From: the human T2T-CHM13v2.0 reference genome, Homo sapiens
NCBI RefSeq assembly: GCF_009914755.1
Contig: NC_060926.1
DNA: 64,000 bases
Strand: one strand, 5' to 3'
The position numbers and the translations under genes are program-made. Every line of letters starts with the position of its first letter. The first letter of the stretch is position 1. This document shows positions 1 through 64,000 of this stretch, one piece after another. The notes below the pieces were generated by a model, which made no database searches, was not told the DNA's origin, and saw nothing but the letters and a program-made list of their open reading frames with translations.

Positions 1-292
1 AAAGAGAGAAGTCTCAAATTACTAAAATTGGAAATGAAAGTGGAGATATTACTATGAACCTTATAACAATAAAAATATTACAATACTATGAACAATTGTA
101 TACCAACAAATTAGATAACATAGATGAAATGGAAAATTCCTAAAAACATACAAACCACTAAAACTTATGAAGAAGAAATAGAATATCTGAACAGATCTAT
201 GAGTGAAGAGACTGTAATCTCTTAATCAGTAATCAAAAACCTCCCAGCAAAGAAAACTACAAGACTATATGGCATCAATGGTGATTTCTACC
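1..292 (+). mobile_element. Old L1 ORF2 fragment
   Basis: A-rich sequence (tactatgaacaattgtataccaacaaattagataac...gatgaaatgg) similar to the L1 segment at 6470-6730. Confidence 0.85.
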
Positions 293-1187
293 TGGTTTCT
301 TTAAGCATATTGTCTTGCTTTGTCCGTTTTTTCTTTTCAGCTATTTGTGCCCTGTCTTTGAATGCCAAGCATTTAAAATTCTCTTCTACTATGGGTATGT
401 ATGTGCCAAGGTTTTTCTCTAGTTATGCTCTGCTCACCTGCTAAGTCTGCCTGGTATATTTGCTGATCTCATAGATACGCTGGTATTTCTTGTCCCTCCT
501 AGCCATGCCTGGTCATGTTCAATGTGCCGAAATGGATCCTGGACAACACAAACAGAGAAAAAGGCAAGGAATCAGGTAATCGAAGAACTATGCAAAAAAG
601 ATGTTGCTTCAGAATATAGAAGGTTAGAGGAATTGAGAAGGAATATGTGAGCAATAGATTTAAACTGTCCAAGGTCAGCACAATGTTTATTGAGCAACAA
701 CAGTGTGCTAGTAACTATAGATTCAAAGGAAAATAATACAGGATTGAAAAGCCAAAGCAGAATCTTAGAATAAGAAGACAGGCAAGCCCAGTTCAGATGC
801 AGGGAATACAAAAAGATTAGGGTCAAGGTTGAGTCAAAGGCAAGTTGATCAGAGATCATGTTCATCTAAGGACTAAGAGTTTCAAATAGTGGATCAGAGT
901 CAGCCCAGCTGTTATCAGAGGAGTAATAAAAGTAAACAAGAGACTGCTGCCTCTACTCTGGATGTAGAACGCTTCAAGATAATATTGTTCTAACTGTAAT
1001 GATGAGAATGAGTTAAGAATGTACAGAAGCATAGCTATTTTAAGCCCCTTAGAGAGCTTGCAAAGAAACCTAATGAATGAAAATCCAAGAACTGGCAAGC
1101 CCTCCTAGGAAAGAATGGACCCATGGTAAAGTAGCAACTTCAGCAGAAGAGAATATCCATAGATGTACGCAATAACAAAGCAGCTGA

Positions 1188-1350
1188 GGCTGGGTGCAGT
1201 GGCTCATGCCTGTAATCCTGGCACTTTGGGAGGCTGAGGTGAAAAGGATTGCTTGAACCCAGGAGTTTGAAACTAGCCTGGGCAACATAGCGAGACATCA
1301 TCTCTATTAAAAATAATAATAATAACAATAATAAATTTAAAAAGAAAAAA
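1188..1350 (+). mobile_element. Alu monomer (FLAM/left arm) with (AAT)n tail
   Basis: GGCTGGGTGCAGTGGCTCATGCCTGTAATCC; TSD-like aaa(g/a)cagctga on both sides. Confidence 0.9.
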
Positions 1351-1807
1351 ACAGCTGAATCTTTAATGCAATTGTAATGATGGAATGTGGGACAGTTTCG
1401 AATTCCTGGATGGTGAAGACACAGGGGAGTCTGAACCAAATTGATAACTCTTTTCCACAGGACTTTCCAATGAGTGCTCACAAAACAGGTTAGGGTAAAA
1501 GACCTGAGAGACAGATGTGCTACACCTGTTGAAATCTGAGGGTGAAGCAAGAGAATGGAGGAGCAATCTGGGCCTTACACAGAATATGAGGGAGCAATTG
1601 CCTACCAGTGGGGAAGAGACAGATAAGCTGAGAGACAACCTCCCTGAATCAGGCAGCAGCCATTTATGGCTTGGGGGAGCTCAGTGAGATCCCCTGAGGA
1701 GCAGTCACATGGACCCTGCTGACATTTGTGCACACATCAAAAGAAGGAAGGCAAATCCTCCAGGAACTCAGACTCCAAGCCCTGCTAAAAGAAACGTCTT
1801 GATATTA

Positions 1808-2286
1808 GAGGGCCAGGACTAAGGTGAGGCAAATAAGGTGAATGAGGCACTTGCCTTGGGCACAAAAGGGGGAGGCAAGAACACTCAATTAATCAATAAA
1901 TAATATTTTAATGCAATATTTTAAAAATTCAGTTTGTGCAAAAAGTCCATGATGAGAAAAATATGAAAAAATTTAAAAAGGCCTGAAGTGTGGCTCAGGC
2001 CTATAATTCCAGCACTTTGAGGGTCCAAGGCAGGAGGACTGCTTGAGCCCAGGGGTTTGAGACCAGACTAGGCATCATAGGACGACCCTGTCTCTACAAA
2101 AATAAAAAAAACAAAATAAAACAAGATTTTTTTAATTAAAAAAAAGTTTTAATAAAGACAGAAATGGTCTTATTGATTTTTCCTTCTGCTTCAGGATTCA
2201 ATATTTCTTGGTATAGCCCTTACTGATCCTCTCTCTTTCTGCACCTCAGCAAATGCCTCACTTGCCTCATCTTAGTCCTGGCCTTG
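1808..2286. mobile_element. Non-autonomous hAT DNA transposon (MER96B-like) interrupted by an Alu monomer (~1978-2120)
   Basis: ~25-bp terminal inverted repeats: agggccaggactaaggtgaggcaa / ttgcctcatcttagtcctggccttg. Family name from recall. Confidence 0.75.
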
Positions 2287-2564
2287 ATCTGCTCTCAATA
2301 ATTCAAAGTATGTACTAAACTGAGTCTAATTAACATATACAAAGCCCAGTCGCATTCAATTTCAGACTAGATTGTCCCAACCCACTACATTAACAGTATG
2401 ACAGAAGAAGAGATACACCTTTTCTGAATGTAAGTATTATTTACCCCAAGCTCTTCTGTTATTTGACACACAGTATATGCCAATAAATTTAAGATAGATC
2501 CAATCCCCAAGCATCTGAGAACAGCAAGATGCTGCCAGACTCCAGAATCTTGATCTATAAAGTC

Positions 2565-7500
<4,936 letters not shown>

Positions 7501-7515
7501 CAAAAATGAAGGTGA

Positions 7516-7640
7516 GGTTGGGTGCAGTGCCTAACACCTGTAATCCCAACGCTTTGGGAGGCCAAGGTAGGAGGATCACTTGAGGCCAGGAGTTTGAGAC
7601 TAGCCTGGACAACATAGCAAGATCCTGTCTCTAAAAAAAA
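7516..7640 (+). mobile_element. Alu monomer
   Basis: Left-arm sequence; TSD aaaaatgaaggtga at 7502-7515 and 7636-7649. Confidence 0.9.
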
Positions 7641-8791
7641 TGAAGGTGAAATTAAAACCTATTGAATAGATGAAAGCTGAAATAATTTATCTCCAGCAGG
7701 TCTCAACTTCAAGATATACTAAAATAAGTTCATTAGAGTAAAATAAGAGCTAGACTTTACCTGAAAGCTGCAAAAATTAATAGTTTAGATTTATGTATAA
7801 TAAACTTATTTAAACTTATTCCATAAGAAGAAAAATTAAGACAACTTATTTGAAAACAAAGATGAAGTCTCATCTTCCAATTGACTTTCTCATTAGTTTC
7901 TTCCAAAGTAAGGTCTCAAAGTGGTGACTGACACTTTTTTCATAATGAACCCTTTCACAACATTGTATAGCCTGTGGTAAGTACAAAGGTAAAGGAAGAC
8001 ATATTTAAGAGCTTTACTATCAGTATTAACTCTTCCTGGTTCAATTGTGTTCTTTTTTTGTCTATTAAGTTAAAATACAAACCAACATTGATATTCACTT
8101 TCCAATATGTTAAAACATAATGTTACTTATGAAAAATATTTTTCATGTAATTGTGTTATGTCTTGTATATATACCTCAAAGTCAAATGAATATCTTTCAT
8201 GTATGTTCTAAAACAACATAAACAACACAACATTAATAATATCCTTAATTATAAACATAGTAAGATGTTTTGCCATTGCTGCTAAATGACATTTTGTACT
8301 TCTTTCCTTATGCTCTCTGTATTGTATTAAACAACTCCCAGTGCTGTTGAACTGCTCTTATTTTAAAAAACAAAACAAGAAAAAACCTTGACATTGCATA
8401 CATTTTTTGGTTAATCAAATCATATACATAGAAACATGTAATGCAACTGAGTTGAATATATATCAAATTCTTGACTTAGTATTACCAATGAGCAGAAATG
8501 CACAGTAAGCAAATATTTTATTATGCCCTTTATTTGTCCTTATTGATATCTAAATTACTGAAAAAGGTATGAATCTATTTCTTAAGGCTGATTAGGCTGA
8601 AGGGAAATTATATCAGATGGAAGTCTGGTTTTTCAGGAAGAGATGCAGAAAGAGTAAAAATGTTGGAAAATATAAAGAGCAGAAAAGGAAAACAAATAAA
8701 ACATTAAGAAGTGTTTTTAAACCCAAACATATTCATCGTATCCAAGAACTGAAAACAGTCCAGATATCCATCAACAAAGCATGGACATATT

Positions 8792-9100
8792 GGCTGGGCA
8801 CTGTGGCTCACACCTGTAATCCCGGCACTTTGGGAGGCTGAGGCAGGTGGATCACCTGAGGTTAGGAGTACGAGACCAGCCTGGCCAACATGGTGAAACC
8901 CCATCTCTACTAAAAAACTACAAAAACTAGTCAGGCATGGTGGCACGCCCCTGTAGTCCCAGCTACTTGGGAGGCTGAGGCTGAGGGAGGAGAATTGGTT
9001 GAACCGCGGAGGCAGAGATTGCAGTGAGCTGAGATCACGCCACTGTAGTCTAGCCTGGGCAACAGAGCAAGATGCTGTCTCAAAATAAAACAAAACAAAA
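8792..9100 (+). mobile_element. AluS-type element
   Basis: Dimeric Alu; TSD aaagc(a/g)tggacata at 8776-8789 and 9101-9114. Confidence 0.95.
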
Positions 9101-9383
9101 AAAGCGTGGACATACAAACTGTGGCATATTCAGACATCGGGATACTACCCAGCAATGAAAAGGAACAAAATTCCTATAGATGTGATGACCTGGATGACTC
9201 TCAAAAACATGTTGAGTAAAGGAAGCTAGACACAAAAGAGTATATACTGTATTACTGCCTTTAAATTAAACAACGGGCAAAGGTAATTTATGATGATAGA
9301 AACTGGAACAACAGTTACTCTGGGAAGGAGTACTTCCTTCCCAGCATGAGGGAATATTTAGAGGTCATGGAAATATTCTGTCT

Positions 9384-9921
9384 CAGACTTTGGCAAATCT
9401 TTTCTATAAGGAGCAAAAGTATTATTATTTTTGGCTTTCAAGGACATACAGTCTCTGTTATAACTACTTAAGTTTATCACTGTAGTGTGAAATCAGCCAT
9501 AGATAAAACATAAACAAATGGGTATGGCTATGTTCTATTAAAATATTCTTTATAGCTGAGTGCAGTGGCTCAGGCCTGTAATCCCAGCACTTTGGGAGGC
9601 CAAGGCAGGTGGATCACTTGAGCTCAGGAGTTCGAGAGCAGCCTGGACAACATGGCGAGACTCCATCTCTATTTTTAAAAAAATTATTAATAAAATAAAA
9701 ATTAAAACAATATTATTTGTAGACACAAAGAATATAATAATAATATAATAATTTCTCACCAATTATATAAAATTTGAATTTTATATAATTTTAATGTGTC
9801 ACAAAACATTGTTCTCGCTTCCCCCTCATATATTAAAAAATGTAAAAACCACTCTTGAAACGCTGTAGAAAATTAGGCAGTGGAACAGATTTGGCCTGTG
9901 GCTGTAGTTTGCTGACCCCTG
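9384..9921 (+). mobile_element. MER58B-like hAT-Charlie MITE with internal Alu monomer (~9554-9705)
   Basis: Ends cagactttggcaaa... and ...gctgtagtttgctgacccctg; degenerate 8-bp TSD ttctgtct/ttctatat. Confidence 0.8.
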
Positions 9922-11160
9922 TTCTATATCTTGATGGGGTGTAGGTTATTTGGATGCATGTAATTCATAAGCTGATAAAAATGTTCACTTAAGATCTATG
10001 CTTTTCTCTGGATATAAATTATTCCTCAACAGAAAAAGTCTTTAAAATACCCAGAGGCAAGGAGCTTAGCGCTGACACTCTGGGATGACTTCATTAATTG
10101 TCACAGGTGCTTTGCCTTAACAGAAATAGCATAAGACATTTAGATTTTCACATAAAACACGAGTTATTCTTGTGCTATTTCAGGGAAGCAGATTTAGGCA
10201 AAAATATTGTGCTCTAATTGTTTTGAAATTGAGAAATCAAGGTCAAGCATATTCCAAATTTTCTGTTGCCAACTTTCTTAAGGCATTTGGGAACTTCTGA
10301 TGTCCTCTGGAGCTAGGGTTGACACAGCAAGTTAGTGTCAGGATTTGACTGGAATATATACCCTGAAGCTTGGATAATTTTTACTAACCAGTGGAAGTTA
10401 TTTCTGGCAATACCCAGTGGCTAAAATATATTTGTTGGCAGTTTCAATATCCTGCTGCTCAGTCCTCCATCTGTCTTCACCTCAGTGTATCCTTTGACCT
10501 TACTGCATGGTCTTCCAAGTTGAAACTCTTTTTGGCTTGCTTCCAGAATGTACCTCTCACCTGGTTCTCCTGCTGCTTCTAAGAGATCTCTTGGTCTTTT
10601 CAGTGCCCACTGCTGGTCCCTACATGAATGCCCTCCTCACCCTCCTTGGGGTCTGACATCCATGTCAAATCACTCTCCTACACACTCTCCTCCCCCTCCT
10701 CAGGCTCTGTTACTCATGCCAGGCTTTCTTCTCATGTAAACAGTCTCTTCACTCTGTTTGGGCTCCAACATACCACACTAGGCTGCCCCCATTCATGGAT
10801 GCCCTCCTCACCTCACTTGGACTCTAGATAACCCAGGCTAGGTTAACCTTTTGTGTGTCTACCCTTCTCACCCCACTTGGGCTCTGACTGTCTATGCCCG
10901 GCTATTACTCCTTACTCTTTAGAGCTCTAACATCCCATGGCTGACAGCCTCTCCTTATTAACACCTATCTTGCTCTGCCCCTCCTAATGGCCTCAAGACT
11001 GAAATGTTTAGAAAGAGGAAAGGAAAGAGAAAAAAGTAGAAGAGAGGAGGGAATTTTAAAATATTTTATTGGATTTTAAAATATGTAGCATTTTGATCTA
11101 CCTGGAACTTATTTTCGTGAATGTTGGTGTAGGAATCTTGGTTATATATACATTATATAC

Positions 11161-11453
11161 TTTTTTTTTTTGAGACAGAGTCTTGCTTCGTCATCCAGGC
11201 TGGAGTGCAGTGGCGTGATCTCAGCTCACTGCAACCTCTGCTTCCTGGGTTTAAGGTTCAAGTGATTCTTCTGTCTCAGCCTCCCGAGTAGCTGGGATTG
11301 TGGATGTGCACCACAACAGCCAGCTAATTTTTACAGTAGCGATGAGGTCTCACCATGTTGGCCAGGCTGGTCTCAAACTCCTGACCTGAAGTGATCTGCC
11401 ACCTCAGCTTCCCAAAATGCTGGGATTACAGGCATAAGTCACTGCGCCCGGCT
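11161..11453 (-). mobile_element. Alu (antisense)
   Basis: Poly-T then gagacagagtcttgct...actgcgcccggc; TSD-like ttatatatacatt. Confidence 0.95.
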
Positions 11454-11499
11454 TATATATACATTTTTAATGGATAATCAATAGACCTCAAAGCATGTA

Positions 11500-14250
11500 T
11501 TGCATAGTTTATTCTTTACACCCACTAGAAATATGTCGATCACAAACTAATTTTTAATATACACTGGGTCTGTTTCTTTGTTCTCTTCATTACTTATATA
11601 TTTATGTCTTGATGTTTTTATTTGTTGTTTTGTTAGAGGAGAAATGACATATTTATCAGATCATATCAAGAGACAGAATTTTTCATCTTCTTTATACATG
11701 TCAGCAAAGTCTAATTTTCTTCATATAGGTTGTGTTCATTTCATGTATTAATTTTTAGGGATTACATGTTTTATTATCATTAATGGTTTTTATTTTTCTA
11801 CTGTATGTTCTAATTGATGCTTGCTAAGGAATAGGAATTCTTTTGATTTTCGTTTGTTGATCTTTTATTGCATTATCTTTTTGATTCTTGTTTTAATTCT
11901 AATAATTTGTCACTGATGCTTTTGATTTATCTACAAATGTTTTGGGCTTTTTCTTCCATTCCAATGTTTACATTGTATTATTTTTCTTGTCTTATTACAT
12001 TAGCAATTAACCTCTATTGTAACTTGAATAGTAATGACAGCATTGGGCATCCTTATCTTGCTCCTGACTTTATTGGGAATTTTTCTAAAATTTCACAATT
12101 AAGTACAATGTTTAAGTATATTTCTGGTAGATATCCTTTATAGAGTTATAAAATTTTCTTTTCTTGATAGTTTGCTAAGAGTTTTTATAATGAATGAAAA
12201 TGAAGTATATAAAATTTTTGGTGTATCTATTGAGATAATCATATGTATTTTCTCCTTTAATTTGTTAATGTAGCAGATTCCATTAATGAGAGTTAAAAAT
12301 TAAATTTTAAAAGTAACATGTGAGTACATTTACCTTATAAAATGAGAGAATTACAGGGAGTGGGGAGATTGGGTAGATGTTGGTCAAAGGACACAAAATT
12401 TCAGTTAGACAGGAGGAATAAGTTCAAATGATCTAATGTACATCATGGTGACTACAGTTAATGACAATATATTGTATATTTGAAAATTGCTAAGAGTGGA
12501 TTTTAAGTGTTCTCACCACACAAAAAAAGATGAGTATGTGAGGGAATGCATATGTAAAATAATTTGATATAGCCATTCCACAATGTATATCTATACCAAA
12601 ACATCATATTGTACACCATATAGTTTTACCTGTCAATTAAAAATAAGGTGATAAAAATGTAAATACAAAAAAAGTGTATTTATAAAAAATTAGAATTACA
12701 AATAATATGTGTTGTCTTTGACTAATACCCCTAATTCTAGTGTGCACCCCCTAATACCAGTAACCATTACTGTAAGTTTTAATAACCATATTTAACAGAA
12801 CATATATACTGTTGTTTTTGTATGTGTATTTTGAAATAGTACCAAATGCAAATTTCTTTTTCATTCATAATGTATTTTGGTAACTATTTTTATTGGAACA
12901 TCTAGCTGCTTTGACTCCTTTACAAATCCTCTACAACTTTCCAATATATGCATTACATTCCATTTATTGTTAATAATTTTATTTATTCCTTCTCCAACTG
13001 GAGTACACTTAGGTTATTTGCAGATGTTTTTTCGTTCATATGTGTGTGGGTGTTTTTCTGTGGTACGTAACTTATATTCCTAGGTTTTTAGAAAGTTTAA
13101 AAACATTTTTTAAAAATTATGGGTGGTATTGAATATAAGTGTACACTTATAATCTTCTTAGTTTTCTATGTAATTTAAAAATACTCTTAAGATCACAAGT
13201 GTTCAATGTGACTGCATGCTCTATTTAGCCCTAAGGTGAATATACGATTTTTCTTTTTTAACCTGTCATGGTGAATTTTAGTAATTTTCTAATCTTGAAG
13301 TATCTTTGCATTCATATAACACTAATTAATCATATCAATTACCTAAAAAAAATGCTGCTGGATTTAATTTGCTGGTATTTTATAAAAGAATTTCCCATCT
13401 ATGTTCCTAAGTATAATTGAACCATAGTTTTTCTTTCTTATACTCGCCCAGTTCAGAATTTGTGAAACGGTTTTATAACTTTTATAAAATGCATTGGATA
13501 TCTTTCCATCTTTTCTAAGCTCTGAAATAATGAATTCAACATAGAAAGTATATGTTCCTTCAGGTTCAATAGAATTTTTCCCTTGAGTTGTTTTTCAAAT
13601 TAATATTTAATTACATAATCTAAGTTCTCCATATCTTCCCTTATATTTTACATTTGAGTTGCATATTTCTGAGATATTTATGTCTTCTACTCTGAAAACA
13701 AATTGTCAAATTTGTAAAATTTCTCATCGTTCATAGCGTCACCTTAGGATAGGCCATGTTTTTAGATTCATAACAGTTCAGGAGACCATACTGTCTTCAT
13801 GGACTTTATCTTTAATATAAAATCCTTTCTCTTTTGATACTTTTAATTGTATTAATATTGCTATACTGCTTTCATTTGGCTACCATTTGATTAAATATTT
13901 TAGCCCAGTATTTTCAAGCTTCCTGTTTTGTAAGCATTTGCTTATGGTCAATTTATAGCTGGATTGTCCTTTTATTCCCAACTGTCTTTTAAAACTTGTG
14001 AGTGAAATTAACCCATTTACATTTATTGTAAATACTGATGTTTGGACTTTTCACATGAAAAACATTTTTACCATATGTTCTGGTTTCTTTTGCTTATCTC
14101 GTTCCCATTTCTGCCTTCTTTCAGCTGGATAGGTTTTTTCTTCTCATTTAGCAGCCCCCTTCCTTTAAATGGTCTACAGATTATAAATCCAATTTAATTC
14201 TTGTTACTAACTTTAAAAACTTAAAATCACATTCAGAATATGTATATTGA
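11500..14250 (-). mobile_element. Patchwork of old antisense L1 fragments, with a sense L1MA 3' end at ~12350-12650
   Basis: T-rich antisense L1 motifs (gggcatccttatcttgctcctgacttt, ctattgagataatcatatg); sense ggtcaaaggacacaaaatttcagttagacaggaggaataagttc. Confidence 0.7.
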
Positions 14251-14697
14251 AAATCAACATCCAGAGTTGATTTGCATCTATAATCCCTTATATGTTTCCA
14301 AACATTCTCTGATTATACGTTTCCACGCTTGTAAAATGGGAGGCATGAGTTCTTCTTAAGGATTAAATGTGATGTAATGTCAAACACTAGCCTTTATGAA
14401 CATATCTTCAATTTCTTCATTCCATTTCTTTTTCATTCAATCAAAATACTTCAGGTCCAGAGCACACAATCACCTCTAAACTCCTTTGTCCTTCAAAGTC
14501 ACCTTCTCTTTCATCTCTTCCATCATTCATTATGGCCTTCAACTACTTTAAATTTCTTTGTAAGTATCTGAATACCTTCTCAATCCCACTTTGGAGAAAA
14601 AAAAATCTCATTATACATTGTATTTAAAGGTCTCTTTTGCTCTAAATTTAATGAACGTCATTATCCAGTAACTCCACGCCTTTCTTCATTTATCCTT

Positions 14698-14800
14698 CAA
14701 AATGGCGGACTTTAGACGTTCCACGATCAGTACCACGTGCGCCTGCGCCTCCCGCAGCCATTTCGCCCAGCAGCCTAAGCTCGGCGAGGCGCCTGCGCAC
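14698..14800 (+). promoter_or_regulatory. Distal promoter motif cluster: YY1 (CAAAATGGCGG 14698-14708; reverse AAATGGCTGCG 14753-14763), E-box/HRE CACGTG (14734-14739), two NRF1-like GCGCCTGCGC (14739-14748, 14789-14799)
   Basis: Motifs read directly; KDM3A is an established HIF target; occupancy is inferred. Confidence 0.65.
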
Positions 14801-15233
14801 GAGCCTCCAGAGCACTATCGCTCCTCCCTCTAGCTGAGTACGCCTGAAACCGCACGTTCTCTTCCCTGCCCTCCCCCGCTAACCCTGCACCGCCCTCACC
14901 CTTTCCTGTGAGATTCTTCCGCCAAGTGGAAGGCTCATCTTCGGTCGACAGCCTACGCGGTTGAAGAACAATCCAGTAGGCACTTATAGCTCAGGGTCTC
15001 GCCATTCAGTCTTATCTATGCGCCACAGCAATTTTCCTCCGGGCCCCAAAGTTGATAACCGATTTCGCGGGACTTTTTTTTTGCATACTGTGAGGCAACA
15101 AATGGAAAGAATAGGCCTATGGCGGAGGGATCACTCGCTTATTCTCTGTGTACTTTAACCTAATGGGGGTCGCCCGGGAGTCGGAAGGGGGAGGGGAAAG
15201 GGAGGAGGCAGCCAAGGAATTGTTTTTTTCTCT

Positions 15234-15345
15234 GGCCCCGCCCTCGCCCGGGGGGCCAATGGTGATGATCTGTTTCCCCCGGAGCCTCGCCCAGCTCCTG
15301 TGTTTCAGCCAATGAGCGGCGGAAGCGGCTCCGAGGGGGGCGGGT
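15234..15345 (+). promoter_or_regulatory. Proximal TATA-less promoter: GC boxes (15234-15243, ~15335-15345), two CCAAT boxes (15256-15260, 15309-15313), ETS-like CGGAAG (15320-15325)
   Basis: Motifs read directly just upstream of exon 1. Confidence 0.7.
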
Positions 15346-15349
15346 CCGG

Positions 15350-15457
15350 GAGGCTGTGCGTGTCTTGTGAGAGCTCTTGAACCAAGTCAGCGCTGGAGTC
15401 GGCTAGGCGGCTGGAAACGGCGGCTGCCGCCGGTGACTCAGGGAGGCGGGAGGCGGG
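15350..15457 (+). other. KDM3A: KDM3A non-coding exon 1 (start approximate)
   Basis: Donor GGG|GTAAGA at 15457/15458. No ATG. In-frame TGA at 15434-15436 upstream of the start codon after splicing to 16031. Confidence 0.7.
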
Positions 15458-16060
15458 GTAAGAGCGCCGCGGCCTCGGCTGCGGGGAGAGGGGAGAGAAA
15501 GGTGAAAGCGCCGAGCGCGCGGCCCCGTCGCCCGTTGGCAGCGGCGCAGGCCCGGGAGACGGGCGCCCGGGGTTCGGGGCCGGGGAGCTGGGCGCCGGGG
15601 CGGGGCGGCGGGGCAAGTGCGGAATCGCGGGCTCGCCCACCCTCCCCCGTGGGGCCGCCCGGGGCGGGGACCCAGCCGCCCGGGACCGGCTCTCTGCACC
15701 AGGGGCCTTTTCTTTTCGGGGCTGGGGGCTGAGCACTTTCAAATCCACTCGAGCCGCAGATAATTTTTCCCTCACTCCCTCTGCGGTTGCGTTTGAGCTG
15801 TTAGAAAAGCCAAACTTGGGAGAGCGAGGGTCACGCGGCGCTGGGGCCCGGGTGTGTGGCGGGGGAGGGCGGCGGGGGGCGGGAGGGCGCAGGAGGGGGG
15901 CTCGGTGCGGGTCCGCCCGGGGCCGCGTCCTCGCGCGGGTTCGGCGCCCTCCGCCCGCCCTCCCTGCTGTCTCCGCCCGGCCCCCTCCCACCGGCCGCCC
16001 CCGTCGCATTTTGTTTTTGTGTTTTTGCAGGGAGGAGCTCTTCCTGCAGGCGTGGAAACC

Positions 16061-16246
16061 ATGGTGCTCACGCTCGGAGAAAGTTGGCCGGTATTGGTGG
16101 GGAGGAGGTTTCTCAGTCTGTCCGCAGCCGACGGCAGCGATGGCAGCCACGACAGCTGGGACGTGGAGCGCGTCGCCGAGTGGCCCTGGCTCTCCGGGAC
16201 CATTCGAGCTGTTTCCCACACCGACGTTACCAAGAAGGATCTGAAG
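16061..16246 (+). CDS. KDM3A: KDM3A exon 2, coding part (aa 1-62; exon starts 16031)
   Basis: Acceptor tttttgcag|16031; Kozak ACCATGG; MVLTLGESW...KKDLK; donor AAG|GTACAG. Confidence 0.97.
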
Positions 16247-17489
16247 GTACAGGCGGCTCCGGGCCTCTGCCACCGGACGTTTCGCAGTTACCGTGGTAAC
16301 GCGACCATCGGTTCCCTCCTTCCGTTTTCTGAAAACGGAGACCAGAAAGTTGGCATATGATCTGAAGGTGCAGGAAGCTAGATCTTGAAAGTCTTTGGAA
16401 TGGTTGTATAGAGCCGAGTTGTGTTTGGCCCACAGCTCCTGGCTGCCTGGCTTTAATAATGGGCTTAGGGTTGTTCAGACACGCTTCATTAATGCCGGTG
16501 CTGTGTCCCACCAGGACTGTCTCATCTTTACTGCAGAGGAGGAGGAGTATTTTTGTTAGCGTTAGGTAGGGCCTGTAAGTGACGTTTGGAGTCATTAAGA
16601 ATTGAAGGTTAGTGCTTGGAAGTACTTTCAGCTGGTTTTGTTTGTTTGTTCCTGTTAATTTATTCACTCAACTTTTAAAAAAACTTTCAGACTTGTTAAA
16701 AATGAAGTGAGTGTAGAGGGAGGAGCTTAAGTTCTGTTTGGCGTATTAGGATGGGTGTTTGTCCGTATATGGTGGGTCAGGGCAGGAGTGGGTTCCTGGT
16801 TGTCTGTGATGAGCCGGTGGGTGGGTGTGGGATATGACCATATATGGAGGGATGGGGTGGAGCTGTCCCATATATGGCATATTGGAGGACTGGCTTAGAA
16901 ATACTGCACTTGGACGCATGAGGGGAGGGAGAGAATTGGGAACAAGTGCGGCCAGTGATTTTTTTTTAAATCATTATGACACTCAGAACCTTTTTCTGTT
17001 AGATCTTTTCAAAGACAGATGAATTCTGATTGTGCTCCCTAATAGAAGTATTGATGTGAAAGGATTGTCTGGGAACAAGCAGTGAGGAAGCCATTGTACC
17101 AACAAAGACTCCTTTGTGCGAAAATAACTGAAAAAAGGTTCCTAACAAAGACTCCAAAGTGGTGATAACTTGAAGGAAGCTTGTCAGAACAGAAGATATT
17201 TCCACCCTGCCTAGTAGATGTGTTTCAGAATCTTCACTTGGCCATCATCTTTGCTTTTTCTTAAACTATGTTCAAATAAAGGCAGCAAGTTTTAGCATTG
17301 GCAGTTGATTATATGTTGATTTCTGAAACACTGTTCATTTGAACACTTTCAGGGTGACAGTGTATGCCCAAACTGGTATTTATCTGCAAAGAGTTGTAGG
17401 AAAGGGGTATGCTGTTAGGCATGTTTTAAAGCTTCAGTGTTGTGCCTTGTCTCTTGTTGAAAAGGAGGAGTGACCGAAGAGCATTTAAC

Positions 17490-17700
17490 CATGTGGCAAG
17501 CACTTCACAACTATGATCTCGTTTAATCCTTACAGCAGTTCTTGGGGGTAGGTACTAATATTGCCCCCATTTTATGGATGAAACTACTGTGCCTGAGGGA
17601 CGTTAAGCATCTTGCCAAGGACACATACGTAGGAATTGACATAGCCTGTATTCTGTCAAACCCAGGAAGTTTTACTCCAGAAGCTGCCCTCTTAACCATC
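17490..17700 (-). mobile_element. MIR SINE
   Basis: ccccatttt...gatgaaactact...gttaagcatcttgccaaggacaca MIR core. Confidence 0.7.
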
Positions 17701-19459
17701 AGGCCAGTGATCAAGAGCTATGCCACAGCAGAGCTCCTGTCATAGGCTGTGAGGTTTGGTTTTTTCCTGCATTCGGCTCATTCTCCTGCCAAATCAGGTT
17801 TTGATGTTTATAGAGATAATATATTGTGGTGCAAGAATGGCCAACCTTTTTGCTTTGGGCTTATAACCTTTCTGTAAGCTGGGCTTTGTGTACTAGATTT
17901 CAGTCGTGCTTGTTGTGGTTTATTTCGCCTGCCAAATAAAATTTTCTCTAGTGCATTTGTTTTTATGTGACTTGAATGGAAACAAGATTTTATTTAAACT
18001 TTCCAGTCTTTAGTTCTTTGGCAGATGTTGAGAGACTAGGCGTTCCCTTCCCTTCTGTAGCAGCAATTGAGGACCTGTTGGGTTAGGCAGGCAATCTAGG
18101 AGGAACTTCACATGTATATATTTTTTAAATCTCCTCCCTCCGCCCCCATCCTTTGAGGAGGTGGTGATATCTTCATTTTCAGAATGAGGAAATAGATTTA
18201 GGAAAAGGAATCTTGTCCAGATTTGCATAATTAGCTGCGGAGGGAGGCTGCGAATCCAGATTGGGCCCAGTGTCTTCTCCACTGCACTTTGGTGCCTAAC
18301 CTGAAGACAACTGGGAATTCATGTCAAAAACAATTTTGGCTAGGTTGGATTTTTGCCTTACTTGTACACATCACAACTCAACCCTCATGTAAGATGCCAA
18401 TCTTCTGTCTCTTTTCTAGTCATGATTTATCACTGCATTCCTTAGTTGAGTAGCAGATGTTAAGTTTGGGGGCCATGTTGCATTAAAAAAAACCAGGATT
18501 TTATTTTACCTTGATTTTAGAGTTGGGGGGTCTTGTTGCCCAGGCTGGTCTGGAACTCCTGGGCTCAAAACACCAAAACCAATTTGTGCTTGGTGAGATG
18601 GAGGCAGGAACCAAGTAACTAAGACCATGCTTACACTAGGGTTTAGGGGCATTAAGTTTTTGGGGGGTGAGATGGGGGTGGGGCGAGGGGCTGAGATGAA
18701 TGTCAATAAATAACATTCAAGTAATATGTAACCATTCTTCTATTATTAGGACAAATACAAGTCTGTCTAGACTGGCTTGTTTAGATAGTTATGGATGATA
18801 TTAATGAGGCCAAGGCTTGTTAACTTTGTTTCACCTAGAGAGACTTTATAACAAAACCACTTACTTAGATGACAAAAAGAGAATATGTCTAGTAGTTGGT
18901 TACAGAGAAGTTAAGGTGAAGACATAATAACAGTGGATAACTATGATTAAATGGTTACATCAGGATTTAGCAAAGAAAAAATAATCATTAAATGGATATT
19001 ATGTGGCGATTACTTCATTTAATCCTCACAAATATCCTAGATGGTAAACTACATTTTTAGTGTCAAAAACTGAGGCTTAAAGAAGTTAAATAACTTGAGT
19101 TTGTCTCCAGACCTTAAACACTAGGCTTTAATATTCAGGTAGAGCGAGGTTAGAGCATTTTATTTTGCTAGCCTCTATATCCCTAGCACCGAGAACACTG
19201 CTTGGCATGTAGTGTGTGCTCAGCTATTTGAATGGATAAGTGAAGGAATCATAAAATTATTACCTCTCCTATGGAGAAACAGTTTAGAAAGAATCTACTG
19301 ATGAGGCAGTAGCATTCTCTTCATCTGGAATAACAACAGATCTTAATTAGATGTGGCTATAAAGACTGCTTTAATCTTATTTTTATCCTGCTCTTTCTAC
19401 TTGAGTATGAAATGAGTTGCTTCCTAGCTGATTTTGTTCACATAATTATGCGTGGTGGG

Positions 19460-19584
19460 AATGCCCTGCTTCCTTAACTTGTCCTTTTTTCTTTGAAGCC
19501 TACCTTTTTCTTGAGTCTAATGCCCTGCTTCCTTAACTTGTCCTTTTTTCTTTGAAGCCTACCTGTTTCTTGCGTCTAATGCCC
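19460..19584 (+). repeat. 59-bp tandem duplication (2 copies plus 7 bp)
   Basis: aatgccctgcttccttaacttgtcc... begins at 19460 and 19519, with aatgccc again at 19578; 2 mismatches between copies. Confidence 0.95.
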
Positions 19585-20433
19585 CTTCTTAGTCCTTACA
19601 GGTGTCCTTAGCAGGCAATTAGTCCTTGCCATCTGTATGTACCATTTCCTGCTATTGTCAGCAATTTGGTGCCTTGACTAATGCCTAGCCTTTCATTTTT
19701 GCACACCATTGAAACTTTAATGTTAGTGCAATCTGCTGCCAGTCAAGCCATGTAAAATGAAAAAACTTCTAGCACGGTATAAAAACTGTTTACCCCTTTT
19801 AATTGAATGCTGGACCTTGGGATCTTCGACAAACATTTAGGCATAAGAAGACATAAGTGGAAGCACAAGGAATTAATTTCTTTGTGGAGTAGTGAATTAA
19901 GTGGTATCCTGCATTGTAGTGCAAGGCATAAAATAGACATGTAATTAAAAATTTGTCTAAAAACCATATCATTCTGTGCTCCTGCTTTTAAACTTGGAAA
20001 CATTTTCATTGGTGTTTCTGATGGCCTTTATAATCATATAGTCAGGTGAGATGAGAGTATGGTAAGAGTGGGAGATTTTGATATTAGTTTATTAGATACA
20101 ATATTAATTCATATATCAGAAAGATTTTCTGTTGGGGAAACATTGGCTTGAAAAATCTGAAATATCGAGCATTTGGTCAAGGTGTTTCATAGGTACTAAT
20201 AAGGTACACATTTGCAAAATACCCATTAAAAGAAGAGCAGATTTCACAATTATAGGTAGTGAATCATAGTTGACTCTGGCCTTTGAAGCCACACAGTGTA
20301 AGTCACATCTCATTGTGGGCCAAAGGAGCATGGGTGAAATAACACAATTTAGAATAGAAACTAGCTGCATCTGTCAGCTTGCATGAGCTTGGTCAAGTCA
20401 CTTTAGTTCTTACTGAATTTAAATGTCTTTTTA

Positions 20434-21124
<691 letters not shown>

Positions 21125-23819
21125 GACATATATGGTTTTGATAGGAAACTTTTGAACAATATTGAAGAAAGCTCACAACTTGTTGGTTTTCTTATATATT
21201 TTTTAAAGTCATCTTTTTCCAAACCAAAATAATGTGATTTTTGGCTAATACAGCATAATATTTGAAAGTCATAAACTTAAATTGTTTTTAAGGAGGTAAA
21301 CTTTTTTTTTTTTTTTTCAAATCACTCAAAAATTGGGATATGGAAAGGGGCCCTGTCTGTCTTTTGGTTTAGGGTTATCTTAAGCTTTAGATAGTGATCT
21401 GGTAAGAACTGTGATGTTGCTTAAGTTTTGGGAAACCACTTAAGATCTTAATCCTTCTTAATTCTGCACTTTTTTTTTTTTTTGCTGAATAGATATTAGA
21501 TAATTGTGTTGAAGATCCTCTTTCCCCTGCTCCTAACTTAATAAGTGATACCTTGATAAGATTTGAATTAACCATGGAGGTATTAAAACTACCTAGTTGT
21601 CTTGCCAGACACTTTACATACACTGTCTTTTAAAATATGCCTAACTATGCAATGAGAGGTGTCACTTTTTTCATTTTGAAAAACATTGAGAGAACTTAGA
21701 TTTTCTAAGTGAGGGTTCTTAACCTGGGGTGCAAGTTAGTTGGTTTCCTTTGTAATCATAAGTATTTTATTTTATACATGTAAAATCATTCTAAGAGAGA
21801 TTCAGTGTAGCTGGGAATTCAAGGTCTCTGAATCTGGATCTAGAATTTGTGTGTGCTCATTCCTCTTATACCACATTGCTGATAAATAAGAAAACTGTCT
21901 ACCTAAAGCTTGGTTGGGTTTGAGGTTGATGTGAATATGGAGCAGAAAGACTAGCCAATTTAGGGGAGATGTCAGAGCATATGGATTCTGTGGCTAGGAA
22001 ACAGAAAGGAAGATGGGCAGTCTCTGCCCACCTTTATGAAAGACCATTTGGTTGATTACAGTGATAGAAAACATATAACCAGGGAGAAACGTATGTGGGC
22101 CTTGCCACGTGGGTGTTCACATTTATTCTGATTTGGAAAGTATTCAGTAATAACTGCAAAGTTAAAAGCCTAAAATACCAAGAAGATATGTAGTTTCCTA
22201 GGTAAAGTCGCCTGGGAGGTTAGGGATGCATGTTTTGTTGGCTGAGAAGGGTAGGATAGATCTTAGATTTCATTTATTTTTATCCTGTAGACTGGAGAAG
22301 GTTTGGGATTGGGGCTAATGTGGGAATTTAGTGCCTTCTAAGCAGGTGAGAGAAACAAGATAGGAACCCAATGCAGAGGGAAATTTATTCATTAATCTAT
22401 GCTAACAAGTATTTGAGTACCAATTAGATTCCATATACTAGTGATATACAGTTGTAAGCAAAAGCAGAGACAGACTTTGACCTATTAGAATTTAATTGTC
22501 AATCAGTTAACAAATAAATAATGCAAAGTGTGGATAAGAGCTAAGACGGAAAAGTACAAAACTTTGAGTACAGTTAGTATGGGGACCTCTCTTGGGAGAG
22601 AGAGGCACTTTGGTAAGGGAAGGTTTGTTTGAGGAAAGGATATATGAATTGTGCTCTGATAGATGAAGTTAACTAGTTAATAAACTGAAGGTTGAAAAGG
22701 GATGTATGAGTGATGTCTGTAAAATGATGAACAGATTTGATAGATGATAGATGTATTAACTAATTCCTGGAAACCAAAATGAGAGACCTCTTTAGTAAGA
22801 GGAGGAATTTTAAATCAAATAAAAACAGTGATTTTTACACTGAATATCGAGGGAGTTTATTGTCATTGGTAGAATACAAAAAGCATTGAAGAGGACCTAG
22901 AGTAAGTTAAGGGGTAGCATATTTATAATAGGTTAAGGAAGCTGGAGTGTTTCAATGCTTTTATATGACTTTGAGTTTTATGGTTTTGTAAACAATTCCT
23001 ACTCATAGATCACTCCCAGAAGCCCACTTTTAGACTGAATTTTCTTAATGTCTTTAAATATGTATACAGGTTTTAAGAGTTGTAGCCTTAGGGTTAAAAG
23101 TATTATGCAGGTCAGAAGCAGAAAACATTACAATTACTTGGAAAACAATATTTCAAGGTAGTTTAACTTTCATATAAGAAGCTAGAGATAGTTCTGAAAA
23201 ACTTTGTGGTCATTTTGTTAATCACTCGTTTCTATGTTATCCAACAAGTAGTTTAAGACTCCAAATTCTGTGGTAAATTTCCTAGCTTATTCAACTGAAA
23301 GGGATATTGAAGATGTGCTGTATATTAGGCCTTGTGCTAAATTTACTCATTCCAGAGGAATTCAAAAGGAGGTGGTGGATTGTGGTGATGGGGGGTCATC
23401 TTAAGCCCACTTATATTGTCAATAGACAATTACAGTGCAGTTTTATTAAGTACATCTTTTGAGTTTCAAATTTTTGTCTTGCAATTCCAAAAGCTCAGAT
23501 GTCTAATTAATGTATGTAAACGCCTGATAAGTAGGGGTTGTTTGGTTTCTGGGCTTCCCAGGGGTTTACTTTAGGGACACAGACTGGCCCAAAAAGCCTT
23601 GACTTCTGCATCCCGAAGTGAGTTGGGAGCCAAAGCCTGGTTCATGTGTGATTATGTATTGTGGGCTGTGACAGGAAGTGAGGGAGCTGGAAGGGGGAAA
23701 GCACATCCAGATAAAGGATTCAAATAGAATAATGAAGGTATAGTTCAGCTGGGGCATTTGTAATGCTTATTTTAATAAATTGAATCTGCTTCCCCCACCC
23801 CCCAATTTTGTCTGTCTAG

Positions 23820-23975
23820 GTGTGTGTGGAATTTGATGGGGAATCTTGGAGGAAAAGAAGATGGATAGAAGTCTACAGCCTTCTAAGGAGAGCATTTTTA
23901 GTAGAACATAATTTGGTTTTAGCTGAACGAAAGTCACCTGAAATTTCTGAACGAATTGTACAGTGGCCTGCAATA
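23820..23975 (+). CDS. KDM3A: KDM3A exon 3 (VCVEFDG...QWPAI)
   Basis: ctag|GTGTGT ... ATA|gtgagt; 156 nt, phase 0-0. Confidence 0.96.
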
Positions 23976-24204
23976 GTGAGTAAAACTTGGGCTTATTGAA
24001 CTCCTGAGAAGAGGGCATTTTATCCATTGTGGGTACAAAAGGAATATGTAAATGTAATGCCAGAAAGTCAGAAAAGCTCCCAGGATCTCCTGCCAGCCCT
24101 TTTAAGAACTCTGCACTTCTGAGCGAGTCCCTTGACTTTGTTGGACCTCGTGTTCACTTGACAAATAGGGATGGAGGTAGTAGTGGGAATGTCTAGGTCA
24201 GAAG

Positions 24205-24425
24205 GCAGGAACTAGCAGTCATATGCAAACATATAGATCTGTTTGGTTTGGCCCTTGCAGTACTTTCAAAACATTTGAATTAATTGCCTACTTTAAAAAA
24301 TGTGGAGAATACATCTGAAAATCTAGATTTCCATTGTCTCTTAAAAAATCTACAAGATAATGGCAACACTGGAGCCTTATGGCAGCAATGGGCTAGAGCC
24401 AAATAGTAGCTGTTGCCTTGCTCTC
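24205..24425. mobile_element. Old hAT-Charlie MITE fragment (MER102-like)
   Basis: tttgaattaattgcc...aaaatctagatttcc...tggcaacactgg resembles the recalled consensus. Confidence 0.45.
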
Positions 24426-25115
24426 TGTAGGGTTTCCAGTCTTGATCTTATGATCTTTAAGGTTCCCTCTGGATTATTATATTTTTTGGCTTTAAAGATA
24501 CTATAAGTCAGTATATGATTGTGCTATATCCACATTGTAAAGTGTGGTGCAAAGAGAAGAGTGAGCGCTGTCTGGAGAGGGCACTTTAGTCTTTATGGGA
24601 CTTGAGCTGGTGCTTCAAGGAGGGAAGGTTGGATCTGGATAGTTTGGAAAGGCCGGGAGAATGGTTGAAGGCTGATCAGATTGTGATCTGATTTTGCCCA
24701 TGAGTGAAAAGAGCTGCTATGGAGATTCTTGAGAGATGAGGGTTGTGGTTAAAGTTTTATTTTGCTCTTTGTATTTTTTTTTCCAGCTGTTTAGAACTGG
24801 TTAAAAACACAGGCCTGTCTCCCCAGAGAAGTGTGCATACAAACAGTTTTTGCATAAATTTTTGGGACACCATGAATCTGTGAACCCAGTCTTGAATATT
24901 AATAACTCCCAAATGTCTATCTGGTTTAAATTATTGGGTTTGAATAAAAATTGTATTATCTATGGCTGCATAAATAGTTGTTATGAGATAACTTGCAGTA
25001 AATAAAAAAAATTAGTGGCTTTATCACTTTCTCTGTGTGTGGAAAATTGCCAGTTCCTATTTTCAGAATTATGCTGACAGCAGTTATGATGCTAAAGTGT
25101 TTTCTTTTGTTTTAG

Positions 25116-25226
25116 ACGTACAAACCTCTGTTGGACAAAGCTGGTTTGGGATCCATAACTTCTGTTCGCTTTCTGGGAGATCAACAAAGAGTATTTCTTT
25201 CTAAAGACCTTTTGAAGCCTATACAG
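25116..25226 (+). CDS. KDM3A: KDM3A exon 4 (TYKPLLD...LKPIQ)
   Basis: ttag|ACG ... CAG|gtaaaa; 111 nt. Confidence 0.96.
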
Positions 25227-25296
25227 GTAAAACATAGAAACAGTAGTAAACATTAGAAACAGAAATACGAACTCCTTTAACATGAGAAGTAAAGTA

Positions 25297-25691
25297 CAGT
25301 TGAACCTTAAATAGTGTGGGTATTATGGATGCCTACTCCTTGCACAGTAAAACATCTACATATAACTTTGATTCCCTCCAAACTCTACTAATAGCTTACT
25401 GTTGACCATAAGCCTTATTGATAAACAGTTGGTTAACATATATTTTGTATATATATTATGTACTGTATTCTTACAATAAAATTAGCTAGATAAAAGAAAA
25501 TGTTATTAAAATCATAAGCAGAATACATTTAGTATTCATTAAGTGGAAGTAGATCATTATAAAAGGTTTTTGTCCTTGTCTTCATGTTGAGTAGACTTTC
25601 GGTCTTGCAATCTCGGGTGACAGAGGTGGAAGGAAATCTGTTTATAATGGGGCCTGCACAGTCCACAACTGTGTTGTTCAGTGGCCAACTG
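25297..25691 (+). mobile_element. Tigger2a-like Tc1/mariner MITE
   Basis: TA|CAGTTGAACCTT ... TTCAGTGGCCAACTG|TA: terminal inverted repeats and TA target duplication. Confidence 0.8.
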
Positions 25692-25952
25692 TATATTGAT
25701 GTTGACTGCTCTAATTTAAATACCTAACAGGAAAGAACCCATCCCATCAGCAGTTAGGTGTTAGACATCATTCCTCAATGTTAGCTTTTAGGTTAGTGCT
25801 GTCCATTTACGGTTGAAAGGACAAGGGTATTATAGTTGATGGTGTGTGTGTATGGAAACACTTAGGTGATATGAAAATAATATTTAAAAGTAGACCGTTG
25901 TTTATATACATATATGTGCATGCATACATAGACACTCATGCATACATATATA

Positions 25953-26567
25953 CAAGCAATCCTCATTATTTGTAGATTCTATGTTTGTGAATTTACCTAT
26001 TTGCTAAAATATATTTGTAACCCCAAATCAATACTTGTGGTGGTTCATGGTCATTCACCAGTACTTGCAGAGCTGCAAATAATTTGAGTTGCATGATGCA
26101 GGTTCCCAGCTCCTAGCTAAGGTTAAATAAGGTGATGTTCCACCTTGTTTCACTTATGCTGTAAACAGGTGTGCTTTTTGCAGTCTATTTAGTGCTGCAT
26201 TTTTGTGCTTTTTTTTTTTTTTTGGTGATTTCACTGTTTAAAATGGCCCCCAAAAGCAGTGCTGAAGTGCCATGATGTGTCTTAAGAACAAAATACATGT
26301 GTTAGATAAGCTTCGTTCGTCTGAGTTATAGTGCTCTTGGCTGTGAATTCAAGGTTAGTGCATAAGCAGTATATATTAAATAAGATGTCTTTCAACAGAA
26401 ACACATAAAACAAGATTATGTGTCAATTGGTTGTTGAAAATGTGACCAGAGGCTTGAAGGAACCTACACCTGTATTTCCCCTAGGAGCAATGGTTCAGTA
26501 TTTGTTAATAAAACATTTTTTTGCAACTTGATAAAACATAACTACTGCAAATGATGAGAATAGACTG
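25953..26567 (+). mobile_element. MER82-like Tigger MITE
   Basis: caagcaatcctcattatttg ... caaatgatgagaatagactg inverted ends; internal gctaaaatatatttgtaaccccaaatcaatac. Confidence 0.75.
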
Positions 26568-29097
26568 CACACACGCATACAAACACACACATTATAATAA
26601 TATTCATCTTTTAGATATCATTTATAAAGCTGAATAATCTTCTTTACCGCCTTCTGTTTTGTGACTTCATACCTGACTTGTTTCTTTGGGGTATAGAACT
26701 ATGAAACCTATTTGCTAAAAGTAGTTTGGGGTCAGTGGTTATCAGGTTGCCGAGCCTGTATCGGGAAGCCCAAAGCACTGGCTTTTCCTCTACTTGAGTC
26801 TCATCCATACTTCCATATCTGGAAAGTGAGTGAAAACAGGATTCATAATCTGAACCTTATTTTATAATGTTTAAGTAATGGAACAGAGGAAGATGCTTTC
26901 ACTTAGTTAATTTCAGACACAAGTTCTTGTGTTATACCCATCTTGATATTTTTCCTGACTTAAAAGGAAGACTGACTTGCTTGCAGGGATCAAATAACAT
27001 ACAGGGGGGTTGTGGATATTTTGCTTTACTGAGTAATAAAAGGAATTTTTTATTCTTAGTGCTGTTTTCTGAATTTACATCTTTCCTGTATTTAAGGTTT
27101 TCAATTAAGGTAGAACCCTAGTTTTGTTTCTTGGGATTGAGAAAGAAACATCTAAATTAGTAAGTTTATATTTGTTCTCGGGAAGAGGGGCTGTGGGGCT
27201 GTGAGCCATCAGTGTGAATGTTGTCATTAATACGATATACAATTAACTGGGAGAACTATAATGTGTGGTCTTGACTTTTAGTGATGTTGAGTTTTCAAAG
27301 TTTAGTACTTCAGAGAATTATCTTGTAGATATGGGTGTTCACAGTAGGCTGTACGAAATTCCACGTTGGGGGATGTGATTACCCCAGTAGGATACTTGCT
27401 CTAGATAATGCACAGAGCACCTGAAAATCATTTGGCATGTGGAAAAATTGGGATTGAAAGTTAGGGTCCGTCTTTAGATTGAATTTTACTCAGTTATCTG
27501 TTGGTAAGAAAAAGATAAGGTATCTGGACAACTATCTTGCACTTTCGTTAAGCCCTAAACTCTCCTAGGCAGCCTAATATTTTTCTACTTTATTGAAGCC
27601 CTTTGCGGCTCTTTCCATTGATACATACTTTCATCTTGTAGTAGGAATTGGAGAATATAATTAAATTTTTTGAAATTGCATAAACAATACATGCATGAGA
27701 AAAAAACAAAAACTAACCCATTCTGGTAATTAATGTTGATCTCTTATGGAGTCCCTAGGTTTGTCTAATGTTACTTGGCAAAAGAAATACATTTTTCCAG
27801 CACAGCTTCTCTAACAGACTAGTTATCCTTCCCAGTGGGAAAAATGGATGACCCATTCTTGGTCATTATCCATTTCACAGTGGCAGAAAAGCATAAAGCC
27901 CTGATATTGGAAGGGCTTCTGTGTTGAGCACTGTTTTTTCTTTGCCCTGCTAGAATTCGGTTTGGCAAGTTATTCCTATTGACAGTTTCTGTATTACATT
28001 TATCATAACTGGGTGTGCACACAAAGCCAGAAGACTGTGGAATAGTGCCAAGAATGGAGCTGCTGCCAAGAATTGAATGTTTCAGAACTGGCTTACTCTG
28101 ACGCCTTAGGCTATTCATTCAGATTTTCTGTTTGTCCCCCCACCTCCCTTTTTGTAAAAAAGAATGCATTTTGTAATACTAGTTAGGTTAAATGAATCTG
28201 TGTGAAATGAGTTGTTAAAAACAGCAGTTTCTTACCAGGAAGGGAGCTGAAGCTTGGTCAGCTTTAAGGGGCCTTAGAAAATAGGGTTTTGGCCTAGGTA
28301 ACCAGGCTGAGATGTGGTTCAAAATTTTCCCTAAAATTGCCATCATGGGTGCATGCTTGCTCATCCCCAGGGTGGCCACTGGGCACAGCCATGGGTTTAC
28401 TAATGGGAATATGGAAAAAAGGGCTGCCCATTATCAGTGGACTTTGGTGGAAAGAGATATGTGTACCTCTGGAGTTAATCTTTACAATGTGTCAAAAGGT
28501 TTGGAGAACATTGATCAAGGAAACATTTTTCTGATTGATGAATAAACTAACTCTCAGTTATGGTCATCTACCCCTGCTAGTAGGTTACACAGTGTATTAT
28601 ATAGTACATGCAGTGTGTTATATAAAATAAAAAAAAAACCCAGACAGTAATTGCAATGAATCGACCATATACATCTGTCTCTTGTGTGTCATATCTGTGT
28701 TTTTTGTCCCTTGGATTTGGATTGTGATTTCCCCATCCCCAGTATTTAGGATACAGAGTGTTTTTTACTTGGATTGACCAGCTGTTTGTTTGCTTACTTT
28801 TTTCCCATTGCCAAAGTTAGTCATTTTTAAAATTATGCTTTGAGTTCCTCTTAATATTTCTCATGCTTCTAGCTTGGGATGACTTTACTTCAGTCTGCCT
28901 TATAGCTGTGATCATTTGATGGTCTAGGACTTTTTGAGCCATCTGGTTTACTGGAATTGGAATGATTTGGGCTATCACATGGTTTGTTGACACTACTTTA
29001 ACCCATTTGATTAACCAATTGAAATAGCCCACTGGAATTTAAATAACTCTTCTTATTAACTGTTACCCTTAACATGTAATGATCTTTCATTTTTCAG

Positions 29098-29200
29098 GAT
29101 GTAAACAGTCTTCGACTTTCTCTTACGGATAATCAGATTGTCAGTAAAGAATTTCAAGCTTTGATTGTGAAGCATTTAGATGAAAGCCATCTTTTAAAAG
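29098..29200 (+). CDS. KDM3A: KDM3A exon 5 (DVNSLRL...HLLK)
   Basis: ttcag|GAT ... AAAG|gtatat; 103 nt. Confidence 0.96.
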
Positions 29201-29297
29201 GTATATGCATTATCTAGTGGTGATAGTTCACGAGTTGACCAATGATTAGCTTGTGAGAAACTAGGGTTTAGCCTCTCATTCATTTGCTCATGGAAAT

Positions 29298-29547
29298 TTC
29301 TTTTTTCTTTTTTTTTTTTTTTGAGACAGTCTAGTTCCTAGGCTGGAGTGCCAGTGGTGCTGTCTTGGCTCACTGCAACCTCTGCCTTACAAGTAGCTAG
29401 GACTACAGGCACGCACCACCACACCCGGCTAGTTTTTGTATTTTTAGTAGAGACAAGATTTCACTATTTCACCATGTTGGCCAGGCTGGTGTCAAACTCC
29501 TGGCCTTAAGTGATCTGCCTGCCAAGTGTGAGCCATCACGCCGGGCC
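29298..29547 (-). mobile_element. Alu (antisense, internal deletions)
   Basis: Poly-T, ggctggagtg...ccatcacgccgggcc. Confidence 0.92.
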
Positions 29548-29675
29548 ATTTCTTACTTTTTTTCTAAAATAAATTTTTAAGAAATTTAAAATTTAAAATT
29601 CAAAAAATGTGTGTGTTGCTAAAACCTCTGAAATTTGGAAAGTTCAGGGATTATATGAAACTAACAGTAAAGTAG

Positions 29676-29999
29676 GGCCAGGCACAGTGGCTCAAGCCTG
29701 TGATCCCAGCACTTTGGGACATCCAAAGTGGGAGGATTGCTTGAGCCTAGGATAGGAGTTCAAGACCAGCTTGGGCAACACAGGGAGACGTCGATCTCTA
29801 CAAAACATTTTTAAAAAAATTAGCCCGGTGTGGTGGCACATGCCTGTAATCCCAGCTACTCAGGAGGCTGAGGCAGGAGGATCACTTGAACCCAGGAGGT
29901 CAAGGCTACAGTGATCCCTGATTACACTGCTACACTCCAGCCTGGGTGAGAGCAAGACCCTGTCTCAAAAAAAAAAAAAAAAAAAAGAAAAGAAAAAAG
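29676..29999 (+). mobile_element. AluJ-type (sense)
   Basis: Dimeric Alu with long A tail. Confidence 0.95.
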
Positions 30000-30454
30000 A
30001 TATTTTTAAAGCTCAGCTATATTTTGATGTGGAATTTGATATGTTTGGAATATCAGCCATATAAAATGGATAAGGCATTAATTTGATACTCCTTACCTTC
30101 CCATTTGTGTTACTGAGTTTCTACAATCATACATTTTTTTTCTGTGTTTTTTAGATTATCAGACATAGTATTTTTGTTGGGGTTCCTGAATTTGATTCCT
30201 CTAAAACTACACAGGACAGTGAGTGAGGTCTTGATGAATTGTCTAATACTACTTTGGTCCGATACAAAATAAAAAGTTTAAATTTTCTCATAGCTTTTCT
30301 GAAATGTCAGTCATCTTATGTTTGTAGTGATTCTTTTAATGTTTACTTTTGCGTTTTTTTAAAAAAGACTTAGGAAAAGATTGTCCTGGATGATGTTGCT
30401 ATTGGGAGATAATGCAAATTGCTCTAAGATTTTTTTTTTTTTTTTTTTTTTAAG

Positions 30455-30579
30455 GTGACAAAAACTTAGTTGGTTCAGAAGTAAAAATTTATAGCTTGGA
30501 CCCATCTACTCAGTGGTTTTCAGCAACCGTTATAAATGGAAACCCAGCATCAAAAACTCTTCAAGTCAACTGTGAGGAG
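30455..30579 (+). CDS. KDM3A: KDM3A exon 6 (GDKNLVG...NCEE)
   Basis: T22-aag|GTGAC ... GAG|gtaaag; 125 nt. Confidence 0.96.
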
Positions 30580-30817
30580 GTAAAGACAACAATAACTCTT
30601 TGTAAGATAACTCGACAAAGCATGATAACTATACAAAGCATTTATGATTTTCTAGGCACTAAATACCTTTATTATTTTATAGGGTAGAAATAATTACAGT
30701 TGTTTTAAAAAGAAATTATTCATAAGAAGCTCCTATTGTTATGTTAATGAACCTGATTTTCAGTATGTTCTTGAGCATTTTTTATTTTCCGGTATCTTTG
30801 TTTCATTTATTTTTAAG

Positions 30818-30890
30818 ATTCCAGCACTGAAAATTGTTGATCCGTCACTGATTCATGTTGAAGTTGTACACGATAACCTTGTGACATGTG
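30818..30890 (+). CDS. KDM3A: KDM3A exon 7 (IPALKIV...LVTC)
   Basis: taag|ATT ... TGTG|gtaaga; 73 nt. Confidence 0.95.
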
Positions 30891-30995
30891 GTAAGATATG
30901 TTATTAAAATCTTTCTTCTCCTTCCTCCTTTCCTCCGTTCTTCTCACATTAAGAGAAACAGGGAAGCCAACTTAACCTATTTTTAAATATTTTAG

Positions 30996-31084
30996 GTAAT
31001 TCTGCAAGAATTGGAGCTGTAAAACGCAAGTCTTCTGAGAATAATGGAACCCTGGTTTCCAAACAAGCAAAATCTTGCTCTGAG
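30996..31084 (+). CDS. KDM3A: KDM3A exon 8 (GNSARIGAVKRKSSE...SCSE; contains the Ser264 phospho-site motif)
   Basis: ttag|GTAAT ... GAG|gtaacc; 89 nt; codon count places KRKS Ser at residue 264. Confidence 0.95.
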
Positions 31085-31143
31085 GTAACCTTTATTTATG
31101 TCACTTGTGTAAAGCTTTCCTTAACTCCAACATTGCATGGCTA

Positions 31144-31451
31144 GTTTTTATTTTTTATTATTTATTTAATTATTTTTATTTTTTTAGAGATAGGATCTCA
31201 CTCTGTCACTCAGACTGGAGTGCAGTGGTGCAACCAGAGCTTACTGCAGCCTTGAACTCCTGCCTCCATAGTAGCTGGGACTGCAGGCATGTGTCATGCA
31301 TGACACCTGGCTAATTTTTGTGTTTTTTGTAGAGACAGGGTCTTGGTATGTTGACCAGACTGGTCTTGAATTCCTGGGCTCAAGCGATCCTCCCGCCTCA
31401 GCTTCCCAAACTGCTGAGATTACAGTCATGAGTGAGCTACTGCCCCTGGCT
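31144..31451 (-). mobile_element. AluJ-type (antisense)
   Basis: Dimeric antisense Alu starting ~60 nt after exon 8. Confidence 0.92.
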
Positions 31452-34400
31452 GCGTGGCAAATTTTTTTAGTGTTATATTGCTGTCTGCTCTTCTTTGCTA
31501 GTTCCAGATCTTGGCCATAATTTCTACACTGAAGCAGATGGAGATAATATAAGTTTATGGTTCACTATTTTATGTAAAAAAGTTTCATTTTTTGGTATTT
31601 GCTGGAGATTCTCAATAGATTTGACAATTTCACCATGTGGAAGTGTTCTTAAAGGTAAATTGAGTTGTGTGTGTCAATGCCTGGCATGAAAAGAGGGAAG
31701 GAGCCTTAGAATTCTGAGTAGTTTGGGTGTTGAAATAGGACCTTCACCTTCTCAATAATAAGGAATTTAATTGGTCATTTATGATTGGGTAAACAAATGT
31801 ATTTCAAGGAAAGTGATTGGTTTGCCATTACTAATTTCTGTCCAGAAAAGTATAGGCTTTTGTGAATGCTACTGTGGGTTCAGGTACCAGATTTAATTCT
31901 ATTCTGAAATAGTTACCATTTGGACCGAGACTATTTCTCTTTTAGGTGAATTAAATCATTAGGACCTATTCCAATACAAATAACTTTCTGGCACCTTAGG
32001 AATCCAAATGCCTAAATGTCACATGGATAGTTTCCTGTGTTATAATTATCAAAAACTCCTTTATAATGCTCTGCCCCAGGCTGGAGTTTAAAATTTAAAA
32101 ACTGACCAAGGCCAGGAGAAATGGCATGGGGAGTGGGCCAGGAAGCCAATGAATAAATCTGGGTTTCTTGATTAAGGGCAGACTGGACTACAGCATCGAC
32201 TAGAACCAAAGCTAGCACTGTGCCACACAAACACTTGAGTCTGTGTAGCTAGGATGGTTAATTGGCTTTCTTGAATCTTTCCTGTATACAGGCAACAGGA
32301 ACTTTGATACTTCACCAAAAGCTTTGTAAACCAGTGTCTGAAGCCTCTGTCCTCCTTTGAAGGGTATAGGCTTTGACCTCTTGAGGCTCAGGTTGTTTAG
32401 GAAAGAATGAAGAGTTAAGTATGGAAATTAGTCTTACTACCTTTCATTTTTGCCTTAAAGTTTACAAGGTAATTTCAAGTACATCCATCCAAGAAACCAT
32501 AGTTACTGTATTAAGTACTCACTGTGTGGTGGATACTTGGTCCTGGAGATTGAAAGGTATCTGGAGTTCCTGTCTCAGATTCCATAGGATAGTGAGGGAG
32601 ACAGACTTCCAGAGGGCTCCCACAAGTGCAGGGAGAGTGCTCTGGTCAGGAGCTCTGCAGGTGCCTCAAGAAGCAGCCTGGGCAGAGCCTCTCAGACAGG
32701 GAGGACGTGTCTTGTTTGGTGAAGGGCAAATGTTTCATTGTGGCAGGGGCACAGGAGGCATGGAAAAAGAGAAGCAGGGTCAGAGATAGGAAGTTTGGGT
32801 TTTATGCTGCAGATGAAGAGGGGGTGTCTGGGGTGTTCAGGGGTTTTAAGTTCAGGAGATTGACTTAAGCTCTGTAGATGATGGATGAGGGAAGGACATG
32901 AGAATAGAAATGAGGGCACTGATGAGGTTAGTTGTATTGCACATCATAAATAGGCTTGAGGTGAGGCGGTAGCTAAGGGGGTGGAGAGCTATTTAGGAGA
33001 CAGCAGTAGTTGGATTTGGTGGAAGACTAGGTGTTAGGACTGAAGAAGCACAGGAATCTAGCTAATGAAGTAGGTAGAACAAATGGAATGTCTGCCTCAA
33101 AGAACATGACAGTTCTAGCTTAGGAAGCCCAAGTGACATGGTCAGGCAATTATTTATGATACTATATAGTCTCCCAGTATAGAAAGGGGCTGAGCTGCTG
33201 AGGAATAGGGGTCCCTGGTCTAGAAGGGAACAGATAGTAAGGCTCTGGGTAATTAATGTGGCCAGGACTACACAGAGGATGTCAAGCTCAGAGACAATAT
33301 TGTCAAGTAATCCATAGTATTAGAAGCTGAGAGATAAACAGGATATAATAATAATTTCTTTATGTCAGGTTTTAACGTTAGAGAAATTGTTGGCAGTCTA
33401 GAGTTAGAAGTAGTAAATATCAGTTTGGAGAAGTTGGTTGTGTGTTGCCTGTCATGGGGAATGTGTCAGTGTAAATTGGGAGTATGATGAAGAGGAGAGC
33501 TGAGCTGTGAGACTTGCTGAGGAAGAAGGGTTGGGAATAGGAATGACGTATCCTGTTGGATGGTGGAGCGATCAATCTGGGGTGCAAGCAGAACTGAGGT
33601 CAGTGGGAACCTCCCTTGGGGGAAGGTGCCTTCAGAATGTTGAGTGTGTCAGCAATGAGAAAGGTGTTTGAGCAAGTAAATTTCTAACCTTCAAGGAGGT
33701 ACTTGTAAAATGTGGGCATATAGACATATATGATATGATCCTGTCTCCTTGATTCAAATTCTTGCAAGGCCAGAAGCATTACTTTTTTATCTTTCTCAGC
33801 ATGTTGCCCATACTATGTGTGCTATTGAGCTGATTGTTGGGCACATTAGAAGCTATTAAAAAAATAAGCCTGCACTTCAGCCTGGAGATAAGTTTCTTAA
33901 CTTCTGCATCTAATATGATAAACTAAATTAAGTGTTTTAAAAATGTACATTGCAGCTCTTGAGCTCTATGCTAGTCACGTCATTCTAAAGGAAGTCGAAG
34001 GTGGATTTTTACCTGGGTTTCAGAAGTTCTTGAAAATATTTTTTTGATTGTGAAGCTCATCTCATTTGAAAATTTTTGGTTAACCTAGAAAAGTATAGTA
34101 AAGAATAGAATCATCACTTGTAATCATACTTCTCAGAGACTCTCTGTTTACATTTTGAAATACTTCAAATGTAATGTAAGGAAATACTTTCCTTCTGTCT
34201 CTTCTCCCCCTGTATTTATCACAGAGACCTGATTTTTTTTGTTAGTTTTTTAAAACTAAAAACCATACTCTTGTAGCCTCCTTGATTCCCTTGCAATGTA
34301 TTATAACTATTATTCCATATCGGTAAATGTCTTTCGTTCTGGGTGATTCTTGTAGTCAGACAAGTTTTGGATACACTGGCCTGGCCTAGATTTCAGGAGG

Positions 34401-35319
34401 GCTGGAGAGATAAAGGGAGCAGTGGGGAAAGAAAGTTTTTGAAAATGTATGAGTGAAAGGTGAGTACAGTAATGCACTCAGCACGATTCTCACTGTGTTT
34501 GCACTTCCCAGATGTGTTGGACTGGCACTTTTAGGGTGGTCTTTAGAAGACAGGCATTTGGGACTAGTAGGCAAGACTCTTGACTGTCTTGATGAATACT
34601 TTTGGTTAAGATAAACCTGTTTGCCAGTGATACCTGGCTCCTTGAAGGTCTTCTCTGCCTAGCAGACTATTCCTCAGAGTTACGACGTTGCCTGGTTAGT
34701 TGGGAAAGAGTCTGCTGAGGAATGTGAGCCGGCAGTGTCCTTTTTAGAATTCTATCATACACTCAATTATATTATCTCCGTCTGCTGGCAGGGAGGAACT
34801 ATTGCCATGACTGGTATAGAAGACCTTCAGGGAAAACTCTTCAGGTAAGAAGAAACTTTGACCCTTTGTTGAGTCAGAGGCCAGTGCGGAGGTGCACTCG
34901 TGAACATGGGTTTGGGAATTGGAGTCCTGTTCCTGTTGAGCTAAACCTTAGGAAAGTTGTAGAAGGAAATACTTGAGTTTCTTAAAGGAAAAGCACGCTA
35001 AGTTGTGCTAATTCTAACACACGGTGACAGAATTGAGAAAATTTTCGCAATGTTTTTCTGCTTTAAGACAGCTCATCTCTAAAATTGATTTCAGCGCCAG
35101 GCACTATGGTAAAAGCACAGCCCTGTAAAGTATACTTCATGGGAAGAAAGTGCTAGGAAGTGTTAGAGACTGAATTTCAAACCAAAGGCTAACACCAAAA
35201 TCCAGTACTCTTCATCACTGTGCTGTTGCCACTGCTCTCCAAATCTTCTCCTTGGTGTGGTGAATCACCCTTGTAAAAATAGCAGATTTCTCCTTTCTTC
35301 CCTCCTTCCCTCTGTTCCT

Positions 35320-36200
35320 CCATCCCTCCTTCCAACAAGTATTTATTGCATATTTAGTGTATGCTAGACTGATCTACAGTGGTGATCATCACTTCCTGTC
35401 ACTTCAGGTAACTCATAAGACTTATTGATTTATAGCTATTTAGAAATGTTACATGCTAACAGCATTCACTCCTTGGTATGTTCATTCCACCAGTCTTATT
35501 TATTGAGCATCCACTGTATGTTTGGTTTTATGAGGTTATAACAGTGGGCGCAACAGCAGGGCCTCTGCCCATAAACAGTGTGTGTCCCATTGTGAGGAGA
35601 CTGACAGTGAATAAGTGAAAGGTACTTTCATGGTGTGATAAGGGCTATGAAAGGTATAAACAGAAAAATGATAAAGAGTAAGGGACGGCTTTTGGGATGC
35701 TACTTCAGAAAGAGTAATCAGAAATTCTGAGAGTGTGACATATTAACAGACTTGAGGGTGAACAGAGAGAACCAACCAGCCACTGAAAACGATGTAGCCA
35801 GAGAGATAACAAGTACAAAGGCCCAGGCAAGAAAGGGCTTAGAACACTAGGAGATGAGAAAGGAAGCAAGTGTAGTTGGAGTACTGTGAGCAAGCGGGGC
35901 AGTGAAAGAGATGGGGGGAGGAGGAGCAGGAGTGGTAAGGAGACTGGACCACATGGGATTCTTGTAGGCAGTGGACTGCCGTGATCTTATTTGATTTATG
36001 TTTTATAGAGATTGCTCTGTGGTAGAAGAGATCTTGGGTAGGATGCAGAGGATTCAACAAGAATGGAAGGAAGGTTGGTTAGGACATGTGTAGCTTAGGG
36101 GAAAGATGGTAGTAGTAGTGACATGAAAAGAAATGGGTAGATTCAATACATACTTTGCAAATAGAGGCAAGATTTATTGGTTTATTGATTACATATGGGA
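35320..36200 (-). mobile_element. L2 LINE fragments
   Basis: ccaacaagtatttattg, tattgagcatccactgtatg, gtacaaaggccc...gagatgagaaaggaagc: typical antisense L2. Similar fragments near 22380-22680, 24480-24790 and 32500-33050. Confidence 0.6.
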
Positions 36201-36823
36201 AATTAGATGGAGGGTTTTTTTTTTTAACTTGAGCGGCTTGATTTTATACAGAGTAAAAATTTATGCTTAGGTTTATAATCCAAATTTCTTAAGTATGTTG
36301 CTCTTGGGAGAGTGAGGAAAGGTATTAGTGCATCAATTCTAAACATATTCAGAATAAGGAAGGTGACCAATATGAGGAAAGATAATTGGTAAAATTGAGC
36401 CTTGAATAAGCATTTCAAAATGATTTAGCATTAAACTTTGGGAGACTAACCTCAGATTAACAGGGAATTGCAAACTATTACAAGCAAAAGGGACTTTAGG
36501 AATAAACAAATTTCCTCATTTAAAGGATTAGGAAACTCAAAAAACACCCAAAACCAACCATCACACCTTCTGGAGAACATTAAGGTACTATTTAACCAAA
36601 ATTGAGTTGACTGAAATAGTGTAATATATGATCAGATAATTTAGTGCCTAAAAATAGTTGAAACTATGCCAAAACTTTGCCAGTGATTAAATTCTTATTT
36701 TTCAGATATATCTGTATATGCTAGCTAGTCTTTTCAAGGCTGTCAAGTAAATTTCTGAGAAAAGCATTCATGAGTAGAGTACATATAAATATATTCGAAA
36801 TTGTCAGGTTTTAAAAACCTGCT

Positions 36824-37153
<330 letters not shown>

Positions 37154-37234
37154 TTAGAAGTTAATGACTAGAAGATGAAGAAACTTTGGAGATTCTTCAA
37201 GTTTAGATTTGGTGGTAAGGCAAGACGATTGAGA

Positions 37235-37281
37235 AAGGTATATGACTTAAAAATTTAAGGTATATAACTTAAAAATTTAAG
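37235..37281 (+). repeat. 22-bp tandem duplication
   Basis: aaggtatat(g/a)acttaaaaattt x2. Confidence 0.85.
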
Positions 37282-38065
37282 CACATGTGAGGAGCCTGGT
37301 GAAATGGGTGAATTGGTTTCACCTGGTTCAGCCTTAGACTAGTTGTCTTGAGTTTCTCCTTTCTTTTTTATGGTGGGAAGTTTATTTTTGTGAATGGTAT
37401 AAACTGTTAAGAAGTTGATTCAATACTTCCTTTTTTTGAAGATTAAGTTACCTGAAAAGGGAACTGGGACAGGTGTCCCAACTTTGCCCACAGGCCTGTC
37501 ATAACTTGATATTTTTTGCAGCTTGGGATGACTTCTGTGACTTGATGAGCCACATAAGAGCAAGAACTGTCCTCAACTTTTATTGCATTGCAAAGGCTTA
37601 TCTGGGTACCAAATAGGCATCCCTGCCTACAAGAGTCCTATGTGGTCTGGTCTCCTGCCAAACTATGCAGTAAGTGCGTGGTGGGCACTCAAGTCATGCC
37701 AAAGTGAATGCATGTGAAGCTGCCACCATTTAAAACTGTCACTTAAAAGTTCACCTCTGCGTTGCATTAGTAAAGTAATTGCCACCTGACTGTTTTCCTG
37801 GCACAGTGGTTCAGAGGTCTGAAAAAGATAAGCTTGTGATCCTTTGTAGGAAGACATAAGTTTTGTGAAAAGCTGGAGTGATTACTTACAGTCTTAAAGC
37901 CCTGAATTGTATAGTTTATCACTTGTTTCACTTTCCTGTTTCTTTTTATTTGGCAATGGTATTATGTTTGTTTAGTATTAAGCAAATGATCTTAAATTTG
38001 GTAGCATTTTATTATTTCCTAACTAGGGACTTCCTTTTAATATCTGTTGGTTTGGTATCTTCTAG

Positions 38066-38229
38066 GCCTCTCCCAGTATGTGTCCTGTGCAGTCTGTACC
38101 TACAACAGTTTTTAAGGAGATACTGCTTGGCTGTACTGCGGCAACTCCACCTAGTAAGGACCCAAGACAGCAAAGTACTCCCCAGGCTGCCAACTCTCCA
38201 CCTAACCTTGGAGCAAAAATTCCTCAAGG
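38066..38229 (+). CDS. KDM3A: KDM3A exon 9 (ASPSMCP...KIPQG)
   Basis: ctag|GCC ... AGG|gtgagt; 164 nt. Confidence 0.96.
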
Positions 38230-39394
38230 GTGAGTAGTGATTTGTTAAAGATGTTTAATTATAATAATAAAAAATTATTTTAGTCATGGCTCATTGTTTT
38301 TATCCCTGGTTGTCCAGGGAGGTTTTTCGTTAGAGTTTCTGAGAAAAGATGGATAGATGCTTTTGAAGGTGAAAAGTATAGAAGGCACACAGAGCAACAT
38401 AGAAAATGGTATAGAAGTGAAAGGGGGCATGAGAAAAGAGACTGTCTTGATACAGTGAGAAGGAGCAATTGAAATAGTACCTTTGTAAAACAGGTGTCTT
38501 CTTTTAAGGAAAAGGGAACAGATTGGTTGTACATGGAAGACTGAGGTCAGTGGGAGTGTGAAGAAGCAGTGAGACATGGTTACAGTGAGAGATTCTCCGC
38601 AGCCTCGACATGAATTGACCCAAGTATAGTTGAGAAATTTGGCAGTAGAGAGGACTCTAAGAATAATAGAAATGAGGAAGCAATATCTGTAGGTGGTAAC
38701 TGTTACTAACTTGTAGAGGAAGAAAATGAGTACGAAATGTAAAGTTTCACTAGAAAGTTTAAAGTAGGTACAAGGTTGACAGAGCAAGTAGTTTCAAGGG
38801 AAGGATCTCTTCTGGGAAGTGGTGGTGGCCTGCGTAGGCAGGCAGTTGATACAGCCTTAAGATGTAGGTCAGAGAGACTGTGGTATAGAAAAGTAGGTTT
38901 GGAAGGTGGGAGAGTGGCTGAGCACACTGGTTCACTGGGAAAAAGTAGTCAGTCTGGGATAGAGCTTGGAGGATGGCCATGTGGCAGTCAGACAGGAGGA
39001 GGAGCAGTCTTCAAAATAGAAACGGAGGGAACATTAGGAAGTTCAGTGATATCCAAGGAAAGATTTTTCATCTGAGTGTTTAAATGAAAAATTCTTCTCC
39101 AGGGTGAAGTCCTTTGGTAGAGGCAGGAACAAACAGGTATAATAGAAAAAAAGGACTTTGCATTTTTCTGGAGAAAGAACTCTAGGATGCTAAGAAACAA
39201 AAGTTCTTCAAGGCTATCCCTAGTAAGATGTACAGGGAAAATACCAAATCGTTCTGTGAATAACCAAGTAATCAATCAGCTATTCTATTTGCTCTGTGTG
39301 CTGATCACTGAACAAACAAGAATGAAATTATTCTCTGTTAGGGCTGGTTACATGTTGCTCATAGCAGAAAAGGGTTTTGTGCTGCTGCCAGTTT

Positions 39395-39722
39395 GTTAGT
39401 TTTTTTTTAGTTTTTGAGGTTTTTTAGAGACAGGATCTTGCTCTGTTGCCCAGGAGGGAGTGCAGTTGCAGTGGTACAGTCAAAGTTTAAGTTTACTGCA
39501 GCTTTGAACTCCTGGGCTCAATTGATCCTCTTGCCTTAGCCTCCCAAGTAGCTGGGACTACAGGCGCGTGCCACCACACCAGGCTAATTTTTAATTTTTT
39601 TGTAGAGATGGGGGACTTGCTATTTTGCCCAGTCTGGTCATGAACTCCTGGCCTCTAGCAGTCCTCTCATCTTGGCCTCCCAGAATCCTGGGATTACAGG
39701 TGTGAGCCCTTGTGCCTTGCCC
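39395..39722 (-). mobile_element. AluJ-type (antisense)
   Basis: Dimeric antisense Alu. Confidence 0.93.
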
Positions 39723-40384
39723 ATTGTTCGTTTTTAATTAGATTTTGTGTGAATATCTTTGAAGGGATTTCTAACATTTTTTATATACGTATATATTTTA
39801 GAATTTTTATCTTGACACATTGACCTTTACTAGAGGTTCAATTTTTGACTCTTGGCAAGTAGCAAGAATGGAGTTTTATCTTTAAAATTCAAACATAATC
39901 TTTACTATAGAAGAAAGAGTTTTAGCAGAGGTTTCTCTGAAATTTACACACAAAAAAAAAAAAAAAAAAAGAAGAAAGAAAACTTTCGGAATTGCCCCTA
40001 CACAGACTTCTGGTTTTGATACTTATAAACCAGCTTATCTGCTGAGTATATTCTTTGGTTTCATACAATATTTTGTTTTGAGGGAAAGCTAAGGTTCATT
40101 GTGCTGTGAGAAGTAGAACTAACGTAAGAAGTTAAAGATTTCTGAGAACGTGCAGACATAATTTAGGGTTGTATTTTTCTGAGTGTTTATGATTTTTGCA
40201 GAACCATTGACTGATGACTTTTAACTCTAGCTCACAGAAATCTATCCTAAATTCTGTAACATATGAGAAATTTTCTTTTTTCTTTCATACTCGTTACCTT
40301 AGGGAACCAAACAGTTTGTTTGGGGAAGATAATGGAGAGATAAAAAGAGGCCTGGATGCTAGCTTTCTATATTATATTTTTCAG

Positions 40385-40896
40385 ATGTCATAAACAAAGT
40401 TTACCAGAGGAAATTTCTTCCTGTCTAAATACAAAGTCTGAAGCTCTGAGAACAAAACCAGATGTCTGCAAAGCAGGGTTGCTCTCAAAGTCCTCTCAGA
40501 TTGGAACTGGAGACTTGAAAATTCTGACTGAGCCAAAAGGCAGCTGTACTCAGCCTAAGACAAACACTGATCAGGAAAACAGATTGGAGTCTGTTCCACA
40601 AGCATTGACTGGCCTTCCTAAGGAGTGCTTACCTACAAAGGCTTCTTCTAAGGCAGAATTGGAAATTGCCAATCCTCCTGAACTGCAGAAGCACCTAGAA
40701 CATGCACCTTCCCCATCGGATGTTTCAAATGCACCAGAAGTGAAAGCAGGTGTCAATAGTGATAGCCCTAATAACTGTTCAGGAAAAAAGGTAGAACCTT
40801 CAGCTTTAGCTTGCCGATCACAGAATTTAAAGGAATCTTCAGTAAAAGTAGATAATGAAAGCTGTTGTTCAAGAAGCAACAATAAAATCCAGAATG
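40385..40896 (+). CDS. KDM3A: KDM3A exon 10 (CHKQSLP...KIQN), low-complexity linker
   Basis: tcag|ATGT ... AATG|gtgagt; 512 nt; within ORF 40356..40943. Confidence 0.97.
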
Positions 40897-41751
40897 GTGA
40901 GTGTTTCTCAATATCTTTATTGGTAGAAGGTAAGAAATGGTAGATATATATATCTCTTTCTTGTCCTATGAGAAACTATGTGAAAATGACTTTGTAGAAA
41001 TAGTTTATACAGTCAGAAAAGTTGAAAGAAGGTATAATTCCCAAATCTCAGAAACGATTACTGTTAATATTTTGGTGTACCTGGTTTCATGTATATAGAA
41101 ATACAGATAAACTGTATTACACAAATGGGTTCATGCCAATAATTTTACCCTGTGAATTAGTGTAGGTGTCTATTAGTATTTTAAAGCAAGGATTCCATTA
41201 TGTTCATTTACCATAGGATTTAACTGGTTCCTATTAGGTGGGTAATTAGGTGGTTCCCAATTCTTAGGTTAAGAAAATTTTGAAACAAAATCTAAAGTAA
41301 TCTGGTGTTTACTTTATTTCAGCTTGTCACTGATCTTTCTGTTACATCCAGGTTGGAGTAGGAAGAGGTGATCTGTGACAGGTAGCTAAGATTTGAAATT
41401 TTAGAAAAGATGCAGAATTGTATCATTTCTGGAAAAAGGACTTGGGTTAAAGATGTTACGGATAGGGCTGAACTACCAGGAAGAGTCTCTTTGCTTAAGG
41501 GGAGGTCCTGCTGCACCCACAATTTAAAACTACTCTTCTTATGGGGAAATTGGTACGTTGTACTTGATGCTACTTATATGAAGTTTGAGGATGCATTATA
41601 ATGGTGGTAGTTATCAGAAGCTCTGTTACTAGAGTTAGAAGAACAAAATGTTTTCAGCATGTCAAAAGGTTTAGAGCTATTAGAATTTAAAGATGCCTTT
41701 TGATCACTGTTAGCTATGTGGGAAATTGATATGGATTTTGTTAATGTTTTA

Positions 41752-42060
41752 GGCTGGGCATAGTAGCTAACACCTGTAATCCTAATACTTTGGGAGACCA
41801 CTGTGGGAGGATTGCTTCAGACCAGGAGTTTGAGACCAGCCTGGGCAACATAGTGAGACCCCATCTCCACAAAAAATTTTTTTAAAAATCAGCCAGGCAT
41901 GGTGGGGCACACCTGTTATTCCTAGCTACTGGAGAAGCTGAGGCAGGGGGGTTGCTTGACCCCAGGAGTTGGAGGCTGCGGTGAGTTATGATTGTACCAC
42001 TGTACTCTAGCCTGGGCAACAGAGTGAGAGCTTGGCTCAAAAAACAAACAAACGAAAACA
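41752..42060 (+). mobile_element. AluJ-type (sense)
   Basis: Dimeric Alu. Confidence 0.93.
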
Positions 42061-44216
42061 ACCTACGAAAACAATTTATTTATTTGGATCAGTAAAAATG
42101 AATATATCTACACTATCTTTTTAACTGCAGGCCTCTGTGAAATTAGAGGGCAAGATGGCTGGATTTGACTTGCGAATCTTTTTAGTATAGCATTGGAAGA
42201 ATAGAAAGAACTTTCTTTGCCTAGCAATACTTCTAACCTAGCTTCTTCATTGAGGCTTAAGTTAATATAGCTGTTAATTTGCATAAAATTAATTGCATAA
42301 GATTATCCTGTTCTCAGAAATTAGGTAACACTCAAAAGAAAGTACATATTCATAACCATATCCTTGTTCTATTTGTTGTTTTTGAATCATCAGCTCTCAC
42401 ACACAGCTAGTTTTTGAAGCAAATTTAATATTATGTGACGAAACAGTAAAGATTCTAGTGCAATAAGCACATGATAGATACACAAGTGAGTTACGGAGTC
42501 CAGCTTTGTCTCATTTAATATGTTATGTAGCTATTCCCCATCTAATGGATTTTAAAAGAAGTGAAAAACTTACATCCTGGAGTAGCACATCCTGCTATCT
42601 ACTGTGACTTTTTTTTTTTGGTTGAGGTGTGAGAGTGTGATCAGAAGCCTACCGGGACTTCTGAGCTGTGTCCACTAGTACTGCATGTTAGTACAGAAGG
42701 CTTGGAAAACTTTTCTGCTCCTTTCTTCCACTTGGGGTCTAGAAAACAAAAGCAAACTGGAGTCAAACAGCTGCCTTTTTTTCCGTTCAGATAGATACGT
42801 GGCTCCTCGGAAGTGGGCGTTGCATTTTTCTCTTGACTTGGCTTTGAATTCAGAGAATCACTGATGGTAGCACCTGTTGCTCTCCTCAGTAAAGAGCTAG
42901 ATTTAGACAGTTCAGCTTTCTTGTTTCTAGATATTTCCTCTTGTGAGCCAGGATAGAACAGATAAGATAACCTTCTTGCCTGTGATCTGTGGAAGCCTGG
43001 CTCAACTCAAAGGATGTCTTTCAATATCTGAGTAATTAAAATTACATCCTTGAACTACTAATCTCTTTATTTTCTCTCCTTTCTTACTTTACCTTCTCTT
43101 TCACTATAACTGAGTAGGAGTGTTTAAGGGATCAAGGACTAACAGCATCATGTAGAAATTTACATGTGGTCTAGTCCTGCTTTAAAAGAGAGGTAAGATT
43201 AGATCACCTCTAAGGTAATTATTGAAGATGTTTACTTTATTTAAAACCTTCTTTGGTTTGGGATCTTCCAATTTTCTCCAAGACTCACCTCTCCCACCCA
43301 TCTCTCAACTAGTTCCCCAGAAGCTGTTGGTTTTTGACTTTCGTTTGTTTGCCTAAAAACCCACTTCCCTCTTCTCAGCTCTCTGGGACCCTAAGAAAAG
43401 GTCTTTTCTGTTTTCTATGAAATACTCCTTAAGGCTCTTGACATACAAATGGATTCCTTACTTTGTTATTTTCTCTGACACGGTGATTGCTCTTTCCTGA
43501 TACATGTCTACCTTGTCTTTAGAAACCATGTTAACATTTCAAATTCTCCGGCCTATTACAAGTTAAAACATAAAATCTGCATTTACTTAGAATGATAATC
43601 CTGTCTGTAGCCAGTGCTCTTAATCCTGCTTGGACCACATGTGTGAAAGAAGGGGAGACATGTCAGGAGTCAAGTGACAGGCATTTAGAAGATGCTCTAA
43701 CTCCATAGACCCAGGGGCTACGTAGGAAAGTGATTCGTTTATTGTTATTTTTAGAATGGTTAGCTTTTGCATTGTACTTTTAAAAACACACCTTAAACCA
43801 GTCTTTTTTGAATTTGGAAAGTGACAGAATGGACATCTACTAAGTCAGGCCTCTGCAGAAGTGAGCCTCGAGATCGAGTTTGAATTAAATGTCTGATTTG
43901 AAAACATCCTAAAATGTAGAGTTGTGAATAGAAGTATACATTAACTTTGAATTGTGAGTCTGGCTGTTTAATTTGGGGTTTTATGTTGCCAAATGGATTG
44001 AGCAAATAAGAATTGTTTTATAAAGAGAGTAAAACTTTCCCAGTTATTCTGATAGTTGTCTTCTGTTGAGCCATTTTTAGAAATTACAATTGAACCAGGA
44101 ATTGAGAAGGGAGTTCTCTTTAAGGGAATATTGGGTTTTTGAATAGAATTCAGTCATATATGAATGTGATTTTTAAAAATTTGAGGTCCTGTCTCCTTAA
44201 TCTTTTGTTTTCCTAG

Positions 44217-44421
44217 CCCCATCCAGGAAGTCGGTTTTGACAGACCCAGCTAAACTCAAAAAGCTGCAACAGAGTGGCGAGGCCTTCGTACAGGATGATT
44301 CTTGTGTGAACATCGTGGCACAGTTGCCTAAATGCCGAGAGTGTCGCTTGGACAGTCTCCGCAAGGATAAGGAGCAACAGAAGGACTCACCTGTGTTTTG
44401 CCGCTTCTTTCACTTCAGGAG
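44217..44421 (+). CDS. KDM3A: KDM3A exon 11 (APSRKSV...CRECR...FCRFFHFRR)
   Basis: ctag|CCCC ... GGAG|gtgagg; 205 nt. Confidence 0.97.
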
Positions 44422-45224
44422 GTGAGGCATTTTGGGAAAAGTTCAGATAATCTGGGCATACTTGTTATGCTAGATCATCTGGCATACTTTTGTTACTCTT
44501 TTATCAACAGTAAATCTAGAAGTAAAAAGGTGGTAGATGTTGCATTTATAATCTCTAGGTTGGAGAATCTAGATCTTATTGCATGTTACTTTTCATTCTT
44601 ATTTTTGATTTTTTTTAAAGTAACAAAGCTTAAAAATATAAACTTCTATTTCAAAAAGTAACAGTCATTATAGAAAAATGTCGAAGGTTCTGAAAAACCA
44701 CTACAAATAACTACTGTTAACTTTTCAGTGCACTGTATGATCATAAAATGTATACCTAGTTGGTATACCTAGTTGGTATATTGCACACCCTGTTTTGAAT
44801 CTTACTTTCCCATTACATAGTAGGAACCTCTTGATCATAACCTTTTTCTTTAAATACTTTTGAATTTCTGTGTAAGAGCACATTATAGTAATGTTTGATA
44901 ATTTATTTCACCAATTCCCTTGTTGGTATTAAGATTATTTTGTATTTTTTGTGACTGGAAGTAATGCAGAAATGATCTTCTTGTCCATGTCCCTGATTAT
45001 TTGCTTTGGGAGGATTACTAGAAGTGGCATTTCTGGGTCAGAAGGTGTGTGTGTTTTAAGGCTTTGATACACCTGTTCTGCCAAGTTATCCTACAGGAAG
45101 GTCGCACCTGTGTCCTTGACAACTGCAGGGTTTGAGCATGCTCCCATGGTCTCTGTACCATTGCCAGCAGGGAGAGGCATACCTTTTTAAAAAATCTTTT
45201 CCAATTTTATAGGCAAAATTTTCA

Positions 45225-45413
45225 TATATATATATGTGTGTGTGTGTATGTATATGTGAATATATGTGTGTATATATATGTGTATATATGTGTGTATATA
45301 TGTATATATGTGTGTATGTGTATATATGTGTATATGTGTATGTGTGTATATATGTATATATATGTGTGTGTATATGTGTATATATGTATATATATGTGTG
45401 TATATATATATAT
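45225..45413. repeat. Compound (TA)n/(TG)n microsatellite
   Basis: ~190 bp of almost uninterrupted alternating purine-pyrimidine. Confidence 0.97.
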
Positions 45414-47139
45414 TTTCAAAATCATTTTCTTTAAATTCTTCTATCCTGAGTGAAGAAAAAAGCAGCCCTATCTTTTTTGTTCATATAGAAATGAACAGTG
45501 TTGGTATAGTTGAACTTGAGATATAATTCACTTTCTCAGAAATCTAGGTACTTTCAGGTTGGACTAACTCTAATCATAAACAGAAGAGTTGATTTCAATT
45601 CCTATTCTCCTCCTCCCTTTTCATTTTATCTAAGTTAAAAGATTGCTGATGAGCTGAATTAAATGCACAGGGAATTTAGATCATTATATCTGTGCTCGTA
45701 ACTTTCAGATTCAGGCTTATTTAACGAAGTAAGAGTTTTTTAGGTACTAGTTTGCCCCATTCATCCCTTTGTAAATTGCAAAAGCACGTCATAAAGCATG
45801 TGGGTAGCATTTAGAGCTGTAATACTGTTAACGTATGTTAACATATGCATATATTAATATATTCTGAATAACGCCTGGCCCAGAATAAGCTGTTAGTAGA
45901 GGGTAACTCTGTTTCCCTTCCTCTCGAGAATTTTCTTCTTAAACAGTGTGTTACAATGCATATTCATTTGTATGTGTATGAATTTTGAAGACACTGAAAT
46001 GGTTATGCTTTGTACAGGTCTTTGTGTTTCTATTCACTTGATTTCATGTTGTTATGGCTCCTCTGCTATGAAAAATATAACTAGATTGGATGAGAGAGTG
46101 GTTTAAGTTGCAAAGGCATTTTAGGGAAGGGATAATTTTTTTTTCTTTCTTTTGTTCTTTGTAATATGATTAGAGCTTTTTTTTTTAACCCACTACATTT
46201 TTGTAACAGTCTAGAAGTCATTGACTTTATGACTTAGCTGTTTTTTTCATTTTTGACTTCTTTAAAGGGGAAAGTACCTTTGCCTAATGCTGCGTAGTAG
46301 AAGCCAGTGTAGTAGAAACCAGAAGAAACTCATATCTTGGTAAAAGAATATCATAATTTAACTTTTTTCCTGATGTTTAGAGTGAAGATTGAGGCTGTCA
46401 TTAGCCTCCTCATCAAGTTTGTATCTCATTAAACTCTTCTGCAAATAAAATAGGAGTAGGGGTAGGGTCTCAGTGGTAAGGCTCAGCTGCTAGGTCCTAT
46501 TGCCATTACCTCCCACTTTGAAATGCTTTCAAATTTATTTTTTTGTGTTATGACTATCTCTAATTTGGGCCATCTTAAAAAATTAAAAACTTTCATCTCT
46601 CATTTTGACTGCTTGAAATAATTTGCGTGTGTTAGGTAACAGTGTCTTGTCCTTCCAGTTTATTCTACACTCTTTTGGACAAATGGTTTTTCTAAAACAC
46701 AACTTTGCATGTGTCTCACATGATGACTTTTGATAGCTGCCCACTGCCTAGCAAAGTCAAGGTCCCCAATGAAATACTGAAGGCTTTCAGCAGTTGACCC
46801 CAACTTACCTCTGCAAGTTCTTCCTGATTCTTACCTATTTGAATAAACCCTTTAGTCTAATTAGTCTATTGCCACCCTGTTCACCTCTAGTTTTCTTGCT
46901 TTTATATGAAGTACTGTCTCTTGGACATACCTTCTTTACCTAATTGTCTACCTTTTCTTGCCAAAGCAAGCTCAATTACTCTCTTTATTATGAAGTCCTT
47001 GTCGTATTGGCCCACAAAACTCATAGTCAGCAGTCAGCACTTCCTCCTCTGCTCTTATAAGAATTAATGACTGTTAGGATATCTGTTACAGGCTACTTCA
47101 TTGTGTTTTATATCTATTTCTTATGTCTCCTACTAGAAA

Positions 47140-47460
47140 TATTTGTTTGTATGTATGTATGCATGTATGTATTTACTTATTTATGTTTAGAGACAGAATC
47201 TTGCTCTGCTGCCCAGGCTGGAGTGCATTGGCACGATCATAGCTCACTGTGTAACCTCAAACTCCTGTGCTCAAGTGATCCTCCCATCTCAGCTTCCCAG
47301 GTAGCTAGGACTACAGGCTTGTGCTACCATGCCTGGCTAATTAGAAAAATTTTTTTTTGTAGAGACAGGGTCTTGTTGTGTTCTCTGGGCTGGTCTCAAA
47401 CTGAATCTGTCTCAGCCTCCCAAAGTGCTGTGATTACAGTGAGCCATTGTGCCTAGACAG
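47140..47460 (-). mobile_element. AluJ-type (antisense) with (TATG)n-derived tail
   Basis: Antisense Alu. Confidence 0.92.
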
Positions 47461-47475
47461 AATACTGTACTTTTA

Positions 47476-47778
47476 GGCTGGGTATGGTGGTTCATGTTTG
47501 TAATCGAAGCACTTCAGGAGACCAAGGTGGGAGGATCGCTTGAGCCCAGGAGTTTGACAGCAGCTTGGGCAACAGGGCAAAACCCTGTCTCTACAAAAAA
47601 TAGAAAAAGAAAATTAGCTGGGCGTGGTGGCACATGCCTGCCTTCCCAGCCACTTGAGAGGCTAAGGTGGGAGGATTGCTGAAGTCTGGGAGTGGGGGTT
47701 GCCATGAGCCGTAATCATACCACTGTACTCCAGCCTGGGCATTGGAGTGAGAGCCTGTCTCAAAAAGAAAAAGAAAAA
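47476..47778 (+). mobile_element. AluJ-type (sense)
   Basis: Dimeric Alu starting ~15 bp after the head of the antisense Alu. Confidence 0.92.
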
Positions 47779-48354
47779 TTTTGTGTTTCAAAAATTTAAA
47801 ACTAATACATAGCTTATGAAAAGAACATTCAAGTGTTATACAGTATTGAAGGCAGATAATGAACAAATGTTCTGCCCTTTGTTCCACTTCTTAGGTTCTG
47901 AGGCCCATTTTAATGCTTCCCTCTTTCCAGAAGCTTGGACGGTAACGTGCAGCTGGAATTTATATAGGCACCAAGTACCTCACAGACCAGTGTGGTCATT
48001 GCTTCAGTGACTATCTAGGGGTTACCCTTCTTTAGCTGAGCTTTTTTCTTGAAGCAGTAGTTGTATTTAAATCTGATCAGATTATTTATCACCTTCTGTT
48101 TGTTAACGACTTAACTTCTGTAGTAACTTGTGATTTTCCTTGCTCTTAAGTGTCAAGTCCAGCAAGTTGAACAACTATCCCTGGAGGCAGTATGATTATA
48201 TTGGTTTGAGTGCAAAATATACCTCTCTCCCCTTCTCCTCCCTCCTCTTTCCCCTGTCTAGCTTGTCTTTTGGGGAAAAAGTGTTTTTAATCTTCCTACT
48301 GACATTGCCAAATAATCATTGGCTGTGATTAGCCATGGAGATTACAGAAAACTA

Positions 48355-48690
<336 letters not shown>

Positions 48691-48713
48691 AGTAATTACA
48701 AGTTGTAAATAAG

Positions 48714-48714
<1 letters not shown>

Positions 48715-48758
<44 letters not shown>
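48715..48758 (+). repeat. (TG)22 microsatellite
   Basis: Direct count. Confidence 0.97.
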
Positions 48759-48761
<3 letters not shown>

Positions 48762-48792
48762 ATTACATCTTTTTTTCCCCTGCTTCCCCTAG

Positions 48793-49007
48793 GTTACAAT
48801 TCAACAAACATGGTGTGTTGCGGGTAGAAGGCTTCTTAACACCAAACAAGTATGACAATGAAGCAATTGGCTTGTGGTTACCTTTAACCAAAAACGTTGT
48901 GGGGATTGATTTGGACACAGCAAAGTACATCTTGGCCAACATTGGAGACCACTTCTGTCAAATGGTGATTTCTGAAAAGGAAGCTATGTCAACTATTGAG
49001 CCACACA
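48793..49007 (+). CDS. KDM3A: KDM3A exon 12 (LQFNKHG...IEPH)
   Basis: ctag|GTTA ... CACA|gtaaga; 215 nt. Confidence 0.97.
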
Positions 49008-51893
49008 GTAAGAGCATCTCTTAGGGGGTAGGATTTTCGAGCCCAATTTGATTTTTGTTCCTAAGTGACACCTAAGTCCTAATTGCTTGGGTTTTTTTTC
49101 ACCCAGAAGTTTAGATAACTTTGGTATAATGAGGTTGCATTTTTCCTTTTGCAACAGGTTTGATCAGAGTTAGCCACCTATCTTTGGGGTTTATTTTGGG
49201 CCAATTAACAGAGGAGTGGAACTCCTTTTTTGTTAGGAAAGGTGAAGTGAGGGTGGAATTTGCACAGCCTCACCAGCAGTGCAGGCACACTAAAAGGGGA
49301 TGAGGTCTCAGATTGGTTTATTTTAAAACAAAGGTTCTTAATCATGAATACATTTCGAGGAAAATAAGAATGGGAAGGCTGACTCTCAGACCTACCGAGT
49401 TAGAGTCTGCAGGGCTGGGTCCCAGACTTGAGAATGAGAACAGGTTCAGAATGGAAATGATTGTTAGAGTCAAGGTTTGAAGGGAATACTTGGAGGTTCT
49501 AGATGTGCATGTGCTTGTGTCTTCCCCTCTTTGGGAGCACTGTTACACTGATCTGGCAGCCATTAAGCCACAGGAATCAGGGTAGGTGGCACATTAGAGC
49601 CAGACCTCCTTCATGACATCTCAAGCTAGGATGTTTGGAGGACGGTGCAGCGTCTTCCTATCCATGTCCCTCTGTGGAAATGAGTTATCCAGCCAGAAGC
49701 ACCATGGGGCATCTGTCTTGTAAGCCTCATATTTTCTTCCATCATTTTATCTTTACCAGTGGTTGAAGTTAAAAGTGAAGCCTTTCTATTCCTCTGGTGT
49801 GTCTCTTTTTAGACTTTGCTTAACCAAGTATGTTTGAATACAAGCATCCATGCCAGTCTTAAGAATTTTGATTTATTACCAGCAACTAACAACCTAGCTT
49901 AAGCACAAAAATAACTTATTGAATATATGTGGATACTGTCTCAGAGTCCAAGGAACAGGACTAGGTCATTCCCAGCTCTAGGAATCCAGAGCTGCCTGGG
50001 AGAAAGGGAATTGCGAGTGCCTGGGACAACCAGAGCTATTCTTTAGAATTACTTCATTCTGCTGGGGTAGTGGAGACTCTAAGTCAAGAGTCTTATTATA
50101 CTTTTCCCCCTGTAGTCTGTTTAAGACAAGCAATATTAGTTTTCCATTTTCAATAGAGATACAAAGTTTCTTTATTAAATATATTTAAGTAAAAGTAGTA
50201 GATTGAAAGAAAAATTCCTAAGTAACTGGTCTGGCAGTGGTACATACATGACTGCAATGTGGAAACACTTTTTTGGAATGTATTAGTGGCTTTGCTCCTG
50301 AATCAGCAGAGCTGTTTTAAGCAAGTGATGGCTTTTTCTTTGATAAAGATGAGTCATCTAAAAAATGTTTTTTTCATATAGAAAAAGGCACAGTTATCTT
50401 TTACAGCATAATTAAGAAACTCTCCTTGAAGATTTAAATGGGATTAACCTCTCCTCCTTGCCTTTTTGATTATCCTGTTGCTCTTTCTTTTCTCTGTGAC
50501 AAGCTGGTCAGACTGGAGAGAGAAACTCACTGTGAGTGATACTGAAATATGCCACCATACCCAGAAGAGTTTACCTCTGATCCTGAGATTAGGGAGCAGA
50601 TCTCGACTATTACTACTTTTATTCTGTCCTTTCAGTGACAAATAATCATTAAACAGGTGGCTAAGAGATCTAAGAGTACTTTCTGATGAAACAGTCTAAT
50701 CCAGGTGTCCAAGATGAAGTTCATAAAATCTCATTTGTAAGATGCCTAAAGCTATATGAATTGTGCCCTGTGCAATACATTATAATGTAATGGCAGAAGT
50801 TCATTCAGCAGTTGGATTGATTTTGTATAAACTAAAGCTTGGTCATTTGGGTTGTGTTCAGTCTGAAGAAGGAATGAGTTAACCCCAAACTGGATTAGGA
50901 AAAAGATGTTCTCCATAGAACAGGAGTGCAGCAGCTTTGATCCAGTGTTGTTCAGGAGAGAGAGAGACTGACTGCCAGGAGTCTCCTAGTCAGGAGACCT
51001 TGGGCTTTTCTGTGACCCACAGAAATGTCCTCCCTTTGCTCATACTTCTGAAAGCTTGCTGATAACCTGGTTTGGTTCCCTGATTTGGCACTCCTCCATC
51101 TAGGGGAAGGGTTCAATGGCCCATCCAGTTTTGGAAGGCCTCTCCCTCCAGTTATTAGGTCTTGGCCACTGGAACAGAAAATGCTGCTTTGTGGAATCCC
51201 CGGTCGTGCCTTAATCTGCTGGATGTTTGGTTAGTGTGAGTTAGTCCTGGGTGCCTGCATCATTCCTGGCACTGGCTAAATCGAATTTCTGACTGACTGG
51301 TGAAGAAACTGATCTTGGACCATTGTGCCTGCACAAAGTTAATGTGCAACTCCCTCCAGGCCCCCTGAGAACCTTGGAGTTTTTAATGGGCAGTCTGAGT
51401 GGATGTAGGGTATCTGAATAACCTGATACTCAGTGCAGATTACTGGGTTTGTGGATCTGAGTAAATTTTTCTTTTTTCCTTTGGAGAAAGCCTGGAACAT
51501 GCTGCCTTTAAATTCTGAAAGGGACTCATGACTCAGAGGTTAAGAACCACTGTTGTGTGATAACCTGTGTCTGAGCTCCAACTTGTGTAACTACTGCTGC
51601 ACAGTCTGAATAGGGATTCTGCTTGGAGTTCATTCTCCTAGAGGGAGGTGAGACTGTGCCTGAATACATAAAGTGAGAAGAGGCATGAATCTGAAGTACA
51701 AATTCAAGTTACTAGGAGTGCTGAGGGGATCCAGGAACACTTCATGGGGTGGAGGACAGCATTTGCAATGAAGCCTGAACAAAGTTAATTTGAAGTCTAG
51801 TCACAGGGAGGAATGACAATAACCCCTACCTTTCGTTTTTGGTTTCAGAAGCCCTCTCCTTCCAAAGACTAAGTGATTTACTGATTTTTGCAG

Positions 51894-52046
51894 GACAGGT
51901 TGCTTGGAAGCGAGCTGTCAAAGGTGTTCGAGAAATGTGTGATGTGTGCGACACCACCATCTTCAACCTGCACTGGGTGTGTCCTCGGTGTGGGTTTGGA
52001 GTATGTGTGGACTGCTACCGGATGAAGAGAAAGAATTGCCAACAGG
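51894..52046 (+). CDS. KDM3A: KDM3A exon 13, C6-type zinc finger (CDVC...[15 protein letters not shown])
   Basis: gcag|GACAG ... CAGG|gtgaga; 153 nt; Cys/His pattern of the KDM3/Hairless zinc finger. Confidence 0.97.
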
Positions 52047-52186
52047 GTGAGAACCGATTTGATTCTCCTCCAGCCCCTCTACACAGTTAAATCAAGTGTT
52101 TTTGTTGATTTGTGTTTGGCGGGTTTCTTGAAGCATGTGGAGACAGAGTCTGTAAAGAACAGTTACTACAAATCAGTTATTTGCAG

Positions 52187-52282
52187 GTGCTGCTTACAAG
52201 ACTTTCTCTTGGCTAAAATGTGTGAAGAGTCAGATACATGAACCAGAGAACTTAATGCCCACACAGATCATTCCTGGAAAAG
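52187..52282 (+). CDS. KDM3A: KDM3A exon 14 (GAAYKTF...IIPGK)
   Basis: gcag|GTGCT ... AAAG|gtattt; 96 nt. Confidence 0.96.
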
Positions 52283-52624
52283 GTATTTCATGTGCTGCAG
52301 TGATTTTCTTTCCCCTTGTCTTGGTTAACTCATGGGAGCTGGTAGTTTTGTTTTCCTTTATTACTCGTTAAGTTTATTTTAGTGTGTATTGTAAGTTGTC
52401 CAGAAATATATTAGATAATTCCTCCAACACTTTTCGAGTCAAGTTTTGTGGGATAGTTTTGTAGTAGAAAAGAAAATGCATTTTGGGGAAGGCCTCTGGA
52501 GCAGGATGAAAAGGAGGGAGTGGGAAAAGTAATCCTGTGGGGAATGCCAGCTTCTGCTCTGTAATGTTGAGGTTGAAAGTTCCTAATATCCTTGTTCAGA
52601 TGTTTGCCTCTGCCCTTTCTTTAG

Positions 52625-52752
52625 CACTCTATGATGTTGGAGACATTGTTCATTCTGTAAGAGCGAAATGGGGAATAAAGGCAAACTGCCCTTGTTCAAA
52701 CAGGCAATTCAAACTCTTTTCAAAGCCAGCCTCAAAGGAAGACCTAAAACAG
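52625..52752 (+). CDS. KDM3A: KDM3A exon 15 (ALYDVGD...EDLKQ)
   Basis: ttag|CACT ... CAG|gtattt; 128 nt. Confidence 0.96.
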
Positions 52753-53422
52753 GTATTTACTGCTTATGTTAAATTCAACATCTCTTGTAATTGTCATTTG
52801 TCTGTTTTTCAAATAACCCAAGGATTTCTATCAGTGCATTTGAAAGGAACCTGGGGATAGCTATCAAGTGGAAAGAGAGAGAGAAAGAATTCATACAGTT
52901 CATGTGACAGTTCAGAGACCCGTTCTGACTTTTCACATTACTTTCGTAGACTCTACTGTGGCCTCTTGTAGTAGGTTTTACATTTTTGTTTCTTGAAGAA
53001 GCACAAAGTTCTAAAGTAGTCTACCTAATAAGTAGCTGTCGAATTTGTAAAGGGTTTAAAAAAATTTTTTGTGTATTTTGCAGAATTAAAATTATTAAGA
53101 TAAGCTTTAACATTTTTAAAATTACTAAATATATTTTGCCTGTGTTTATGCAGAGTTGAAGGAAATGATGAAATGAACCTTTAGTTGCCCATCACACAAT
53201 GTAAAAAATGTTAATTTTCTCAGTCCTCATATGTCTCTCCTTGGTGGCATCCCTCTCCTCCCCACCATCACATGTACGTCTTGCTGTCCCTTCTCCCCCT
53301 CGTTCCAGTAATCAGTATGCCGCATTGTGTTTAATAATCAGAAATTTACATTTCTATAAAGCTGTGGTGTCATAAGGCAGGATGGGAGAGCAGAAGACTT
53401 GTAATATTTGGAGTCAGAACTG

Positions 53423-53731
53423 AATTTGAGTTCTTTTCCTTCCACGTGCTAGTTGTGTTACTTTGGCTGAAGTGAGCTGGTTTCTATGTGCTTCAGCTTC
53501 CTCATCAGTAATATAGAAATAAGAAGCAATATTGATGATTGGGCATCACAGAATTACATCACATGTAAAGAGAGGGCCTGGACCACAACAGGGGTTTGAA
53601 TATTTTTTTTCCTCCTTCTTATGTATGTATAAACTCACTCTTGCCAGTTTTTAAAATTATTTTCTTCTACAGCAGTCATCTTAGATTTAATTTATGGGTT
53701 CTTTTAAGAGCTCATCACATTTTTAAAGCTA
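53423..53731 (+). repeat. Left arm of inverted duplication (part of a MIR plus unique flank)
   Basis: Reverse complement aligns to 54732-55052 at ~91%. Confidence 0.95.
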
Positions 53732-54183
53732 AGTCAAAATAGCATTTTCTCTTTCTCTGCATCCCATTTCCTTCTGAAATCACCGCTTTACCTTTCCTGC
53801 CTGCGTCATTTATTCGTTTTTAACCATGTTTTCTGTGCCTATCCTGAATTCTGGGATGAGTTCATAGGGGAGACAGGCACAAACTGGTCATTTTAAACCA
53901 GCATGGTACATAGAGTAATAGGGATATGTACCAGCAGGGGCTGGTGAAAGGGTGCGGGGGGTAATACCTTGCTGTGTTTAAGTTGCTGACATCTCTCCTA
54001 CCTTTTAGTTATTCTCTACTAGTGCGGGATTACTGCAGCTGTGGGGATACCCAGGGCTAACTATTAGGTGGTTTTGTTCTGGATATTTATCTTACTTGTT
54101 GGTCGGCTATTAGGAGAGAAGAAAAGAAAAGGAAGCTGTCATTCTTCAGCTTATGTAAAATCGTCCTTTAATGCTTAACACAG

Positions 54184-54379
54184 ACTTCTTTAGCTGGAGA
54201 AAAACCGACTCTTGGTGCAGTGCTCCAGCAGAATCCCTCAGTGTTGGAGCCAGCAGCTGTGGGTGGGGAAGCAGCCTCCAAGCCAGCCGGCAGCATGAAG
54301 CCTGCCTGTCCAGCCAGCACATCTCCTCTAAACTGGCTGGCCGACCTAACCAGCGGGAATGTCAACAAGGAAAACAAGG
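54184..54379 (+). CDS. KDM3A: KDM3A exon 16 (TSLAGEK...SPLNWLADL...KENK)
   Basis: acag|ACT ... AAGG|gtgagt; 196 nt. Confidence 0.96.
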
Positions 54380-54731
54380 GTGAGTGTTTCCTGCTTTTGT
54401 GTTTGTTCTTGAGTATTTTAGTCCATTCGTGGAAGGACTTGAGAGAACAGTGGTTAGAAGTCGTGTGGAATGGAAAGTGCTTCTCTGGAGTCATCCTGGA
54501 ACCTGCCACAAATGAAAGTGTTTTTGAAATGCAGCACCAAAGAGGAGAAATTTTGCTGCATTAAAATTTAGGGACTTCCACCTTCTGGCTGTGTTACAGA
54601 AGAGAAGAATTGCAGGCCACTTCTTTCATGCAAAGATCTGGAGCAAAATTTTAATGAATCAAATTTGACACTGTAAATGAAGGAATATTTGAATGTTAGA
54701 CTACATCTGAATTTCTGGAAAAACCTTTATA

Positions 54732-55052
54732 TAGCTTTAAAAATGTGATAAGGAGCTCTTAAAAGAACTCATAAATTAAGTCTAAGATGACTGTTGTAGA
54801 AAAAAATAATTTGAAAAGCTGGCAAGAGCACAGCTGGTGAGTTTATACATACCTTAGAAAGAGGAAAAGGAATATTCAAACTCCTGTTGTGGTCCAGGCC
54901 CTCTCTTTACATGTGATGTAATTCTGTGATGCCCAATCATCAATACTGCTCATTATTTCTGTATTACTGATGAGGAAGCTGAAGCATATAGAAACCAGCT
55001 CATTTGAGCCGAAGTAAGACAATTAGCAAGTGGCCGGAAAAGAATTCAAGTT
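54732..55052 (-). repeat. Right arm of inverted duplication
   Basis: Reverse complement aligns to 53423-53731; 63-bp perfect core 54883-54945 = 53530-53592. Confidence 0.95.
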
Positions 55053-55261
55053 TTTCAAGGTTTTTCCAGAAATGAAGATACAGTCTGACATTCAAAAATG
55101 TAGAAGAATCATGGGACAAGATGCAGGAAAACATTAAGTAAAATTCAGTACCTGTTAATGATTTACAAAAAACTTCTTAAATTAAGAACATTCTTAATCA
55201 AGAGTTTAAACCAAAAAACAAGACTGGAGACATCATAAATAGTCGTTGAATTTTTTTAAAA

Positions 55262-55490
55262 ATTTGTTTTGAGTTTTTTTGAGACGGAATCTTGCTCTGT
55301 CCAGCCAGGCTGGAGTGCAGTGGCATGATCTTGGCTCACTGCAACACTGCACTCTGCCTCCCAGGTTCAAGCCATTGTCCTGCCTCAGCCTCCTAAATAG
55401 CTAGGATTATAGACGCCTGCCACCACGCCCTGCTAACATTTGTATTTTTAGTAGAAGTGGGGTTTTGCCATGTTGGCCAAGCTGGTCTTT
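55262..55490 (-). mobile_element. Alu (antisense, 5'-truncated) within old L1 ORF2 fragments (~55055-55870)
   Basis: gagacggaatcttgctct...ggccaagctggtc; flanking gaacaagacaaaggatatctg...ttgtactggaagtcct is L1 RT-like. Confidence 0.85.
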
Positions 55491-55946
55491 GAGGTTTTTG
55501 TTTGTTTGGTTTTGTTTTTTTTTTTTTAAACAGTTTCTGTGTTCAAGAACAAGACAAAGGATATCTGTTTTCACTCTTTATTAAGCATTGTACTGGAAGT
55601 CCTGGTCAGTGCATTCAGGGAAAAAAAATGTGTAAAGAGAATGCTGCCAATATTTGTAGACAGTACATGCAAAAAATCCAAAAGAATCTACATTTACTAA
55701 ACATTTGTCAGGGTTGCTAGATACAAAGGTCAATTTACAAAATTCCATTGTACTGGATAGTTATTGTTTTTAACATCAGTGAGGAATCGTCTAAGTAAAT
55801 CATATCATTCATACTTACTCCCTAAAGTATTTTTTTTGTTTCAGTAAATAGAAAGCAAGTTCTAAAGTAATTCTGCTAGTAGAATACTAATAAGGGATTT
55901 GCCTTTCAGAATGTTTTTTCATCTGGATGTTTTGGTTTTATTTTAG

Positions 55947-56119
55947 AAAAACAACCAACAATGCCAATTTTAAAGAATGAAATCAAATGCCTTCCACCCC
56001 TCCCACCTTTAAGCAAATCCAGCACAGTCCTCCATACGTTTAACAGCACAATTTTGACACCCGTAAGCAACAACAATTCTGGTTTCCTCCGGAATCTCTT
56101 GAATTCTTCTACAGGAAAG
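55947..56119 (+). CDS. KDM3A: KDM3A exon 17, with LxxLL nuclear-receptor box LRNLL (56087-56101)
   Basis: ttag|AAAA ... AAG|gtatgt; 173 nt. Confidence 0.96.
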
Positions 56120-56474
56120 GTATGTGTTTGTTTGTTGGTATTCCATGTTTTAAAGTTGAAGACAGAACAGGAAGAGAGTAGAGAAGTTGGAACTGAAAGT
56201 AGAAAGGAGACTGAATCACATACTTACCTTTGTGGGTTCAGAAGGCTGAGTCACTGGAGGATGGGTTTTATGGGACTATAGTTCTGAGCTGGGCCACTTT
56301 CTCCTGTTACCTCACTTCTATGAGTTGTCAAGTGGGGACAGGGGACGTACCTTTTTGCCTGGGGGTCCTGGCTTGGAATCTTCTGGATATGTAATCTATA
56401 CTCATTATGGGAATGGAGTTTCTTGATGGTAAGGGAATGACATATTTGAGACTTTTGTTCTTTCTCCAATTCAG

Positions 56475-56711
56475 ACAGAAAATGGACTCAAGAATACACC
56501 AAAAATCCTTGATGACATCTTTGCCTCTTTGGTGCAAAATAAGACGACTTCTGATTTATCTAAGAGGCCTCAAGGACTAACCATCAAGCCCAGCATTCTG
56601 GGCTTTGACACTCCTCACTATTGGCTTTGTGATAATCGCTTGCTGTGCTTGCAAGACCCCAACAATAAGAGCAACTGGAATGTGTTTAGGGAGTGCTGGA
56701 AACAAGGGCAG
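56475..56711 (+). CDS. KDM3A: KDM3A exon 18 (TENGLKN...CWKQGQ)
   Basis: tcag|ACA ... CAG|gtaatg; 237 nt. Confidence 0.96.
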
Positions 56712-58003
56712 GTAATGTAGGCCTCCCATCCTCCTGCCCTATTCAGAACCCCCTTCTCAGTTCCTTTAGCAGACTTCTGACAACCCCACCCCAGGCTTTC
56801 CCCCTCCTTCACCTCCTGTTTTATTCTTTATTGTTTCAGGTGAATATAATCAGGTCAGGATGTGGCCATGGGTCTTACTTTTTAAAGCAGATGGTCCTAA
56901 GCTGGACTTTTCCAGTCAGGTTTTTGTTGCTTCCTACCAGTCCCTGTTGGGTTTTTGACGAGGGCATCCAGGCTTGGTGATTCCTATGGTAAACTTCAGC
57001 AGAGGAAGTGAGGGTGTGACTACAGGCTGATGGGATTTGGGAGATCAGACAAAATGTGCTACAAAATCATGCACCCCTCTTACCTGAATGAAAAGCCTGT
57101 GCTGAAGGCAGTTCTAGGTGGGCTAGGGCCGCGTGGTGTCACATAGTCCCCAGGTGCCTGCTTCAAAGGGCAGTGTTGTTGGATCTTAAGTGCCGGTTAA
57201 TATCTTTAGGAGAATTTCTAGGCCTGCTTCTGTGCTTTCTTGTTTTGGTTCTGTTTTCTGGATCTCTGGCTTCTCTGTTTGGCCAGATAGGGTCTTTGCT
57301 AAAGGAACACTCTGCTCTTGGACAAGAATTTGGGAGAATTGCCAAACAGAAAGATGTGAGTGTTTAACCAAAAATAAATTTCCAAAATGTTTTTCTCCAT
57401 CCAGTGTACTAATAGGATTTGCTCATTTAATCATATATAGACAAGAAACAAAATGATGGGCTGAATACAGTTTATCGGCAGGCTTTCTTTCTTGCTTGTC
57501 AATATTTTAATGTTAGACTATTTCACATAAAGGTTAGAGCTTCTGGGTTGTCTTAGACGGCCAAAAGATTTGGCACCCTCACACAGCCAGTAGTAGTGAG
57601 GGGTGTCACAGGCCATATTCCTGCTTGGCAATAACAGGCTCAAGTACGGTGGGGTCAGTCACCCTGTTTCACTGGTGACTGGTGTCACTGGACACTCCTT
57701 CCAGCGCTTGTCTTCTTCACAGTCCGTCTTGCTGTAAGTAATGAGATCTTACTAGGAGAGGTGATCCTTTCTCCTAGATGCTTACCCATGTAGTTTGAGA
57801 GCAAGGGTGTGTAGCAGATGAATGGTGAAGGTTGGAGGTGCTTTGGGAGCTCAGAGAACTAAGCCGAAACTGTCACATCACCATCTGAGACGGAGCACCA
57901 GCTCCATGGAAATATACCAATAGCAGTGTGAAGAGGGACTGCCTTCGGGAGTGGGGACAGAGCTGGCAGAGTTCAGACTAAAGTTTTCCTTCTCTTCATT
58001 TAG

Positions 58004-58175
58004 CCAGTGATGGTGTCTGGAGTGCATCATAAATTGAACTCTGAACTTTGGAAACCTGAATCCTTCAGGAAAGAGTTTGGTGAGCAGGAAGTAGACCTAG
58101 TTAATTGTAGGACCAATGAAATCATCACAGGAGCCACAGTAGGAGACTTCTGGGATGGATTTGAAGATGTTCCAA
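58004..58175 (+). CDS. KDM3A: KDM3A exon 19 (PVMVSGV...FWDGFEDVP)
   Basis: ttag|CCA ... CCAA|gtatgt; 172 nt. Confidence 0.96.
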
Positions 58176-58958
58176 GTATGTATGAAAGATCTTTTAAGGG
58201 GGTTGGGGATGTGAAAGGAGGGGACACAGGAATGGCAGGAGTCTGAGACCCATCAGTGGCAGCCGCAGCATTTTCCAGGATTTTGGAGTTTAAAATTAAC
58301 GTCTCTCCTCCCCTTCCTTGTTACAATGTTTATGCTTTTAAACACTGAGGCATTATTACCTGTTCTGTTGGTCTTTGTTGTCCCTGGACAGAACATCAGA
58401 TAGGGTCAGTCTCTCTCTCTGAGCAGAATAAGTAATTTCTGTTGCATGCTGGCCTCAGAAAAATGGGTTTACTAAACACCTGTGACCCTTGATGGTTGAC
58501 GTGCATTGCTGTTGGTTAGTTGGGATGCTGCTCACTTCTTCTGGAACACTGTAGAGGAGGAGCAGATTGGATCGATGACAGCTGTTGAAATACCACCTAC
58601 ATGCAGTGGGCAAAAGGGAGCGGCTGAATCTCCCAAGAATGAGTAGCAGCTTAATAAGCTTCTAGGAAAGACAAGGCCCTGACACAGATCCATTAGTTGG
58701 TGATCTTTATTTTGCTGCACCTTGCTGCCTCCTGGGTACAAATGGATTTTTTTACACTGCAGAAATAAAATGGTGGATAGTTGGTAGGAGGGGAAAATTA
58801 AGGAAAAGTAATATTTGTATACTAAATTTATCAGGTTATGAAAATTTTGCAGAGACATATTTTATTTGTATTGTTGAGGCATAAAATGCTAATTTGTCAT
58901 TTATTTTGGTCTGTTTCTGAATTATAAATAGTAATAGTTCATTCTGTTTACCTTTCAG

Positions 58959-59046
58959 ATCGTTTGAAAAATGAAAAAGAACCAATGGTGTTGAAACTTA
59001 AGGACTGGCCACCAGGAGAAGATTTTAGAGATATGATGCCTTCCAG
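58959..59046 (+). CDS. KDM3A: KDM3A exon 20 (NRLKNEK...[18 protein letters not shown])
   Basis: tcag|ATCG ... CCAG|gtatga; 88 nt; KLKDWP motif of JmjC proteins. Confidence 0.96.
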
Positions 59047-59745
59047 GTATGATTATGAAGGTGGGGAGAGATGATTCTGTCCTTCACTTGGTAGGATAAA
59101 TTCTTTTTTGAGGTAGTGAGAAAACAGTTTTCAAGAAAATAACAAAAGTTCTGTAATTATACTGCCACTGATTTTTCATTTCTAGTCTGTAGTCATTGGA
59201 GGCATGTTTATTTTTAGATGAGATGAAGAAGTGATTGGCTTTTAGGCCTGGCTGACTAATGGAACACCACAGATTTTCCATGGTAGGCCCTGCTAGAGAA
59301 GAGGCTCACTTTTTCTTACAAGGCTGATTTGGAGGCAGTTGTGGAATCTGACCTGTCAGGGTCAGGACAATGTAGTCACAGCACTGAGTTAGACAAGAAG
59401 ACATCTACTGGGTAGATCTATTTTCCTGACTGAGCTTGAAACTTTGAAAAGGGTGTCACAACTAATCAATGATATATCTCTAAGAATAACTTTTTGTCTA
59501 GAATTTATTGCTGAGATCTTTTGTCTGAACGGTTACAGCTGATTTTGACACATTGGTGTGTTGTAGGAGAGAGAGAAGACATCTTTGTAACTGCTGTACT
59601 TCTCATCTTAAATATTTGATGGCTGTCAGTCTGCATGATCACAGATGGATTTGTTCCTTTTGGTGTAGAAGGAACAAAACAGGTTACACAATAATGAATT
59701 AGAAAAGCAATCTAACTTTGCAAATTCCTGGTTCTGTTGTTCTAG

Positions 59746-59876
59746 GTTTGATGATCTGATGGCCAACATTCCACTGCCCGAGTACACAAGGCGAGATGGC
59801 AAACTGAATTTGGCCTCTAGGCTGCCAAACTACTTTGTTCGGCCAGATCTGGGCCCCAAGATGTATAATGCTTATG
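59746..59876 (+). CDS. KDM3A: KDM3A exon 21, JmjC domain (FDDLMAN...[11 protein letters not shown])
   Basis: ctag|GTTT ... TATG|gtaagg; 131 nt. Confidence 0.97.
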
Positions 59877-61504
59877 GTAAGGAGGAGATGGCTAACTTTA
59901 AAATGGAAATAAAACAATTCAAAATGTTTGGAAAATTGATTTTGTGGGAGGGAGAGGTGGAAAACACCCATAATCCTAATGCGTAATACAGCCACAGCTT
60001 TCATTTTTACATATTTCCTTTCGTTCCCTGGCCACATGTTTGTGTGTTTCTTTTCATAGTTGCAGTTGTAGGGCATATGCAATTTTGTGTTTTTCCCTTT
60101 ACTGTACCTAATTTTACATTGTAAAATCTTTACATGTTACTTAATAGTCTTTAGATGACTTTTAATGGTGTGTGATACATCATTGAGAGAATGTACTTTT
60201 ATTAGTGATTTCAGTGTTCGGACATTTAGGTCAATCTGCTGGCATTCTAGCTGTCTTAACATCTGCTACAATTAAATGCAGTGTTCTGTGTTGTTGAGTA
60301 GAAGTTAGTTACTTAGGATTCAAAGTACCCTTTGAGTTGGACTTTTATTCTTTTGACATGACTCAATACTCACTGTCTAACAAGGAGGATGCCTGGGATA
60401 AAGATTGGTTTCTCCATTTACCAGAGCTTTCTTTCATCATCATTATAACTGAGATCTTCGTCAGTTTTACACATGGCCTTTAATTAGGGCTGGATTCGAG
60501 TTGGCCATTTTGAAGGAAGTATGTATTGTTGAATGCAGTTCTAGTTGTTTGAATATTTCAGTGAATTTTATTTACTCATTTTTACTATTTGGCCCCTACT
60601 TTTCCAGTCCTCCTGGAAATTACTTATTTCTTCCTGCCATAATTACTTCCATGTCATTTTCCATTTCTAGCCTTAGACCTGTGGGTGTCTTTCTCAAAAA
60701 GGACAAGGTCTGTTGTTGTCTTCGCTATGTTCTCCAAAGACTGTTGGGGGAGGGAAGGGAAGGAGGGGCAAGGACTCCAGCCCCACAATTCTGTTACGGT
60801 TGAGTCAGCTCAGGGAACCACTAGGAGTGTAGTTGGGGACTGTTGTGACAGGGGAGTGTTTTTGTGTGCAAGCTCCCAGCAGTCTCCATGCCCAAGATAG
60901 TTCTGCCAGGGTAGGGGTACCAGAGAAATTGTGTGTGGGTGAGAAGACCCGGTGGGCACAAGGCCTCTTGCCTGTTCCTCACTTCTCAGGTCTCTGTTGG
61001 TGAGTCCTCCATGTGCTGTGGGTCTGCAGTGTGCTCTCTCGAGGTCCTGTCCCTCGAGCCCCTCAGAGACTGATTAAAGCAGCTGCATGGTTGGGATCTT
61101 GGGCAAACTTAAGTATATAAGAGCATTTTTCCAATAAATTGTATAGTTTATCCATGCTTTATAGAAATCCTGAAGCTTTAAAGGTGGGTATCTGAGAAAT
61201 TTTCAAAAGAATTGCTTGCGTGGTTTAACTAGCTTGGCAGCGGGTCTTTCCCCCTAGACACTAATAGATGGCAGTGTTACTCTATAAAAGCTTTTCCTAT
61301 GACAAAATGGTTCCCATCCAGAAGCAAGCATTCAGAAGGATGAAAATAATGATGTGTTCATTTTCAAACACCTTATATCTTATTGTAAACATCATTAAAG
61401 AGTGGTCTTTTCAAAGGTTGTGTGATTGAGCTGTGACTCTTCCATGAGAGTAAGTGCAAAGGCTCTTTGGAGAGATCATATAATCCAGCCTCTCTTCAGT
61501 TCCT

Positions 61505-61650
61505 GCAACACCCCCCATTTTGCAAATGAGGACCAGGACTTGCGGACAGTAGAAGGGGCATTGACTTGTTCAGGATCTCCAAGGGGCAGCTAGTGGCAGG
61601 TCTGAAACTAGTACTTAGATCTCCTGATTTCCAAGCTAGAGCCCATTTCC
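61505..61650 (-). mobile_element. MIR SINE
   Basis: ccccattttgcaaatgagga...gacttgttcagg...cagctagtggcagg MIR core. Confidence 0.65.
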
Positions 61651-63334
61651 CTACTCTTCCCCCACTCTTAACTCCCCATCACCCAACAGCCCCTACTGTT
61701 TCAGCTTTTTTTCCCCCTTAAAAGTCCATGGTGTTTTGTTTCAGGATGTTTTGTTGTCTAGCACTCCTTTCCCTTTGACCATTATGTTTTTACAATTTTG
61801 GTTTCATCTCAGTTTACCATGGTTTAGAGTCTGGTTTTATCAATGTACAGTTACCCATGACTGGGATCCAGTGGACTTTGGGCCAGTGGCTGGGCAGCAG
61901 TTATTTCCTTGCTCGTTTTGCACTGTGGCACTGGCTGGATCAGCAGGCAGCCAGTCCTGCTGAGGCTTTGCCTCCTAGTCTCCTTTCCTTACTTTTCTTG
62001 CCAGCTCCATCCTCTTCCTATTGCCCTTAGTCTAACCACCATCTTCAAGTTTGTGTTTATCGTTTGCTTATATTTACAATTTTAACATATATATTTGTAT
62101 TCCTGCACAATATTCTTTCAGTTTTTAGCCTGCTTTTGAACTTCATATAAATAGAATCAGATTTTTTATATTCATCCATGCTGTCATATATCATCCATGT
62201 GTTCATTTCATTCATTTTATTTCTATTACATTAATTGCTTTTTTCTGAAATTTTGCTTTTTACTATGGAACTATTTTTCAAATACAGTGAAAACTTGAGA
62301 GTCTGGTAGTGACTCCATATAACTCATCACCCAGTTATATAACAGCTTTTAACTTTTTGCCATAATCGTTTCATTGTCTTCTCTCTTTATGTTTTTTCAT
62401 CATCCTCTCAACTATCCTATGATTTCACCCTAATACCAAACGCTTTACCTACTCCCAGGACTGATATTTCAGCAAGCTGGAAAGAAAGGAAAGTACAACA
62501 GGGCTCTGGGGGCCCTGGTCCCAAGCTGGAGTGAAGAAATGTGCCCTCTCAAAAGTATAGCCCCTCTAAAACCAAAGCCCCAGGCAAGCCAGAGATAAAG
62601 CCTTCCTCCAAAACAGTATTATGGGGCGTTTTCAGAGGCTGGCAGGTTAGAAAACAGCCGCTGCTTGCTCACTACAAGCTGTGCTTCTCCCTACTGCCCA
62701 GTCTAAGAAGCAGAGTCCTGGTGTTACAATGGGTTGCCCAAAGTGACTGCAGGGTAAGCTTCAGGATGATTGTTGAGCAAGGTGAGCTTTCTCCTGTGAG
62801 CAAGGAATTAGCCACAGACTGAACACTGTGGGGGACCTGTCTTTCTGGCTCACTCCTCACCCCTCCTCTTTTACAGTTGAGAGAACCAAGGAATGCGTTG
62901 GGCAGTATTCCTTCTTATACTCATGATAGCCATTTGACGTTCCAGGTTTATGTGTGTGTGTGGGTGGGTGCTTTCCCTTGGACTCCCCATCTCGAGTGGT
63001 CCTTGGGCTTTGTCTCTTGCCCCAGAACTCCTAGGCTGTGGCAACAATCAAAGCCTGAGCTCACTTGATCTAGCAGATGTCCTTTTGGCAAATCCCAGCT
63101 TCGGAAGCCTGCTTTAACCACTTCCATTTCCTGCTGTTTTTGGCTTCTGAGTATTCCTTCTTTTCTTGCTAGCACATCGATTGGTTAAAGAATTTTTTTG
63201 CAATAATTTGATCCAGAATTTTTATTCTCAGCAGAAGAGTCAATCAGGGACCTACCATCCCCCAGGTAGGTAGTGGAAAGACTGTGGCAGCCTTTGTTGT
63301 CTTTTGTAAAACTTAAGGCACTTTGTTTTTGCAG

Positions 63335-63454
63335 GATTAATCACTCCTGAAGATCGGAAATATGGAACAACAAATCTTCACTTAGATGTATCTGATGCAG
63401 CTAATGTCATGGTCTATGTGGGAATTCCCAAAGGACAGTGTGAGCAAGAAGAAG
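63335..63454 (+). CDS. KDM3A: KDM3A exon 22, JmjC Fe(II) ligands His1120 (63379-63381) and Asp1122 (63385-63387)
   Basis: gcag|GATTA ... GAAG|gtaggg; [11 protein letters not shown]; cumulative codon count gives H1120. Confidence 0.97.
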
Positions 63455-63536
63455 GTAGGGTGCTGAGCATAAAAGGAGGGCTTACTCTTTGAGCCAGGGC
63501 TTGTGGTCTGATATCTGCTTTCTCTTCTTGCTCTAG

Positions 63537-63676
63537 AAGTCCTTAAGACCATCCAAGATGGAGATTCTGACGAACTCACAATAAAGCGATTTATTGAAGG
63601 AAAAGAGAAGCCAGGAGCACTGTGGCACATATATGCTGCAAAGGACACGGAGAAGATAAGGGAATTTCTTAAAAAG
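63537..63676 (+). CDS. KDM3A: KDM3A exon 23 (EVLKTIQ...PGALWHIY...EFLKK)
   Basis: ctag|AAGTC ... AAG|gtgtgc; 140 nt; preceded by an 82-nt intron. Confidence 0.96.
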
Positions 63677-64000
63677 GTGTGCTGCTTATGGCATGTGTGA
63701 ACAGAGGCATAAGGAATAGCAATATTATGTTACTACATGTGGTGAACTGACTGGCTTGGCTAGGGGAATTGTCACAACCTGAAAAGTTAAATCTGTACCT
63801 GTCAGATTGAATAGGCTGAAGGTGGTTGCTAAGGAACAAGGATTCTAAATGATTAGGGTTACACTTCTAAAAAAAGCAGGCCTTGTCTTTTATGTCTGTG
63901 TTTTGTGTTAGAGTGCATTTAGAGATTTTTGTTCTCTGCTTTCAAGTTAGAAGTTAGTTCATCTGATCATCTCCCAGCATATATCTGTTTTTATTGCCTT

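What the first reader, a model, noticed from the sequence alone, without database searches (positions are those of the whole stretch)
53423..55052. Non-Alu ~310-bp inverted duplication bracketing frame-shifting KDM3A exon 16, with mismatches biased toward G-U pairs
Seen: 53423-53731 is the reverse complement of 54732-55052. By manual alignment there are 27 substitutions, two indels (9 and 3 nt) and a 63-bp perfect core. The 1000-nt loop contains only exon 16 (196 nt). The match includes MIR sequence but extends well over 100 bp into unique flank and is far more similar than independent MIR copies, so it is a local duplication. The MIR continues upstream only on the left, and the right arm appears to interrupt an old L1 fragment, so the right arm is probably the derived copy. 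Of 18 transition mismatches, 14 give G-U pairs in the sense pre-mRNA and 4 give A-C. Exon 16 has a weak acceptor (tttaatgcttaacacag). Skipping it gives AAA AAC AAC CAA CAA TGC CAA TTT TAA, a stop at 55971 before the LxxLL and JmjC regions. Inference: a long dsRNA stem could loop out exon 16 (NMD or a catalytically dead isoform), drive a single-exon circRNA, attract ADAR, or mediate a genomic micro-inversion. Caveat: transcription-associated A>G/C>T mutational asymmetry could also produce the G-U bias.
Basis: partly seen in the sequence, partly recalled or inferred. Interest (0 to 1): 0.8.

Follow-up and report, generated by a model that had tools for sequence, protein, structure and literature searches.

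The report
Inverted intronic duplication around KDM3A exon 16
A 310-base stretch of one KDM3A intron was copied backwards into the next intron tens of millions of years ago, so the RNA around exon 16 can fold into a very long double-stranded stem, but nothing here shows that the cell uses it.

Summary
53423-53731 is the reverse complement of 54732-55052, with 27 substitutions, indels of 9 and 3 nt, and a 63-nt perfect core. Fourteen transition mismatches give G-U and 4 give A-C. The human genome holds only these two copies, so this is a local duplication and not a repeat family.

New here: the right arm sits between a second, 43-nt inverted repeat (54685-54727 / 55057-55099). The inserted block is therefore a two-piece, reverse-complement templated insertion, as replication template switching would make, next to an old L1 ORF2 fragment.

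The predicted RNA duplex is about 295 bp at -474 kcal/mol. That is stronger than each of the five Alu pairs folded from this window.

The G-U bias is not clearly beyond the local mutation bias. Twelve Alus in the same transcription unit give 55-63% G-U-making transitions, so P = 0.04-0.15. The transition:transversion ratio is ordinary.

No paper in the library names a KDM3A exon-16 circle, exon-16 skipping or RNA editing here.

Verdict: a real structure of a known kind (an intronic inverted repeat flanking an exon), most likely neutral. ADAR editing and low-level back-splicing or skipping are predicted but untested.

The parts
53423..53731 (+). Left arm (L), in intron 15. Inferred to be the source copy. 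About 53423-53600 looks MIR-like (recalled) and 53601-53731 is unique intron.
   Evidence: L ends 452 nt upstream of the exon 16 acceptor.
54732..55052 (+). Right arm (R), in intron 16. It is the reverse-complement copy of L (321 nt, with 9-nt and 3-nt extra stretches) and is inferred to be the derived copy.
   Evidence: R starts 352 nt downstream of the exon 16 donor.
53530..53592 (+). 63-nt perfect core of the duplex. Its partner is 54883-54945.
   Evidence: In simulation, a longest run of 63 or more has P about 0.03.
53732..54731 (+). 1000-nt loop between the arms.
54184..54379 (+). KDM3A exon 16 (196 nt, shifts the frame if skipped). It is the only exon in the loop.
   Evidence: Hub annotation.
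54685..54727 (+). A: a 43-nt inverted copy of the sequence just beyond the right arm. It is part of the inserted block.
   Evidence: I3, 86% complementary; E = 5e-4 genome-wide.
54728..54731 (+). 4-nt junction stretch (TATA) between A and R, matching neither template.
55053..55056 (+). 4-nt junction stretch (TTTC) between R and A'. It may instead be L1 sequence, which is not resolved.
55057..55099 (+). A': the template of A, running on into the L1-like right flank.
55094..55171 (+). Old L1 ORF2 (reverse-transcriptase region) fragment in + orientation, forming the right flank of the insertion.
   Evidence: 55118-55171 is 84% identical to chr13 locus L003:616-670; score 34.5 against a null of 11.9 +/- 1.8, 0 of 300 shuffles. 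L003:677-892 hits LINE-1 ORF2p at E = 1e-4 to 3e-4.

Best explanation
A neutral, primate-age inverted micro-duplication made by template switching. A 372-nt block (54685-55056) was inserted into intron 16 at the edge of, or within, an old L1 ORF2 fragment. The block consists of a reverse-complement copy of the 43 nt immediately downstream, about 4 nt of junction sequence, and then a reverse-complement copy of about 310 nt of intron 15 lying 1.3 kb upstream. A nascent DNA end that twice copies the wrong strand nearby before returning to its template would give this pattern (a FoSTeS/MMBIR-type event, or a large version of the 'four-point' template switch). As a by-product, the KDM3A pre-mRNA now carries the longest and best-matched inverted repeat found in this 64-kb window. 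The arms are predicted to anneal into a duplex of about 295 bp that encloses exon 16 in a 1-kb loop. The most likely consequences are promiscuous ADAR editing of the arms and minor amounts of exon-16 back-splicing or of exon 15-17 splicing. The latter gives a premature stop and would be an NMD target. Exon 16 stays in the selected RefSeq mRNA. Shown: the anatomy, the uniqueness, the junction structure and the thermodynamics. Inferred: the mutational mechanism, the age and all RNA-level consequences.
For: Exactly two copies in the genome. Equal mismatch density in the MIR-like part (16/178) and the unique part (11/131), so one event copied both. R is bracketed by a 43-nt, 86% inverted repeat that begins 4 nt outside each end of R; L has no such bracket. 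The right flank is L1 ORF2-like in + orientation, so A' is collinear with its surroundings and A is the out-of-place piece. K2P distance between the arms is 0.094, which gives about 21-47 My at 1.0-2.2e-9 per site per year. Duplex energy is -474 kcal/mol, and 295 L:R pairs appear in the MFE fold of 53380-55110. That is stronger than all five Alu:Alu pairs folded, which range from -267 to -356, and it is the top inverted repeat in the window scan. Neutrality: the G-U excess is within reach of the local mutational asymmetry. In 12 Alus, GU-making versus AC-making transitions are 188 vs 145 at non-CpG sites, 86 vs 53 for rare variants and 250 vs 202 with CpG included. The expected G-U fraction is 0.55-0.63, so P(>=14/18) = 0.04-0.15. 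The ts:tv of 18:9 fits the local transition fraction of 0.61, P = 0.36. Template switching is known to create inverted repeats and hairpins in human and ape genomes (PMC5453318, passages read; PMC8794818 and PMC7954356, search listing only).
Against: The G-U excess (14:4) and the 63-nt perfect core (P about 0.03) are both nominally unusual. Together they could reflect constraint on the duplex or gene conversion between the arms. Microhomology at the junctions is 4 nt or less and cannot be judged after this much divergence. No outgroup genome was available, so the insertion polarity, the age and the neutral rate are not directly shown. Known template-switch mutations described in PMC5453318 are tens of bp, and this one is about ten times larger. 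The left flank of the insertion could not be shown to be L1 with any tool.
Confidence: 0.7

Rival explanations
1. A selected, primate-specific RNA switch. The L:R duplex is maintained to loop out exon 16 and tune KDM3A dosage by unproductive splicing (premature stop and NMD), or to make a functional single-exon circRNA. The mismatches are filtered towards G-U wobble pairs.
For: 14 of 18 transition mismatches keep wobble pairing, P = 0.015 one-sided against 50:50. A perfect core of 63 nt has P about 0.03. It is the strongest duplex among those tested in the gene. The exon 16 acceptor tract is in the lower range, third lowest of 22. Skipping gives an NMD-type stop.
Against: Against the locally measured mutational asymmetry the G-U excess has P = 0.04-0.15. 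Transversions are not depleted. Two indels bulge the stem. The exon 16 donor is strong. No paper in the library reports a KDM3A exon-16 circle, exon-16 skipping or editing cluster. Two large circRNA supplement sets hold no KDM3A entry.
Confidence: 0.1
2. The two arms are independent insertions of one repeat family (as inverted Alu pairs are), not a local duplication.
For: Part of the arm looks MIR-like (recalled consensus only).
Against: Genome-wide search finds only these two copies. Homology runs 131 nt past the MIR-like part at the same mismatch density. No other copy was detectable in the window by nhmmer at E<=1. The genome search skips very common words, so it is not exhaustive for old repeats, but 91% identity is far above what old repeats share.
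Confidence: 0.02
3. The polarity is the reverse: R is ancestral and L is the copy.
For: None found. Indel polarity is unknown.
Against: Only R is bracketed by the 43-nt inverted repeat and the short junction stretches. From the recalled consensus, the MIR-like sequence runs on upstream of L but stops at the edge of R.
Confidence: 0.05
4. Its main significance is at the DNA level: the arms mediate recurrent inversion of the 1-kb spacer, flipping exon 16, by recombination between inverted repeats.
For: Inverted arms of about 310 bp lie 1 kb apart.
Against: Identity is only 88-91% and the longest perfect block is 63 nt. That is short for homologous recombination in mammals (established knowledge, recalled). 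An inversion would destroy the reading frame. Only one assembly was available.
Confidence: 0.03

Closest known systems
Intronic reverse-complementary matches (inverted Alu pairs and non-repetitive complementary sequences) that flank circularised or skipped exons
   Same: Two inverted complementary stretches lie in the introns on either side of an exon and are predicted to pair across it. The general principle is stated in the abstract of PMC8938519 (listing). The size is similar to an Alu pair (about 300 nt).
   Different: The arms are not transposon copies but a unique local duplication. It has a higher match (91%) and lower energy than the five Alu pairs folded here. No back-splice product is documented for this exon.
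Template-switch mutations (four-point model; FoSTeS/MMBIR-type templated insertions)
   Same: The inserted sequence is the reverse complement of nearby sequence and creates an inverted repeat and a potential hairpin. Two templates were used in series (PMC5453318, passages read).
   Different: The copied fragments are 321 and 43 nt and one template lies about 1.3 kb away, whereas the described evolutionary events are tens of bp and very local.
Genome-wide 'inverted duplicates' catalogued in mammals (PMC5398296)
   Same: Two reverse-complementary arms plus a spacer. That study capped the spacer at 1000 nt, which is exactly the spacer length here (passages read).
   Different: That study's tests of function were made on intergenic inverted duplicates, whereas this one is intronic and brackets a coding exon. 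KDM3A does not occur in its main text.
Long dsRNA substrates of ADAR (inverted Alu pairs in introns and UTRs)
   Same: A long, near-perfect intramolecular duplex in a transcribed region.
   Different: Editing at this locus is not shown. No editing data could be consulted.

Membership tests
Exon-flanking intronic complementary sequences (circRNA/skip-promoting inverted repeats) | Inverted complementary sequences in the upstream and downstream introns of the same exon(s) | tested here: met
   L is in intron 15 and R in intron 16. Exon 16 is the only exon between them (hub annotation).
Exon-flanking intronic complementary sequences (circRNA/skip-promoting inverted repeats) | Pairing across the exon is favoured over competing pairings | tested here: met
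   295 L:R pairs in the MFE fold of 53380-55110. No third copy in the genome. The local A:A' hairpin (-48.8 kcal/mol) is not chosen.
Exon-flanking intronic complementary sequences (circRNA/skip-promoting inverted repeats) | An observed back-splice (54379>54184) or skip (52752>55947) junction that depends on the arms | not testable with these tools
   No RNA data. Literature searches were negative. One supplement of PMC3764148 has a gene-level KDM3A row without exon coordinates, and I did not read its column headings.
Template-switch / templated inverted insertion | The inserted segment is the reverse complement of nearby sequence | tested here: met
   R matches L 1.0-1.3 kb upstream. A matches A' 329 nt downstream.
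Template-switch / templated inverted insertion | Microhomology at the switch points | tested here: inconclusive
   By eye, homology at the junctions is 4 nt or less. About 9% divergence since the event blurs it.
Template-switch / templated inverted insertion | An ancestral allele without the insertion in an outgroup | not testable with these tools
   No other primate genome is held.
Pair of independent transposon copies (inverted Alu type) | Homology confined to the element, with many other copies in the genome | tested here: not met
   Homology extends 131 nt beyond the MIR-like part. Two copies genome-wide.
Conserved long-range RNA structure regulating splicing | Covariation or a reduced substitution rate in the paired regions | tested here: inconclusive
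   Only the within-genome surrogate was possible. The G-U bias gives P = 0.04-0.15 against local asymmetry. The ts:tv ratio is ordinary.
ADAR substrate dsRNA | Clustered A-to-I sites in the arms | not testable with these tools
   No editing database or RNA-seq available. The literature search found nothing for this locus.

The most novel reading that the evidence does not exclude
The duplex is a selected, anthropoid-specific dosage valve for KDM3A. The 295-bp stem loops out exon 16 to divert a regulated share of transcripts to NMD or to a circle. ADAR or helicases set that share. Wobble-biased mismatches and the 63-nt perfect core are footprints of purifying selection or arm-to-arm gene conversion that keeps the stem intact.
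Probability: 0.07. Interest if true: 0.6.

Novelty: new member of a known kind. Interest (0 to 1): 0.3.

Why it matters
If it is only what the evidence shows, it is a clean natural example of two known things. First, one multi-step template switch can create a long RNA stem around an exon in a single event. Second, the local transcription-linked mutation bias by itself pushes mismatches in such stems towards G-U. That is a caution for anyone who reads wobble bias as selection. It would be a convenient test locus. The two arms are unique in the genome, so deleting one arm tests the effect of a long dsRNA on splicing, circularisation and editing without the background of a million Alus. KDM3A dosage matters for spermatogenesis and sex determination (literature passages). 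A real effect on exon 16 inclusion would therefore have a phenotype to look for.

Tried and rejected
1. Other MIR-like copies in the window, to confirm the MIR assignment and its upstream continuation. BLAST and nhmmer at E<=1 found none, so the MIR claim stays untested.

2. L1 identity of the flanks.
- Pfam on 5 stop-free translations gave 0 families.
- Genome protein searches gave only weak hits, E = 0.2 and 0.5, or self only.
- PDB sequence search with window fragments gave a chance hit or nothing.
- Pfam on the left flank, read with X at the stops, gave nothing.
- DNA alignment of the left flank to the chr13 L1 copy was not above shuffles, P = 0.79.
- Only the indirect chain worked: window 55094-55171 matches chr13 locus L003, and the adjacent L003 translation hits LINE-1 ORF2p.

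3. Retroposition as the origin was rejected. There is no poly-A or poly-T at either end of R.

4. L1 twin-priming as the source of the A/A' repeat was rejected. The spacer between A and A' is a copy of intron 15, not L1.

5. Rfam scan of 52600-56200. It gave only Alu-related sub-threshold hits at 55279-55435 and weak chance hits. Nothing fell in the arms.

6. JmjC position by Pfam on single exons gave no hit. That exon 16 lies before the JmjC domain is recalled. The LxxLL position was confirmed.

7. circRNA catalogues.
- Supplements of PMC8938519 and PMC5660143 hold no KDM3A entry.
- PMC3764148 has gene-level rows only.
- One further paper is not held.
- circBase, circAtlas and REDIportal could not be consulted.

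Full report
**Observation**

The repeat finder returns the pair as three collinear inverted blocks covering 53423-53731 and 54732-55052. A global alignment of the left arm (L) with the reverse complement of the right arm (R) gives these figures:
- 282 identities and 27 substitutions.
- Two indels, 9 nt and 3 nt, both extra in R.
- A longest perfect run of 63 nt.
- 18 transitions, of which 14 read as G-U and 4 as A-C in the sense RNA.
- 9 transversions.

The spacer is exactly 1000 nt and holds only exon 16 (196 nt). L ends 452 nt before the acceptor and R begins 352 nt after the donor.

Skipping exon 16 gives eight codons and then TAA at 55971-55973, 146 nt upstream of the next exon junction. 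The only LxxLL motif in the in-window coding sequence is at residue 885, after exon 16, which covers residues 773-837. That the JmjC domain lies further downstream is recalled. Pfam on single exons gave no hit.

The acceptor is only relatively weak. It has 11 pyrimidines of 17, third lowest of the 22 acceptors compared. The donor is strong, matching 8 of 9 positions.

**Is it a repeat family or a local duplication?**

Three searches of the whole 3.1-Gb assembly were run, with L, with L plus flanks and with R plus flanks. They find only these two places. The tool warns that it skips very common words, so it is not exhaustive for old repeats. No other copy is detectable in the 64-kb window by BLAST or nhmmer.

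Mismatch density is the same in the part I take to be MIR (16 of 178) and in the unique part (11 of 131). One event therefore copied both. The MIR assignment, and the claim that the MIR continues upstream only on the left, rest on a recalled consensus. No tool here could test them.

**New anatomy: the right arm is part of a compound insertion**

R is bracketed by a second inverted repeat, A at 54685-54727 and A' at 55057-55099. It is 43 nt and 86% complementary. Each copy begins 4 nt outside an end of R, with TATA on the left and TTTC on the right. It is also seen (E = 5e-4 genome-wide; E = 1e-8 in the window). L has no such bracket.

To the right, 55118-55171 is 84% identical to a chr13 locus. 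The alignment extends over 55094-55171 and beats all 300 shuffles. The adjacent translation of that chr13 locus matches human LINE-1 ORF2 protein, 8uw3_A residues 633-693, with E between 1e-4 and 3e-4. The right flank is therefore an old L1 reverse-transcriptase fragment in + orientation. A' runs into it, and A is the piece in the wrong orientation.

The left flank translates to a string that reminds me of the start of the L1 RT domain. No tool supported this. 'Interrupts an L1' is therefore only half shown.

The inserted block is thus 54685-55056 (372 nt). It is a reverse copy of the 43 nt just downstream, then 4 nt, then a reverse copy of about 310 nt from 1.3 kb upstream, then 4 nt.

There is no poly-A or poly-T, so it is not a retrocopy. 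An L1 twin-priming inversion does not fit, because the spacer between A and A' is intron 15 sequence.

Two serial reverse-complement copies of nearby templates are what replication template switching produces. The four-point model of Löytynoja and Goldman describes such events in human and chimpanzee and notes that they create inverted repeats and hairpins (PMC5453318, passages read). Those events are tens of bp, so this one is an unusually large, two-template case. The mechanism is inferred and not shown.

**Age**

The K2P distance between the arms is 0.094, which is about 21-47 My at 1.0-2.2e-9 per site per year. The 15 Alus of the window differ by 14-27% from their own majority consensus. 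That figure is inflated by the mix of subfamilies, but they are clearly older than the arms. I expect the insertion in apes and Old World monkeys and possibly in New World monkeys. No outgroup genome could be consulted.

**RNA structure**

The arms are predicted to form a duplex of -474 kcal/mol. In the MFE fold of 53380-55110, 295 L:R pairs form and the competing A:A' hairpin (-48.8 kcal/mol) does not.

Five Alu:Alu pairs from the window give -267 to -356 kcal/mol. In a scan of the whole window for inverted repeats of at least 60 nt within 8 kb, this pair ranks first of 16 pairs, and a second collinear block of it ranks sixth. The other 14 all fall on Alu-scale repeat positions, 13 of them between Alus aligned and one at a weaker Alu-like hit. 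Rfam finds nothing in the arms.

**The G-U bias**

Against 50:50, 14 of 18 has P = 0.015 one-sided and 0.031 two-sided. A mismatch reads as G-U if the sense strand suffered A>G or C>T, and as A-C if it suffered T>C or G>A.

I measured these four changes on the sense strand in the 12 Alus that lie inside the main KDM3A transcription unit, six in each orientation. I used their majority consensus and excluded CpG-derived columns. The counts, as changes over sites, were:
- A>G 79/787 against T>C 59/786.
- C>T 109/765 against G>A 86/781.

That is 188 G-U-making against 145 A-C-making changes. With rare variants only it is 86 against 53, and with CpG included it is 250 against 202.

Weighted by the arm composition, the expected G-U share is 0.55-0.63. 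This gives P(>=14 of 18) of 0.043, 0.057 or 0.147, depending on the estimate.

Transversions always break pairs, and they are not depleted. The arms show 18:9 against a local transition fraction of 0.61, P = 0.36. Taken over all 27 substitutions, the G-U count has P = 0.05-0.12.

A small residual excess cannot be excluded. The 63-nt perfect core has P about 0.03 under uniform scatter. That could be chance, a gene-conversion tract or constraint.

**Literature**

No paper in the library contains 'circKDM3A' or 'hsa-KDM3A'. Searches combining KDM3A or JMJD1A with circRNA, hsa_circ, back-splicing, A-to-I, exon skipping and NMD returned nothing about this exon. I judged this from the listings, and I read the KDM3A passages of PMC13392297 and PMC6419433.

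A mouse circ-Kdm3a exists, but its exons are not given in the passages read (PMC5153657).

KDM3A is absent from the held supplements of PMC8938519 and PMC5660143. Stored files may be truncated. PMC3764148 has a gene-level row for KDM3A with a value of 2 in one file and NA in two others. It gives no exon coordinates, and I did not read the column headings. circBase, circAtlas and REDIportal could not be queried, and these may well hold entries that bear on this.

**Verdict**

Functionally it belongs to a known kind: intronic complementary sequences flanking an exon, and long dsRNA of the type ADAR edits.

The best-supported reading is a neutral by-product of a template-switch insertion, with predicted but unmeasured RNA consequences (confidence about 0.7). 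A selected splicing or circRNA switch is not excluded (about 0.1 for the rival as stated, 0.07 for the fuller novel case).

Noticed in passing
window 48380-48701 and 55243-55545: An inverted Alu pair brackets exons 12-16. Its best block is 111 nt at 85% and the predicted duplex is -356 kcal/mol with 231 bp. It is a candidate driver of a multi-exon KDM3A circle and a competitor for the downstream intron.
   Followed up: partly
window 20414-55545 (12 Alus inside the KDM3A transcription unit): There is a sense-strand transition asymmetry. The A>G rate is 1.34 times T>C and the C>T rate is 1.29 times G>A at non-CpG sites. With rare variants only, the ratios are 1.88 and 1.53. The C>T over G>A direction is opposite to what I recalled from the classic mammalian study, so it may be local or an artefact of the home-made consensus.
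   Followed up: partly
window, all 15 Alus aligned (5503-55545): All 15 Alus differ by 14-27% from their majority consensus, which has lost most CpGs. The window seems to hold only old Alus and is Alu-poor (15 in 64 kb).
   Followed up: no
window 30435-30454: The exon 6 acceptor is preceded by an uninterrupted pyrimidine run of 22 nt, ending in 20 T directly before AAG. It is by far the longest tract in the gene, and the length of such a T run might vary between people.
   Followed up: no
window 51896-52045 (exon 13): The single-exon translation gives sub-threshold zinc-binding domain hits (C1_2 at E = 0.0013 and others). This is consistent with the zinc finger I recall for KDM3A, upstream of exon 16.
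   Followed up: no
window 53897-53947: A weak Rfam match to mir-15_2 (25 bits against a gathering score of 80, E = 0.05) lies inside the loop upstream of exon 16. It is most likely chance.
   Followed up: no
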